From NCBI GenBank assembly GCA_016219485.1, contig JACRMX010000035.1, positions 1-33,235 on the forward strand: a stretch of 33,235 nt of DNA, written 5' to 3'. Positions within the stretch are counted from its first letter, which is position 1; every line of letters begins with the position of its first letter. Made by a program: the position numbers and the translations under genes. The notes beneath the pieces were generated by a model that saw only the letters and a list, made by a program, of their open reading frames with translations, did no database searches and was not told the DNA's origin. Positions 1 through 33,235 of the stretch are shown here, in pieces. This DNA is from Candidatus Aenigmatarchaeota archaeon. Its GTDB lineage: Archaea > Aenigmatarchaeota > Aenigmatarchaeia > GW2011-AR5 > JACRMX01.

Positions 1-588
1 GCCTCCACATATGGAGGAATTTTTGTCTACAAGCGCTTTGATGCTGACTGGTTGAATGAAAAGATGAAAAAAGGCAGTGTCAGGGCAATAGCCAGGCAGA
101 AATGGCCGGGATTTTTAGTAGAGGAATTAAAAATTTCCCGTGATTTTATCATGCTTGTTGCATGGACAAAAGAATCAGCCTCTACGTCTGCAATGATTAA
201 GCAGATGAACATCTTCAAAGAGTCTGACCCCGAAGAGTATAAAAGACTCTATGACAGCATAGCAGCCTTGGTTAGGCAGTTTATCGTTGCGTGGAAGAAA
301 GAAGACAGAAAAAACATTTTAGAGCTGCTGAGAAAGAATGAAGAGCTTCTGAGAGAGCTTGGCAAAAAATCAGGCGTTAATATTGAAACAGAAGAGCTGA
401 AAATACTTTCTAATCTTGCCAGCAAGGCAGGTGCTGCAGGCAAGCTCAGTGGCGCAGGTGGTGGAGACTGCGGCATTGCCATTTGTTTTGACAAAAAGAT
501 AGCTGAAAAAATAAATCAACTATGGAAAGAAGCTGGTTTGTATATAGTTGATGCGACAATAGATAGGTATGGGGTTAAAGCAGAATAA
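1..588 (+). CDS. mvaK2: Phosphomevalonate kinase (GHMP family, ERG8/Gram-positive type), 5'-truncated by window edge
   Basis: Frame is open from base 1 (ASTYGGIFVYKRFDADWL...); C-terminal GHMP motif KLSGAGGGDCGIA; next to IPP isomerase. Confidence 0.8.
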   Translation, partial: ASTYGGIFVYKRFDADWLNEKMKKGSVRAIARQKWPGFLVEELKISRDFIMLVAWTKESASTSAMIKQMNIFKESDPEEYKRLYDSIAALVRQFIVAWKKEDRKNILELLRKNEELLRELGKKSGVNIETEELKILSNLASKAGAAGKLSGAGGGDCGIAICFDKKIAEKINQLWKEAGLYIVDATIDRYGVKAE

Positions 589-594
589 TTTGAT

Positions 595-782
595 AGTTTT
601 GAAAAACCATTAGTTGGCAGACAATTGAACAAATATTATTAGAAAGTTTTTTCTGCTTTCCCCTCGATACATTGGGAAAAACTTCATTTTTCCCATGCAT
701 AGAAATTCCGAAGGAATTTCTAATGTTTAGGGGGAAAGAGAAAAAATCGCATATGACTGGAAAAATGTGGTTTTTCAAAGTC
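595..782 (+). repeat. Intergenic palindromic repeat, copy 1 (longest, with extra internal hairpins)
   Basis: Ends AGTTTTGAAAAACC / GGTTTTTCAAAGTC; core TTTTTTCTGCTTTCCCCTC...AGGGGGAAAGAGAAAAAA; inner hairpins TGGGAAAAA-N5-TTTTTCCCA and TAGAAATTCC-GAA-GGAATTTCTA. Confidence 0.85.
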
Positions 783-822
783 CTCAATTTTATTTTTTAT
801 GCTTTACGGCACAGGTGCTTTC

Positions 823-1335
823 ATGGACACGCTAATATTAGTTGACAGCAAAGATAATGAAGTGGGATACGAGGAAAAGGAAAAATGTCATATCACCCCT
901 ACAAAGCTTCATCGCGCATTTTCCGTGTTCATTTTCAACAGCAAAGGCCAGATGCTTATACAAAAAAGAAGCAGCAAAAAGAATACCTGGCCTGGATTCT
1001 GGACTAATACGTGCTGTAGTCATCCGAGAAAAGGCGAGCAGCTGGAGGATGCTGTAGTCAGAAGGCTGAAAGAAGAACTCGGCATTTCCTGCGCTCTTGA
1101 AGAGATATTTAAGTTTGAATACAAGGCTGATTATGACAAAAAATGGGGGGAGAATGAGGTTGACCATGTTTTTGTCGGCACATACGACGGGCCCATTAAA
1201 CCAAATAAAGCAGAAGTAGAAGCATTCAGGTTTGTTGATGTAGACCAGCTGAAAAAGGATGTTAAAAATAATCCTGGCAAATACACGCCATGGTTCAAGA
1301 CAGCGCTGGAAAAGGTGCTGGCAGGCAGAGAATAA
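823..1335 (+). CDS. idi: Isopentenyl-diphosphate delta-isomerase type 1 (Nudix fold)
   Basis: LHRAFSVFIFN, QKRS..K.TWPG.WTNTCCSHP, RRLKEELG, ENEVDHVF, TPWF motifs; ATG at 823 preceded by AGGTG. Confidence 0.93.
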   Translation: MDTLILVDSKDNEVGYEEKEKCHITPTKLHRAFSVFIFNSKGQMLIQKRSSKKNTWPGFWTNTCCSHPRKGEQLEDAVVRRLKEELGISCALEEIFKFEYKADYDKKWGENEVDHVFVGTYDGPIKPNKAEVEAFRFVDVDQLKKDVKNNPGKYTPWFKTALEKVLAGRE

Positions 1336-1349
1336 CATATCAGAATCGA

Positions 1350-1474
1350 GAGTTTTGAAAAACCCTATCATGTAAACAACTGAATAGACTTTGTCATAAC
1401 GTTTTTTCTGCTTTCCCCTCAATTTTTAGGGGGAAAGAGAAAAAACCGATTTTGATAAAGAGTTTTTCAAAGTC
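1350..1474 (+). repeat. Intergenic palindromic repeat, copy 2
   Basis: GAGTTTTGAAAAACCCTATC...TTTTTTCTGCTTTCCCCTC-AATTTTT-AGGGGGAAAGAGAAAAAACCG...GAGTTTTTCAAAGTC; closely similar to 27803-27939. Confidence 0.9.
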
Positions 1475-1556
1475 ATCAGTTATAAACTTTATCTTAATGC
1501 AAAGAAATCCCAAAAGAATTTCTTATGTATGGAAAGGCTGAAAGCTTTTCCAATAT

Positions 1557-1745
1557 CTACGCTGTTTGTTTCACAGCCCTTATAAGATGGCCTGCTATTT
1601 TATTGCGTGTTTTCTTCTCCTCGACCATGTCCATTTCTTTAAGTATCTTCTTGTTTTCTTCAAAACTTTCTGTAAATTTTCCAGGATACCGTTCCATGAG
1701 CTCCCATGAAGCCCTTTTTATGTCCGCAGTTTTTATTCTTCCCAT
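1557..1745 (-). CDS. rps17e: 30S ribosomal protein S17e
   Basis: MGRIKT..IKR...EL...YP.KFT..FEENK...KKTRNKIAG. Confidence 0.93.
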   Translation of the reverse strand: MGRIKTADIKRASWELMERYPGKFTESFEENKKILKEMDMVEEKKTRNKIAGHLIRAVKQTA

Positions 1746-1801
1746 ATCCATCAATCATAACCACTAATGTCTTTAAAAGGTTTAAACCAGTAGAAAAATC
1801 T

Positions 1802-2776
1802 ATGAAAGCAGCTATGGCAAAATGCCCCTTTGGCATTTTCATATTCGATGAACAAGGCAATATTCTTGCCAGCAGGCTCTATCCAAAAGACCCTCAAAAG
1901 GCGCTGGAGCTCTTCGGTGAAAAAACACCAAAAGAACTGCTTGACCAGCTTAAGGGGTATGAGCTAAAAACAAAGAGCAGTGAAGCTGACAGCATGCTAA
2001 GGGTCAGAATCCGCGAAATCGGGCTGGAAATTTTCGGAAGCCATGAGAACATGAACGAGTTTTTATCCGAATTCGGCATGGCGTTTACGCGGTCAAGGAT
2101 GAAAAAGGCTGTTGGAAGGGACAATCTCATTATACAGGCATCAAATGCACTTGATGACATTAATAAAAGCATAAACCTGTTTGTTACACGGCTGAGAGAA
2201 TGGTATGGCTTGCACTATCCTGAGCTCAAGCTGAGCGACAATGAGCTGATAAAAAGCGTATGCGAGCTTGGTGCAAGGGAAAATTTTCCAAAATTCAGGT
2301 CAAGCACAGGCACAGGGCTTGTGCCTGAAGATGAAGAAATTTTAATGAAATATGCTGCTTTAATAGAAAGGATGCATGAGGACAAGAAAGGGCTTGAAAA
2401 ATATGTGAAGGAATCTGTAAGGGAGACGATGCCTAATTTTTCCTCGCTGATAGACCCGCTTCTTGCTGCCCGTATGCTTGCAATGGCAGGCTCAACTGAA
2501 AGACTGGCGAGAATGACAGCGTCCACCATCCAGCTGCTTGGCGCTGAGAAAGCCCTGTTCAGGCACCTGAAACAGAAAGGAAAGCCGCCAAAGTTCGGGC
2601 TGATTTTTTATTCTCCGTATGTGCAAAATGCGCCTGAAGGAAAAAGGGGCAAGATGGCCAGATTTTTGGCATCAAAGCTGATGCTTGCAGCAAGGATTGA
2701 TTATTATTCAAAGCGGGATGAAAGCAGCAGGCTTAAAAAAGAGCTGGAAGAAGAAATAGGAAGGGTGCTTGCATGA
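1802..2776 (+). CDS. nop5: Box C/D sRNP protein Nop5 (Nop56/58 family)
   Basis: RLREWYGLHYPEL, ASTIQLLGAEKALFRHL, PPKFGLIF, RGKMARFLASKL..AARID; start moved to ATG 1802. Confidence 0.93.
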   Translation: MKAAMAKCPFGIFIFDEQGNILASRLYPKDPQKALELFGEKTPKELLDQLKGYELKTKSSEADSMLRVRIREIGLEIFGSHENMNEFLSEFGMAFTRSRMKKAVGRDNLIIQASNALDDINKSINLFVTRLREWYGLHYPELKLSDNELIKSVCELGARENFPKFRSSTGTGLVPEDEEILMKYAALIERMHEDKKGLEKYVKESVRETMPNFSSLIDPLLAARMLAMAGSTERLARMTASTIQLLGAEKALFRHLKQKGKPPKFGLIFYSPYVQNAPEGKRGKMARFLASKLMLAARIDYYSKRDESSRLKKELEEEIGRVLA

Positions 2777-3411
2777 AAGAGATATTTCCAGGCATTTTCA
2801 GAAAAGGAAATGAGCTGTACACTGTTAACGCAGTTCCTGGAAAACGCGTTTATGGTGAAAAATTAACAGATAACTACAGGGAATGGATTCCTGACAGAAG
2901 CAAGCTTGCTTCTGCAATATTATGCGGCCTGAAAGAAATGCCTGTAAAGCCGGGTGCAAAAATAGTTTACCTGGGAGCATCTACAGGAACCACAGTATCG
3001 CATGTTTCTGATATTATCGGCCTAGATGGAATCGTCTATGCAGTTGAGTTCGCAGAGCGCGTAATGAGAAAACTGATGGATGTTGCTAAGGACAGAAAAA
3101 ATATCGTGCCGATACTTGCTGATGCCAGAAAGCCTGAAGATTACAGCTGGGTGGAAGAGTGTGATGTTGTATACGTGGATGTTGCTGACCCGCAGGAGAC
3201 AGAGCTTTCGCTGAGGAACGCCGAAGCATTCCTGAAAAAAGGCGGCTACATGCTTATAGCAGTCAAGTCTCAGAGCATTGATGTTACAAAAGACCCTAAG
3301 CTCGTGTTTAAGGAGGAATCAGAAAAGCTCAAAGACTACAAAATTCTGCAGATAGTTGATATAGACAAATACCAGAAAGACCACGCGCTAGTTGTTGCTG
3401 TCAATCAATAG
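2773..3411 (+). CDS. flpA: Fibrillarin rRNA/tRNA 2'-O-methyltransferase
   Basis: VYGE, YREW.P.RSKL, YLGASTGTTVSHVSD, YAVEF, DARKP; 4-nt ATGA overlap with nop5. Confidence 0.96.
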   Translation: MKEIFPGIFRKGNELYTVNAVPGKRVYGEKLTDNYREWIPDRSKLASAILCGLKEMPVKPGAKIVYLGASTGTTVSHVSDIIGLDGIVYAVEFAERVMRKLMDVAKDRKNIVPILADARKPEDYSWVEECDVVYVDVADPQETELSLRNAEAFLKKGGYMLIAVKSQSIDVTKDPKLVFKEESEKLKDYKILQIVDIDKYQKDHALVVAVNQ

Positions 3412-3464
3412 GATAGTGTTTTTGCTTCATCTGTGTATAATCATATCTGGCTTCCTTTTTCAGC

Positions 3465-4517
3465 TTATTTTTCTTCCACGATTTTTATCAGCTTTTTCCT
3501 GAACCTTTCCCAGTCTTCTTTTTTTATCGTGGCACCTGCGGCATTAGCGTGCCCGCCTGCCAAGGCGTCCATACCCCTGCCCGCCTTTTTCAGGATGGCA
3601 GATACGTCAAACCTGTTAGTCTGGTTCCTTGCGCTTATTTTTACGCGGCTGCCGACATTCTGGTATACTACCACAAGCTTGTCTGGAAACATTTCGCTTA
3701 TTTTTGTTGAGATAGGAGAGCGAAGATTATAGGCAGACCTGAGGTTATATAGAATAAGGCCGTGCGTTTTTTCCGAAGATTTCTCAAAGTCTACCATGAC
3801 GCCAGCTATTTCTGTTTCCATCTTTCTATAAGACCCGATAATATCTTCATTTTTCATCAGCTCATCCAGCGAGCCTGATCGTTCTATTATCCTGACAATT
3901 TCCTCTGAGCTGAGTTTCTTGGTCGCTCTCGTTGCAGAAATCATGTTCACGGCTTTTCCGAGCTTCGACTCCAGCAAAGGCTCTCCGGATATGCCAGGAT
4001 ATTTATTCTTTATTTCATTTACAATGTCCATGGAATCGGAAAAATCGTAATCCCCTACAATTCCTATTCCTGCAACCCACAGCCGGTTTTTAATATCAGC
4101 CATTTTTGAGCATATTTTGTACACAAGATATGAGCAGGACTGGTAGACGTCTTTTTCAAATCTAGGATTGTAATGAATTATATTTTTCCCATTAACGTTT
4201 CTGCTTATCTGATGATGGTCTATTATAAGGACATTTGAAAATCCGCTTATTTTTTTAAGCGTCTCCATGTCCTGGTCTATTGCAAGATCCAAAAAAATAA
4301 TTTTGGTTGGCAGTGAAAGCTTTATTTTCTGCAGCAAATTCTTGTCTATAGGCATTGGCTGGGATATGAGGTATGCATCCAGGCCCGGCTGCTTTTTCAG
4401 AAAAATGCTCATGAGGGCTGCGGCAGCTATACCGTCGGCATCGTTATGGAAAATAATAATGAGGTTGTCATCGGTTCCGATAGAATTAAGAAAATCTATA
4501 ACCTTGTTCTCGTTCAT
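3465..4517 (-). CDS. DHH/DHHA1 family phosphoesterase (RecJ/NrnA-like)
   Basis: FHNDADG, FLDLA, IIDHH, GIVGD, C-terminal SAR and GGH motifs. Confidence 0.85.
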   Translation of the reverse strand: MNENKVIDFLNSIGTDDNLIIIFHNDADGIAAAALMSIFLKKQPGLDAYLISQPMPIDKNLLQKIKLSLPTKIIFLDLAIDQDMETLKKISGFSNVLIIDHHQISRNVNGKNIIHYNPRFEKDVYQSCSYLVYKICSKMADIKNRLWVAGIGIVGDYDFSDSMDIVNEIKNKYPGISGEPLLESKLGKAVNMISATRATKKLSSEEIVRIIERSGSLDELMKNEDIIGSYRKMETEIAGVMVDFEKSSEKTHGLILYNLRSAYNLRSPISTKISEMFPDKLVVVYQNVGSRVKISARNQTNRFDVSAILKKAGRGMDALAGGHANAAGATIKKEDWERFRKKLIKIVEEK

Positions 4518-4587
4518 TGAATCACCGCAATTTATTAGAAAAGCAATGCTTTTCTATACATGGAAATTCCTTTAGAATTTCCAATGT

Positions 4588-7449
4588 TTACAGCTTTTTA
4601 AGCCAGAATTTCGCTGAAGCCTTTTTAAAAGATACAGCCCCGGATGGGTTTCTCACATCTTTAAATTCTATGCTTTCGGCGCCCACCTTTTCTTTTATCT
4701 CTTTTTCATACTTTTTTAGTTTTTTGTTGTCAACTACCAGCGCTATTTCTTCACTGACAACAAGGCCCATTTCCTTCCTTTTTTTCTGAATCTCCCTTGT
4801 GAGCTCGTGCAGCAACGCCAGATCTTCATCTGCTTTGGTAATAAGCTCCACTGAAATTTCACCTTTCCTCTGTGGAGCCTTTGGCGTCCCAAGCCTGACT
4901 TTTTCCACGTTTGCAAGCCTTTCCACCACAGTGCATAATTTTTTGTCCATCTTCGCATCTGTCGTAAGCCCAGGAAGAGGCCACCGGAGCTTGATATCAT
5001 GGTCTTTTCTTATTGAATTTGTCATCGTTACTATTTCTTCTGCAACTATCATCTGCTCCTCCAATTTTTTATCAATAGCCTTTTCATCATGCTTTGGCCA
5101 TTTTTCCGTATGGACGGATTTTCCATACAAGTCGTAAAAGACATATTCTGCTACGAATGGCGTTATAGGAGCCATGAGTTTTGTCAGCTTGGTTAATGTT
5201 TCGGTTAAGGTAAAATTCACTGCTCTATCATTGCGCTCCCTTACCAGTTTAATATACGTTCTCGAGAGGTCGTTTACTATAAATTCAACAATACATCTTC
5301 CTGCTACATGGAAACGGAAATTCTCAAGGTCGTCTGTAGTTGATTTTATGAGCGAATTGAGTTTTGACAGAATCCACATGTCCTCTATCTGAAGCTCGTA
5401 TGCCTTGGTCTCTAGTTTTGTGTATGTTTTGAAATAGTTGTAAACATTCCAGAATATGTTTACAGACTTTCCGAGCTCCTTTGCGTTTTTCATCGAAAAT
5501 TTTTGCGTTTCCCACGGTGCTATGTCATAGCAGTAATAGAGGCGAAGAAGATCAGCTCCAAGTTTATTGTAAGCATCTTCTGCAGACACAACGTTTCCAA
5601 GGCTCTTGCTCATCTTCTCCCCTTTTTCATCAAGTGTCCACCCGTTCAGGCATACGGTTTCATAAGGCTTTGTGCCGAAAGTAGCCATGCTGCAAAGCAT
5701 CAGCGTATGAAACCATCCCCTTATCTGATCGCTGCTCTCATCTATCAGGTCAACTGTCCAGAGTTTTTCAAATAGCTCCTTGTTTTTTCCAGGGTATCCT
5801 AACGATGCCCATGGCGATATTCCGGAGTCAAACCACACGTCCATTATATCCTTTTCCCTTGCCATTTCACCTCCACATTCGCATTTCAGCGTTATTCTAT
5901 CAACCGTATTTTTATAGAGGTCTTTAACATGGCTGCCGCTTTCCTTTTTCAGCTCATCCAGGCTTTCCATGACCTTTTTTGCCCTGCATGAAGCACATAT
6001 CCAGACTGGAAATGGTATGCCCCAATACCTCTGCCTTGTTACAGCCCAGTCCGGAGATTCTGTTATTAAATTATGATAGCGTTCTCTGGCAAATTCAGGA
6101 AGCCAGTTTACTTTTTTGTTTTCTTTTATTATTTTTTCGCGTATCGTGTCCAGCTTAAGGAACCATTGCCGGCTCATTCTGTAGATAAGCGGAGTTTTGC
6201 ACCTCCAGCAGAGCGGATAGGAGTGCGTTATGCGGCTAGAATGCAGCAGAAGACCTTCTGCTCTGAGCGCGTCTATTATTTTTTCATCAGCGTTCTTGAC
6301 GAACAACCCTGCAAAATCCCCGGCTTCTGCTGTCAGCTCTCCTTTTTCATTTACAGGCGAGGGCTCAGGAAGATTGTAGTACTTTCCTATTTTATTGTCC
6401 ACATCACCATGCCCTGGAGCTGTGTGCACAAGTCCTGTTCCAGTATCCATTGTAACCATATGTCCGAATTCTTCCCCATCTTCTATCATTTTTTTTGCCT
6501 TTATTTTTCCCGCGACTCTCTTCTTCATTACGGGCACTGATAAAAGAACCTGATGCGCATTTTTGTTTTTCTTTAGTTTTTCCTGTTGCGGCACTTTAAG
6601 CACAGGATCATAACCCATTCTTTCAAGCTTCTTTCCAGGAAATTTTTCAAGAATCTGGTAGTCCATTTCTATTTTTTCAAGCTCCTCCAGCCTTTTTTCC
6701 GCGATTATAAGGATGTCATCTCCAACTTTGGCCTTTACATATATTTCATCAGGGTGTGCTACTATTGCAACATTTGCTGCAAGTGTCCATGGGGTTGTTG
6801 TCCATACAAGCAAATATTCTTTTCTCCCTTTAACAGGAAACTTTATGAATATAGAGGGGTCTTCCAGCGTCTTGTACGAGTCGCTGACCTCATATCCTGA
6901 CAGGACAGTTTCACACCGCGGGCACCAGAAACCAGGCTTCTTGCCTTCAATAAGCAGCCCCTTTTCAAACCACTGTTTTACTGTCCACCATCCACTTTCA
7001 AGGTAGTAGTTTTCAGATGTCAGGTATGGTTTAACCCATCCTCGCCAGACACCCATTTTTTTGTATAGATTTATCCATACAGGCTCATTGCCTTTTGCAA
7101 ATTTTTTGCATTCGTCTATAAATTTGTCTATGCCTATTTTTTCTTCTATGTCACTTTTGCTTTTTACACCGAGCCCTTTTTCCACTTCGTTTTCTATAGG
7201 CAGGCCACCACAGTCAAATCCCGGCTGAAACCATACGGAAAAGCCCTGCATGTATTTGAATTTCCCCCATATATCCTTGAATGTGGTTGTCTTTACATGG
7301 CCGACGTGCGGCATGCCGTTTACATAAGGCGGGCCATCAAGAAGATAAAATTTCTTTCTTTTCCAGTCCATCTGGACAATTGTTTCAGCTACCCCCTTTT
7401 CATGCCAGATTTTCTGGACTTTCTTTTCAATTTCTTTGGGATTATACAT
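4588..7449 (-). CDS. ileS: Isoleucine--tRNA ligase
   Basis: DGPPY, HVGH (HIGH), WTTTPWTL, GTGLVHTAPGHG, DW.V.RQRYWG, DQIRGWF, KMSKS; likely start ATG 7449 after GTGAT, overlapping the cimA stop. Confidence 0.95.
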   Translation of the reverse strand: MYNPKEIEKKVQKIWHEKGVAETIVQMDWKRKKFYLLDGPPYVNGMPHVGHVKTTTFKDIWGKFKYMQGFSVWFQPGFDCGGLPIENEVEKGLGVKSKSDIEEKIGIDKFIDECKKFAKGNEPVWINLYKKMGVWRGWVKPYLTSENYYLESGWWTVKQWFEKGLLIEGKKPGFWCPRCETVLSGYEVSDSYKTLEDPSIFIKFPVKGRKEYLLVWTTTPWTLAANVAIVAHPDEIYVKAKVGDDILIIAEKRLEELEKIEMDYQILEKFPGKKLERMGYDPVLKVPQQEKLKKNKNAHQVLLSVPVMKKRVAGKIKAKKMIEDGEEFGHMVTMDTGTGLVHTAPGHGDVDNKIGKYYNLPEPSPVNEKGELTAEAGDFAGLFVKNADEKIIDALRAEGLLLHSSRITHSYPLCWRCKTPLIYRMSRQWFLKLDTIREKIIKENKKVNWLPEFARERYHNLITESPDWAVTRQRYWGIPFPVWICASCRAKKVMESLDELKKESGSHVKDLYKNTVDRITLKCECGGEMAREKDIMDVWFDSGISPWASLGYPGKNKELFEKLWTVDLIDESSDQIRGWFHTLMLCSMATFGTKPYETVCLNGWTLDEKGEKMSKSLGNVVSAEDAYNKLGADLLRLYYCYDIAPWETQKFSMKNAKELGKSVNIFWNVYNYFKTYTKLETKAYELQIEDMWILSKLNSLIKSTTDDLENFRFHVAGRCIVEFIVNDLSRTYIKLVRERNDRAVNFTLTETLTKLTKLMAPITPFVAEYVFYDLYGKSVHTEKWPKHDEKAIDKKLEEQMIVAEEIVTMTNSIRKDHDIKLRWPLPGLTTDAKMDKKLCTVVERLANVEKVRLGTPKAPQRKGEISVELITKADEDLALLHELTREIQKKRKEMGLVVSEEIALVVDNKKLKKYEKEIKEKVGAESIEFKDVRNPSGAVSFKKASAKFWLKKL

Positions 7450-8953
7450 GACTATCACTTTTCAGTTTATCTATATAATATTTATAGCTATCAACAAGAA
7501 CACCAAAGGATGCTTTTATCAGGTCTGTTGAGCTTCTTATTGAACTCCATTCACTTCCATTATATGCAAATCTTGCTGTTACTGCAACTTCTGCTTCTGT
7601 TCCCATTTCACCAGGGGATATTGGTGCATCGTAATCTACAAGACAAACATCATCTACAGGATAGTAATTTGAAAGCGCCTTCTTGAGAGCCTTGTCAAGT
7701 GCATTTACTTCACCATCACCTTTGGAAGCTCCAAGTATAGCTTCACCGTTTATTTCAATTTCTACAGTAGCTTCTGCCTGAGTGCGATCTGTATTCAATG
7801 TCCTGAAACTTCTGACAATGAAAGGTTCATTGTATTCACCAAGCTCTTCTTTGATCATGAGGTAAGCTTGCGCATCTCCTATTTCTCTGCCACCAGTGTT
7901 TATTCTTTCAAGAATTTGTAAAACTCTTGGATCATCTCTTGAAACCTCATATCCCAATTCCCTCATAAATGCTGCTATGGCAGAACTTCCTGACTGATTT
8001 GATAGTGGAAATCTTCTATGGTTTCCAACTATTTCAGGTTCTACGTGTTCGTAAGCTATGGGATTTTTCAGAACAGCGCTTGTATGCACTCCGCCTTTAT
8101 GAGCAAATGCACTGGTTCCTTTGTAAGGTGCTTCAGGACTTATTCTCTGTCTGGATAATTTTGCTATCTTTCTTGAAACATTTGTAATGTCTGGTAAAAT
8201 ATCTTTATAGGAGCCATCTATTTTGCACAGGCTGCACATTAGTTCTTGTAAATCAAGATTGCCACATCTTTCTCCCAAACCATTCATTGTTCCCTGTACA
8301 TGAACAGAACCCGCTCTTATTGCTTCAAGAGTATTTGCAAGAGCAAGGCCGCCATCGTTGTGGCAGTGTATGCCAACAGGCATTGACGAATTTTTAACAA
8401 CTTCTTCTGTAATTTGGCGTATTTCCCATGGAAAGCACCCGCCTCTTGTATCGCAGAGAACCAACATATCAGCTCCTCCATTGCAAGCAGCTTCCAGGCA
8501 TTTCATAGCGTAATCCGGATTATCCTTGTGTCCATCATAAAAATGTTCAGCATCGTAAAAAACAGGCTTACCTGTTTTTTTAAGCCTACGAACAGATTTT
8601 TCTATTGTCTGCAAATAATCATCAGGTTTTTTTTCTATCAGGTTCACATGGAGCAGCCAGCTTTTGCCAAATATGGTGTAAACATCAGGGCTAGCCCTTA
8701 TTAATGCACTCAAATTTTCATCAGTTTCAGCGTCTCCTCTGGCTGTCATGCCAAAGGCAGCTATTTTTGCGCTGGTTCTGCTTACTCTTCTAAAATATTC
8801 GCTGTCAACAGGGTTTGAGTAAGGCCACCCACCTTCTATATAATCCAAATATGGAGACAATAGTTTTGTTATATCTAACTTATTCTGTAAACTAAATGAA
8901 ATACCAGACCTTTGTGCACCATCGCGCAATGTTGTGTCGTAAATTTCAACCAT
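7442..8953 (-). CDS. cimA: Citramalate synthase (LeuA/CimA family, EGGWP/DAEHF subtype) with C-terminal regulatory domain
   Basis: YDTTLRDGAQ, YIEGGWPYSNP, IFGKSW, FYDAEHFYDG, HCHND, GERCGN, AFAHKGGVH; C-terminal G.G.VNALD.AL allosteric domain. Confidence 0.82.
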   Translation of the reverse strand: MVEIYDTTLRDGAQRSGISFSLQNKLDITKLLSPYLDYIEGGWPYSNPVDSEYFRRVSRTSAKIAAFGMTARGDAETDENLSALIRASPDVYTIFGKSWLLHVNLIEKKPDDYLQTIEKSVRRLKKTGKPVFYDAEHFYDGHKDNPDYAMKCLEAACNGGADMLVLCDTRGGCFPWEIRQITEEVVKNSSMPVGIHCHNDGGLALANTLEAIRAGSVHVQGTMNGLGERCGNLDLQELMCSLCKIDGSYKDILPDITNVSRKIAKLSRQRISPEAPYKGTSAFAHKGGVHTSAVLKNPIAYEHVEPEIVGNHRRFPLSNQSGSSAIAAFMRELGYEVSRDDPRVLQILERINTGGREIGDAQAYLMIKEELGEYNEPFIVRSFRTLNTDRTQAEATVEIEINGEAILGASKGDGEVNALDKALKKALSNYYPVDDVCLVDYDAPISPGEMGTEAEVAVTARFAYNGSEWSSIRSSTDLIKASFGVLVDSYKYYIDKLKSDSHV

Positions 8954-8976
8954 AAAACCACCTGAGAAAGCAGGAG

Positions 8977-9051
8977 CTATATAATTAGAATAATGTTAAT
9001 AATGCCAGAGCTCAGCCTAAAGAAATCATTTTTGTACAATGGGGCATTCAC
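8977..9051 (-). CDS. Putative Ile-rich leader peptide (MNAPLYKNDFFRLSSGIINIILII*)
   Basis: GTG-start 24-codon ORF, 6 Ile codons among last 8, stop 23 nt upstream of cimA ATG; not in ORF track. Confidence 0.55.
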   Translation of the reverse strand: MNAPLYKNDFFRLSSGIINIILII

Positions 9052-9091
9052 TTTTCATCTCTGACACCTTTCCTATTCTTGTGCAGAAGCG

Positions 9092-9107
9092 TTTAAAAAG
9101 CTTTATC
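9092..9107 (-). promoter_or_regulatory. BRE/TATA promoter for leader-cimA-ileS
   Basis: Minus strand GATAAAG-C-TTTTTAAA about 40 nt upstream of the leader start. Confidence 0.5.
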
Positions 9108-9133
9108 TACTCTATAGAAAAATAAAGAAAAAT

Positions 9134-9206
9134 GGCTGTGTTGATGTAACGGCTAGCATAAGGGACTGTGGATCCCTTCGTCTGGGTTCGAATCCCAGGC
9201 ACGGCC
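9134..9206 (+). tRNA. tRNA-His(GTG), genomically encoded G-1
   Basis: Acceptor GCTGTGT/GCACGGC, anticodon arm AGGGA-CTGTGGA-TCCCT, T arm CTGGG-TTCGAAT-CCCAG, discriminator C. Confidence 0.95.
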
Positions 9207-9209
9207 CTC

Positions 9210-9461
9210 ATGAAATATACTATTGTTTTTATTATGCTTTTTGTCATGCTTCTGGCGTCAGGCTGCATAACAGGAGACGTTGCAAGAGAAACGACGACTA
9301 CGCTCTCGGCAGAGCAGATGAAAAACAGGGACTACAGAGACTGCATGAATAAATGCAGCGAGTATAGCACCTGCACGAGATACCTGTCTGAAGCAGAATG
9401 CGACCATATTAAAGAAGACTGCAGGAGATGCATGGATGATATTGCAGCAAAATATGGGTAG
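9210..9461 (+). CDS. Small Cys-rich putative lipoprotein
   Basis: MKYTIVFIMLFVMLLASGC lipobox-like signal; six further Cys (CMNKC...C...C...CRRC). Confidence 0.65.
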   Translation: MKYTIVFIMLFVMLLASGCITGDVARETTTTLSAEQMKNRDYRDCMNKCSEYSTCTRYLSEAECDHIKEDCRRCMDDIAAKYG

Positions 9462-9476
9462 GAGACTTTTTACAAG

Positions 9477-9519
9477 AAAGTCACTTCGTGACAATTTTTT
9501 ACAAAACCGAAGTGACTTT
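9477..9519. repeat. 12-bp perfect inverted repeat (hairpin/terminator-like)
   Basis: AAAGTCACTTCG...CGAAGTGACTTT. Confidence 0.6.
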
Positions 9520-9557
9520 ATGCATAAGATATAAAGTTATAAACTTTATATCTTAAT

Positions 9558-10421
9558 GTGAATAAGTTTTTTATCGCAGCTGTTGTGGGCATTTTTTTCG
9601 GATTTGTAGCATACAATATTGCATCCATAACTTCGAAGGAAAATATTTTTCCTGTGAACAATAAACAATATTTTTCAGAGGTGTACTCTGCGATAAACAA
9701 TGCTGAAAAATCTGTTCATATTTCAATGTTTACCATAAAATATTATTCCGAGTATGAGGAGAGCAATGAAAAAAAGCTTCTTGATGCGCTTATCAATGCA
9801 GCCAGGCGCGGGCTGGATGTGAAGGTTATGACAGAAGGCGGCAGCTCCTTTCTTGGAGACGCATTTGTGCTGGAACAGAGGCCTGCATGCGACTACCTTT
9901 CATCTGGCGGAGTTGATGCGCGCTTTGATGCTCCGGACAGGACTACGCATACCAAGCTTGTTATCATTGACAGTAGTGTTATAATTCTGGGTTCGACAAA
10001 CTGGAACTATTATGCACTGGAAGAAAACAACGAAGCCAATATAGTTGTAGAATCACGTGAGGTGGCGGAAAAATATGAGAACTATTTTGAATCGCTGTGG
10101 TCAGAGTCTGTTGGATGCTCTTTTAACACGACAGCAGGCTGCGACTCAGTCAATGCCATTCTGTCGAACAGAAATTACTGCAGCGGAAAGACAGCTTTTG
10201 CAAACGGCACAGCAGAAAATGTTATTTTCAAGGCATCCAAAAAAGGCAACAACTACACGACATTTTCTATTGGCGAAATCAGCGTGTTTTCATGGGGACA
10301 CCCTAATGTAACAGATGGCCAGCTGGTTTTTGTAAAAGGCATATACAGCAAAGAAAAAACCATAGGAGATTATGTTTTTACCGATGAAATAGAGGCAGAG
10401 AATGTAGAAATTCTTCCATGA
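9558..10421 (+). CDS. Membrane-anchored PLD-family (single HKD) nuclease/phosphodiesterase with C-terminal OB-fold-like domain
   Basis: N-terminal hydrophobic helix; HTKLVIID...GSTNW...NNE motif; C-terminal SKKGNNYTTF...V.VKG.Y OB-like pattern. Confidence 0.8.
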   Translation: MNKFFIAAVVGIFFGFVAYNIASITSKENIFPVNNKQYFSEVYSAINNAEKSVHISMFTIKYYSEYEESNEKKLLDALINAARRGLDVKVMTEGGSSFLGDAFVLEQRPACDYLSSGGVDARFDAPDRTTHTKLVIIDSSVIILGSTNWNYYALEENNEANIVVESREVAEKYENYFESLWSESVGCSFNTTAGCDSVNAILSNRNYCSGKTAFANGTAENVIFKASKKGNNYTTFSIGEISVFSWGHPNVTDGQLVFVKGIYSKEKTIGDYVFTDEIEAENVEILP

Positions 10422-10430
10422 AAAGATCGG

Positions 10431-10552
10431 GAGTTTTGAAAGATCCTATCATTTAGCTTGAAGAGAATTGAAGAGTTCTTAAGGAATTTGCTTGTATTGT
10501 TAGAAGGGTTTTTTCTCCTTCCCCTCGATATTTAGGGGAAAGAGAAAAAACC
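10431..10552 (+). repeat. Intergenic palindromic repeat, copy 3 (left part; interrupted by IS6 element)
   Basis: GAGTTTTGAAAGATCCTATC...TTTTTTCTCCTTCCCCTC...AGGGGAAAGAGAAAAAACC followed directly by the IS6 TIR. Confidence 0.85.
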
Positions 10553-10627
10553 GGTTTTGTAACGTCTTAGGTTGGTAAAAATATATGATTTTTGAAAGTT
10601 TAAGAATAGCTGAAAATAAGTATATTT

Positions 10628-10876
10628 GTGAGCCTTTCGAAACAACTTTCAGAAAAAGCAAAGGAATTGTATGCAATTATAATTATCGCTGTAGTAGTTT
10701 TTGGTGCGGTTTCTTATTTCATAAAAGACATAAATTTAGCAAGTGTTTCCACTTTATTGGTTATCATTATAATGATATTGTGGGTTCATAATGATGATAT
10801 AGACAAAATTAAGAAAGAATTAGACATCAATGGCAATGAAAATAAACGGTCTAAAGGATATAAGAGGCGAAAATAA
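10628..10876 (+). CDS. Small hypothetical membrane protein (2 TM), IS6 passenger
   Basis: Two hydrophobic stretches and a basic tail; inside the TIRs. Confidence 0.5.
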   Translation: MSLSKQLSEKAKELYAIIIIAVVVFGAVSYFIKDINLASVSTLLVIIIMILWVHNDDIDKIKKELDINGNENKRSKGYKRRK

Positions 10877-11011
10877 ATGATTAATATGTTAATTCATCTT
10901 TTTGGATTATATAAAACGAGAAAAGGTTACTCAAAAGGACAAATTAATGTAGTTATAATAATTATCTTATTTTTATTGCTTCTCTTATTTATTTTGACAA
11001 GTAGACGATAA
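10877..11011 (+). CDS. Possible 44-aa hydrophobic peptide (KGQ + hydrophobic helix)
   Basis: MINMLIHLFGLYKTRKGYSKGQINVVIIIILFLLLLLFILTSRR*; begins right after previous stop; overlaps transposase 3' end on opposite strand. Confidence 0.3.
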   Translation: MINMLIHLFGLYKTRKGYSKGQINVVIIIILFLLLLLFILTSRR

Positions 11012-11915
11012 TTTTATTTTGCTTCTATAAATCAAATTCAACCATTTCTCTTTGCCTAAATTAAGCTCTACTCCAGCCTTCTGTGCAGGTATCATATCTA
11101 TGCCCTGATGCACCCGCAGAAAGTTATACCATATAACAAACATCTCCAAAATTTGCTCTGCTGATTTGGAATTCTTGAAGCCACGCATAACTTTAACCCG
11201 TTCTCTGATAGTTCCCTGTATGCGTTCTATCATGTTGTTGCGGTAATCGTGCCTATCAATTATGCGGATATGCTGGACATTATCTTTTGGCACCCTGTTA
11301 GAATACCAAGTTTTAGGTATGGTGTTCATGTAAGCAGGTAATCCATCAGTAAAAACATATATAGGCTTTTCTGCTCTTTGTCTGGTTTTTCTGAATAAAC
11401 CCTTAGCACCATCCAATCCCTTTTCTTTGGCATAATGTGTAGCGACCAGAAACCTTGTTTCTTTGTCTATCAAAGCAAAAAGGTAGTGTTGTTCTTTGTT
11501 ACATTTGATATATATTTCGTCAGCATGATAAACACCCGAAAGGCTGAGATTTAACGAGCTGATGAAAGGCTTTATTGTCATAACGTATCTGCGTATCCAT
11601 CTCAGAATACTCATGTGGCTTACTTCTTTATCACTGAATTGATTTACATGAGTTGCCACTTTTCTCAAACTCATGCCATTCATGTAGAGGTCAAGACATG
11701 CTGTTATCATTTCACGCTTCTTTTTGCATTTCATGAAGCCATCATCAACCACGAAGGTTTCCTTACAGTTGTTGCACTTGTATCTTCTCTTCTTTGTTGT
11801 GCAGTTGTAACGAAAACCCCATCTTATTTATTATTTCTTCACTTTGACATTTCGGACACTTCTCTGGTGCAAAATAGCTTTCGTCTTTATAACCTCTTTT
11901 TGTTTTAGTTTTCAT
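10985..11915 (-). pseudogene. IS6-family DDE transposase with N-terminal Zn ribbon, frameshifted near 11826-11833
   Basis: HADE / FTDG / NNMIER DDE triad, HTH GMSLRKV...ILRWI; N-terminus MKTK...CPKC..EEII joins RWGFRYN...YKCNNC only if a 4-nt AATA duplication is removed. Confidence 0.82.
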
Positions 11916-11930
11916 GTTTAACATTTCTAT

Positions 11931-11974
11931 TGTATTAATGTATTAGTTAATACATACATACGAAACTTTAAATA
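11931..11974. promoter_or_regulatory. Divergent promoter/operator between transposase and RHH-MTase
   Basis: ATGTATTA-GT-TAATACAT palindrome (11938-11955), further TGTATTA/TAATACA copies, TTTAAATA box at 11967-11974. Confidence 0.55.
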
Positions 11975-11997
11975 CTTTACTACAGTAATACATTACT

Positions 11998-12153
11998 ATG
12001 TCAGAGGCTAATTCTAACAACAGGGAAACAACAAGCATACGTATTGACCCAAAGCTGTGGAAAGAGGCAAAAATGAAGGCATTAGAAAAAGACATGAGTA
12101 TTGGTCAATACATCGAAGAATTGATAATTAAGGATGTCAAGAACAAGAAGTGA
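11998..12153 (+). CDS. Ribbon-helix-helix (CopG/Arc-like) regulator, 51 aa
   Basis: MSEANSNNRETTSIRIDPKLWKEAKMKALEKDMSIGQYIEELIIKDVKNKK*; TSIRID beta ribbon plus two helices; below ORF-track cutoff. Confidence 0.8.
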   Translation: MSEANSNNRETTSIRIDPKLWKEAKMKALEKDMSIGQYIEELIIKDVKNKK

Positions 12154-12158
12154 TATGA

Positions 12159-13064
12159 ATGAAAGAGATACATTTAGATGACAAAGTGAAATTATACTAT
12201 GGTGATGTTTTTGAATGTTTAGAAATCCTGCCCAAAAATACTATTCAAACTATCATAACAAGCCCAACATATTGGGGGAAACGCCAGTTTACAAATGATG
12301 AAAGAGAATTTGGAAAAGAATCACTCGAACAATACATTCATAGATGCGTCAGTCTATTTAGCAATCTTCTTGATTTAATCAAGGAAAACGGTTCTCTGTT
12401 TTTTATAATGCAAGATTCACGCATGGGAAGTGGAATTTCAAGGACACAACATTTTAGCGATAAGTTTTTTCGGGAGCATCCATCATGGAAACGCAATGGT
12501 AATTCTAAAGAAGTACATGGCAACAGAAGTAAGGTAACGGCACATCATAATATTATTAAAAATACTTCATGGTGTGGCATCCCTTTCAAAATTGCTAACG
12601 AACTCGTGGATAAAGGCTATATATGGCGTGATTACATAATTTGGGAAAAACCTAATCCAATGCCAGACAAAATAGTAAATCGAGTACGCCAATCTGCCGA
12701 ATATGTCTTTCACTTTGTCAAAAACAAATCTTACAAATACAATCCTAAAGAGATTTCCGTTATTGGAAAGAGTGGGCGTCCTCGACCCATGAATCAAGTA
12801 TGGACAGAAGCACCAAATCCAGAGGTTTCACATTCGGCTACGTTTTCCCCTGTAGTAGTTGAACGTCTTTTGAAAGCTACCACTGATATTGGAGATTGGG
12901 TATTCGACCCTTTCGTGGGTTCAGGAACGCTTCTAAAGTTATGCTTAAAAAACGACAGACGTTTTATTGGATGTGATATTAATTCAGAATTCACAAGAGT
13001 ATGCAAGAGAATTATTACTTCTTATCAGCCTTTAAGGATTTATTCCCATCTTTCAGACCATTGA
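12159..13064 (+). CDS. Beta-class N4-cytosine/N6-adenine DNA methyltransferase
   Basis: Motif IV TSPTY precedes motif I DPFVGSGT; IIWEKPNPMP, HSATF. Confidence 0.9.
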   Translation: MKEIHLDDKVKLYYGDVFECLEILPKNTIQTIITSPTYWGKRQFTNDEREFGKESLEQYIHRCVSLFSNLLDLIKENGSLFFIMQDSRMGSGISRTQHFSDKFFREHPSWKRNGNSKEVHGNRSKVTAHHNIIKNTSWCGIPFKIANELVDKGYIWRDYIIWEKPNPMPDKIVNRVRQSAEYVFHFVKNKSYKYNPKEISVIGKSGRPRPMNQVWTEAPNPEVSHSATFSPVVVERLLKATTDIGDWVFDPFVGSGTLLKLCLKNDRRFIGCDINSEFTRVCKRIITSYQPLRIYSHLSDH

Positions 13065-13794
13065 TATATTTTGTCAATATTTGTTTCACATAGTTTGGCA
13101 TAAGGATGTGTTTCTTTCTGGCAATGATTTTCAAATTATCATAATCTGATACAAAATGCCCTTTCCAAACAATAGCAAGACGGCGGATGTTTTCTGTAGC
13201 TATATGTTGATGATTTTCAGGACTTGCCCAGTAACAGGTTTTGCAAACATTAGGTTTCTTGCCTTTCCAATTTGAGCAATGCTCACATGACCAAGATTTT
13301 GCCCGATTACAAGATGCACATAATGGCATGAACTCGTCAATTTTTAAAGTTGCAGGCTCACCGCTAATTTCATATGGTATTTTATGGTCAATCTGTAGGT
13401 ATCGTTCTTCATACTGTTGTAAACAAATACTGCAACGAACACCAGCAGAACGAATAACATCTTCCTTGAATTGTTTTGAGAACATTTTTCTTCCTGCAAG
13501 TGTTCCAAGATGCATACTTTCTGGATTTGCAAATCTATATCCGCTTATTTTTCTTCCATCAGAACTCGTTACACGAAACGATTCTATAGGAATTCCAAGT
13601 TCTCTAACATCTCGTATAGCTCTTGATGTATGTCGATAACCATATTTGTTTTGCAAATCATCTGACGTTATTTGACCGTGCTTTAGAATATGGTCTATTA
13701 CTGTCTTTGCTCTTTTTGCTGTAATAGATTTGGCTCGTGCCAGAAGTTTAGAAGTCCAGCCTTCTGGAACATGTGTAGCCTCTTCCTTTCTCAT
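13015..13794 (-). CDS. HNH restriction endonuclease, SphI-like
   Basis: N-terminal wHTH (YGY.H..RAIRDVRELG), CxxC...QIDHKIPY...LCASCNRAKSWSCEHC.NW...C..CYWASPEN, matching R.SphI as I recall it; start set at ATG 13794 (longer ORF runs into the TIR). Confidence 0.8.
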   Translation of the reverse strand: MRKEEATHVPEGWTSKLLARAKSITAKRAKTVIDHILKHGQITSDDLQNKYGYRHTSRAIRDVRELGIPIESFRVTSSDGRKISGYRFANPESMHLGTLAGRKMFSKQFKEDVIRSAGVRCSICLQQYEERYLQIDHKIPYEISGEPATLKIDEFMPLCASCNRAKSWSCEHCSNWKGKKPNVCKTCYWASPENHQHIATENIRRLAIVWKGHFVSDYDNLKIIARKKHILMPNYVKQILTKYINGLKDGNKSLKADKK

Positions 13795-13846
13795 ACTTTT
13801 TATTGTTTTCAGACACTTTAATACCAACCGAAGACGTTACAGAACC

Positions 13847-13903
13847 AAAAAACCGCATGGATATATAGCAGGCTTTCACGCCTTTTTCTGGATATCTTAA
13901 AAC
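13847..13903 (+). repeat. Right remainder of repeat copy 3 after IS6 insertion
   Basis: AAAAAACCG resumes the repeat; GGATATCTTAAAACT is a degenerate complement of the copy's left end GAGTTTTGAAAGATCC. Confidence 0.6.
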
Positions 13904-15147
13904 TATTTTTTTTCTATAATCTCCTTTGCCCTTGAGACAGTTATGTTTTTTTCTTTTATCATCTGCAAAGCTGTTTTGTCAATCTCGCTGCCTTTTGCGC
14001 CTGCCATGACTGCTATATTTTTGGCATGAAGCTCCATGTGCCCGCGTTGTATGCCTTCTGTTGACAGTGCACGCAGCGCTGCAAAGTTTTGTGCAAGTCC
14101 CACTGCTGCTATTATTTCTGCCAGCTCTTTTGCTGATTTGACACCCAGTATCTTCAGCGCAATTTTTGCTATTGGGTTTGTTCTTGTCGTTCCGCCAACT
14201 ATTCCGACAGCCATAGGCAGCTCTATCATTCCAACCAGGTCGCCATCCTTGTTTTTTTCATATGTTGTGAGCGGCTTGTAGCTGCCGATAGAAGCAAATG
14301 CATGCGCTCCGGCTTCAACAGCCCTGAAATCGTTTCCTGTTGCAATAACAACAGCATCTATTCCGTTCATTACGCCTTTGTTGTGCGTTGCACACCGGTA
14401 AATGTCATTTTTGGCAAAATAATAGGCAGCCAGTATTCCGTTTACCGCATCCTCTCCTATAACTTCTTTTTTCCAGACAGCCTTTGCGTGCGCAAGGCGC
14501 CTAGTTGCAAGGTTGCTTATTATTCTTAGTCTTGCTTTTCCACCTGCTAATTCTTCAAGCAGTGGCGTTACAGCCTCGCACATAGTATTTACAGCATTTG
14601 CGCCCATGGCATCCCTTACGTCCACGAGAAGATGGACAATAATCATTTTTCCTATTTCAGTGCTGATAATCTTTACTTCAACGTCCTTTGCTCCTCCGCC
14701 AAAGCTGACAAGAACAGAGTCTTTTTTGTTGCACAATTCAATTATTTTTTCCTTATTTTCCAGAATTTTTTTCCTGGCCTTTTCAGTATCCTTTGCACCT
14801 ACTATCTGAATCTGGCCTATCATTACAGGGTCGTCGCTAGCCGTAACAAATCCACCAGGCCGCGCGAGCTTTGCAGCATAGCTCGCTGCTGCAACTACCG
14901 AAGGCTCTTCTATTGTCATCGGTACCAGCACATCCCTGCCATTTATAATAAAATTTGTTGCGATGCCGACTGGAAGCCCTGTTGTTCCTATAGCGTTTTC
15001 TATCATTCTGTTGGCTGTTTCCATTTCAAGGGCACCTGCTTTTTTAAGCAGCCCAAGCTCTTCATCTGTAAGGCCAGCAAGCTCTTTTAATTTTTTCAGC
15101 CTTTCCTCCAGAGATAGCCTATGAAATCCTGAAATATCAGATCTCAT
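13903..15147 (-). CDS. mvaA: HMG-CoA reductase, class II
   Basis: SGFHRLSLEER, MIEN, EEPSVVAAAS, DAMGAN, ILS/ISNL, THNKG, GND.RA.EA, EGIQRGHM.LH. Confidence 0.93.
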   Translation of the reverse strand: MRSDISGFHRLSLEERLKKLKELAGLTDEELGLLKKAGALEMETANRMIENAIGTTGLPVGIATNFIINGRDVLVPMTIEEPSVVAAASYAAKLARPGGFVTASDDPVMIGQIQIVGAKDTEKARKKILENKEKIIELCNKKDSVLVSFGGGAKDVEVKIISTEIGKMIIVHLLVDVRDAMGANAVNTMCEAVTPLLEELAGGKARLRIISNLATRRLAHAKAVWKKEVIGEDAVNGILAAYYFAKNDIYRCATHNKGVMNGIDAVVIATGNDFRAVEAGAHAFASIGSYKPLTTYEKNKDGDLVGMIELPMAVGIVGGTTRTNPIAKIALKILGVKSAKELAEIIAAVGLAQNFAALRALSTEGIQRGHMELHAKNIAVMAGAKGSEIDKTALQMIKEKNITVSRAKEIIEKK

Positions 15148-15215
15148 AAGCTTAGAACCATAGGAAAAATATTAAAATACAGTGATTTTTAAGTTTTGGT
15201 TCAAAACCTAATGCT

Positions 15216-16211
15216 ATGAAAATACTCGGGTACAAGGAGAAAAAAGGCGTCCTAAGGCTGGAGCCTGAGACGTCCAATGACCTCTGGCTGCTGGAAAAAA
15301 TACTGAAGCCCGGAGATATAATTAAGGGAAGGACACAGCGTTCAATAAAAATACAAAGGGGTGACCAGGAGGTCAGGACAGAAAGAAGAACAATAACAGT
15401 CAGGCTTTGTGCTGAGAAGGTGGATTTCAGCGAGGATGGCAGCGAAATCAGGGTGAACGGGAAGATTTTAGAGGGTCCGGAGGAGGTTGAGCACGGCTAT
15501 CATACGTTCGAGATAAGGGTAAATGAGCCGGTTTCCATAGAACGGCAGTGGAAAAAATTTGAGCTTGATAAAATATATGCTGCGAAGATAAAACACCCGA
15601 GAATAATGATTTGTGTTTTGGATGACAGTGAGTGTACAATAGCGATGCTCACTGAAAGGCTGCAATTTCTTGTAAATATGCAGGGAGTTTCTGGCAAAAC
15701 TTATGGCGAAGCAGATAAGACCAGCTACTTCAGTAATATTATAAAATATATTGAAGAAAAGGATTTTGATTTTCTTATAGTTGCCGGCCCTGGGTTTACA
15801 AAGGAGGCTATTGCAAAGGAGCTCAAGGAAAAAGGGGTTACAATGCTGGTTGACAGCGTGTCTCATACAGGCGAAGCAGGCGTGCAGGAGGTTTTAAAAA
15901 GAGGCGCTGTCGAAAGGCTTTATCATAATTCGCAAATACATAAGCAGACCATTCTGGTTGAAAAGTTTTTTGAGGAACTTGCACGCGATGGGAAGATAGT
16001 TTATGGAGCCAAAGAGACAGAAATTGCAGTAAAAATGGGCGCTGTCGAAGAGCTTTTGATTAGTGATATATTAGTCAGAGAAAATGAGCAGCTTTTGGGA
16101 GAGGCTGAAAAAATGGGCGGAAAAGTGCACATAATAGAAAGCCATCACGAGGCTGGCAAAAGGTTTGCGAATTTTGGAGTCGCAGGCTTTTTAAGATACC
16201 GAACAGAATGA
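15216..16211 (+). CDS. pelA: Pelota (Dom34) ribosome rescue factor
   Basis: DLWLL, VAGPGFTK, YG..E...A..MGAVEELLISD, H EAG..F..GVAGFLRY. Confidence 0.93.
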   Translation: MKILGYKEKKGVLRLEPETSNDLWLLEKILKPGDIIKGRTQRSIKIQRGDQEVRTERRTITVRLCAEKVDFSEDGSEIRVNGKILEGPEEVEHGYHTFEIRVNEPVSIERQWKKFELDKIYAAKIKHPRIMICVLDDSECTIAMLTERLQFLVNMQGVSGKTYGEADKTSYFSNIIKYIEEKDFDFLIVAGPGFTKEAIAKELKEKGVTMLVDSVSHTGEAGVQEVLKRGAVERLYHNSQIHKQTILVEKFFEELARDGKIVYGAKETEIAVKMGAVEELLISDILVRENEQLLGEAEKMGGKVHIIESHHEAGKRFANFGVAGFLRYRTE

Positions 16212-16558
16212 TAGTCATGTACAAGCAGGTCATTGTTATAAGGTCAGGCCTTAAAATGAGCAAAGGAAAAACAGCTGTTCAGGCTTGCCACGCGTGCATT
16301 GGCGCTGCGGAAAAAACCAGCAGAATCATCCTTTCTGCATGGAGGCGGGAAGGCCAGAAAAAAGTTGTTGTGGAAGCTTCCCTTGAAGCTATGCATAGGC
16401 TAAAGGAGAAGGCTGACAAGCTAAAAATCAAGAGCTATATGGTTGCTGATGCAGGGCTGACCGAGCTGGCCCCTGGGACGATAACAGCTATTGCCATAGG
16501 TCCTGACAAGGAAGAAAAGATAAATAAAGTGACTGGTTCTCTGCCTCTGGTGAGATAA
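16208..16558 (+). CDS. pth2: Peptidyl-tRNA hydrolase 2
   Basis: YKQVIVIR..LKMSKGK.AVQ..HA, GQKKVV, DAGLTE..PGT.T...IGP. Confidence 0.95.
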   Translation: MIVMYKQVIVIRSGLKMSKGKTAVQACHACIGAAEKTSRIILSAWRREGQKKVVVEASLEAMHRLKEKADKLKIKSYMVADAGLTELAPGTITAIAIGPDKEEKINKVTGSLPLVR

Positions 16559-17314
16559 TGTTTTCAGGAAAGCTTACGAAGCCTGAGGATTTTATTGTCA
16601 GGGAAATCCTCGACGAAAGATTTTCAAGAAAATACAGAAGGACATGCAAAGGCGTGGAAAAAATGTGCGGAGAGCATTCCCTGTACTTGCTGCAAAAGAA
16701 AAATATGAATACAAGAGATGCGATCAACCTCATTGCAAAAAAACTCTGCATAAGCAGGGGCGCTATCGGGTATGCGGGCTTAAAGGACAAAAATGCTGTC
16801 AGTTATCAGTATATTACGATAAGCAAAGGCCCGGAAAAAAACCTTTCATTCAGGGACATCGCGCTTACTTTTATGCGCAGCATTGACCGAAGACTCGGCC
16901 GCGGCGATCTGATAGGCAATGAATTCGAAATAACGCTGCACAACTGCAGGAATGTGCAGGAGCTTCCTGAAAAAATAAAAAAAATCAGGCAGGGAATACC
17001 AAATTTCTTCGGACCCCAGCGCTTTGGAGTTCTCAAAAACAATCATATAAAGGGGCGGATGATAATCCACAGGAGAAAACTCCCTGAAAATATGGGAAAG
17101 GAGGATAAGCGAGCTCAGCATAATGTGCAAAGGAGGCGTAAGACAGTCGGTAATAAGGCCGGATGTGAGCTACAAAATTACAGGGGACAACGTCTTTCTT
17201 CATTTTTCACTGCCCAAAGGTTCCTACGCTACTGTTGTATTGAATGCAATCGGCACAGTCGATAGTTCAGAGATCAGGAAAGTTTCGGTTAGCTGCAATT
17301 TGGCTTCAAATTAA
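16558..17314 (+). pseudogene. truD: tRNA pseudouridine(13) synthase TruD, internally deleted and frameshifted near 17109
   Basis: PEDFIVRE, GYAGLKD, GDLIGNEF, PNFFGPQRFG in frame 1; C-terminal FSLPKGSYATVVL in another frame (17123-17314); central TRUD insertion domain appears missing. Confidence 0.75.
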
Positions 17315-17344
17315 ATTTATATACCTTGATAGTATCATTTTTTT

Positions 17345-17587
17345 ATGTACGAATACGTAATTGGAGTTTGTAGAACAGAAGATATCTCTTCTCAAAATCA
17401 ATATTGGGATTTATCCAGGCAACATCATGGAACGGGTTTTCCAGATTCACAACGTGATGGTGAACTTATTGGTCAATATCTCACAGTTTTTATTAGTTCT
17501 GAAAAACCCTTGACTTTGGAAGAACTTCAGAAAAAATTCCCATCTATATCTATAGTAGGATTCAGACCATACTCCTTGTATTCCTAG
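17345..17587 (+). CDS. Hypothetical protein (80 aa)
   Basis: ATG ORF about 25 nt downstream of TTTATATA box; no recognisable motif. Confidence 0.55.
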   Translation: MYEYVIGVCRTEDISSQNQYWDLSRQHHGTGFPDSQRDGELIGQYLTVFISSEKPLTLEELQKKFPSISIVGFRPYSLYS

Positions 17588-17604
17588 GGTGTTCTCCAGT
17601 GAGA

Positions 17605-17633
17605 ACTTCGCATAAGCCGATGTGTTGGGCGAC
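17605..17633 (+). other. attC-like right half (remnant)
   Basis: ACTTCGCATAAGCCG-ATGT-GTTGGGC; GTTGGGC fits GTTRRRY; 15-mer repeated at 20033-20047. Confidence 0.35.
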
Positions 17634-17731
17634 TTATCTACTCGGTAGACTTGATTCAATTAAAAGAAAAACTTAGAGGTTGGCTTGGGGTCGCTGAGGC
17701 GATAGATAGCTGAAAATCATAGATTTTTAGA

Positions 17732-18466
17732 TTATTTTTTGGCTATTTCCCATAAAACTTTGAAATGGTTCTTATAGCTCTCCGCAATTTCTTTGCTGAT
17801 TGTTCTTATTGCAAACGGATGTTCTTTACTCCACATAACAAAAACAACCCTATCTTTATATATCCAAGTAGAAGAAGGGCTTGAATATTCTGAAGGCATA
17901 TAACCAATTTCTGTATAATTTAACTTAGAAAGCTCTTTTCCCCTCTTTTTCCCAGTCTTAGAGGTATCAAGAATAGCCTTTAATCTAATCTTATTTTTTT
18001 GTCTCCCTTTTTCCCAGTGTTCTATATAATAGGGCAAAATCTCCGGGCCTTTTCCAGAACTACCAAAGGAAAACCATTCTTCCTTTAATCTTAAAATATC
18101 ATTAAGTATAGTTTTTATCCCCTCTTTTCCTTCTAAAATTTCTACTATTGATTTACTTTCAGAAATATGAGATAATTTGGATAGCTGAGGAAGGATAAGT
18201 TTTATTTTTTCTTCCCTTTCTTTTACCAACTCTAAGATTTTTTCAGGATTAATCGCACTAAAATATTTTCGATTTTCTTTAATTACATAGCTCGTAAATC
18301 CTTTCACGATTAATCTCTTTAGGATTTGATAAACGTGCGACCTATTTATTCTTGTTTCTTCTGCAATTCTACTTGCTAAAATAGAACCACTTCTTAACAT
18401 TACTAAATATATTTTTATTTCTTGCTCAGTTAGTCCTATTTCTTTTAATGTGTTCTCTATCTCCAT
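17732..18466 (-). CDS. TrmB-family transcriptional regulator
   Basis: IGLTEQEIKIYL...IA....INRSHVY.ILKRL..KG wHTH; EGKEGIK; C-terminal IYKDRV effector-domain pattern. Confidence 0.88.
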   Translation of the reverse strand: MEIENTLKEIGLTEQEIKIYLVMLRSGSILASRIAEETRINRSHVYQILKRLIVKGFTSYVIKENRKYFSAINPEKILELVKEREEKIKLILPQLSKLSHISESKSIVEILEGKEGIKTILNDILRLKEEWFSFGSSGKGPEILPYYIEHWEKGRQKNKIRLKAILDTSKTGKKRGKELSKLNYTEIGYMPSEYSSPSSTWIYKDRVVFVMWSKEHPFAIRTISKEIAESYKNHFKVLWEIAKK

Positions 18467-18507
18467 AATTAAAGAATATAGTTTCTATTATTTAAACCTT
18501 TTCTATC

Positions 18508-18528
18508 TGTTGTTATATTGTAACAACA
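18508..18528. promoter_or_regulatory. Palindromic operator between divergent TATA boxes
   Basis: TGTTGTTA-TATTG-TAACAACA; TTTAAATA on minus strand (18489-18496) and TTTTTATA (18533-18540) on plus. Confidence 0.65.
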
Positions 18529-18585
18529 ACTTTTTTTATATGTTTTACGTGCAACTACTATTAAATAAAATTAAGGAGAGAGATT

Positions 18586-19929
18586 ATGGTAACTAAAAAA
18601 ATACAAATGTTTATTCCCGAACAAGAATATCGAGAGATAAAATCAGAAGGTTGGACAAGACCACATGGAGTTGGAATTATTGGAACTTACCTCCGGCAGA
18701 AAGGTTACGATGTAGAGGTCTTTTCAGGGGTTTCTGGAACAAGTCATCGAGAAATGCTAGGACAGGTTGGAGCAGACGTGGTTGGATGTACGACAACAAT
18801 TGGGAATTATGTTCAAGCATTAAAAATTGTTAGACAGGCGAAAAAAGTAAACCCAAATTGTTTGACTATTCTTGGGGGTCCAGAAGCGACACAACTGTAC
18901 GGTGAAGTGTTAACTAATAGAGGTACGAATTCCAGAGATTATTGTGTAGATGTCGTTGTCTGTGGTGATGGGGTGAAAACTGCTTATGAACTTGTATCTG
19001 GAAAAGAATGGGAAAGTATTCCAAATCTAGCTTTTCTATCTAATAGAGAACTAATTACTACACCCCGACTTAGAGAAGATAAGAATAATTGGCCTTTAAT
19101 TGACAATACTTTTTTTGATATGGGAAGAGTATTAAGTACTTACGGAAGAAAATTTGAAGGGCTAACCCCTTTCAGAAAAGCTACAAGTATTATGTCCCAA
19201 TACGGATGTAATTCCCATCATTGTAAATTCTGTGGAAGAACAGATAGGCAATGGTTTGGGAGAGATACAAAAGAAGTTTGGCAAGAGATTAAAGAGCTAG
19301 TTGAGATATATGGGGCAGAAATGCTATTTGATTTTTCTGATTCTTTTGTTCAGAGACCAGAATACGCAGAACAATTTTTAAGAGATAAACCCACGGATTT
19401 AAATCCTTCATTTAGATTCTTTGCTAGGGCAGATCAATTAAATCCCCAGATAGTACAATTGTTAAAAAAACTTGGAACTTATGAAGTTTATATTGGTTTT
19501 GAATCTGGAGACCAGCAAATGTTGGATAATATGGCTAAAGGGATAACTACGGAGCAAAACCTTTATGCTGCAAAATTGCTAGGAGATTTTGAAATTAAAA
19601 TCCTTGGTTCATTTGTTTTAGGAGCTCCTGGCGAAACAAAAAAATCTCTAGAGAATACAGTCACTCATGCCGAACAAATTCAGGAAGTAAGCAATGGAAG
19701 ATTAGAACAATGTTTATGTTCTGTTTGGATGCCTCTCCCCGGTTCATGGGGATTTAGGCAGATACAAAAAGAATTCTCTGGTCAAGACATTTTAGATTTA
19801 GAGGAATTAAAACAAACATGGGTAAGAAAAATGTGCGATGTTCAATATAATGAATTGAGCGATTATGTTAATAAAGTATTAGAATCTTCGGGAGCTCCAC
19901 TAACTGATGTAAAAGGAATAAAAAACTGA
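18586..19929 (+). CDS. B12-binding-domain radical SAM protein
   Basis: N-terminal B12-like domain (TILGGPEAT, DVVVCGDG), GCNSHHCKFC cluster motif, IGFESGDQ, GAPGET. Confidence 0.88.
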   Translation: MVTKKIQMFIPEQEYREIKSEGWTRPHGVGIIGTYLRQKGYDVEVFSGVSGTSHREMLGQVGADVVGCTTTIGNYVQALKIVRQAKKVNPNCLTILGGPEATQLYGEVLTNRGTNSRDYCVDVVVCGDGVKTAYELVSGKEWESIPNLAFLSNRELITTPRLREDKNNWPLIDNTFFDMGRVLSTYGRKFEGLTPFRKATSIMSQYGCNSHHCKFCGRTDRQWFGRDTKEVWQEIKELVEIYGAEMLFDFSDSFVQRPEYAEQFLRDKPTDLNPSFRFFARADQLNPQIVQLLKKLGTYEVYIGFESGDQQMLDNMAKGITTEQNLYAAKLLGDFEIKILGSFVLGAPGETKKSLENTVTHAEQIQEVSNGRLEQCLCSVWMPLPGSWGFRQIQKEFSGQDILDLEELKQTWVRKMCDVQYNELSDYVNKVLESSGAPLTDVKGIKN

Positions 19930-19972
19930 ATAACTAAAAATCATTGACCAAAAAAAACCTGAAAATATTTGA

Positions 19973-20049
19973 GCCCACCTGCATGGATACGCAAAATTCT
20001 TTCAGAATTCCAAATGATTGGTTACGCCTCGCACTTCGCATAAGCCGGT
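19973..20049 (+). other. Degenerate attC-like site
   Basis: GCCCACC (one mismatch from RYYYAAC) ... GAATT/AATTC stem ... ACTTCGCATAAGCCG. Confidence 0.3.
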
Positions 20050-21342
20050 TTATGCCAAATCACTATGTGATTTCGAATATGCATTTTCGCAGCAGAAAAT
20101 AGAAGCAGAAACAATGTCACCTAATCCAACTATGTCTCTGGGCTTTTTTGCCATTCTGTTGGGCACAGCAATGACATCATAATAGTCTCCGATTCCAATG
20201 CCGTTTTTCATTATAATACCCCTTTTCATAAGCCATTTTTTAAGACGTTTTATCTCTCTTTTCCCTGCTGCTGACAGGGGCACGTCAAGCCCTGAAAAAA
20301 CATCTTTTTTCTTGTTTATGTCTCCTATTGCCTCTGCTGCTGCTGAAGCAGCTGCAAATTCCAGCGATTTTTTGATTTCACCCGGATCAGAGAAATAATT
20401 TTTTCTTCTTACAGCAAGGAAATATCCTTTGTAGTGAAAATGCACGCTTTTAGCGCCAAGGTCGAGAATTTTTAAAATGCCCGAGAACTTCTCTTCGATT
20501 GTTCTGCATCTCTTTCCATGAATTATTCTGATTATCTGATTCAGCTCAGTGTTGTCAAGCCCTACAGAATCAGCATACCTGATAAGGGGCACGATGTGCT
20601 TCAGATTTTTTTTATCTGACGCAACAAGCTCGATATGGACCGGTATGCCAGCTTTGTTGAGAACCCTGATTACGCTGCGGGCGCATGAAAACTGGCGCCT
20701 GTAGTTGTTTTTCACATTCTGAAATCCAGACAGCAGCGCAAAGTCTATTTTAGGCATTATTTTTCTCACGCTTTTTATTCCAAATTCATATTTGTCAGGC
20801 CGGGATGCTGCTATAAACCTGCCATTTTTTAAAGCCCTGACTTTTCTTACCATCGTTCCGCTGTTGTATTCAAAAATCCAGTTTATTTTTTCTTTATCAT
20901 TGCGGAAGTTTTTTTTCGGGTGCTTAAAATTTTTCCACCATTTCACATTTTTTCCAAAAAGCCTGCTCTGCCTTTTTGAGAGAAATGGCGTATACACAAC
21001 AGCCGGAATTTCCATCGATGACAGGAAATTGCCCATTATTCCTGCCTGTCCCCCCATTTTTTGCTGTTCAGGTTTCATGTTCTTCTCAAGCCATAGGCTT
21101 ACTTTTCTGCTGATGGGCATTTCCATTGCCTCGCCATTTTTCATAAAGTAAAGCAGCCCTGAGAAAAGATCCTTTTCATTTTTTATCCTGCGGGAAATTT
21201 CAGGTTTCGTGCCCTTCATGTATCTTTCAATTCTGCTGTCAACATGGACGATGTTGTCTATGTTTGTATTATAAGCGAGAAATGCCCCCTTTAGCCTGCT
21301 GAAATTTTTCAGGTTTTCACCTATCAATTCTCTGTGGTACAT
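20050..21342 (-). CDS. ADP-dependent glucokinase/phosphofructokinase
   Basis: AYNTNID, MGGQAGIMGN, INWIFEY, RFIAAS, LLSGFQ, HIE, VGLGDIVS; likely start ATG 21342. Confidence 0.9.
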   Translation of the reverse strand: MYHRELIGENLKNFSRLKGAFLAYNTNIDNIVHVDSRIERYMKGTKPEISRRIKNEKDLFSGLLYFMKNGEAMEMPISRKVSLWLEKNMKPEQQKMGGQAGIMGNFLSSMEIPAVVYTPFLSKRQSRLFGKNVKWWKNFKHPKKNFRNDKEKINWIFEYNSGTMVRKVRALKNGRFIAASRPDKYEFGIKSVRKIMPKIDFALLSGFQNVKNNYRRQFSCARSVIRVLNKAGIPVHIELVASDKKNLKHIVPLIRYADSVGLDNTELNQIIRIIHGKRCRTIEEKFSGILKILDLGAKSVHFHYKGYFLAVRRKNYFSDPGEIKKSLEFAAASAAAEAIGDINKKKDVFSGLDVPLSAAGKREIKRLKKWLMKRGIIMKNGIGIGDYYDVIAVPNRMAKKPRDIVGLGDIVSASIFCCENAYSKSHSDLA

Positions 21343-21408
21343 AATAATTATAGTCTTTTGCCGGAATAAAAGCATTCAGTGGTGAGTAGCCTTTTAAAAT
21401 AAAAGAAG

Positions 21409-21611
21409 TGCGAGAGGCAGGATTTGAACCTGCGAACGGACTAACCGACAGGATTTCTCTTTCACTCCAGCTCTGCTGGTCAACACTCAAGTAGATAGCG
21501 CCTTCAGGAAGTTTCTCTTTCGTCCAAACCGACAACCTTCGGTTGTCAATTCGCTTTAAAGAGAAAAGGGTTACTTGAGTCCTGCGCCTTTGACCGCTTG
21601 GCTACTCTCGC
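21409..21611 (-). tRNA. tRNA-Leu(CAA) with 119-nt intron at 37/38 (21455-21573)
   Basis: GCGAGAG/CTCTCGC acceptor, CAGGA-CTCAAG|A-TCCTG anticodon arm, long variable arm, GCAGG-TTCAAAT-CCTGC. Confidence 0.9.
21455..21573 (-). ncRNA. tRNA intron with candidate box D'/C' guide for Cm34
   Basis: TACTTGAGT-G-TTGA-CCAGC-AGA-GCTGG-AGT-GAAA; antisense to ACTCAAG|TA; k-turn geometry. Confidence 0.55.
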
Positions 21612-21750
21612 ATAAATTAATAATAGAATAATAATAGAAATAGGCTTATAAACATTTGAAAATTCTTATGAAAATTTTCCATGCATAGCATCAAAGAAGC
21701 TTTGCTTTCCTAATGAGCTCTGCTTTTCCTTATATTCACATTTCTGATAT

Positions 21751-22167
21751 TTACCTTAGCGTTTCAAGATCTTTCTTCAGCTCAGATATCTGCCTTTGCA
21801 GGTCCATCAGTCCGTCTTCAACATGACCGACTTCTTCCACGCTTTCTTCTTCAAAAGGTATGCCACGCGGCCTTAGCATAATATTATCGAGCTCAACAGT
21901 TCTTTTCTCAAGCCTTTGCATGGTTGTTTTCAGTATATTAAGGGCATCCTTTCGTATGGTTTCTATTTCACTTAGAATAGTAAAAGCCTGTTTTGTGCCT
22001 GCGATGAACGTCCTTATTTCCTGAACGCTTTTTACGATATCCCTGTACTTTTCTATTTTGACGAAAAGCGGCGCACCAATGTTAGGGCTGGTGGTTACTA
22101 TCTCTTCTTCCGGCTCGACTGCTTTCTTTATGTCCTCCAGATCACTAGTCTTTTTTGGAAAAATCAT
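21751..22167 (-). CDS. Hypothetical coiled-coil protein
   Basis: PLFVKIEKY followed by heptad-rich helices; SD GTGGGAG upstream. Confidence 0.7.
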   Translation of the reverse strand: MIFPKKTSDLEDIKKAVEPEEEIVTTSPNIGAPLFVKIEKYRDIVKSVQEIRTFIAGTKQAFTILSEIETIRKDALNILKTTMQRLEKRTVELDNIMLRPRGIPFEEESVEEVGHVEDGLMDLQRQISELKKDLETLR

Positions 22168-22209
22168 GCTCCCACTTTTTAATCTTTGGTTCCAATGCTT
22201 AAATAATTA

Positions 22210-22312
22210 TGCGGTGGCCGAGATATGCGGCAGGCATAAACTATATGCCGGCTTTCGAACTCGGGTCTCAACCGTGGCAGGGTTGTGTCCTAACCAGCTA
22301 GACTACCACCGC
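22210..22312 (-). tRNA. tRNA-Gly(GCC) with 30-nt T-loop intron at 59/60 (22224-22253)
   Basis: GCGGTGG/CCACCGC, CAACC-CTGCCAC-GGTTG; TTCGAA|intron|T with BHB-like junction (one mismatch in central helix). Confidence 0.9.
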
Positions 22313-22417
22313 AGTAAGAAACTATCCATTAATACAAATAAATATGTTTGAAAGGCTGTTCCATACGTTAGACTAAAATACGTAAAAATAATTAAAGAAA
22401 ATAGGAAAAAGAAAAAA

Positions 22418-23053
22418 TTAAATCCTGAACTTCCTGACGTATTTCTTCGAAACCTCGGATACAGCGTCTTTCAAGCCCAAGCCAAGTGCTATTGCAACAC
22501 CAAGACCCAGTGCCCCTATTACGACCAGCAGTATATTGTTCACCAGTGTCGCTGGGATTCCCAATATCGGCAGAGCAAGAGCAACTGCAACGTAGAGTAT
22601 GAAGAAGTACAGTATTTTGCCAACAAGGCTTGCATAGATTTCTTTCATCTTCTTCATCTGCGCTCTTATGTACTCTCCGATGACATAACCAACGATTACA
22701 ATCACTGCTGCGCCAATCACATTAGGTATGAATCCTGTGATCTCTCCCATCCATTCAGCCAGCGATGGTATACCAAGCACCTCCCTTGACAATGCTGCTG
22801 CGACAAAGGCAAGGTATATCCACCATCTTACTATAAGAGCGAAGATGTCGCTCAGGCTTATTACCGGCTTGTGCGTTTCTGTTACATAGTAGTCGAGCTT
22901 TATCCTCGTCAGAACTTCTTTTACTACTCTGCCGACGATTTTTCCGACTACTAGGCCGATTACTAGCAGGATGATAGCGCTGATAATGTTGGGCATATAG
23001 ACTACTGTTTGTGTTCCGAGCTCACCCAAAACATTTACAATTGGAGCTACCAT
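22418..23053 (-). CDS. Multi-TM protein with conserved TM-helix repeats (MscS/CmpX-associated type)
   Basis: Two P.(I/V)I.A..I..(I/V)G repeats; C-terminal ALG.G.A.ALGLG.KD. Confidence 0.75.
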   Translation of the reverse strand: MVAPIVNVLGELGTQTVVYMPNIISAIILLVIGLVVGKIVGRVVKEVLTRIKLDYYVTETHKPVISLSDIFALIVRWWIYLAFVAAALSREVLGIPSLAEWMGEITGFIPNVIGAAVIVIVGYVIGEYIRAQMKKMKEIYASLVGKILYFFILYVAVALALPILGIPATLVNNILLVVIGALGLGVAIALGLGLKDAVSEVSKKYVRKFRI

Positions 23054-23169
23054 TTTCTAATCCTCCATTATTTATCTAGCGTATTGCTGTTACGCCTAAC
23101 TATGGATATATATAATTACCTGATGGCCCCTTTATAAAGATTTTTTCTAGGACGCAGTACGATAAAATA

Positions 23170-23228
23170 CGCGGAAACAGTATTCGAACCTCTGTGTCGG
23201 CTGATGCCTCCAACGGTTCAAATCCTGC
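23170..23228. other. Two degenerate tRNA 3'/T-arm fragments in opposite orientations
   Basis: rc 23170-23191 AGGTTCGAATACTGTTTCCGCG resembles Ser(CGA) 3' end; 23215-23228 GGTTCAAATCCTGC identical to Leu(CAA) T arm. Confidence 0.45.
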
Positions 23229-23338
23229 ACTTATAGCAATACAAGGAAATAAACAGTATATTACTTCCTTGTTTGCTATATGTGAAACAAGTTGTATAAT
23301 GTCCAAATTCTTTACTTGTTTCACTATAAACTTAATAG

Positions 23339-23514
23339 CGCCGGAAGCAGGATTCGAACCTGCGCTTCCATCCGACTGGCGCAGAGTCGCTTGACGAGCA
23401 AAGCTCGTCGGTTTTTCTCGTTGCGCCAAGGTTTCGGAAACCAGTTTTCGAGACTGGCGCGTTTAACCTGATCGCGGCTGCCTGTTTTTTCAGCACAGTC
23501 TCCGCCATTCCGGC
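23339..23514 (-). tRNA. tRNA-Ser(CGA) with two introns: 15/16 (23472-23499, 28 nt) and variable arm (23370-23431, 62 nt)
   Basis: Both junctions form BHB motifs (GCGG/CCGC with AG|A and GA|T bulges; CCGA/TCGG with AA|C and AT|G bulges); splicing restores D loop and TTCC-GAAA-GGAA variable arm. Confidence 0.9.
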
Positions 23515-23572
23515 TCACTACAAGACTGACGCAGCTGCATGGAAATCAATCCAAGCATGCGTATTGGTTTAA

Positions 23573-23721
23573 CGCCGGGAGCAGGATTTTCGGGCATATC
23601 TTTTCTTCTTTCCCAGGGGTTTCTTCTTTTTCTAAAAGAAGAAAGGCCTTTCGAACCTGCGCACCCCGAAGGGTACCAGCTCTCAAGGCTGGCGCGTTTA
23701 ACCAAGCTCCGCCATCCCGGC
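23573..23721 (-). tRNA. tRNA-Ser(TGA) with 63-nt T-loop intron at 59/60 (23587-23649)
   Basis: GCCGGGA/TCCCGGC, CCAGC-CTTGAGA-GCTGG; perfect BHB TTCG/CGAA with AA|A and AA|T bulges. Confidence 0.92.
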
Positions 23722-23739
23722 TTTGTTTTTTAAATATTA

Positions 23740-23828
23740 TGCACTCAAAGACATTAATATTTTAACATTTGAATGTCTTTGAGTGCACCCTGAAGGCATT
23801 ATAATATTTTCAATAATTTATGCCCTTC
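23740..23828. repeat. Tandem long hairpins between tRNA-Ser and ttuA/ncsA
   Basis: Perfect 16-bp IR TGCACTCAAAGACATT/AATGTCTTTGAGTGCA, then imperfect GAAGGCAT.../ATGCCCTTC. Confidence 0.7.
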
Positions 23829-23858
23829 GGTATACATCAAGCTTTAAAAGTGATCGTA

Positions 23859-24746
23859 ATGAAATGCAGATGCGGGTCCAAAGCTGTTTATGAAAGAAAG
23901 ACAGAGGGAAGTTTTTATTGTGATGACTGCCTTGCTCGGCAGGTTGAAAAGCGGTTCCAAAAGACTATAAGCGAGAACAAGCTTGTCAAAGCCGGGGATA
24001 CTATCGCAGTAGCACTTAGCGGAGGGAAGGATAGTTCTGCACTGCTTTACATGCTGAACAATAGCAAAAACCCGAAAACAGAAATTTTTGCAATCAGTAT
24101 AGATGAGGGCATTCGTGGCAGGGGTATATGCCTTGAAAAAGCTTCCTGCCTTACAAAAAAACTTGGAATAAGACATTTCATTTTTTCATTTGAAGAGGAG
24201 CTGGGAATAACTATAGACAGCATCAAGGACAGAAAAACATGCACATATTGCGGGGTCTTCAAAAGAAATCTGATAAACAAAAAGGCCCGGGAGCTCGGGG
24301 CGAACAAAATAGCTGTTGGGCACAACCTGAATGACGAGGCGCAATCAATATTGCTTAATTTCCTGAGGGGGGACTGTAACCATTTTCAGAGACTAGGAGC
24401 GGATCCCGTCAAAGACAAAAAATTTGTTCACAGAATAAAACCTTTGCGCGATATTCCGGAAGCAGAAATCGTGCTCTATGCCAGAATTAAAAAAATACCG
24501 CATATAAACAGGCGGTGCATATATTCCTATGACAACCAGAGGCGGGATATATTGAATATGCTGGATAGCCTTGAAAAAAAATATCCAGGCACTATTTTTC
24601 AGATAGTAAAATTCTATGACCGCATAAAGCCCTTGGTAAGCAAGAGTGATAAAGTTAGCATAGGGTACTGCGACAGATGCGGCGAACCAGGAGGAAAATT
24701 GTGCAAAAGCTGCCAGCTTCTCACAGAACTAAAGAAGCTTTCCTGA
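23859..24746 (+). CDS. tRNA 2-thiolation protein (TtuA/NcsA/Ncs6 family)
   Basis: N-terminal Zn finger, PP-loop SGGKDS, CTYCGV, GHNLND, IKPL, C-terminal CxxC/CxxC. Confidence 0.88.
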   Translation: MKCRCGSKAVYERKTEGSFYCDDCLARQVEKRFQKTISENKLVKAGDTIAVALSGGKDSSALLYMLNNSKNPKTEIFAISIDEGIRGRGICLEKASCLTKKLGIRHFIFSFEEELGITIDSIKDRKTCTYCGVFKRNLINKKARELGANKIAVGHNLNDEAQSILLNFLRGDCNHFQRLGADPVKDKKFVHRIKPLRDIPEAEIVLYARIKKIPHINRRCIYSYDNQRRDILNMLDSLEKKYPGTIFQIVKFYDRIKPLVSKSDKVSIGYCDRCGEPGGKLCKSCQLLTELKKLS

Positions 24747-25517
24747 CTGCTGGACTATTTCATATGCCAGCTTTTTTCCAAATTTCGACCCTAGTTTTTT
24801 CTCGTTTTTGATCACGTCTTTTATTGTGATAAAACCGTTTTTTTCAAGCATGCTGACTGTTCTTTTATCAATACTGAGAATAGCTACCGGATACAGCTTC
24901 TTTGCCTTGACAAGGTTTTCGAGCGAGTCTTCTTCCTTATACCGCCATCCTGTCAGCCTAATTTTTTTCCCTTCTGCATACCTCTTTGCATGTTCTGAAA
25001 ACTTGGTGTTTGTTATTATCCATGCTTTATCAAAATGATTCCTGCCTCCCCTGTTTATGTCGTCCAGCCTTGCCCAGACTTCCATTGTTTCACCCAAGCC
25101 GCAGTCGCGGTGAGGATTTGCATGCTTTTTGCATTCCACCAGATAGCTCATCTCATTTTTTGCAATGAGATCAACCTGATGCTCCACGATTTCACCTTTT
25201 ATAATCCTATTCCAGCTGCACATGTACCCATGCTCTTCCAAAAGCTTTTCAACAAATTTTTCAAAGACTTCTGAGTCCATGCGTGCAATTGCTTCCCTGA
25301 TCCTGTATACAAACATGGACTTTTCGCTGTATTTTTGCAGCTCTTTCAGGATGAGTTTGTATATTCTTTTTGTGCTTGTACCACTGGTCACGTTTTTTTC
25401 TATCTTATTAGCGACCTCTTTTGCTTCTTTCATCGGAAGCTCTGCTCTCATGCAGGTTCTTATTATTTTTTTCTTGTCGAATTTTTCACTTTCCCCATTT
25501 GCTTTGATAACGAACAT
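24729..25517 (-). CDS. ATP-cone domain fused to Mrr-like PD-(D/E)XK endonuclease
   Basis: VIKANGESEKFD.KKI ATP cone; FEKFV, HQVDLIA, LVECK, ITNTKFS..A..YA. Confidence 0.85.
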   Translation of the reverse strand: MFVIKANGESEKFDKKKIIRTCMRAELPMKEAKEVANKIEKNVTSGTSTKRIYKLILKELQKYSEKSMFVYRIREAIARMDSEVFEKFVEKLLEEHGYMCSWNRIIKGEIVEHQVDLIAKNEMSYLVECKKHANPHRDCGLGETMEVWARLDDINRGGRNHFDKAWIITNTKFSEHAKRYAEGKKIRLTGWRYKEEDSLENLVKAKKLYPVAILSIDKRTVSMLEKNGFITIKDVIKNEKKLGSKFGKKLAYEIVQQSGKLL

Positions 25518-25522
25518 CTTAG

Positions 25523-26992
25523 TTACCTCATTTCAAAAATTTTTTCCTTTTTAGCGATTCTTGAAGCCAGCCTAAACTTATGGCTTTTCTGCGCATATAT
25601 TGTGAACAATATATCATTTTTACGGACGCGGCTCCCAAGTTTTTTGTTCAGGAGAATTCCAGCAGCTTTGTCTTTTGGTGCCCCTGCTGCTTTGGCTACG
25701 TAGACAAGGATTTTGTTATTCATAGCCTTTACTATACCGCTTTTTACAGACCTTATCGGCATGCTGTATTTTCCGATTTCGATATCTTCCGGCATTATCA
25801 TTGGATCTCCGCCCTGGGCTTCTATTATCTGCCTCATTTTTTTCTCTGCGATGCCACTTTTCCAGATTTTAACTACAGTTTTTTCATCACCCATTCTGTT
25901 TATTTTAAGCATCTCACCGGCAATCCGTGTTACTTTTTGAATAAGGTCATATGGCGCTGTTTCTATATTTATAAGTGACTGCAGAGCCTCCCTTGCTTCA
26001 AGGCTGGGGCCCAATGCATATCCAACCGGCTGTTCTGCACTAGTTTTCACGCATTTTACTCTTATACCGAGTTTTTTTCCGGTGTGCATAAACATCCGCG
26101 ACATTTTTCTGAACTCATACCCTGTTTTGACCTTGGCATATAACCCTTCAGGGATGTCTATTACAACTGACATGGCTCCAACAACCTTTTTTTTGCTTAT
26201 GACTGAAGGTATCAGGAGAGGGTCCAGTGAAAGCGGCCTTTCTATTTGTATGAAAAGGTCGTCTACAGGAGCGAGCTCTACTGAACCTCCCCAGACAAGG
26301 CAGCCCATGGTTTTTTTAACAACCTTTTTCATTTCTTCCCTTCCAAGGTCTACAGGAGCAAGCACCTCCATCCTGTCTGCTGTTCCAGCAGGGTCAGTTA
26401 TTGCGCGCGAAGATGTTTTTGGTACAGTCAGTCCGGCAGCAGCTGCTATCGGGACAACAAGCAATGATGTTTTGTCTCCAGGCACTCCACCTATGCTGTG
26501 TTTGTCTGCAACTATTCCCGGAAACTGCAATTTATCGCTCATGTCTGCCATGACTTTTGTCATTGCAACATTCTCATTCAGGCTCATGCCATTTATGGTC
26601 AGCGCTGTTATGAAGCTTGCGAGCTCCAGATCGTTGAGGTCCCTTTCCATAACGTCTAGAGAAATCGCTTTAAACTCCTTATAACCTAGGCTCTTGCCCA
26701 AGACTTTTTTCTTAATGTACTGTTTGGATATGAGCTCGCCCCTTGGTGTTGCAGTCAGATAGTTGCCATTTTTAAGGGAGAGCATCTCCCTTACTTCTTC
26801 ATATACCACTATTTCCCCGCGCTTAACAAACTTATTTGTGATGTTGACTATGACTGTGATGCATCTACTGCCTTTTTTTAGTACAATTCTGTCCAATGGA
26901 TAGACTCCAAGCTCTTCTGCGTCCTCTTTGTTTATTATGGCAATGGTTTTTCCACCTGCATCCAGCTGTGGAAGAATAACTTTAAGCCTCAT
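25523..26992 (-). CDS. AMP phosphorylase (thymidine phosphorylase family)
   Basis: N-terminal double-psi-barrel-like extension, DKHSIGGVPGDKT, PKTSSRAIT..AGTAD.MEVL, GAP.DK.AG; start ATG 26992. Confidence 0.92.
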   Translation of the reverse strand: MRLKVILPQLDAGGKTIAIINKEDAEELGVYPLDRIVLKKGSRCITVIVNITNKFVKRGEIVVYEEVREMLSLKNGNYLTATPRGELISKQYIKKKVLGKSLGYKEFKAISLDVMERDLNDLELASFITALTINGMSLNENVAMTKVMADMSDKLQFPGIVADKHSIGGVPGDKTSLLVVPIAAAAGLTVPKTSSRAITDPAGTADRMEVLAPVDLGREEMKKVVKKTMGCLVWGGSVELAPVDDLFIQIERPLSLDPLLIPSVISKKKVVGAMSVVIDIPEGLYAKVKTGYEFRKMSRMFMHTGKKLGIRVKCVKTSAEQPVGYALGPSLEAREALQSLINIETAPYDLIQKVTRIAGEMLKINRMGDEKTVVKIWKSGIAEKKMRQIIEAQGGDPMIMPEDIEIGKYSMPIRSVKSGIVKAMNNKILVYVAKAAGAPKDKAAGILLNKKLGSRVRKNDILFTIYAQKSHKFRLASRIAKKEKIFEMR

Positions 26993-27762
26993 TCCAATAA
27001 CCTCATGATATCCTTTGGTTTTTTTATCCCCTCTTCTGTTATAACAGCACGAATATATTTCCATGGAGTTTCATCAAACGCTGGGTTCAGTATTTTAACA
27101 CCAGCTATTTTACTACAAACCTCATCTGCTGGCCTCATTTCTATTTTGAATTTCTCTCTTCTGTCCAATTTCATTGTGGAAGCAGCAACGTAGACAGGTT
27201 TTCCAAACTCATTAGCAGTAATAGCTAATGGACAAGTACCGATTTTATTTATTAATTTATTACGAAGCGCGTCCGCGCCGACCAATACCAAATCAACATC
27301 AGGCATAAAGTATCCGACAGCAGAATCCACAATTAGTGTTACAGGTATCCCAGCTTTCACAAGTTCCCTTGCAGTAAGTTTGCCCTGCTCTCTTGGTTCT
27401 GTCATTGTGGCAATTACTCTTATTTTTTTGTCTCTCGCTTTTTTAATGACAGCCAGTGTTGAAGAAGAATGACAATGTGTCATTATTATTGCATTTCTTT
27501 TTACAAGCTTCTGGCCATGCTCAGCCATTTTATCAGTAGTGGTTTTTATCTCTTCCAGAAGATCATTTATGTTTCTGCCTTTCCTAAGTTCATCCATGAT
27601 GTTGTATAATGCAACAGCTGTTGGCCGTGCAGCAAGAAGTTTTTTAGCTTCTTTGTTAAAGGATTTCTTTCCACCATGCTTCTTAAGATGTTTAAGAGAA
27701 GCAATAGCAATTTCGCTGGCACCTCGTATTCTCATTGACTTTATGTCATTTACAGTAGACAT
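26989..27762 (-). CDS. Ribose-1,5-bisphosphate isomerase (eIF2B-like)
   Basis: IRGA, RPTA, THCHSS, EPR.QG, VGAD, NKIGT, NPAFD.TP; overlaps AMP phosphorylase start. Confidence 0.85.
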   Translation of the reverse strand: MSTVNDIKSMRIRGASEIAIASLKHLKKHGGKKSFNKEAKKLLAARPTAVALYNIMDELRKGRNINDLLEEIKTTTDKMAEHGQKLVKRNAIIMTHCHSSSTLAVIKKARDKKIRVIATMTEPREQGKLTARELVKAGIPVTLIVDSAVGYFMPDVDLVLVGADALRNKLINKIGTCPLAITANEFGKPVYVAASTMKLDRREKFKIEMRPADEVCSKIAGVKILNPAFDETPWKYIRAVITEEGIKKPKDIMRLLE

Positions 27763-27802
27763 GGATAAATTATTGCTCGTAAGAATATAAAATTTCAGAC
27801 GA

Positions 27803-27939
27803 GAGTTTTGAAAAACCCTATCTCGTAAACAAGCTGAATATAGATTTTGTCAGAACGTTTTTTTCTGCTTTCCCCTCAATTATTAGGGGAAAGAGAAAAA
27901 AACCGTATGTAATTGGAAGAACAGGAGTTTTTCAAAGTC
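27803..27939 (+). repeat. Intergenic palindromic repeat, copy 4
   Basis: GAGTTTTGAAAAACCCTATC...TTTTTTTCTGCTTTCCCCTC-AATTATT-AGGGGAAAGAGAAAAAAACCG...GAGTTTTTCAAAGTC. Confidence 0.9.
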
Positions 27940-27940
27940 T

Positions 27941-28960
27941 TCAGACTTCTCTCAGCTCATAATCCATTGTTCCAAGGCCTATTTTTTCGCTGTATTCTAG
28001 TATGTGCTTCCCATTCCTATGGTTGTGTGCTTTGAAAGGGTCTTTGCCAAAATTCTTTTCAACGAGCTCAAGCGATGCTGTGTCTATGGCAACAGGGTCC
28101 CTGGAAAAAACTATTCCAATATCCTTCATAAATGGCTTCTGCTTTCTCTTCACACAGTCACATCGGTATGTCATATCTGTCAGAAAATTGATGTACCACA
28201 TGCACCTTCCTTTTACAGCAGCAGCGGCATACTCTGCCATCTTTTCCATGAGCCTTTCGCTTGTATCGTTTCCGAAAGGGACTCGTACGGCTTTTCTTGG
28301 GCACACTGCGATGCACATTGCGCACCCTATACATTTTTCTTTTGATATAACAGCCTTGCCTTTTTCCATGTCTATTGCATGAACATTGCAGTTTTCTTTG
28401 CACAGTGCGCATCCTCTACATTTTTCTGCATCTATCACAGGCATTACAGAAGAATGCATGTCAAGTTTTCCTGGCCTTGAGCCAAGCCCCATGCCGATGT
28501 TTTTGATAGCGCCGCCAAATCCGGATATTATATGCCCTTTGAAATGAGAGAGGACTACTATGCTTCTATATTTTTCAATGCCCCTGCCTATTTTTGCATT
28601 TTTAGTCAGGCCTATGTTTATAGGAATTTCTACTGTTTCCTCACCCTTTTTGCCGTTCAGAATGTCTATTTCAATGAAGCCAAACCCGTGTTCTTTTGCA
28701 ACCGCTATATGGTCATCTGTAAACGTTCTCCTGCCCCTATAAAGCACATTACACTCAATAAAAACAGGGTCGCTAAAGAATTTTTTCACGTCTTTTAGCC
28801 ATTCGGGATTTATGTACGTGGTGTTTTTTTCTTCTCCAAAATGAATCTTTAGCCCAACTGTTGCTGTGCTGCTTCCCATTTCCTTTGCTATTCTTTCAAA
28901 GAAATTGTTTACCCCTGTCTTTATGTTATTCACGTCCTTGTAAAAATAAACCAGTGACAT
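27941..28960 (-). CDS. DUF362 family protein with 2x[4Fe-4S] ferredoxin insert
   Basis: KIHFGE, SHFKGH..GFGGAIKN..MG, CxxCxxCxxxC twice, CDC, DPVAID. Confidence 0.87.
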   Translation of the reverse strand: MSLVYFYKDVNNIKTGVNNFFERIAKEMGSSTATVGLKIHFGEEKNTTYINPEWLKDVKKFFSDPVFIECNVLYRGRRTFTDDHIAVAKEHGFGFIEIDILNGKKGEETVEIPINIGLTKNAKIGRGIEKYRSIVVLSHFKGHIISGFGGAIKNIGMGLGSRPGKLDMHSSVMPVIDAEKCRGCALCKENCNVHAIDMEKGKAVISKEKCIGCAMCIAVCPRKAVRVPFGNDTSERLMEKMAEYAAAAVKGRCMWYINFLTDMTYRCDCVKRKQKPFMKDIGIVFSRDPVAIDTASLELVEKNFGKDPFKAHNHRNGKHILEYSEKIGLGTMDYELREV

Positions 28961-29008
28961 AGGAAAATTCTATGTGGAATCATATAAAAAAGTTTATCCG
29001 AACAAAGT

Positions 29009-31193
<2,185 letters not shown>

Positions 31194-31195
31194 TT

Positions 31196-32017
31196 ATGGT
31201 TGTGTTTGTAAACAGGAAAATACTATCAGTTGTCTATGCACCGAGGCCAAAAGAAAGCAGAAAAGGAGATTTCGGGCGCGTTCTTGTTGTAGGCGGCTCA
31301 TATACAGGAGCTCCTGCGCTTGTTGCTATGGCAGCCCTGAGGTCCGGAGCAGACATAGTCAGGGTTGCTGCGCCATGGAAACAGGCAGGCATAATTGCAG
31401 GATTTTCCCCGAATATAATAACAGAGGAGCTGGACTCATCACACATAGAAAGCCAGCATGTTAAAAATTTAATTGAGCTTTCAAAAAAATCCGATGTGAT
31501 TTCCATAGGATCCGGGCTTGGGGAGAAGTCAAAACCAGCAGCAAAATCGTTCATAAGCAAATGCGATAAGCCGATGGTTGTGGACGCTGAGGCTATCCCG
31601 CTTCTCAGGGGTATAAAGAAGAAGCATGTAATAATCACGCCGCATGCAACCGAATTTGAAATGCTTGCAGGAGAACATCTTCCAAAAAAACTGGAAGAGA
31701 GAACAGCTGCTGTTGAAAAGCTATCTTCAAAACTCGGAACCATATTGCTAAAAGGTCCGGTTGACATAATTTCAAACGGCATAAAAACAGCGCACAACAC
31801 GACAGGAAACCCTTACATGACTGTTGGTGGCACAGGCGATGTGCTCGCAGGCATATGTGCATCCCTTCTTGCGCAAAAGACAGATGTATTCTATGCTGCA
31901 TGCGCTGCTGCTTACATAAATGGTTTTGCCGGGGATCTGGCAGCAAAACGTCTTGGCCCCTCAATGCTTGCGACAGATGTGGTGGACGAGATAGCCAATG
32001 CAATAAGGATCAGATAA
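31196..32017 (+). CDS. nnrD: ADP-dependent NAD(P)H-hydrate dehydratase
   Basis: KGDFGRVLVVGG, GAP, IGSGLG, VVDAEA, ITPH..EF, LLKG, GGTGDVLAG. Confidence 0.92.
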   Translation: MVVFVNRKILSVVYAPRPKESRKGDFGRVLVVGGSYTGAPALVAMAALRSGADIVRVAAPWKQAGIIAGFSPNIITEELDSSHIESQHVKNLIELSKKSDVISIGSGLGEKSKPAAKSFISKCDKPMVVDAEAIPLLRGIKKKHVIITPHATEFEMLAGEHLPKKLEERTAAVEKLSSKLGTILLKGPVDIISNGIKTAHNTTGNPYMTVGGTGDVLAGICASLLAQKTDVFYAACAAAYINGFAGDLAAKRLGPSMLATDVVDEIANAIRIR

Positions 32018-32138
32018 TTTTTGTCATCGTTGTGGATGAGCATACAGGGCATTTGGCTGTTCTATATGCCCATTCGAATTCACATTCTTTACAGTGCCAT
32101 GCCTCTAAATATGTCTTATTATATTTTTTCTTGGCCAC
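32010..32138 (-). CDS. 42-aa zinc-ribbon microprotein
   Basis: GGGTGAT SD, GTG start, MAKKKYNKTYLEAWHCKECEFEWAYRTAKCPVCSSTTMTKII*; two CxxC; not in ORF track. Confidence 0.7.
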   Translation of the reverse strand: MAKKKYNKTYLEAWHCKECEFEWAYRTAKCPVCSSTTMTKII

Positions 32139-32268
32139 TTTATCACCCAGATTCCACACATTCGTGACCCTACCCCAAAAGAATCAATATTACTTATAGC
32201 TTTCCTGCTATTTAAAGAAATTTTTTTATATTCGGTATAAATTATTAATGCAACATCATAATAAATGT

Positions 32269-32847
32269 ATGAGGCTCATTTTGGTTAGGCATGGCGAAAC
32301 AGATGAAAATGCAAAAGAAATTGTGCAGGGGCATACGGATACGCTGCTGAACGAAAAGGGGAAAGAGCAGGCCAGAAAAGTTTCGCTAAGGCTCAAGGAT
32401 GAAAAAATAGATATGATTTTTTCAAGCGACCTCAGGAGAGCAAGGGAAACAGCAGAAGAAATATCCAAATTTCATAACGTTCCTGTGAAACTATCAAAAG
32501 AGCTCAGGGAAAGGAATTACGGATCTGTTGAGCTCAAATTCGTAAGAGAGTATAGTGATATACTTGAAAAAAGCGGAAAAGCCAGATACGCCTTTAAGCC
32601 CGAAGGCGGAGAAAGTTTCCCAGATGTCGTGGAACGTGCAAAAAGATTTCTTGAAAAAATTCAGAAATACGAAGGCAAAACTGTTGTTATAGTCTCCCAT
32701 GGAGGTTTCATAAGAATGCTTCTCAGTCTACTCACAGGAAAGAGCATGGAAGAGGCGGGCTCAATAAAAATTTACAATACCGCTGTAAGCATAATCGAAG
32801 CTGACAAAGAGCATATAATAAACTGTACAAAGCATCTCGATCAGTAA
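32269..32847 (+). CDS. Histidine phosphatase (phosphoglycerate mutase superfamily)
   Basis: LVRHGET, SSDL.RA.ETA, LRER.YG, GGES, VSHGG. Confidence 0.9.
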   Translation: MRLILVRHGETDENAKEIVQGHTDTLLNEKGKEQARKVSLRLKDEKIDMIFSSDLRRARETAEEISKFHNVPVKLSKELRERNYGSVELKFVREYSDILEKSGKARYAFKPEGGESFPDVVERAKRFLEKIQKYEGKTVVIVSHGGFIRMLLSLLTGKSMEEAGSIKIYNTAVSIIEADKEHIINCTKHLDQ

Positions 32848-33235
32848 ATATCCATGTACTTATCCAGTTCCCATCTGGTTACCTGTGTTTTGAATTCATC
32901 CCATTCGCTCGTTTTTATTTTAATATACCTGTCAAACAGGTGGCTTCCAAGCGTTTCGCGAATAAGGCCGTCTCTTTTCATTTCGTTCAGCGCCTCGAAC
33001 AGGGAGGATGGTAAAATGTCTATATTTCTGTTTATCAGGCTTTCACTATCAAGCTTATAGACATCCTCCTCAATAGGCTCTGGCGGCTGTAGTCCCTTTC
33101 TTATTCCATCCAGACCAGCCCTGAGCATCACTGCAAATGCCAGGTAGGGGTTGCATGACGGGTCAGGGCATCTCAGCTCAATCCTTGCTGATTTTGGCCT
33201 TTGCTTGAACCACTGCGGAACTCTTATCAGTGCTG
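32841..33235 (-). CDS. glnA: Glutamine synthetase type I, C-terminal part (runs off window)
   Basis: ALIRVP...RIELRCPDPSCNPYLAFAVML.AGLDGI, LP.SL.EAL, VT.WE...Y. Confidence 0.92.
   Translation of the reverse strand, partial: ALIRVPQWFKQRPKSARIELRCPDPSCNPYLAFAVMLRAGLDGIRKGLQPPEPIEEDVYKLDSESLINRNIDILPSSLFEALNEMKRDGLIRETLGSHLFDRYIKIKTSEWDEFKTQVTRWELDKYMDIY

What the first reader, a model, noticed from the sequence alone, without database searches (positions are those of the whole stretch)
8954..9107. Candidate isoleucine-sensing leader-peptide attenuator on an archaeal cimA-ileS operon
Seen: on the minus strand between a BRE/TATA-like box (9092-9107) and cimA is a 24-codon ORF (GTG 9051 to TAG 8977) ending ATT ATT AAC ATT ATT CTA ATT ATA TAG = IINIILII*. 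Right after the stop, CTCCTG-CTTTCT-CAGGTG can form a short hairpin (CCTG/CAGG) that covers the cimA SD AGGTGG (8963-8958). GAGCT inside the leader can alternatively pair with AGCTC after the stop. cimA overlaps ileS by 8 nt. Established: citramalate synthase opens the threonine-independent Ile pathway, and bacterial branched-chain operons use leaders with runs of cognate codons. Inference: a ribosome stalled on Ile codons would cover the 5' arm and free the SD, jointly inducing Ile synthesis and Ile-tRNA charging. I know of no well-characterised archaeal Ile leader. Caveats: AT-rich DNA yields Ile codons by chance, the hairpin is weak, and the best-spaced start (ATG 9058 after AGGTG) is out of frame by one base; one fewer A in ATGAAAAGTG would give MKVNAPLY...IINIILII.
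Basis: partly seen in the sequence, partly recalled or inferred. Interest (0 to 1): 0.88.

Follow-up and report, generated by a model that had tools for sequence, protein, structure and literature searches.

The report
Isoleucine leader peptide before archaeal ileS
A 24-codon mini-gene ending in a run of isoleucine codons sits in front of the isoleucyl-tRNA synthetase operon of a tiny-genome archaeon and recurs in three related lineages, so it looks like the amino-acid-sensing leader peptides that are so far known from bacteria.

Summary
The ORF GTG 9051 to TAG 8977 (minus strand) ends IINIILII*. It lies 23 nt before cimA, and cimA overlaps ileS by 8 nt. It is not chance: the 650-kb genome has only 6 places with at least 6 Ile in 8 codons, and 1 of 3000 shuffles of the region reaches that.

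In the organism's class, 17 of 371 genomes carry this cimA, always directly before ileS. Of 14 loci with enough upstream DNA, 4 from three families carry an Ile-rich short ORF that ends 23-81 nt before cimA. These ORFs differ by synonymous changes and one in-frame codon indel. The other 10 loci have the leader's start fused to cimA. In 40 cimA-less relatives, 0 have such a run before ileS. Bacterial cimA genes carry classic Ile leaders with terminators.

The "out-of-frame" ATG 9058 is a conserved overlapping uORF, not an error. The rest of the isoleucine pathway was not found, so the element most likely tunes IleRS and an orphan CimA. The hairpin mechanism is weakly supported in the window and inconsistent across loci. 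A TATA-like hexamer inside the Ile run is a live rival. I read it as an Ile-tRNA-sensing leader peptide, with no archaeal precedent in five literature searches.

The parts
9092..9099 (.). TATA-like box TTTTTAAA. It is the predicted promoter of the leader-cimA-ileS transcript on the minus strand, and may also serve the divergent tRNA-His gene.
   Evidence: Sequence. A box of the same kind lies about 40 nt before the first start codon in L022 and the f36 loci, and 31-33 nt before it in L023 and L002 (sequences, counted by hand). In this genome TATA-like hexamers peak 27-31 nt before leaderless ATGs, so the transcript would start near 9068. No transcription start data exist.
9043..9070 (-). Conserved 28-nt 5' element: the SD-like AAGGTG, the first start ATG 9058 and the second start GTG 9051.
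   Evidence: A degenerate pattern for it matches 11 of 14 class loci. It matches once in the whole 650-kb genome on both strands.
9026..9058 (-). Overlapping uORF1, MKSECPIVQK*, from ATG 9058 to TGA 9028-9026.
   Evidence: Frame f0. It is homologous to MKGECRILE* (f36 loci) and MTGEYRIG... (L010). All of these end in TGA.
8977..9051 (-). Leader ORF of 24 codons, VNAPLYKNDFFRLSSGIINIILII*.
   Evidence: Its GTG aligns with the second start of L023 (ATG, in frame with that locus's Ile run) and with the cimA start of the f36 loci and L010.
8980..9003 (-). Ile-codon run: ATT ATT AAC ATT ATT CTA ATT ATA, which is 6 Ile in 8 codons.
   Evidence: Rarity is shown. The genome's long ORFs prefer ATA (6978 ATA, 3957 ATT, 2172 ATC), whereas the run uses ATT 5 times out of 6.
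8979..8984 (-). TATA-like hexamer TTATAT inside the end of the Ile run, 31 nt before the cimA ATG. This is a possible internal promoter and the basis of a rival reading.
   Evidence: It sits at the genome-wide peak position for TATA-like hexamers. cimA is one of only 3 of 296 genes that have both this signal and an SD.
8945..8990 (-). Predicted stem-loop. The 5' arm (8990-8971) is the last Ile codons, the stop and CTCCTG. The loop is 8970-8965. The 3' arm (8964-8945) covers the SD and AUG of cimA.
   Evidence: The minimum-energy fold is -12.1 kcal/mol, z -1.4, and 9.7% of shuffles fold as well. The same arms appear. It is not significant on its own.
8958..8963 (-). Shine-Dalgarno AGGTGG of cimA.
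   Evidence: Sequence. SD-like tetramers peak 9-13 nt before ATGs in this genome.
7442..8953 (-). cimA, a citramalate synthase family gene of 503 aa.
   Evidence: TIGR00977 at 464 bits, cutoff 450. Pfam domains HMGL-like, HCS_D2 and LeuA_dimer.
4588..7449 (-). ileS, isoleucyl-tRNA synthetase. The likely start is ATG 7449; the longest ORF starts at GTG 7458.
   Evidence: TIGR00392 at 804 bits. The junction is shown. It is the only match in the genome to the first 300 residues at E<=1e-30.
9135..9207 (+). Divergent tRNA-His (GTG) gene. It bounds the intergenic region.
   Evidence: ARAGORN and Rfam RF00005 at 48.6 bits.

Best explanation
The 24-codon ORF is a leader peptide that reports the supply of charged tRNA-Ile to the cimA-ileS operon.

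Proposed mechanism:
1. Transcription starts a few bases before the conserved element at 9070-9043 (inferred).
2. Ribosomes start at GTG 9051, and also at the overlapping ATG 9058 uORF, and read into six Ile codons just before the stop (inferred).
3. When Ile-tRNA is scarce, a ribosome waits on these codons. It covers the last Ile codons, the stop and the following CTCCTG, which otherwise pair with the Shine-Dalgarno and AUG of cimA 23 nt downstream. Initiation at cimA rises, and through the 8-nt overlap so does initiation at ileS.
4. When Ile-tRNA is plentiful, the ribosome leaves at the stop and the stem reforms.

This is translational attenuation of the ermC kind, driven by a hungry codon rather than a drug.

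Shown here: the ORF, its rarity, its recurrence with synonymous change in relatives, its link to cimA-ileS, and the absence of the remaining Ile pathway.

Inferred: the transcript start, translation of the ORF, stalling, and which structure is controlled.

Because the pathway is missing, the physiological target is most likely the cell's only IleRS gene, together with an orphan CimA of unknown role.
For: 1. Rarity.
- 6 places in the genome have at least 6 Ile in 8 codons.
- 1 of 3000 shuffles matches the window. For L002, L022 and L023 the counts are 28, 3 and 13 of 3000.
- It is the only single-amino-acid run in a short ORF before a long ORF that survives inspection in this genome. The scan gave 8 candidates and I inspected two of the others.

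2. Recurrence.
- cimA is followed by ileS in 15 of 15 class loci that have downstream DNA.
- 4 of 14 loci that could be evaluated, from families f1, f3 and f38, carry Ile-rich ORFs of 24-36 codons with 6, 10, 9 and 9 Ile. They end 23, 81, 35 and 38 nt before cimA.

3. Coding signature.
- L022 and L023 share N-I-G-T and I-I-G-I-I, with ATC/ATT and ACA/ACC differences and a 3-nt indel.
- L002 has I-I-G-I-I with GGG in place of GGC.
- Leu, Val, Phe and Met are scarce in the tails.

4. Control. Of 40 cimA-less relatives, 0 have at least 6 of 8 Ile within 250 nt before ileS. One has 5, at -235.

5. Analogy. Bacterial cimA loci carry Ile leaders followed by a hairpin and a T run. Counts are 6 of 42 metagenome loci and 5 of 66 genome loci with at least 5 of 8 Ile, plus shorter leaders.

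6. The leader's start region is under selection.
- The 28-nt element is shared with loci whose CimA is only 42-45% identical.
- It is unique in the genome.

7. cimA has an SD. In this genome an SD is nearly exclusive with an own TATA: 82 genes have TATA only, 65 SD only and 3 both, of 296 (Fisher p 3e-8). That fits a gene translated from a longer transcript.

8. Structure.
- In the minimum-energy folds of the window and L022 the last Ile codons pair with the cimA SD and AUG. In L023 the pairing reaches the AUG region. L022 has z -3.4 and L023 z -3.1.
- Masking a stalled ribosome raises the unpaired probability of the window's ribosome-binding site from 0.32 to 0.59.
Against: - There are no transcript or translation data. 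No RNA run holds the stretch.
- The window's own fold is not better than shuffles (z 0.22; z -1.4).
- The unmasking model is inconsistent across loci: L022 0.20 to 0.29, L023 0.37 to 0.22, L002 0.42 to 0.41.
- 10 of 14 class loci lack the Ile run, so it is dispensable.
- The Ile run is out of frame with the best-placed start, ATG 9058, and depends on GTG 9051, which has no well-spaced SD of its own. In L022 the run is in the first start's frame. The window copy could therefore be decaying.
- The end of the run is a TATA-like hexamer at exactly the genome's modal distance from an ATG. It could drive a leaderless cimA transcript that bypasses the leader.
- The four loci are kin, and L022 and L023 share a family.
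- Ribosome footprint sizes are assumed from bacteria.
Confidence: 0.5

Rival explanations
1. It is an Ile-sensing leader peptide, but the controlled step is transcription. In this reading the ribosome's position at the end of the leader decides whether RNA polymerase stops at the T-rich tract or hairpin that follows the stop codon, as in bacterial attenuators, or it changes mRNA stability.
For: - A hairpin begins at or right after the leader stop in all four loci. It is strong in L022 (-13.9 kcal/mol, z -3.0) and moderate in L023 (-10.0, z -1.8).
- T runs follow the stop within 25 nt: T6 in L023, T5 in L002, T4 in L022, and T3 and T4 in the window (sequences).
- Bacterial cimA leaders seen here use a hairpin plus T-run terminators.
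- From recall: archaeal RNA polymerase terminates at oligo-T.
Against: - No terminator-like site was scored on the minus strand at 8954-9107.
- The T runs in the window are short, and one of them is the spacer between SD and AUG.
- No alternative antiterminator is evident.
- A stalled ribosome upstream would not by itself prevent hairpin-independent oligo-T termination, so the direction of regulation is unclear.
Confidence: 0.17
2. There is no sensing. The AT-rich run is promoter DNA for a leaderless cimA-ileS transcript, and the open frame across it is incidental.
For: - TTATAT at 8984-8979 starts 31 nt before the cimA ATG. That is the peak position for TATA-like hexamers in 296 genes of this genome, where most promoter-bearing genes look leaderless.
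- In L022 and L023 the run lies 42-56 nt before cimA. It could act as a TATA box there with a leader of about 20 nt (sequences).
- The upstream box at 9092-9099 could belong to tRNA-His alone.
Against: - A TATA box needs about 8 nt, whereas the runs span 24-48 nt in one reading frame with GGN codons interspersed.
- Hundreds of promoters in the genome yield only 6 such runs, and 0 of 40 ileS promoter regions have one.
- In L002 the run ends 81 nt before cimA and no TATA-like hexamer lies about 30 nt before that ATG.
- The ORFs start close to a conserved upstream box and stop right after the run in all four loci.
- The 28-nt element upstream is conserved.
- cimA keeps an SD, which genes with their own TATA in this genome almost never have.
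Confidence: 0.13
3. The window copy is a relic. An ancestral Ile leader read from the first start, as in L022, has been frame-shifted. Most ribosomes now make only the 10-codon uORF and the Ile run is rarely translated.
For: - ATG 9058 has the well-spaced SD (AAGGTG, 6 nt), and its frame stops at 9028-9026, before the run.
- In L022 the Ile run is in the frame of the homologous first start.
- 10 of 14 loci have lost the run altogether.
Against: - L023, in another family, has the same two starts 7 nt apart, with the Ile run in the second frame and a proper ATG there.
- The second start is the only available start of cimA in several f36 loci, so it is used.
- The run and its stop are intact, and it is the rarest kind of stretch in the genome.
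Confidence: 0.1
4. The ORF encodes a small hydrophobic protein with its own function, such as a membrane micropeptide, and is not a sensor.
For: The tails are hydrophobic and are conserved as I-I-G-I-I in three loci.
Against: - The hydrophobic residues are almost only Ile: 6, 10, 9 and 9 Ile against 5, 1, 2 and 3 Leu, Val, Phe or Met over the whole peptides.
- The hydrophobic stretches are 8-12 residues long, too short for a membrane span.
- The ORF occurs only before cimA-ileS.
- Bacterial counterparts are followed by terminators.
Confidence: 0.05

Closest known systems
Bacterial leader-peptide transcription attenuators of branched-chain amino acid operons (ilvL, ivbL, leuL and thrL of enterobacteria are recalled; Actinobacterial ilvB leaders come from PMC1262725, passages read). 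This group includes the Ile leaders before bacterial cimA seen here.
   Same: - It is a short ORF between the promoter and the first gene, with a run of cognate codons just before its stop.
- It precedes the same enzyme family, cimA. Examples are a Syntrophaceae MAG (L111), a delta-proteobacterial MAG (L115) and a Komeilibacteria MAG (L162), with leaders such as MFRNSITIIIILGIIIEGANM*.
   Different: - The host is an archaeon with TATA-type promoters.
- No hairpin-plus-T-run terminator and no antiterminator were found in the window.
- The spacer to cimA is only 23 nt.
- The operon carries an aminoacyl-tRNA synthetase and no biosynthetic pathway.
- No Rfam family covers either the bacterial or the archaeal versions.
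Translational attenuation by a stalled ribosome in a leader ORF (ermC and cat type; ErmCL paper PMC5499644 seen as search listing and abstract only; the mechanism is otherwise recalled).
   Same: A leader ORF sits directly before a stem that holds the ribosome-binding site of the next gene. A ribosome paused near the end of the leader would open it.
   Different: - The proposed trigger is lack of charged tRNA-Ile at a codon run, not a drug plus an arrest peptide.
- The stem is weak in the window, and the predicted effect is inconsistent among relatives.
T-box leaders before ileS in Actinobacteria that sequester the Shine-Dalgarno sequence (PMC1262725, abstract and T-box section passages read).
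   Same: The regulated gene (ileS), the signal (charging of tRNA-Ile) and the proposed level of control (translation initiation through SD occlusion) are the same.
   Different: - A T-box binds uncharged tRNA directly and needs no translation.
- Nothing T-box-like was found here (Rfam at E-value up to 10).
- The sensor here would be a translating ribosome.
pheST leader (pheM) of gamma-proteobacteria. It is named in the conclusion passage of PMC1262725 as classical attenuation of a synthetase operon; details are recalled.
   Same: An aminoacyl-tRNA synthetase operon is controlled by a leader peptide rich in its own amino acid's codons.
   Different: It is bacterial and acts at a transcription terminator, with no co-transcribed biosynthetic-type enzyme.

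Membership tests
Leader-peptide attenuator (general: a cis-acting short ORF that senses one amino acid) | A short ORF with a statistically unusual run of codons for one amino acid near its end. | tested here: met
   6 Ile in the last 8 codons. There are 6 such places in the genome. 1 of 3000 shuffles reaches this.
Leader-peptide attenuator (general: a cis-acting short ORF that senses one amino acid) | It lies between the promoter and a gene that is functionally tied to that amino acid. | tested here: met
   It lies 23 nt before cimA-ileS. A predicted TATA box lies 34-41 nt before the first start and is conserved in position in relatives. The promoter is predicted, not mapped.
Leader-peptide attenuator (general: a cis-acting short ORF that senses one amino acid) | It is conserved in relatives as a coding feature, with the run kept and codons varying. 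| tested here: met
   4 of 14 class loci in three families, with synonymous differences and an in-frame indel. 10 of 14 loci lack it.
Leader-peptide attenuator (general: a cis-acting short ORF that senses one amino acid) | The ORF is translated, and downstream expression responds to supply of the amino acid. | not testable with these tools
   No RNA or ribosome data exist. No RNA run holds the stretch.
Classical transcription attenuator (trp, his and ilv type) | An intrinsic terminator (a G+C-rich hairpin followed by a T run) after the leader. | tested here: not met
   No terminator-like site lies on the minus strand between 9107 and 8954. The hairpin has 4-8 pairs and is followed by GG, then T4, then the ATG.
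Classical transcription attenuator (trp, his and ilv type) | Mutually exclusive antiterminator pairing that overlaps the leader. | tested here: inconclusive
   GAGCT (9013-9009) can pair with AGCTC (8978-8974). This pairing is not in the minimum-energy or centroid fold and is not conserved in the other three loci.
Translational attenuation (ermC and cat type) | A stem sequesters the SD or AUG of the downstream gene, with its 5' arm within reach of a ribosome paused in the leader. | tested here: inconclusive
   It is present in the minimum-energy fold of the window (z -1.4), L022 (z -3.4) and L023 (z -3.1), but not L002 (z -0.6). Modelled unmasking goes 0.32 to 0.59, 0.20 to 0.29, 0.37 to 0.22 and 0.42 to 0.41.
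T-box riboswitch | Match to the T-box covariance model with a specifier loop. | tested here: not met
   There is no T-box match at E-value up to 10 in 8700-9400. There is none at gathering score in L002, L022, L023 and L013.
Citramalate synthase (TIGR00977) | Score above the curated equivalog cut-off, plus the domain set. | tested here: met
   464.1 bits against 450. HMGL-like, HCS_D2 and LeuA_dimer domains. DTTLRDG and an H-x-H-N-D stretch are present (these motifs are recalled).
Threonine-independent isoleucine pathway | LeuCD, LeuB, IlvBN, IlvC, IlvD and IlvE are present together with CimA. | tested here: not met
   PF00330, PF00180, PF01450, PF00920 and PF01063 were each found in 0 of 5 cimA-bearing genomes. 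PF02776 was found in 1 of 5. Genome completeness ranges from 75% to 93%.

The most novel reading that the evidence does not exclude
Archaea have ribosome-mediated amino-acid sensing by leader peptides. In this tiny-genome lineage, which cannot make isoleucine, an Ile-codon leader, together with a conserved pair of overlapping start codons 7 nt apart, sets the level of the only IleRS. It also sets the level of an orphan CimA-like protein whose role is not biosynthesis. That protein might be an Ile-binding partner or regulator acting through its LeuA-type allosteric domain, or a maker of citramalate for exchange with the host.
Probability: 0.2. Interest if true: 0.9.

Novelty: new variant of a known kind. 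Interest (0 to 1): 0.72.

Why it matters
Leader-peptide sensing of tRNA charging is a textbook bacterial mechanism. In my five searches of the open literature I found no archaeal example.

If this leader works, it shows three things:
- Coupling a translating ribosome to control of the next gene also operates with archaeal promoters and ribosomes.
- A host-dependent archaeon monitors an amino acid that it must import.
- Synthetase levels in such cells are regulated rather than constitutive.

It also gives a compact element of about 120 nt that can be tested in tractable archaea. Finally, it flags an unexplained, conserved pairing of a citramalate synthase with IleRS in genomes that lack the rest of the pathway.

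Tried and rejected
- **Rfam.** A scan of 8700-9400 at E-value up to 10 found only the tRNA. Ten bacterial and archaeal loci at gathering score gave 0 matches.
- **Whole-leader fold.** It is not special (z 0.22).
- **Consensus fold of the 5' element.** Eleven loci gave -1.3 kcal/mol, so there is no structure.
- **Phylum-level search.** It returned the same 371 genomes as the class search, and its loci could not be cut out.
- **Metagenome scan with CimA.** It gave 47 loci, none with ileS behind cimA. These form a separate clade in a quick FastTree with long branches, which I use only as a rough guide.
- **Genome-collection scan.** It gave 69 loci, mostly bacteria. Three other archaeal records (L119, L128, L163) have at most 4 Ile in 8 codons before cimA.
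- **The class-I synthetase behind cimA in some bacteria.** It has about 25% identity to IleS and is ValRS, not IleRS.
- **Scan of the genome for other single-amino-acid runs in short ORFs before long ORFs.** It gave 8 candidates. The Tyr-rich one lies in promoter DNA before an Orc1/Cdc6-like gene, and the Leu-rich one is antisense to coding sequence. I did not inspect the other five apart from the leader itself.
- **Sequencing runs.** No RNA holder is listed. Contigs of the probable source run cover the whole stretch with no difference. A second sample covers 8842-9005 and 9047-9261 with no difference. Nothing independent covers 9006-9046. Two runs from other studies match only the tRNA and the start of cimA.
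- **The one-base error idea at 9052-9055.** Rejected; the reasons are in the report.
- **A programmed +1 shift at the uORF's TGA.** It would join the uORF to the Ile frame. I considered it and left it as speculation, because nothing tests it.
- **The search of earlier findings.** It was closed. Supplementary files of papers were not opened. They could hold leader-peptide lists, for example for PMC4833913 or PMC1262725, that bear on the novelty claim.
- **Complex prediction, structure prediction and the large protein searches.** Not used, because no claim here rests on them.
Full report
**What is there.**

On the minus strand, the ORF listing returns an ORF at 8977..9051 (24 aa, GTG start). It translates to VNAPLYKNDFFRLSSGIINIILII*. 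Its last eight sense codons are ATT ATT AAC ATT ATT CTA ATT ATA.

Twenty-three bases further on is the ATG of a 503-aa protein. It passes the curated cut-off of the citramalate synthase model TIGR00977 (464 against 450 bits) and has the HMGL-like, HCS_D2 and LeuA_dimer domains.

The next gene is ileS (TIGR00392, 804 bits). Its likely start, ATG 7449, overlaps the cimA stop by 8 nt.

**Whose genome.**

- The window is contig 54 of a 650,667-base assembly in 66 contigs, 75% complete.
- TBP is found in 5 of 5 genomes tested, and among the 14 control genomes only the four archaea match.
- The window also encodes a Nop56/58-type protein, an aRF1/Pelota-type protein, HMG-CoA reductase and an ADP-dependent sugar kinase.
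- It is a small-genome archaeon whose class holds 371 species genomes of 0.3-2 Mb.

**Is the Ile run chance?**

- Across all six frames of the genome there are 917,231 stop-free 8-codon windows. Only 6 distinct places have at least 6 Ile, and this is one of them.
- Dinucleotide-preserving shuffles of the 180 nt before cimA reach the observed value in 1 of 3000 trials.
- A scan for any single-amino-acid run in a short ORF within 150 nt before a long ORF gave 8 candidates. I inspected two others: one is promoter DNA and one is antisense to a gene.
- The run uses ATT five times out of six. Long ORFs of the genome prefer ATA (6978 ATA, 3957 ATT, 2172 ATC).

**Relatives.**

With CimA as query, 17 of 371 class genomes have a match at E<=1e-60. 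Only 3 of 70 genomes in the order do. In every one of the 15 loci with DNA beyond cimA, ileS follows directly.

Fourteen loci have at least 100 nt before cimA. Four of them carry a short ORF rich in Ile that stops just before cimA:

| Locus | Family | Leader peptide | Ile / codons | Spacer to cimA |
|---|---|---|---|---|
| window | f1 | VNAPLYKNDFFRLSSGIINIILII* | 6 / 24 | 23 nt |
| L002 | f3 | MSAITSSVNSRSISIQNIIGIIGIGIIA* | 10 / 28 | 81 nt |
| L022 | f38 | MTGKIKNIGTGIESVFEAIIGIIIIE* | 9 / 26 | 35 nt |
| L023 | f38 | MYATTNIGTVAISEKNLRQISAIGQVCQSIIGIIIQ* | 9 / 36 | 38 nt |

Their own shuffles reach the observed Ile density in 28, 3 and 13 of 3000 trials for L002, L022 and L023.

The differences between them look like coding differences:
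- L022 and L023 share N-I-G-T and I-I-G-I-I, with ATC/ATT and ACA/ACC changes and one whole-codon indel.
- L002 has I-I-G-I-I with GGG in place of GGC.

The other ten loci (nine of family f36 and L010 of f23) have at most 4 Ile in 8 codons.

**The start of the leader.**

Eleven of the 14 loci, the window included, share an element made of:
- an SD-like AAGGTG;
- a first start codon 5-7 nt later;
- a second start exactly 7 nt after the first.

In the window this is 9070-9043. The pattern occurs once in the whole genome.

The first start opens a 9-16 codon uORF that always ends in TGA. It reads MKSECPIVQK* in the window, MKGECRILE* in f36 and MTGEYRIG... in L010.

The second start is in frame with cimA itself in f36 and L010, and in several of those loci it is the only available start. 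In the window it opens the Ile leader. L023 lacks the SD-like part but has the same two starts 7 nt apart, again with the Ile run in the second frame.

No base needs to be removed. A contig from a second sample covers 9047-9261 without any difference.

The simplest history is this. A leader with an Ile run stood before cimA, and in two lineages the stretch between the leader's start and cimA was lost, fusing them. I infer this and a quick tree in which L010 pairs with L002. The tree has long branches and is not a firm result.

**Controls and comparators.**

*Control.* I cut 250 nt before ileS out of 40 class genomes without cimA. I chose these 40 from the 150 matches listed, of 340 genomes with a match, taking the best-scoring first and then a spread. 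None has at least 6 of 8 Ile. One has 5, at -235, far from the gene. The run therefore travels with cimA and is not a property of ileS promoters or of AT-rich spacers.

*Bacterial comparators.* Bacterial relatives of this CimA (40-45% identical) do not have ileS behind them: 0 of 47 metagenome loci and 0 of 69 genome loci. Some have valS. Many do carry classic leaders before cimA:
- 6 of 42 and 5 of 66 evaluated loci have at least 5 of 8 Ile in a short ORF.
- In the sequences I read, each is followed by a hairpin and a T run.
- Shorter 9-10 codon leaders with two or three Ile occur in the clade that includes the Acidimicrobiia records.
- Named examples are Syntrophaceae, a delta-proteobacterium, Komeilibacteria and Staskawiczbacteria MAGs.

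No Rfam family covers them.

*Other archaea.* Three other archaeal records with this CimA type show no Ile run.

**Promoters, and the main rival.**

In 296 genes of this genome with an unambiguous ATG, TATA-like hexamers peak sharply 27-31 nt before the ATG. This means most promoter-bearing genes are leaderless. SD-like tetramers peak 9-13 nt before the ATG. The two signals nearly exclude each other: 82 genes have TATA only, 65 have SD only, 3 have both and 146 have neither (Fisher p 3e-8).

cimA is one of the three with both, because the end of the Ile run (TTATAT, 8984-8979) falls exactly at -31. This cuts both ways:
- It may be a real internal promoter that gives a basal, leaderless cimA-ileS transcript. 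That would be sensible for an essential synthetase.
- The SD says that cimA is normally read from a longer RNA.

A TATA box alone does not explain several features:
- 24-48 nt of in-frame Ile codons interspersed with Gly codons;
- the ORFs that begin next to a conserved upstream box and stop right after the run;
- the L002 locus, where the run ends 81 nt before cimA;
- the conserved 5' element.

The upstream box TTTTTAAA (9099-9092) lies about 40 nt before the first start. The same spacing holds in L022 and f36 (counted by hand). That predicts a transcript start near 9068. The same box may also serve tRNA-His on the other strand.

**How it may work.**

In the minimum-energy fold, the last four leader codons and CTCCTG (8990-8971) pair with the SD and AUG region of cimA (8964-8945).

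| Locus | Fold energy (kcal/mol) | z against shuffles |
|---|---|---|
| window | -12.1 | -1.4 |
| L022 | -25.8 | -3.4 |
| L023 | -24.1 | -3.1 |
| L002 | -31.3 | -0.6 |

A hairpin starts at or right after the leader stop in all four loci.

I then forced a ribosome-sized stretch at the last Ile codon to be single-stranded and measured the unpaired probability of the cimA ribosome-binding site:

| Locus | Free | Ribosome stalled at last Ile codon |
|---|---|---|
| window | 0.32 | 0.59 |
| L022 | 0.20 | 0.29 |
| L023 | 0.37 | 0.22 |
| L002 | 0.42 | 0.41 |

So the anatomy suits translational attenuation by a ribosome waiting on hungry Ile codons, but thermodynamic modelling does not establish it. 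Control of transcription at the T-rich tracts that follow the stop remains possible. No terminator-like site was scored in the window.

**What it regulates.**

Families for LeuC, LeuB, IlvC, IlvD and IlvE were found in 0 of 5 cimA-bearing genomes each, two of them over 90% complete. All or nearly all control genomes matched. A TPP-enzyme domain was found in 1 of 5.

cimA is therefore an orphan here, although its catalytic-looking motifs are intact (the motifs are recalled). Sensing charged tRNA-Ile to adjust the only IleRS gene does make sense: the genome has one match to the first 300 residues, and the cell must import isoleucine. Why a citramalate synthase is kept in front of ileS in 15 of 15 loci is unexplained.

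**Known or new.**

Leader-peptide attenuation is a known bacterial kind. A synthetase operon under such control (pheST) and ileS under a translational T-box are in print (PMC1262725, passages read).

Five searches of the open library found nothing relevant:
- 'leader peptide' + attenuation + archaea + isoleucine;
- 'citramalate synthase' + DPANN: 0 papers;
- 'citramalate synthase' + 'leader peptide': 1 paper, which mentions them in unrelated places;
- 'leader peptide' + attenuation + 'in archaea';
- 'leader peptide' + archaeal + 'ribosome stalling'.

None listed a paper on an archaeal leader peptide. I judged those by titles and abstracts only, and subscription journals are not covered.

I therefore rate this a new variant of a known kind. 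The logic is familiar. What is new is the domain of life, the promoter and translation context, and a target with no biosynthetic pathway behind it.

**Limits.**

- There are four leaders, two of them from one family.
- All evidence is from sequence.
- Promoters are predicted.
- Ribosome footprints are assumed from bacteria.
- The assemblies are metagenomic and incomplete.

Noticed in passing
window 9043-9070 (-); L010-L018, L021, L023: Two start codons exactly 7 nt apart recur across families. The first opens a 9-16 codon uORF that always ends in TGA. The second opens the Ile leader (window, L023) or cimA itself (f36 loci, L010). The uORF peptide is similar across orders (MKSEC.. and MKGEC..).
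   Followed up: partly
L011-L018, L021 (about 60-75 nt before the conserved YDTTLR of cimA): In the f36 loci a hairpin seems to start at the uORF's TGA, with different arm sequences in different loci. I saw this by eye in the alignment. A consensus fold of that alignment, which covers the 5' element and about 35 nt beyond it, found no shared structure. I made no pair-by-pair covariation count for this hairpin.
   Followed up: no
whole genome G000 and G054, G170, G269, G289: Citramalate synthase is kept directly before ileS although LeuC, LeuB, IlvC, IlvD and IlvE families were not found. It is an orphan enzyme of unknown role.
   Followed up: partly
window 9135-9207 (+) and 9211 onward: tRNA-His (GTG), with G-1 encoded and no CCA, is followed 4 nt later by an ORF that starts MKYTIVFIMLFVMLLASGC.., which looks like a lipoprotein signal. 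ARAGORN finds no other plain tRNA in the 650-kb assembly.
   Followed up: partly
window 10985-11752 (-): An IS240-type DDE transposase ORF (PF13610, E 5.7e-21) lies 2 kb from the operon, next to a PLD-like protein at 9558-10421.
   Followed up: no
L112 and L114 (Omnitrophota and Planctomycetales MAGs), and similar loci L028, L032, L034, L039: In these bacteria cimA is followed by valS (ValRS, NF004349 at 867-1017 bits). It is preceded by a gene ending in an ACT-like ...ISTSEISISCII... stretch, which looks like aspartate kinase. This is another cimA-synthetase pairing.
   Followed up: partly
class-wide ileS matches: The first 300 residues of IleS fall into two identity groups relative to the window, about 55-72% and about 43-51%. 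These groups do not follow presence of cimA. cimA-linked IleS occurs in both groups.
   Followed up: no
G000:C28:3100-3342 (-): One of two TBP loci in the genome shows a TAA inside the matched open frame.
   Followed up: no
genome-wide, G000: TATA-like hexamers peak 27-31 nt before ATG codons and almost never co-occur with an SD. This indicates a mostly leaderless transcriptome, with SDs used for internal cistrons.
   Followed up: yes

Follow-up and report, generated by a model that had tools for sequence, protein, structure and literature searches.

A probable unit transposon of an archaeal IS6 branch with exchangeable restriction-modification genes inside a single pair of ends

Background

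The IS6 family is the textbook example of the minimal insertion sequence (IS), in which other genes are moved only when two copies form a composite or through cointegrates. ISfinder recognises transporter IS (tIS) and mobile insertion cassettes, for example in subgroups of IS1595, in which one transposase gene and its passengers share one pair of ends, and whose non-autonomous derivatives keep ends and cargo without a transposase. DPANN archaea have tiny genomes, and to our knowledge few mobile elements have been recorded from them. The parts of the IS6 review drawn on here (PMC7986276) describe single-gene members of about 0.8 kb that do not exceed about 1.7 kb, and name ISDsp3, which has one hypothetical passenger, as the sole member with cargo. 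Furuta, Abe and Kobayashi (2010, PMC2853133) described restriction-modification units of Xanthomonas oryzae and Neisseria gonorrhoeae that resemble transposons in having inverted repeats and 8-bp duplications; according to the portions of that study used here, one bacterial unit includes a transposase-like gene, mobilisation in trans is proposed for units without one, and no archaeal case survived the selection applied. Our literature search found no description of IS6-family elements with restriction-modification genes, although the supplements of PMC7986276 and PMC2853133 might list some.

Here we examine a locus in a 33,235-nucleotide stretch of DNA from a Candidatus Aenigmatarchaeota archaeon (the whole stretch analysed, hereafter the window). 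Positions 10553-13846 very probably represent a unit transposon, or transporter IS, from an archaeal zinc-finger branch of IS6, with the course of events proposed below. With IS6/IS26, and especially with zinc-finger clade h (ISCpe7 from Clostridium), as the consulted parts of PMC7986276 present them, it has in common an IS240-type core, a basic residue past the E, 8-bp duplications, short GG-tipped ends with a CTGT motif and the clade-h N-terminal zinc finger. It differs in that the elements found here measure 3.3-5.1 kb, have DPANN hosts and score below the NCBIfam IS6 cutoff, and in that a restriction-modification system, accompanied by further genes, is part of each full-length member found. 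The bacterial units likewise hold restriction-modification genes within terminal inverted repeats and an 8-bp duplication, and the idea of mobilisation in trans fits one of our related elements (L018). However, in the portions of PMC2853133 used here they are isolated cases whose repeats measure 26 or 65 bp and whose transposase family is undefined, and are presented without a clade-wide association, cargo exchange on a common backbone or a fixed promoter slot. Transporter IS of the IS1595 type are alike in organisation, whereas the transposase family here is different (Pfam, NCBIfam) and what is consistently carried is a restriction-modification module, set between two predicted backbone promoters.

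Ends, target site and contents of the element

The element is 3294 bp long and has five to six genes inside one pair of ends (Table 1). An earlier note, made from the sequence of the window, had described 25-bp inverted repeats beginning GGTT(T/C)TGT and an exact 8-bp duplication, and both descriptions are borne out. The 25-nt repeats are complementary at 23 of 25 positions (92%), both tips read GGTT(C/T)TGTAA, and the degenerate end pattern occurs at exactly two places in the window, a number reached by none of 100 dinucleotide-preserving shuffles. Even at up to 7 mismatches the window yields these two matches and no inner copy flanking the transposase gene. Two end copies only, one transposase gene, and RHH, methyltransferase, nuclease and membrane protein genes between them make up the organisation of a transporter IS.

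Table 1 Features of the element and its target site in the window
Feature	Position	Strand	Remarks
Target-repeat copy	10491..10552	+	Dispersed hairpin; stem 10507-10525 / 10534-10552; final 8 bases are the duplicated target
Left target-site duplication copy	10545..10552	.	AAAAAACC, 8 bp
Terminal inverted repeat, transposase-distal end	10553..10577	+	GGTTTTGTAACGTCTTAGGTTGGTA
Two-helix membrane protein, 82 aa	10628..10876	+	Second cargo slot; LWVHNDD motif
Putative hydrophobic ORF, 44 aa	10877..11011	+	Mechanical ORF list
IS6-type DDE transposase gene, frameshifted	10985..11924	-	Pfam, NCBIfam, tblastn
HTH and DDE part of transposase	10985-11827	-	Frame -3
N-terminal zinc-finger piece of transposase	11763-11924	-	Frame -2
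Divergent control region	11925..11997	.	Between transposase gene and RHH-methyltransferase operon
RHH protein, 51 aa	11998..12153	+	5 nt upstream of methyltransferase
Beta-class N4/N6 DNA methyltransferase, 301 aa	12159..13064	+	Pfam, PADLOC
HNH type II restriction endonuclease, 259 aa	13015..13794	-	ATG at 13794
Conserved spacer, 27 nt	13795..13821	-	Between end repeat and nuclease ATG
Terminal inverted repeat, nuclease-side end	13822..13846	-	GGTTCTGTAACGTCTTCGGTTGGTA, minus-strand reading
Right target-site duplication copy	13847..13854	.	AAAAAACC, 8 bp, exact match to left copy

The element sits within a dispersed hairpin repeat (19-nt arms, 95% complementarity), in the 3' arm, and has a PLD-like gene and an HMG-CoA reductase gene as its neighbours on the two sides. 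The core of this repeat is present in 68 copies across the 650-kb genome, 16 of which continue into GCAT, as the right flank of the element does, while a single copy continues into the element end. An uninterrupted copy on contig C49 agrees with the window's right flank at 12 of 12 bases past the duplicated octamer. Of the empty site that the earlier note proposed to look for, no orthologous example was found; only paralogous uninterrupted repeat copies show it as expected, and contigs assembled from reads show the occupied site only. Logan contigs from three runs of one study bridge both occupied-site junctions, and at this contig level contain neither a joint across the element nor a cointegrate junction, a result that does not speak against the existence of an empty site. 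The sole genome of the same family (G001) belongs to a different genus, and the DNA that it has in common with the window consists of the transposase gene and the ends.

The arrangement suggested earlier for the main passengers, an RHH gene co-oriented with a beta-class methyltransferase gene and a convergent HNH nuclease gene, agrees with our annotation. The methyltransferase matches Pfam N6_N4_Mtase (E 1.3e-38) and PADLOC MTase_II (PDLC03387, E 2.2e-57), and in its translation motif IV (SPTY, residues 35-38) lies ahead of motif I (FVGSGT), an order that we take to define the beta class in methyltransferase classification. The nuclease matches Pfam HNH (E 7e-7) and PADLOC REase_II (PDLC03566, E 3.2e-53, positions 22-229 of a 235-position profile); for the SphI-like character proposed in the earlier note no named or solved relative emerged, its 4453 homologues being named just "HNH endonuclease" or "McrA" and a PDB sequence search with it returning nothing under E 0.49. 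The two genes, convergent with a 50-nt overlap of their 3' ends, are a predicted type II restriction-modification pair in separate adjacent genes. Matches of the RHH protein to Pfam are weak (HicB, E 1.8e-4; CopG antitoxin, E 2.9e-3). As for the small membrane ORFs also proposed, the 82-aa protein stands, with four end-to-end relatives (63-79 aa, down to 28% identity) among 1.84 billion representatives and nothing above cutoff in Pfam, but the 44-aa ORF, which has no Pfam match, gains no support.

Related elements and exchange of cargo

The end pattern is present in 9 of the 371 genomes of the phylum, against 0 for a reversed control. Complete elements include L014 (3849 bp), L015 (3526 bp), L033 (3580 bp), L020 (5116 bp), L023 (4218 bp) and L018 (1718 bp, without transposase), and perfect 8-bp duplications border five of the seven complete elements, L020 and L023 being without them. 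Searches with 7-nt seeds, or at up to 8 mismatches, found no second end in L016, L017 and L026, which we therefore treat as one-ended remnants; nor was a second end found in L021. As the earlier note had anticipated, the ends delimit variable cargo elsewhere: in other DPANN genomes and metagenome contigs, the same 25-nt ends enclose IS6-type transposases and differing restriction-modification modules. Its suggestion of a vehicle for putative defence genes is likewise supported, and an origin in DPANN archaea fits carriers which, the same-family relative included, are titled Aenigmatarchaeota or Pacearchaeota.

At each of the 12 loci whose transposase is full-length, a methyltransferase gene adjoins the transposase gene, and together these loci hold about nine unrelated restriction-modification modules; the association rests on these 12 loci, while transposase relatives total about 170. 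Transposases of the window and L014 are 88% identical, whereas their methyltransferases are 28% identical and their nucleases do not match; for L015 and L021 the corresponding values are 91%, 34% and no match. At the DNA level the window and L014 resemble each other in the transposase gene (11016-11924, 83%) and the ends, and nowhere else. Nucleases in the slot include TaqI (E 4.7e-39), Hpy99I-type domains, MjaI (E 9.4e-40) and Bsp6I. Six module types have nuclease-side ORFs without a known nuclease family, which are called nucleases by position only; Pfam and PADLOC assigned no family to those of L014/L030, L015, L031 and L020, nor to most ORFs of the second slot. Given that relatives hold differing restriction systems in one fixed slot, the family has the look of a vehicle specialised for restriction-modification genes.

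RHH homologues lie immediately 5' of the methyltransferase gene at 7 of the 16 loci scanned, a profile of these seven sequences recovered no more members at the other 9, and by this comparison the RHH gene belongs to the family's backbone as a partly conserved member. About 27 nt before its ATG stands a TATA-like TTTAAATA, between the inverted pair TAATGTATTA / TAATACATTA; in an alignment with six other elements the TATA-like block is conserved and the flanking repeats are element-specific. We infer that this control region regulates the divergent genes on either side. In the 27-nt spacer on the opposite side of the cassette, TTAAAG (offsets 26-31) resembles a TATA box and AACAATAAAAA forms an A-rich block, a layout common to 12 of 12 nuclease-side ends despite unrelated nucleases. 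The nuclease ATG lies 53-55 nt from the tip in 11 of these ends (53 in the window) and 59 in the remaining one, and we propose that the spacer provides the nuclease gene with a promoter of the element's own, from which a leaderless mRNA would start.

Proposed course of events and role of the cargo

Under the unit-transposon reading, the backbone would comprise the two 25-nt ends, the transposase gene and a nuclease-side end of about 52 nt with its own TATA-like promoter, joined at 7 of 16 loci by the small RHH gene with its promoter. Two inward-facing promoters would enclose an exchangeable cassette of convergent endonuclease and methyltransferase genes, and a second variable slot would extend from the transposase stop to the far end. 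From what is known of the family, an intact transposase, once bound to the ends, would copy the unit into a new replicon via a cointegrate, much as IS26 does, and host recombination would resolve the cointegrate and leave the 8-bp duplication. The cargo would then methylate the host genome and cut incoming DNA that lacks the methylation; were the element lost, residual nuclease could attack the genome, so that retention of the element would be favoured. A later one-base insertion in the transposase gene would have turned the window copy into a fixed restriction-modification island, barring a transposase supplied in trans.

A more far-reaching reading, that the family as a whole is a purpose-built restriction-modification shuttle equipped with a docking bay, strikes us as rather unlikely in its entirety. 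It holds that a complete archaeal promoter in the element end would start a leaderless nuclease mRNA at offset 53-55, that the RHH promoter would drive the methyltransferase from the opposite side, and that unrelated convergent pairs would replace one another between the start codons of the two genes, much as integron cassettes are exchanged. Because the nuclease promoter would overlap the transposase-binding end, and RHH operators would occupy the stretch that separates the transposase gene from the methyltransferase operon, a single regulatory circuit would govern transposition, methylation and restriction.

An alternative that we judge possible, if somewhat less probable than its converse, is that the cargo serves the element itself, as an addiction module punishing loss of the transposon, with antiviral defence incidental. 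In bacteria, type II systems are established agents of post-segregational killing, and restriction-modification genes stand beside 12 of 12 full-length transposases of the clade. Moreover, the module persists in a derivative without transposase (L018) and in one-ended remnants (L016, L017, L026), and in the window it has outlasted its transposase. However, persistence past transposase decay fits a benefit to the host equally well, and the sequence fits both roles, which may hold together.

The unit-transposon reading has several implications. An archaeal IS6 branch carries cargo within a single end pair, the cargo being restriction-modification genes at all loci found, and modules swap between near-identical backbones with the nuclease gene at a fixed distance behind a predicted end promoter. 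If true, this would supply a specific carrier by which restriction systems spread among DPANN archaea, and would extend the bacterial transposon-like units of 2010 to archaea with a defined transposase. It would also represent a compact natural expression cassette, with a bearing on how restriction is silenced during establishment in a new host.

A frameshift in the transposase gene

The earlier note had spoken of a complete element with a single transposase gene. Only one such gene is indeed present, but it is split by a one-base frameshift at a T run near 11812-11815, with tblastn placing residues 4-56 of the protein in frame -2 but 42-314 in frame -3. "Complete" is consequently true of the ends and the footprint but not of autonomy, and the window copy is probably immobile. 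Since the element is single-copy in its host genome, and none of the genomes searched contains two full copies, recent mobility is not shown.

It is improbable, in our assessment, that the transposase is still alive and the element autonomous, with the frameshift reflecting either an assembly or sequencing error in the T run or a programmed +1 shift. The site is a homopolymer (TTTT), a common place for errors, depth is low (about 3-4 per contig), and the remainder of the gene is intact, with 88% identity to an intact 315-aa relative. Against an error, contigs from two runs span the site (11561-11886 and 11690-11874) without a difference or a gap, these runs being from the same study and one of them possibly the source sample. 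Against recoding, slippery-site or stimulator support is lacking, and all 11 other full-length transposase genes of the family have a single reading frame, so that a programmed shift is no family trait.

Family assignment of the transposase

An IS6 origin of the transposase is indicated by its match to Pfam DDE_Tnp_IS240 (PF13610; E 5.7e-21, 75.6 bits, cutoff 27) and by residues D144, D202, E243 and R250, which are invariant in an alignment with intact relatives and include the K/R seven residues past the E. For the intact relative L014, IS6 is the best-scoring NCBIfam transposase family (NF033587; E 1.9e-32, 112.6 bits), and we read this score, under the curated cutoff of 125, as that of a divergent branch of IS6. 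All 12 plasmid matches listed are annotated as IS6 or ISCpe7 (26-31% identity, query residues 32-305); a scan of viral contigs found no relative of the transposase.

IS1595 elements also have 8-bp duplications, and many of them carry cargo, so that the locus would be an ordinary case if it belonged to the IS1 / IS1595 lineage. N-terminal zinc fingers occur in both IS1 and IS1595, as do duplications of this length. In L014 the NCBIfam model for the zinc-binding domain of IS1/IS1595 recognises the N-terminal part (E 1.4e-7), and there is a match to the IS1 model as well (E 2e-15); the Pacearchaeota relative is titled "IS1/IS6 family transposase" at NCBI, and the IS6 score is sub-cutoff. We nevertheless consider this placement very unlikely. 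The catalytic core fits IS6 best, with PF13610 above its cutoff and the IS1 model reaching 57.3 bits (cutoff 100) in L014, where the NCBIfam matches listed include no IS1595 transposase, and the 12 best plasmid matches listed point to IS6 or ISCpe7 with the zinc-finger part included. Both ends have the GG tips and cTGTt motif which, in the consulted parts of PMC7986276, characterise IS6 ends; a zinc-finger clade inside IS6 is described there too. Among further IS6 traits, 8-bp direct repeats flank five of the seven complete elements, that of the window included. The "caaa" motif given in PMC7986276 is absent from our ends, which are 25 nt long as opposed to 15-20 nt, and the element, with its 3294 bp and five to six genes, departs from the usual 0.8 kb and one ORF.

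Finally, a chance juxtaposition of an ordinary IS with a resident restriction-modification locus and fortuitous inverted repeats, which has the single copy in the host genome and nothing further to recommend it, is rejected as scarcely credible, given that no inner copy of the end repeat accompanies the transposase gene at up to 7 mismatches, that outer ends enclose transposase and restriction-modification genes in other genomes with 8-bp duplications of their own, and that the nuclease ATG keeps a fixed distance from the tip.

Structure and insertion site of the element

The feature between window positions 10553 and 13846 is real. Its structure is complete but its transposase is dead, and it belongs to an archaeal clade of IS6-type elements that carry restriction-modification (R-M) modules. 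It was initially read as an IS6-family, single-transposase element with R-M cargo inside its terminal inverted repeats, acting as a vehicle for defence genes in DPANN archaea, and this reading is essentially right, given that the same ends enclose differing R-M modules in other genomes and contigs. The family merits following for its regularities: cargo that is always present, cargo exchange, a transposase-less derivative, and a fixed (putative) promoter slot. Mobility, promoter use and enzyme activity are what we infer.

The 25-nt inverted repeats and exact 8-bp target duplication proposed previously are both borne out. The repeat arms are complementary at 23 of 25 positions and form the best pair in the neighbourhood, while a degenerate pattern for both arms matches the 33-kb window only twice, at the arms themselves, and yields no match in 100 dinucleotide-preserving shuffles. 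The G+C content of the element (0.28-0.38) is below that of its flanks (0.39-0.47).

A hairpin (stem 10507-10525 / 10534-10552) ends with the 8 bases of the duplicated octamer and belongs to a dispersed repeat whose 19-nt core occurs in 68 copies (at most 2 mismatches) across the 650 kb of the window's own genome, with the transposon lying inside one copy. GCAT follows the repeat in 16 of these copies, matching the right flank of the window past the second octamer, GTAT follows in 7, and the element end follows in exactly one, that of the window. The hairpin repeat is often succeeded by GCATGG...TTGGAAAAAC. The earlier note looked to reads or sister genomes for an empty site. On contig C49 of the same genome, the repeat continues through the octamer into GCATGGATATAT uninterrupted (12/12 bases identical to window 13855-13866), and such paralogous copies stand in for the empty site. 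However, an orthologous empty site was not found, the sole same-family genome belonging to a different genus, and the assembled contigs of three runs of one groundwater metagenome study (X1-X3) contained occupied junctions only, with no joint across the element.

Features of the element and its surroundings (window coordinates unless stated)
Feature	Position	Strand	Details
PLD-like gene	9558-10421		flanks element
Hairpin repeat	10491-10552		67 other sites in the genome, e.g. contig C49 ~7122-7197; window 730, 1429, 27885
Target duplication AAAAAACC	10545-10552 and 13847-13854		directly abuts inverted repeat on both sides
Inverted repeat arms	10553-10577 / 13822-13846		25 nt
Membrane ORF, 82 aa	10628-10876		4 full-length relatives among 1.84 billion representatives
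ORF, 44 aa	10877-11011		no support
Transposase core	10985-11827	minus	DDE_Tnp_IS240, E 5.7e-21
RHH protein, 51 aa	11998-12153		HicB, E 1.8e-4; CopG, E 2.9e-3
Methyltransferase, 301 aa	12159-13064		N6_N4_Mtase, E 1.3e-38; PADLOC MTase_II, E 2.2e-57
Nuclease, 259 aa	13015-13794	minus	Pfam HNH, E 7e-7; PADLOC REase_II, E 3.2e-53 (22-229 of 235 positions)
HMG-CoA reductase gene	13903-15147	minus	flanks element

Transposase and family placement

Assignment to IS6 holds for the catalytic core. The transposase core exceeds the cutoff for PF13610, and NCBIfam scores the intact relative from locus L014 at 112.6 bits for IS6 versus 57.3 for IS1, although the IS6 cutoff of 125 is not reached. Among the best plasmid matches listed, all 12 are annotated as IS6 or ISCpe7 (26-31% identity, zinc finger included), and the 8-bp duplication, GG tips and CTGT motif of the window element resemble those of IS6 (PMC7986276). 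The accessible text of that review describes a norm of approximately 0.8 kb and mentions two MITEs, a clostridial clade (h) with a zinc finger and, as the only member with cargo, ISDsp3, which has one hypothetical passenger; consequently, both the size and the cargo of the present element lie outside the family definition given there.

While the previously claimed completeness stands with respect to structure (ends and duplication), the one transposase gene is broken by a frameshift. Residues 4-56 of an intact 315-aa relative, from locus L014, align in frame -2 (window 11942-11784), whereas residues 42-314 align in frame -3 (11827-11012, 88% identity), the switch falling in a four-T run near 11812-11815. 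Contigs of two runs span this site with no difference or gap (X1 record 5, 11561-11886; X2 record 12, 11690-11874), both runs being from one groundwater study and one of them possibly being the source sample. The catalytic D, D, E and following R are conserved, and all other full-length transposase genes of the family are single-frame. No second transposase copy is present in the window's own genome (650 kb, 66 contigs, 75% complete). A solo nuclease-side end with 1 mismatch to the family consensus lies on its contig C40 (12229-12253; 6230-6254 in locus L024), with no transposase or R-M genes alongside and a hairpin repeat around 85 nt further on; it was probably left behind by an earlier element of this genome.

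Cargo of the window element

Read in the direction of the transposase gene, the element runs from the nuclease-side end through the HNH nuclease, methyltransferase, RHH gene, transposase and small membrane ORFs to the far end, with the methyltransferase convergent with the nuclease and the transposase divergent from the RHH gene. The passengers reported previously are matched by models or relatives, with the exception of the 44-aa ORF; the 82-aa ORF is probably a genuine gene, since its predicted product has two hydrophobic helices. Motif IV (SPTY) precedes motif I in the methyltransferase translation, an order that marks the beta class. Homologues of the nuclease, whose earlier SphI-like label is tentative, number 4453, most of them without a name or labelled 'HNH endonuclease' and many of them bacterial. 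A PDB sequence search gave no solved relative.

The 3' ends of the convergent methyltransferase and nuclease genes overlap by 50 nt (13015-13064), which could couple their expression via transcriptional interference. In run X3, which represents another sample of that groundwater study, contigs 95-99% similar to the RHH and nuclease genes (11949-12106, 13164-13628) were present and none resembling the transposase was seen, and these may represent a variant of the R-M module in another population. Summed contig depth in X1 reaches about 90 at 13202-13342 against about 6 outside it, and loose ends occur at 13276 and 13314; an abundant sequence in that sample is similar to this short part of the nuclease gene.

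Related elements and cargo exchange

Among 371 genomes of the phylum, 9 contain the end pattern, and a reversed-pattern control gave no match in any genome. Transposase searches added loci from MAGs named Aenigmatarchaeota, Pacearchaeota and 'uncultured archaeon', together with metagenome contigs, and found no relative in the viral contigs searched. One such search put the number of transposase relatives at roughly 170. One complete element, L018, encodes nuclease, methyltransferase and RHH protein without a transposase, its module matching that of L033 at 85% and 77% identity, and is a non-autonomous derivative. In L021, L030, L031 and L032 a contig end truncates the element or no second end was found; L016, L017 and L026 are R-M remnants that keep one end, and L025 combines a single end with a stub of the transposase. 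Paralogous ORFs of approximately 108 aa, each starting MHALGKT..., lie on both sides of the R-M unit of L016, which is from another genome, G004 (L016 334-700 and 2765-3085), resembling the 'long target duplication' insertions of bacterial R-M systems.

Complete elements and nucleases identified in the nuclease slot
Locus	Length (bp)	Duplication	Nuclease
Window	3294	AAAAAACC	HNH REase_II
L014	3849	GGTGTGAA	
L015	3526	TAATATTT	
L033	3580	AAGAAAAC	Hpy99I-type His-Me domains
L018	1718	CTAAAAAG	Hpy99I-type His-Me domains
L020	5116	none	
L023	4218	none	fused methylase-specificity enzyme
L021			TaqI, E 4.7e-39
L032			MjaI, E 9.4e-40
L034			Bsp6I
L035			Bsp6I

A methyltransferase gene stands beside the full-length transposase in all 12 distinct loci (window, L014, L015, L020, L021, L023, L030-L033, and the distant L034 and L035), called by Pfam, NCBIfam or PADLOC in seven and by BLASTP to those seven in the rest. 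Nuclease-side ORFs other than those tabulated matched no family. Transposases that are 88% (window and L014), 91% (L015 and L021) and 84% (L031 and L033) identical accompany methyltransferases of only 28%, 34% and 27% identity, respectively, and nucleases that give no hit; for L014 and L030, the values are 67%, 79% and 78%. Judged from these pairwise identities, cargo is uncoupled from backbone. Nucleotide similarity between the window and L014 is confined to the transposase gene (11016-11924, 83%) and the ends. The R-M association extends past the close clade, because the distant transposases (35-36% identity) of L034 (5452-8836) and L035 (5258-9192) have a Bsp6I-like nuclease and a C5 cytosine methyltransferase on their flanks, and in L035 this set lies within 29-nt inverted repeats, 97% complementary and 3.9 kb apart. 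A second cargo slot, from transposase stop to far end, holds genes that vary between elements (L015 4448-5401, minus strand; L014 3137-3916; L033 7925-8856), encoding a membrane-anchored, HtrA-like serine protease in L015 and otherwise proteins of 259, 184 and 125 aa that match no family.

In our literature search, supplements aside, no paper described R-M genes carried on IS6-type elements. Furuta et al. (2010, PMC2853133), in the text accessible, report R-M units within inverted repeats and 8-bp duplications in two bacteria and propose trans-mobilisation, no archaeal case being left after their filter; such elements are unmentioned in the accessible parts of a thaumarchaeal mobile element survey (PMC6563490) and a 2026 archaeal IS census (PMC13343696).

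A fixed slot and putative promoters

The conserved nuclease-side end spans about 52 nt, beyond the 25-nt repeat, and comprises the repeat, a TATA-like TTTAAG/TTAAAG at offsets 26-31, an A-rich block (AACAATAAAAA) and the nuclease ATG; the far end is without such an extension. Of 12 ends, 11 place the ATG at offset 53-55; in L020 it is at 59, with the TATA-like box displaced by the same amount. The proteins encoded in this slot are mutually unrelated. The nuclease mRNA would be leaderless. In 7 of 16 loci scanned, the gene immediately before the methyltransferase encodes an RHH homologue (within roughly a dozen bases of the methyltransferase start, by ORF coordinates), and the methyltransferases behind these homologues are only 20-30% identical. 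We infer that what is exchanged is the nuclease and methyltransferase genes as a convergent pair, set between two putative backbone promoters. Upstream of the RHH gene, within 11925-11997 of the window, there is likewise a conserved TATA-like box, with element-specific repeats on its flanks.

What the first reader, a model, noticed from the sequence alone, without database searches (positions are those of the whole stretch)
21455..21573. tRNA-Leu(CAA) intron looks like a self-targeting box C/D guide for wobble Cm34
Seen: the 119-nt intron contains TACTTGAGT (plus strand 21485-21493), perfectly complementary to A31-C32-U33-C34-A35-A36-G37 and the first two intron bases of its own precursor. One base downstream is a D'-like box TTGA, then stem CCAGC-AGA-GCTGG, a 3-nt bulge AGT and GAAA, giving a k-turn (tandem sheared G.A pairs followed by two A-U pairs). 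Counting 5 nt upstream of TTGA gives the G that pairs with C34. A second C-like/D pair TGGACGA-N12-CTGA lies upstream. TTTCTCTTT can pair with the 3' AAAGAGAAA, extending the anticodon stem and looping out the anticodon. Established: the D+5 rule, L7Ae/Nop5/fibrillarin, and the euryarchaeal pre-tRNA-Trp intron that guides Cm34/Um39. nop5 and fibrillarin are in this window. Inference: an independent intron-encoded guide in a Leu tRNA, which I am not aware of being described.
Basis: partly seen in the sequence, partly recalled or inferred. Interest (0 to 1): 0.85.

Follow-up and report, generated by a model that had tools for sequence, protein, structure and literature searches.

The report
Self-targeting methylation guide in tRNA-Leu intron
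The intron of a leucine tRNA gene in a tiny groundwater archaeon carries a small kinked RNA motif plus a stretch antisense to the tRNA's own anticodon loop, conserved in many relatives, which most likely directs a methyl group onto the first anticodon base before the intron is cut out.

Summary
The gene is tRNA-Leu(CAA), minus strand 21611-21409, with a 119-nt intron after position 37.

Taken alone, the window is only weakly significant: about 1% of shuffled introns do as well.

Comparison settles it. Relatives are DPANN archaea, with records labelled Candidatus Aenigmatarchaeota.
- The unit is an antisense of A31-G37, one nucleotide, a D'-like NNGA box, a loop or hairpin, then a C'-like RUGA-NN box.
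- An intact unit was found in at least 33 of 70 genomes of the order. Reversed-pattern controls gave 0 hits.
- Among 26 tRNA-Leu(CAA) orthologs found through exon similarity alone, 20 have the antisense.
- The unit sits in two different intron positions, 30/31 and 37/38.
- The kink-turn covaries. D' base 1 pairs with C' base 6 in 39 of 42 genomes (A:U, U:A or C:G); 0 of 10,000 shuffles reach that.
- One tRNA-Leu(UAA) gene carries the same unit with its guide changed to match the anticodon.
- D'+5 always falls on nucleotide 34.

Nop5, fibrillarin and L7Ae genes are present.

The proposed second C/D pair is not supported. This is a single-kink-turn guide, which departs from the canonical two-motif design. 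No methylation or RNA data exist.

Verdict: a new variant of the known intron-encoded tRNA-Trp guide. Confidence 0.7.

The parts
21409..21611 (-). tRNA-Leu(CAA) gene, including its intron
   Evidence: Rfam tRNA model 43.6 bits, E 1e-07; ARAGORN -i200 calls Leu(caa) with intron (37,119)
21574..21611 (-). 5' exon (acceptor to G37); anticodon C34 A35 A36 = 21577, 21576, 21575
   Evidence: Read; alignment to the tRNA model
21455..21573 (-). 119-nt intron at the canonical 37/38 position
21409..21454 (-). 3' exon (A38 to discriminator base)
   Evidence: Near-identical 3' halves occur in relatives
21572..21580 (-). Target strand: A31-G37 plus the first two intron bases. The predicted methylated nucleotide is C34 = 21577
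   Evidence: 9 of 9 complementary to the guide. The predicted fold of the precursor contains this helix
21485..21493 (-). Guide (antisense) UACUUGAGU. G21488 is the fifth base upstream of the D'-like box and pairs with C34
   Evidence: The core UUGAG(U) is conserved in 20 of 26 orthologs found by exon similarity
21480..21483 (-). D'-like box UUGA (non-bulged strand of the kink-turn)
   Evidence: NNGA sits at this fixed offset in 16 of 20 orthologs that have an antisense. Its first base covaries with C' base 6 in 39 of 42 genomes
21467..21479 (-). C-stem hairpin CCAGC-AGA-GCUGG that closes the kink-turn
   Evidence: -6.6 kcal/mol when folded alone. In relatives this segment is a 3-7 nt loop or a hairpin of different sequence; 18 of 23 long forms close with 3 bp or more
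21460..21466 (-). C'-like box AGU-GA-AA (3-nt bulge, sheared GA, two A that pair with UU of the D'-like box)
   Evidence: R-U-G-A is present in 19 of 20 orthologs that have an antisense. Covariation
21455..21459 (-). GAGAA: its GAG can pair with C32-U33-C34 to form the central helix of a relaxed bulge-helix-bulge splice motif. AA plus A38 form the 3' bulge
   Evidence: Worked out by hand. The same ...NAGAA|A ending is seen in other 37/38 introns. This pairing excludes the guide helix
21509..21569 (-). Autonomous hairpin module in the 5' half of the intron, repeated elsewhere in the genome. Not part of the guide unit
   Evidence: -26.2 kcal/mol, z -5.5. Copies on contigs C42, C30, C35, C20, C8, C62 and C37, at least three of them (C42, C30, C35) inside what look by eye like other tRNA genes' introns
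21504..21526 (-). Present but not supported as a kink-turn
   Evidence: UGGACGA is the 3' strand of the repeated module. No flanking stem was found, and it is not conserved in orthologous introns
1706..2776 (+). Nop5 gene
   Evidence: PF01798, 173 bits
2773..3411 (+). Fibrillarin gene
   Evidence: PF01269, 275.3 bits

Best explanation
The intron of this tRNA-Leu(CAA) gene carries a minimal box C/D-type methylation guide aimed at its own precursor.

SHOWN by sequence and comparison
- A kink-turn is built from a D'-like box (UUGA) and a C'-like box (AGU-GA-AA). A 5-bp hairpin closes it.
- A 9-nt antisense to the anticodon loop lies directly 5' of the D'-like box.
- The fifth base upstream of the box pairs with C34.

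INFERRED
- L7Ae binds the kink-turn and recruits Nop5-fibrillarin.
- Fibrillarin 2'-O-methylates C34 (Cm34) while the intron is still in place. In the window, two intron bases are part of the duplex, which points to the unspliced precursor as the target.
- The RNA then refolds. The same C32-U33-C34 pairs with the GAG of the 3'-terminal GAGAA to form a relaxed bulge-helix-bulge motif, and the splicing endonuclease removes the intron.
- The guide helix and the splice motif exclude each other, so methylation would come before splicing.

There is only one kink-turn. It is therefore a natural 'half' guide working in cis, or between two precursor molecules.
For: (1) Anatomy in the window. The predicted fold of the whole precursor contains the guide-anticodon helix (-76 kcal/mol, z -3.9, 0 of 200 shuffles as stable).

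(2) Conservation
- Of 26 tRNA-Leu(CAA) orthologs found only through exon similarity, 20 have the antisense, 16 of those have NNGA at the same one-base offset, and 19 have RUGA.
- Pattern for intron-30/31 units: 24 of 70 genomes of the order and 31 of 371 of the class. The reversed-pattern control gave 0 in both.
- Pattern for 37/38 units: 6 of 70, control 0.
- Scan of 185,579 species: 41 hits. 27 are in a tRNA-Leu context and all are archaeal MAGs, most labelled Candidatus Aenigmatarchaeota. 14 are bacterial hits without tRNA context.
- 6 of 7 metagenome hits are further 37/38 units. One of them has, like the window, a long 5' hairpin-like insert ahead of the guide unit.

(3) Covariation at positions the search patterns left free
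- D' base 1 pairs with C' base 6 in 39 of 42 genomes (A:U 22, U:A 14, C:G 3). The shuffle mean is 19.2, and 0 of 10,000 shuffles reach 39.
- 14 of 15 distinct haplotypes pair (p about 1e-4).
- D' base 2 against C' base 5 is U.U in 24 of 42, as in canonical boxes, and a Watson-Crick or G.U pair in 15.
- C' base 6 follows D' base 1. It does not follow the invariant exon base A28, which it would face in the splice motif.

(4) The closing stem changes sequence between genomes but keeps pairing: 18 of 23 long forms, mean 4.2 bp against 1.5 bp in shuffles.

(5) The same unit sits in two different introns (30/31 and 37/38), in permuted order relative to its target.

(6) A tRNA-Leu(UAA) gene in G095 has the unit with UUAAG in place of UUGAG, matching its anticodon.

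(7) Nop5 and fibrillarin are in the window. An L7Ae N-terminal fragment lies at the end of contig C42.

(8) N34 of tRNA-Leu(CAA) is a reported target of a free-standing C/D sRNA in Pyrococcus (passages read in PMC7994747 and PMC7668247).
Against: - No second kink-turn. In the 35-nt introns of relatives there is no room for one, and in the window the candidate is not supported.
- Hardin and Batey 2006 (PMC1635284; abstract and discussion passages) report that single-motif complexes had low activity and methylated non-specifically, and call the two-motif design absolutely conserved in natural complexes.
- The duplex is short: 9 bp in the window. The seven guide bases facing A31-G37 are fully complementary in 27 of 42 units. 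In 8 of 42 the base facing G37 is A, leaving 6 contiguous bp.
- 6 of 26 orthologs have no antisense, including the only other genome of the window's family (G001) and a sister of a carrier (G033 against G043). One more (G009) is decayed. So the element is dispensable or replaceable.
- 3 of 42 units mismatch at D' base 1 against C' base 6, and 3 of 42 lack GA in the D' box.
- No RNA run holds the locus, and there are no methylation data.
- No Rfam C/D family matches the region even at E up to 10.
- Relatives are not independent samples, so the shuffle tests overstate significance.
Confidence: 0.7

Rival explanations
1. The kink-turn and the antisense helix are real and under selection, but they serve folding or processing rather than methylation. 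L7Ae binding to the intron would mask the anticodon loop, chaperone the precursor, or set the order in which several introns are removed. Fibrillarin would not act.
For: - L7Ae binds kink-turns in many archaeal RNAs with no link to methylation: RNase P, H/ACA RNAs, mRNA leaders (titles and abstracts listed; review passage).
- There is only one kink-turn, and single-motif complexes work poorly in vitro.
- These tRNA genes carry up to three introns, and the guide helix competes with the splice motif. A regulator of splicing order is therefore plausible.
Against: - A pure folding aid gives no reason for the D'+5 register to fall on nucleotide 34 in every unit.
- It also gives no reason for the element to be confined to Leu(CAA), plus one Leu(UAA). 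These are the same tRNAs whose N34 free C/D guides target in Pyrococcus (PMC7994747 passage).
- Other intron-rich tRNA genes in these genomes show no such unit. That search was weak, however.
Confidence: 0.17
2. The complementarity and the conserved GAUGAUUGCGAU-type motif are only parts of the bulge-helix-bulge splicing structure. There is no kink-turn and no bound protein.
For: - In 30/31 introns the 3' UGCG pairs with exon bases C25-A28.
- The GAUGAU of the C'-like box is complementary to AUCAUC near the intron's 5' end, as an outer helix of a splice motif would require. This was worked out by hand.
Against: - The antisense-anticodon helix has no place in a bulge-helix-bulge motif at either intron position.
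- C' base 6 covaries with D' base 1, not with the invariant exon base A28 it would face in the splice helix.
- The GA of the D'-like box is kept at a fixed offset, although it has no partner in the splice structure.
- The unit survives transfer between two introns with different splice contexts.
Confidence: 0.05
3. In this genome the unit is a decaying or chance relic: homologous to a functional element elsewhere, but no longer used here.
For: - The only other genome of the same family (G001) has lost it.
- G009 shows a decayed copy with UUGU and no C' box.
- The window's intron has taken in a 60-nt repeated module.
- On the window alone, about 1% of shuffles do as well.
Against: - The window's copy is fully intact. 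Both GA dinucleotides are present, both non-canonical-stem pairs are Watson-Crick, the closing stem has 5 bp, and its 9 contiguous bp are longer than the 7 bp (A31-G37) that the commonest guide form gives.
- Its 13-nt core ACUUGAGUGUUGA is identical to that of G002, from another family, while the surrounding intron differs.
Confidence: 0.08

Closest known systems
Intron-encoded box C/D guide of euryarchaeal pre-tRNA-Trp (Haloferax volcanii; Pyrococcus sR50)
   Same: - A methylation guide nested in a tRNA intron at 37/38.
- The guide upstream of the D' box selects C34 of the host tRNA.
- The guide structure and the splice motif compete.
   Basis: passages in PMC4090602, PMC11408192, PMC7994747 and PMC6313347. 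That the guide structure and the splice motif compete in pre-tRNA-Trp is recalled, not read.
   Different: - The host is tRNA-Leu(CAA), in one case Leu(UAA), in DPANN archaea rather than tRNA-Trp in Euryarchaeota.
- One kink-turn and one guide, instead of C/D plus C'/D' with two guides (C34 and U39).
- Units can be as small as a 35-nt intron.
- The unit is also found in a 30/31 intron upstream of its target.
- There is no sequence match to any Rfam C/D family.
Free-standing Pyrococcus C/D sRNAs that target N34 of tRNA-Leu(CAA) and tRNA-Leu(UAA)
   Same: Same target nucleotide in the same tRNAs, by antisense plus the fifth-base rule (passage in PMC7994747; prediction listed in PMC7668247).
   Different: - Those are separate genes acting in trans, with the full two-motif architecture.
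- Here the guide is inside the target's own intron and has one motif.
Protein-only Cm34 enzymes for tRNA-Leu(CAA): bacterial TrmL, eukaryotic Trm7/FTSJ1
   Same: Same chemical outcome at the same nucleotide of the same tRNA (abstract of PMC4615657; passage in PMC11408192). This suggests a widely shared need for Cm34 in this tRNA.
   Different: Stand-alone enzymes with no guide RNA. I did not search the genome for homologs of them.
Intron-dependent m5C34 of eukaryotic pre-tRNA-Leu(CAA) by Trm4/NSUN2
   Same: Same tRNA and same nucleotide, with the modification requiring the intron to be present (passages in PMC4090602 and PMC11408192).
   Different: - Base methylation by a protein enzyme that reads the intron-extended structure.
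- No guide RNA and no kink-turn.
Engineered single-site ('hemi') box C/D complexes
   Same: One kink-turn and one guide (PMC1635284).
   Different: - The engineered forms were poorly active and lost site specificity.
- The natural units here tether the target in cis, 5 nt from the C'-like box or through a hairpin loop. That tether might replace the second motif as the positioning device. This is inference.

Membership tests
Archaeal box C/D methylation guide sRNA | An internal C'/D' kink-turn or K-loop: NUGA and RUGA-type boxes with tandem sheared G.A pairs and a protruding U | tested here: met
   - Window: UUGA / AGU-GA-AA, closed by a 5-bp stem.
- The GA of D' is kept in 39 of 42 genomes, and N1:N6 pairs in 39 of 42 with three pair types.
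- R-U-GA is present in 19 of 20 units found without using the motif.
- Sequence-level test only.
Archaeal box C/D methylation guide sRNA | A terminal C/D kink-turn (RUGAUGA ... CUGA brought together by a terminal stem), giving the two-motif design | tested here: not met
   - No conserved C or D box was found in orthologs, and introns of 35 nt leave no room.
- The window's UGGACGA-N12-CUGA belongs to a repeated hairpin module and has no flanking stem.
- Consensus boxes taken from PMC1865073.
Archaeal box C/D methylation guide sRNA | A guide directly upstream of D/D', complementary to the target (usually about 10-12 nt) | tested here: met
   - The guide is adjacent to the D' box with a one-base spacer in all 42 parsed units.
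- The duplex is 9 bp in the window, and 6 to 8 bp in the relatives I checked by hand (7 bp over A31-G37 in the commonest form). That is shorter than canonical.
- The guide changes with the anticodon in G095.
Archaeal box C/D methylation guide sRNA | The fifth base upstream of D/D' pairs with a plausible 2'-O-methylation site | tested here: met
   - G21488 pairs with C34, and the register is the same in all parsed units. For the pattern hits the register is fixed by the pattern. Among units found without the pattern, 16 of 20 keep it.
- N34 of Leu(CAA) is a reported C/D target (PMC7994747).
Archaeal box C/D methylation guide sRNA | Assembly with L7Ae, Nop5 and fibrillarin, and methyl transfer | not testable with these tools
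   Only gene presence could be shown: Nop5 and fibrillarin, and an L7Ae fragment at the end of contig C42.
Euryarchaeal pre-tRNA-Trp intron guide (sR50 type) | Lies in the 37/38 intron of its own target tRNA | tested here: met
   In most relatives, however, the unit lies in a 30/31 intron.
Euryarchaeal pre-tRNA-Trp intron guide (sR50 type) | Two guides (C34 and U39) with full C, D', C' and D boxes | tested here: not met
   One guide and one kink-turn.
Archaeal bulge-helix-bulge tRNA intron | Two 3-nt bulges separated by a 4-bp helix, with cleavage after the second bulge base | tested here: inconclusive
   - By hand: C32-G21457, U33-A21458 and C34-G21459 pair, but A35 faces A21460. The bulges would be A36 G37 | U and A A | A38.
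- I found no outer helix, so the motif is relaxed.
Archaeal H/ACA guide (also has an L7Ae-bound K-turn) | A pseudouridylation pocket (internal loop) flanked by two stems, plus an ACA box | tested here: not met
   The target strand is paired continuously and there is no pocket. Architecture taken from PMC1865073.

The most novel reading that the evidence does not exclude
Aenigmatarchaeota carry a lineage-wide family of natural single-kink-turn, cis-acting methylation guides inside tRNA-Leu introns, some only 35 nt long.
- The covalent tether to the target replaces the second C/D motif, which is thought indispensable for site specificity.
- The guide helix and the splice motif form a built-in switch that enforces 'methylate C34, then splice'.
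- The unit has moved between two introns of the same gene and has been retargeted at least once (CAA to UAA).
Probability: 0.5. Interest if true: 0.8.

Novelty: new variant of a known kind. Interest (0 to 1): 0.7.

Why it matters
- Reviews up to 2024 present the pre-tRNA-Trp intron as the one case of a tRNA intron that encodes the guide for modifying its own tRNA (PMC4090602 calls it unique; PMC11408192 names only that case). This would be a second case, in another tRNA and another archaeal phylum.
- It would give a functional reason for keeping introns in the heavily interrupted tRNA genes of DPANN archaea.
- It would offer a natural minimal box C/D substrate: one kink-turn, a 6-9 bp guide and the target in cis. 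That tests the view that two motifs are needed for site-specific methylation.
- It adds to the pattern that C34 of tRNA-Leu(CAA) is modified in all domains. Modification is by a guide RNA here and in Pyrococcus, by TrmL in bacteria, and by Trm7 and the intron-dependent Trm4 in eukaryotes.
- The proteins and the RNA are small and known from sequence, so the idea can be tested directly in vitro.

Tried and rejected
- Rfam at gathering thresholds and at E up to 10: only the tRNA itself. No C/D family. The SCARNA7 hit (14 bits against a cutoff of 65) is noise.
- Strict regular expression for canonical two-motif C/D sRNAs in the whole genome: 0 hits. The genome is 75% complete, so this does not show absence.
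- Rfam tRNA model on the whole genome: only 5 tRNAs, and it missed the Leu gene. It could not be used to build a tRNA set for controls.
- My first regular expression for Leu genes found nothing. I replaced it with BLAST of the exon halves.
- Generic scan of the genome for any 7-mer antisense plus kink-turn near its target: 144 hits against 88 in the reversed control. Uninformative; only the Leu(CAA) unit lies in a tRNA.
- Second C/D pair (UGGACGA-N12-CUGA): rejected as described under parts.
- A kink-turn inside the repeated module: the A of the would-be bulged-strand GA is not kept in copies C30 and C8. Rejected.
- H/ACA-type guide: no pocket. Rejected.
- Expression: the look-up of sequencing runs found the locus only in DNA runs of groundwater metagenomes. 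One soil RNA run shared 0.05 of the words. Read laying showed no joints and no RNA cover of the intron; the RNA contig is a relative's Leu(UAA)-type precursor. So there is no evidence either way on transcription, splicing or methylation.
- Literature: searches listed no paper whose title or abstract start, or, for the seven papers I opened, whose searched passages, describe a guide in a tRNA-Leu intron or tRNA introns of Aenigmatarchaeota. The search listed none on alternative anticodon cassettes. The original pre-tRNA-Trp paper (PMC92551) is not held. I know it only from citations and reviews. Supplements were not consulted.
- Not tested: whether tRNA-Trp or tRNA-Met of these genomes carry similar units; whether genomes without the intronic guide encode a free-standing one (patterns too noisy); whether a TrmL or Trm7 homolog is present.
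Full report
WHAT IS THERE

The finding lies in a tRNA-Leu(CAA) gene on the minus strand, 21611 to 21409. The Rfam tRNA model matches with 43.6 bits once a 122-nt insertion in the anticodon loop is allowed. With default settings it misses the gene.

- UACUUGAGU at 21493..21485, complementary 9 of 9 to A31-G37 plus the first two intron bases;
- one G;
- UUGA at 21483..21480;
- the hairpin CCAGC-AGA-GCUGG at 21479..21467;
- AGU-GA-AA at 21466..21460;
- GAGAA up to the 3' splice site.

Counted from UUGA, the fifth upstream base (G21488) pairs with C34 (21577). The minimum-energy fold of the whole precursor contains the guide-anticodon helix (-76 kcal/mol, z -3.9).

Nop5 (1706-2776) and fibrillarin (2773-3411) are in the window. 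The N-terminal part of an L7Ae gene lies at the end of contig C42. The other L7Ae-family hit, upstream of what reads by eye like a NusA-type KH protein (no domain search was run), looks like L30e.

HOW STRONG IS THE WINDOW ON ITS OWN?

Not very. In 20,000 dinucleotide-preserving shuffles of the intron:
- an antisense run of at least 9 nt covering C34 appears in 0.97% of shuffles;
- UUGAGU-N-NNGA appears in 287 of 20,000.

A first-stage scan of many windows would meet such cases by chance.

THE ORGANISM

- The window belongs to a 650-kb assembly of 66 contigs, 41.5% G+C and 75% complete.
- Records of relatives that carry the same element are mostly labelled Candidatus Aenigmatarchaeota. It is therefore a DPANN archaeon.
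- The DNA occurs in groundwater metagenomes.
- Its tRNA genes are heavily interrupted. The Rfam model finds only 5 tRNAs in the whole assembly. The neighbouring tRNA-Gly(GCC) has an insertion in the T-loop.

ORTHOLOGS FOUND WITHOUT USING THE MOTIF

I searched 61 relatives with the whole precursor and extracted Leu genes by similarity of the two exon halves. This gave tRNA-Leu(CAA) genes in 26 genomes.
- 20 have an antisense of the anticodon loop (core UUGAG followed by U or A).
- In 16 of those 20, NNGA follows after exactly one base.
- In 19 of those 20, an R-U-G-A box lies downstream.
- 6 have no antisense: G001 (the only other genome of the window's family), G006, G020, G033, G022 and G034.
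- G009 has a decayed copy (UUGU, no C' box).

In most carriers the unit does not lie in the 37/38 intron. It lies in a second intron between positions 30 and 31, upstream of the anticodon loop: exon...CAAG | ...CUUGAGU-N-NUGA-(loop or hairpin)-RUGANN-GCGAU | ACUCAAG... The same functional unit therefore occurs in two introns, in permuted order relative to its target.

PATTERN SEARCHES WITH CONTROLS

- The 30/31 form matches once each in 24 of 70 genomes of the order and in 31 of 371 genomes of the class. 7 of those lie outside the order, in five other families. The reversed-pattern control gave 0 in both searches.
- The 37/38 form with a short gap matches in 6 of 70, control 0. The window itself is not matched, because a 60-nt module widens its gap to 82 nt.
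- Adding the window, G015 and G039, whose gaps exceed the pattern limits, at least 33 of 70 genomes of the order have an intact unit. Three more (G005, G042, G058) have a D' box without GA.
- A stricter 30/31 pattern scanned over one genome for each of 185,579 species gave 41 hits. 27 lie in a tRNA-Leu context and are all archaeal MAGs. The 14 bacterial hits have no tRNA context, about the number I estimated by hand for chance.
- A window-like 37/38 pattern in metagenome contigs gave 7 hits. 6 are tRNA-Leu(CAA) genes. One of them has, like the window, a long 5' hairpin-like insert ahead of the guide unit.

IS IT A KINK-TURN?

The patterns fixed the GA of the D'-like box and the R-U-G-A of the C'-like box. 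They left free the two other D' bases (N1, N2) and the two bases after the C' GA (N5, N6). In a box C/D kink-turn N1 pairs with N6, and N2 faces N5, canonically as U.U.

In 42 parsed genomes:
- N1:N6 is a Watson-Crick pair in 39: A:U 22, U:A 14, C:G 3. The three exceptions are C facing U.
- Shuffling N6 among genomes gives a mean of 19.2, and 0 of 10,000 shuffles reach 39.
- Counting each distinct haplotype once, 14 of 15 pair (shuffle mean 7.5, p about 1e-4).
- N2/N5 is U.U in 24, a Watson-Crick or G.U pair in 15, and other in 3. It includes double changes such as ACGA with GUGAGU and UCGA with AUGAGA.

The segment between the boxes takes one of two forms.
- In 19 of 42 it is 3-7 nt, which corresponds to a K-loop.
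- In 23 of 42 it is longer. 18 of those 23 close with at least 3 bp (mean 4.2 bp against 1.5 bp in shuffles). The stems differ in sequence between genomes: CCAGC/GCUGG in the window, and GUUUU/AAAAC, GCUG/CAGC, GAGC/GCUC, UCCC/GGGA, AUAACC/GGUUAU and UGCGAAA/UUUCGCA elsewhere.

The defining features are consensus boxes, tandem G.A pairs, a protruding U, and K-loops accepted by L7Ae. I took them from the review PMC1865073 (passages). Relatives are not independent, so the p-values are upper bounds on significance. The several pair types within single families do point to repeated compensatory change.

IS IT ONLY THE SPLICE MOTIF?

No.

In 30/31 introns the 3' end UGCG-AU|A can pair with exon bases C25-A28, and GAUGAU can pair with AUCAUC near the intron's 5' end. 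A bulge-helix-bulge conformer therefore exists, and it uses the C'-like box. Three observations show that this is not the whole story:
- The antisense-anticodon helix has no place in that motif.
- The D'-like GA has no partner in it.
- N6, which would face the invariant A28 in the splice helix, varies in step with N1 of the D'-like box instead.

In the window, the GAG of the terminal GAGAA can pair with C32-U33-C34 to give a relaxed splice motif, with bulges A36 G37|U and A A|A38. The guide's GAG pairs with the same three bases. The two conformers exclude each other, as I recall being described for pre-tRNA-Trp.

GUIDE AND TARGET CHANGE TOGETHER

The analogous pattern for tRNA-Leu(UAA) matches one of 371 genomes (G095); the reversed control also gave one hit. 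The match lies in a clean tRNA-Leu(UAA) gene with a 35-nt 30/31 intron, UAUCAUC-UUAAGU-C-AUGA-CUAAAG-AUGAUU-GCGAU. All parts of the unit are present, and the guide carries A where the CAA units carry G, opposite U34.

WHAT IS KNOWN

- Reviews describe the pre-tRNA-Trp intron of Euryarchaeota as the case in which a tRNA intron encodes the guide for its own tRNA (Cm34, Um39). PMC4090602 calls it a unique example, and PMC11408192 (2024) names only this case (passages).
- Breuer et al. 2021 (PMC7994747; passage) report four Pyrococcus C/D sRNAs that target the first anticodon position of tRNA-Leu(CAA), Leu(UAA), Met and Trp. Only the Trp guide is intronic.
- Wolff et al. 2020 (PMC7668247; passage) list C34 of P. 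furiosus tRNA-Leu(CAA) as a predicted C/D target.
- So the target is established. An intronic guide in tRNA-Leu did not turn up in my searches.
- Against the simple reading, Hardin and Batey 2006 (PMC1635284; abstract and discussion passages) found single-motif complexes poorly active and non-specific, and call the two-motif design absolutely conserved in nature.

WHAT IS NOT SUPPORTED

- UGGACGA is the 3' strand of a 60-nt hairpin module (21569..21509; -26.2 kcal/mol, z -5.5).
- That module is repeated on at least seven other contigs of the genome. At least three copies (C42, C30, C35) lie inside what look by eye like other tRNA genes' introns. Copies on C20, C62, C8 and C37 have a different but still paired inner stem.
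- It has no flanking stem that would let it form a kink-turn with the CUGA.
- It is absent from orthologous Leu introns.

The window's intron is therefore composite: a few bases, an inserted module, a linker, and the guide unit.

CONCLUSION

The core interpretation is supported by conservation, by covariation in the kink-turn, by retention of the unit in two intron contexts, and by one retargeted copy.

The most likely mechanism is L7Ae-Nop5-fibrillarin methylation of C34 on the unspliced precursor, followed by a refold to the splice motif (confidence 0.7). The main rival is an L7Ae-bound folding or splicing-order element without methylation (0.17).

The element fails one defining feature of box C/D sRNAs, the second motif. 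I therefore file it as a new variant that works like a box C/D guide, not as a standard member.

No RNA or modification data exist for it.

Noticed in passing
Relatives: L005-L009, L017, L018, L035, L040 (e.g. L008 about 1399-1550). Not in the window: Another Leu tRNA gene in relatives holds two anticodon loops in tandem, GCUUAGG then GCUCAGA (anticodons UAG and CAG), in one tRNA body. The second loop, and in the seven genes I read by eye the first too, is preceded by the same 3' splice-site motif (GCGAA or GCGAU). The pattern GCUUAGG-N0-30-CG-NN-GCUCAGA matches once each in 25 of 70 genomes of the order, against 1 control hit (examples). It looks as if one gene could yield two isoacceptors by choosing between alternative splice sites. 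One literature search listed no description. From memory, the nearest known case is the tri-split tRNA of Caldivirga.
   Followed up: partly
window 21509-21569 (-); G000 contigs C42:22232-22280, C30:5177-5205, C35:228-248, C20:13285-13336, C8:1695-1720, C62 (two copies), C37:643-666: A hairpin module of about 60 nt (an outer U-rich/A-rich stem, GAAUUGAC-hairpin-GUCGGUUYGG) is repeated in the genome. Copies on C42, C30 and C35 lie in what look by eye like D-loop introns of other tRNA genes. Copies on C20, C62, C8 and C37 have a different but still paired inner stem. This suggests a mobile or duplicated intron module of unknown function.
   Followed up: partly
window 22210-22312 (-): A tRNA-Gly(GCC) gene with an insertion of about 30 nt in the T-loop region. 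Rfam matches only positions 7-64 of the model, at 29.8 bits. In several relatives tRNA-Gly(GCC) and tRNA-Leu(CAA) are also neighbours.
   Followed up: no
whole genome G000: The Rfam tRNA model finds only 5 tRNAs in 650 kb. In relatives, Leu genes carry up to three introns (D-loop, 30/31, 37/38, and some in the T-loop or variable arm). Standard tRNA finders will miss a large part of the tRNA set of this lineage.
   Followed up: no
window about 21660-21720 (+); G000 C4, C6, C56, C62: An intergenic repeat of the form ...UUUUCCAUGCAUAGCAUCARRAAGCUUUGC... recurs on several contigs (seen in the output and). It could be a regulatory or a mobile element.
   Followed up: no
run X17 laid on window 21402-21454: A contig of a soil metatranscriptome matches the 3' exon with 2 differences. 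It then runs on into ...GCGAA|ACUUAAG..., a relative's tRNA-Leu(UAA)-type gene that still holds a 30/31-type intron end. It may be an unspliced precursor, or DNA carried into the RNA library.
   Followed up: no
window 10985-11752 (-) and 12159-13064 (+): A DDE transposase (IS240-type domain) lies next to an N6/N4 DNA methylase gene. Further along is a restriction-endonuclease-like protein with an ATP-cone, at 24729-25517.
   Followed up: no
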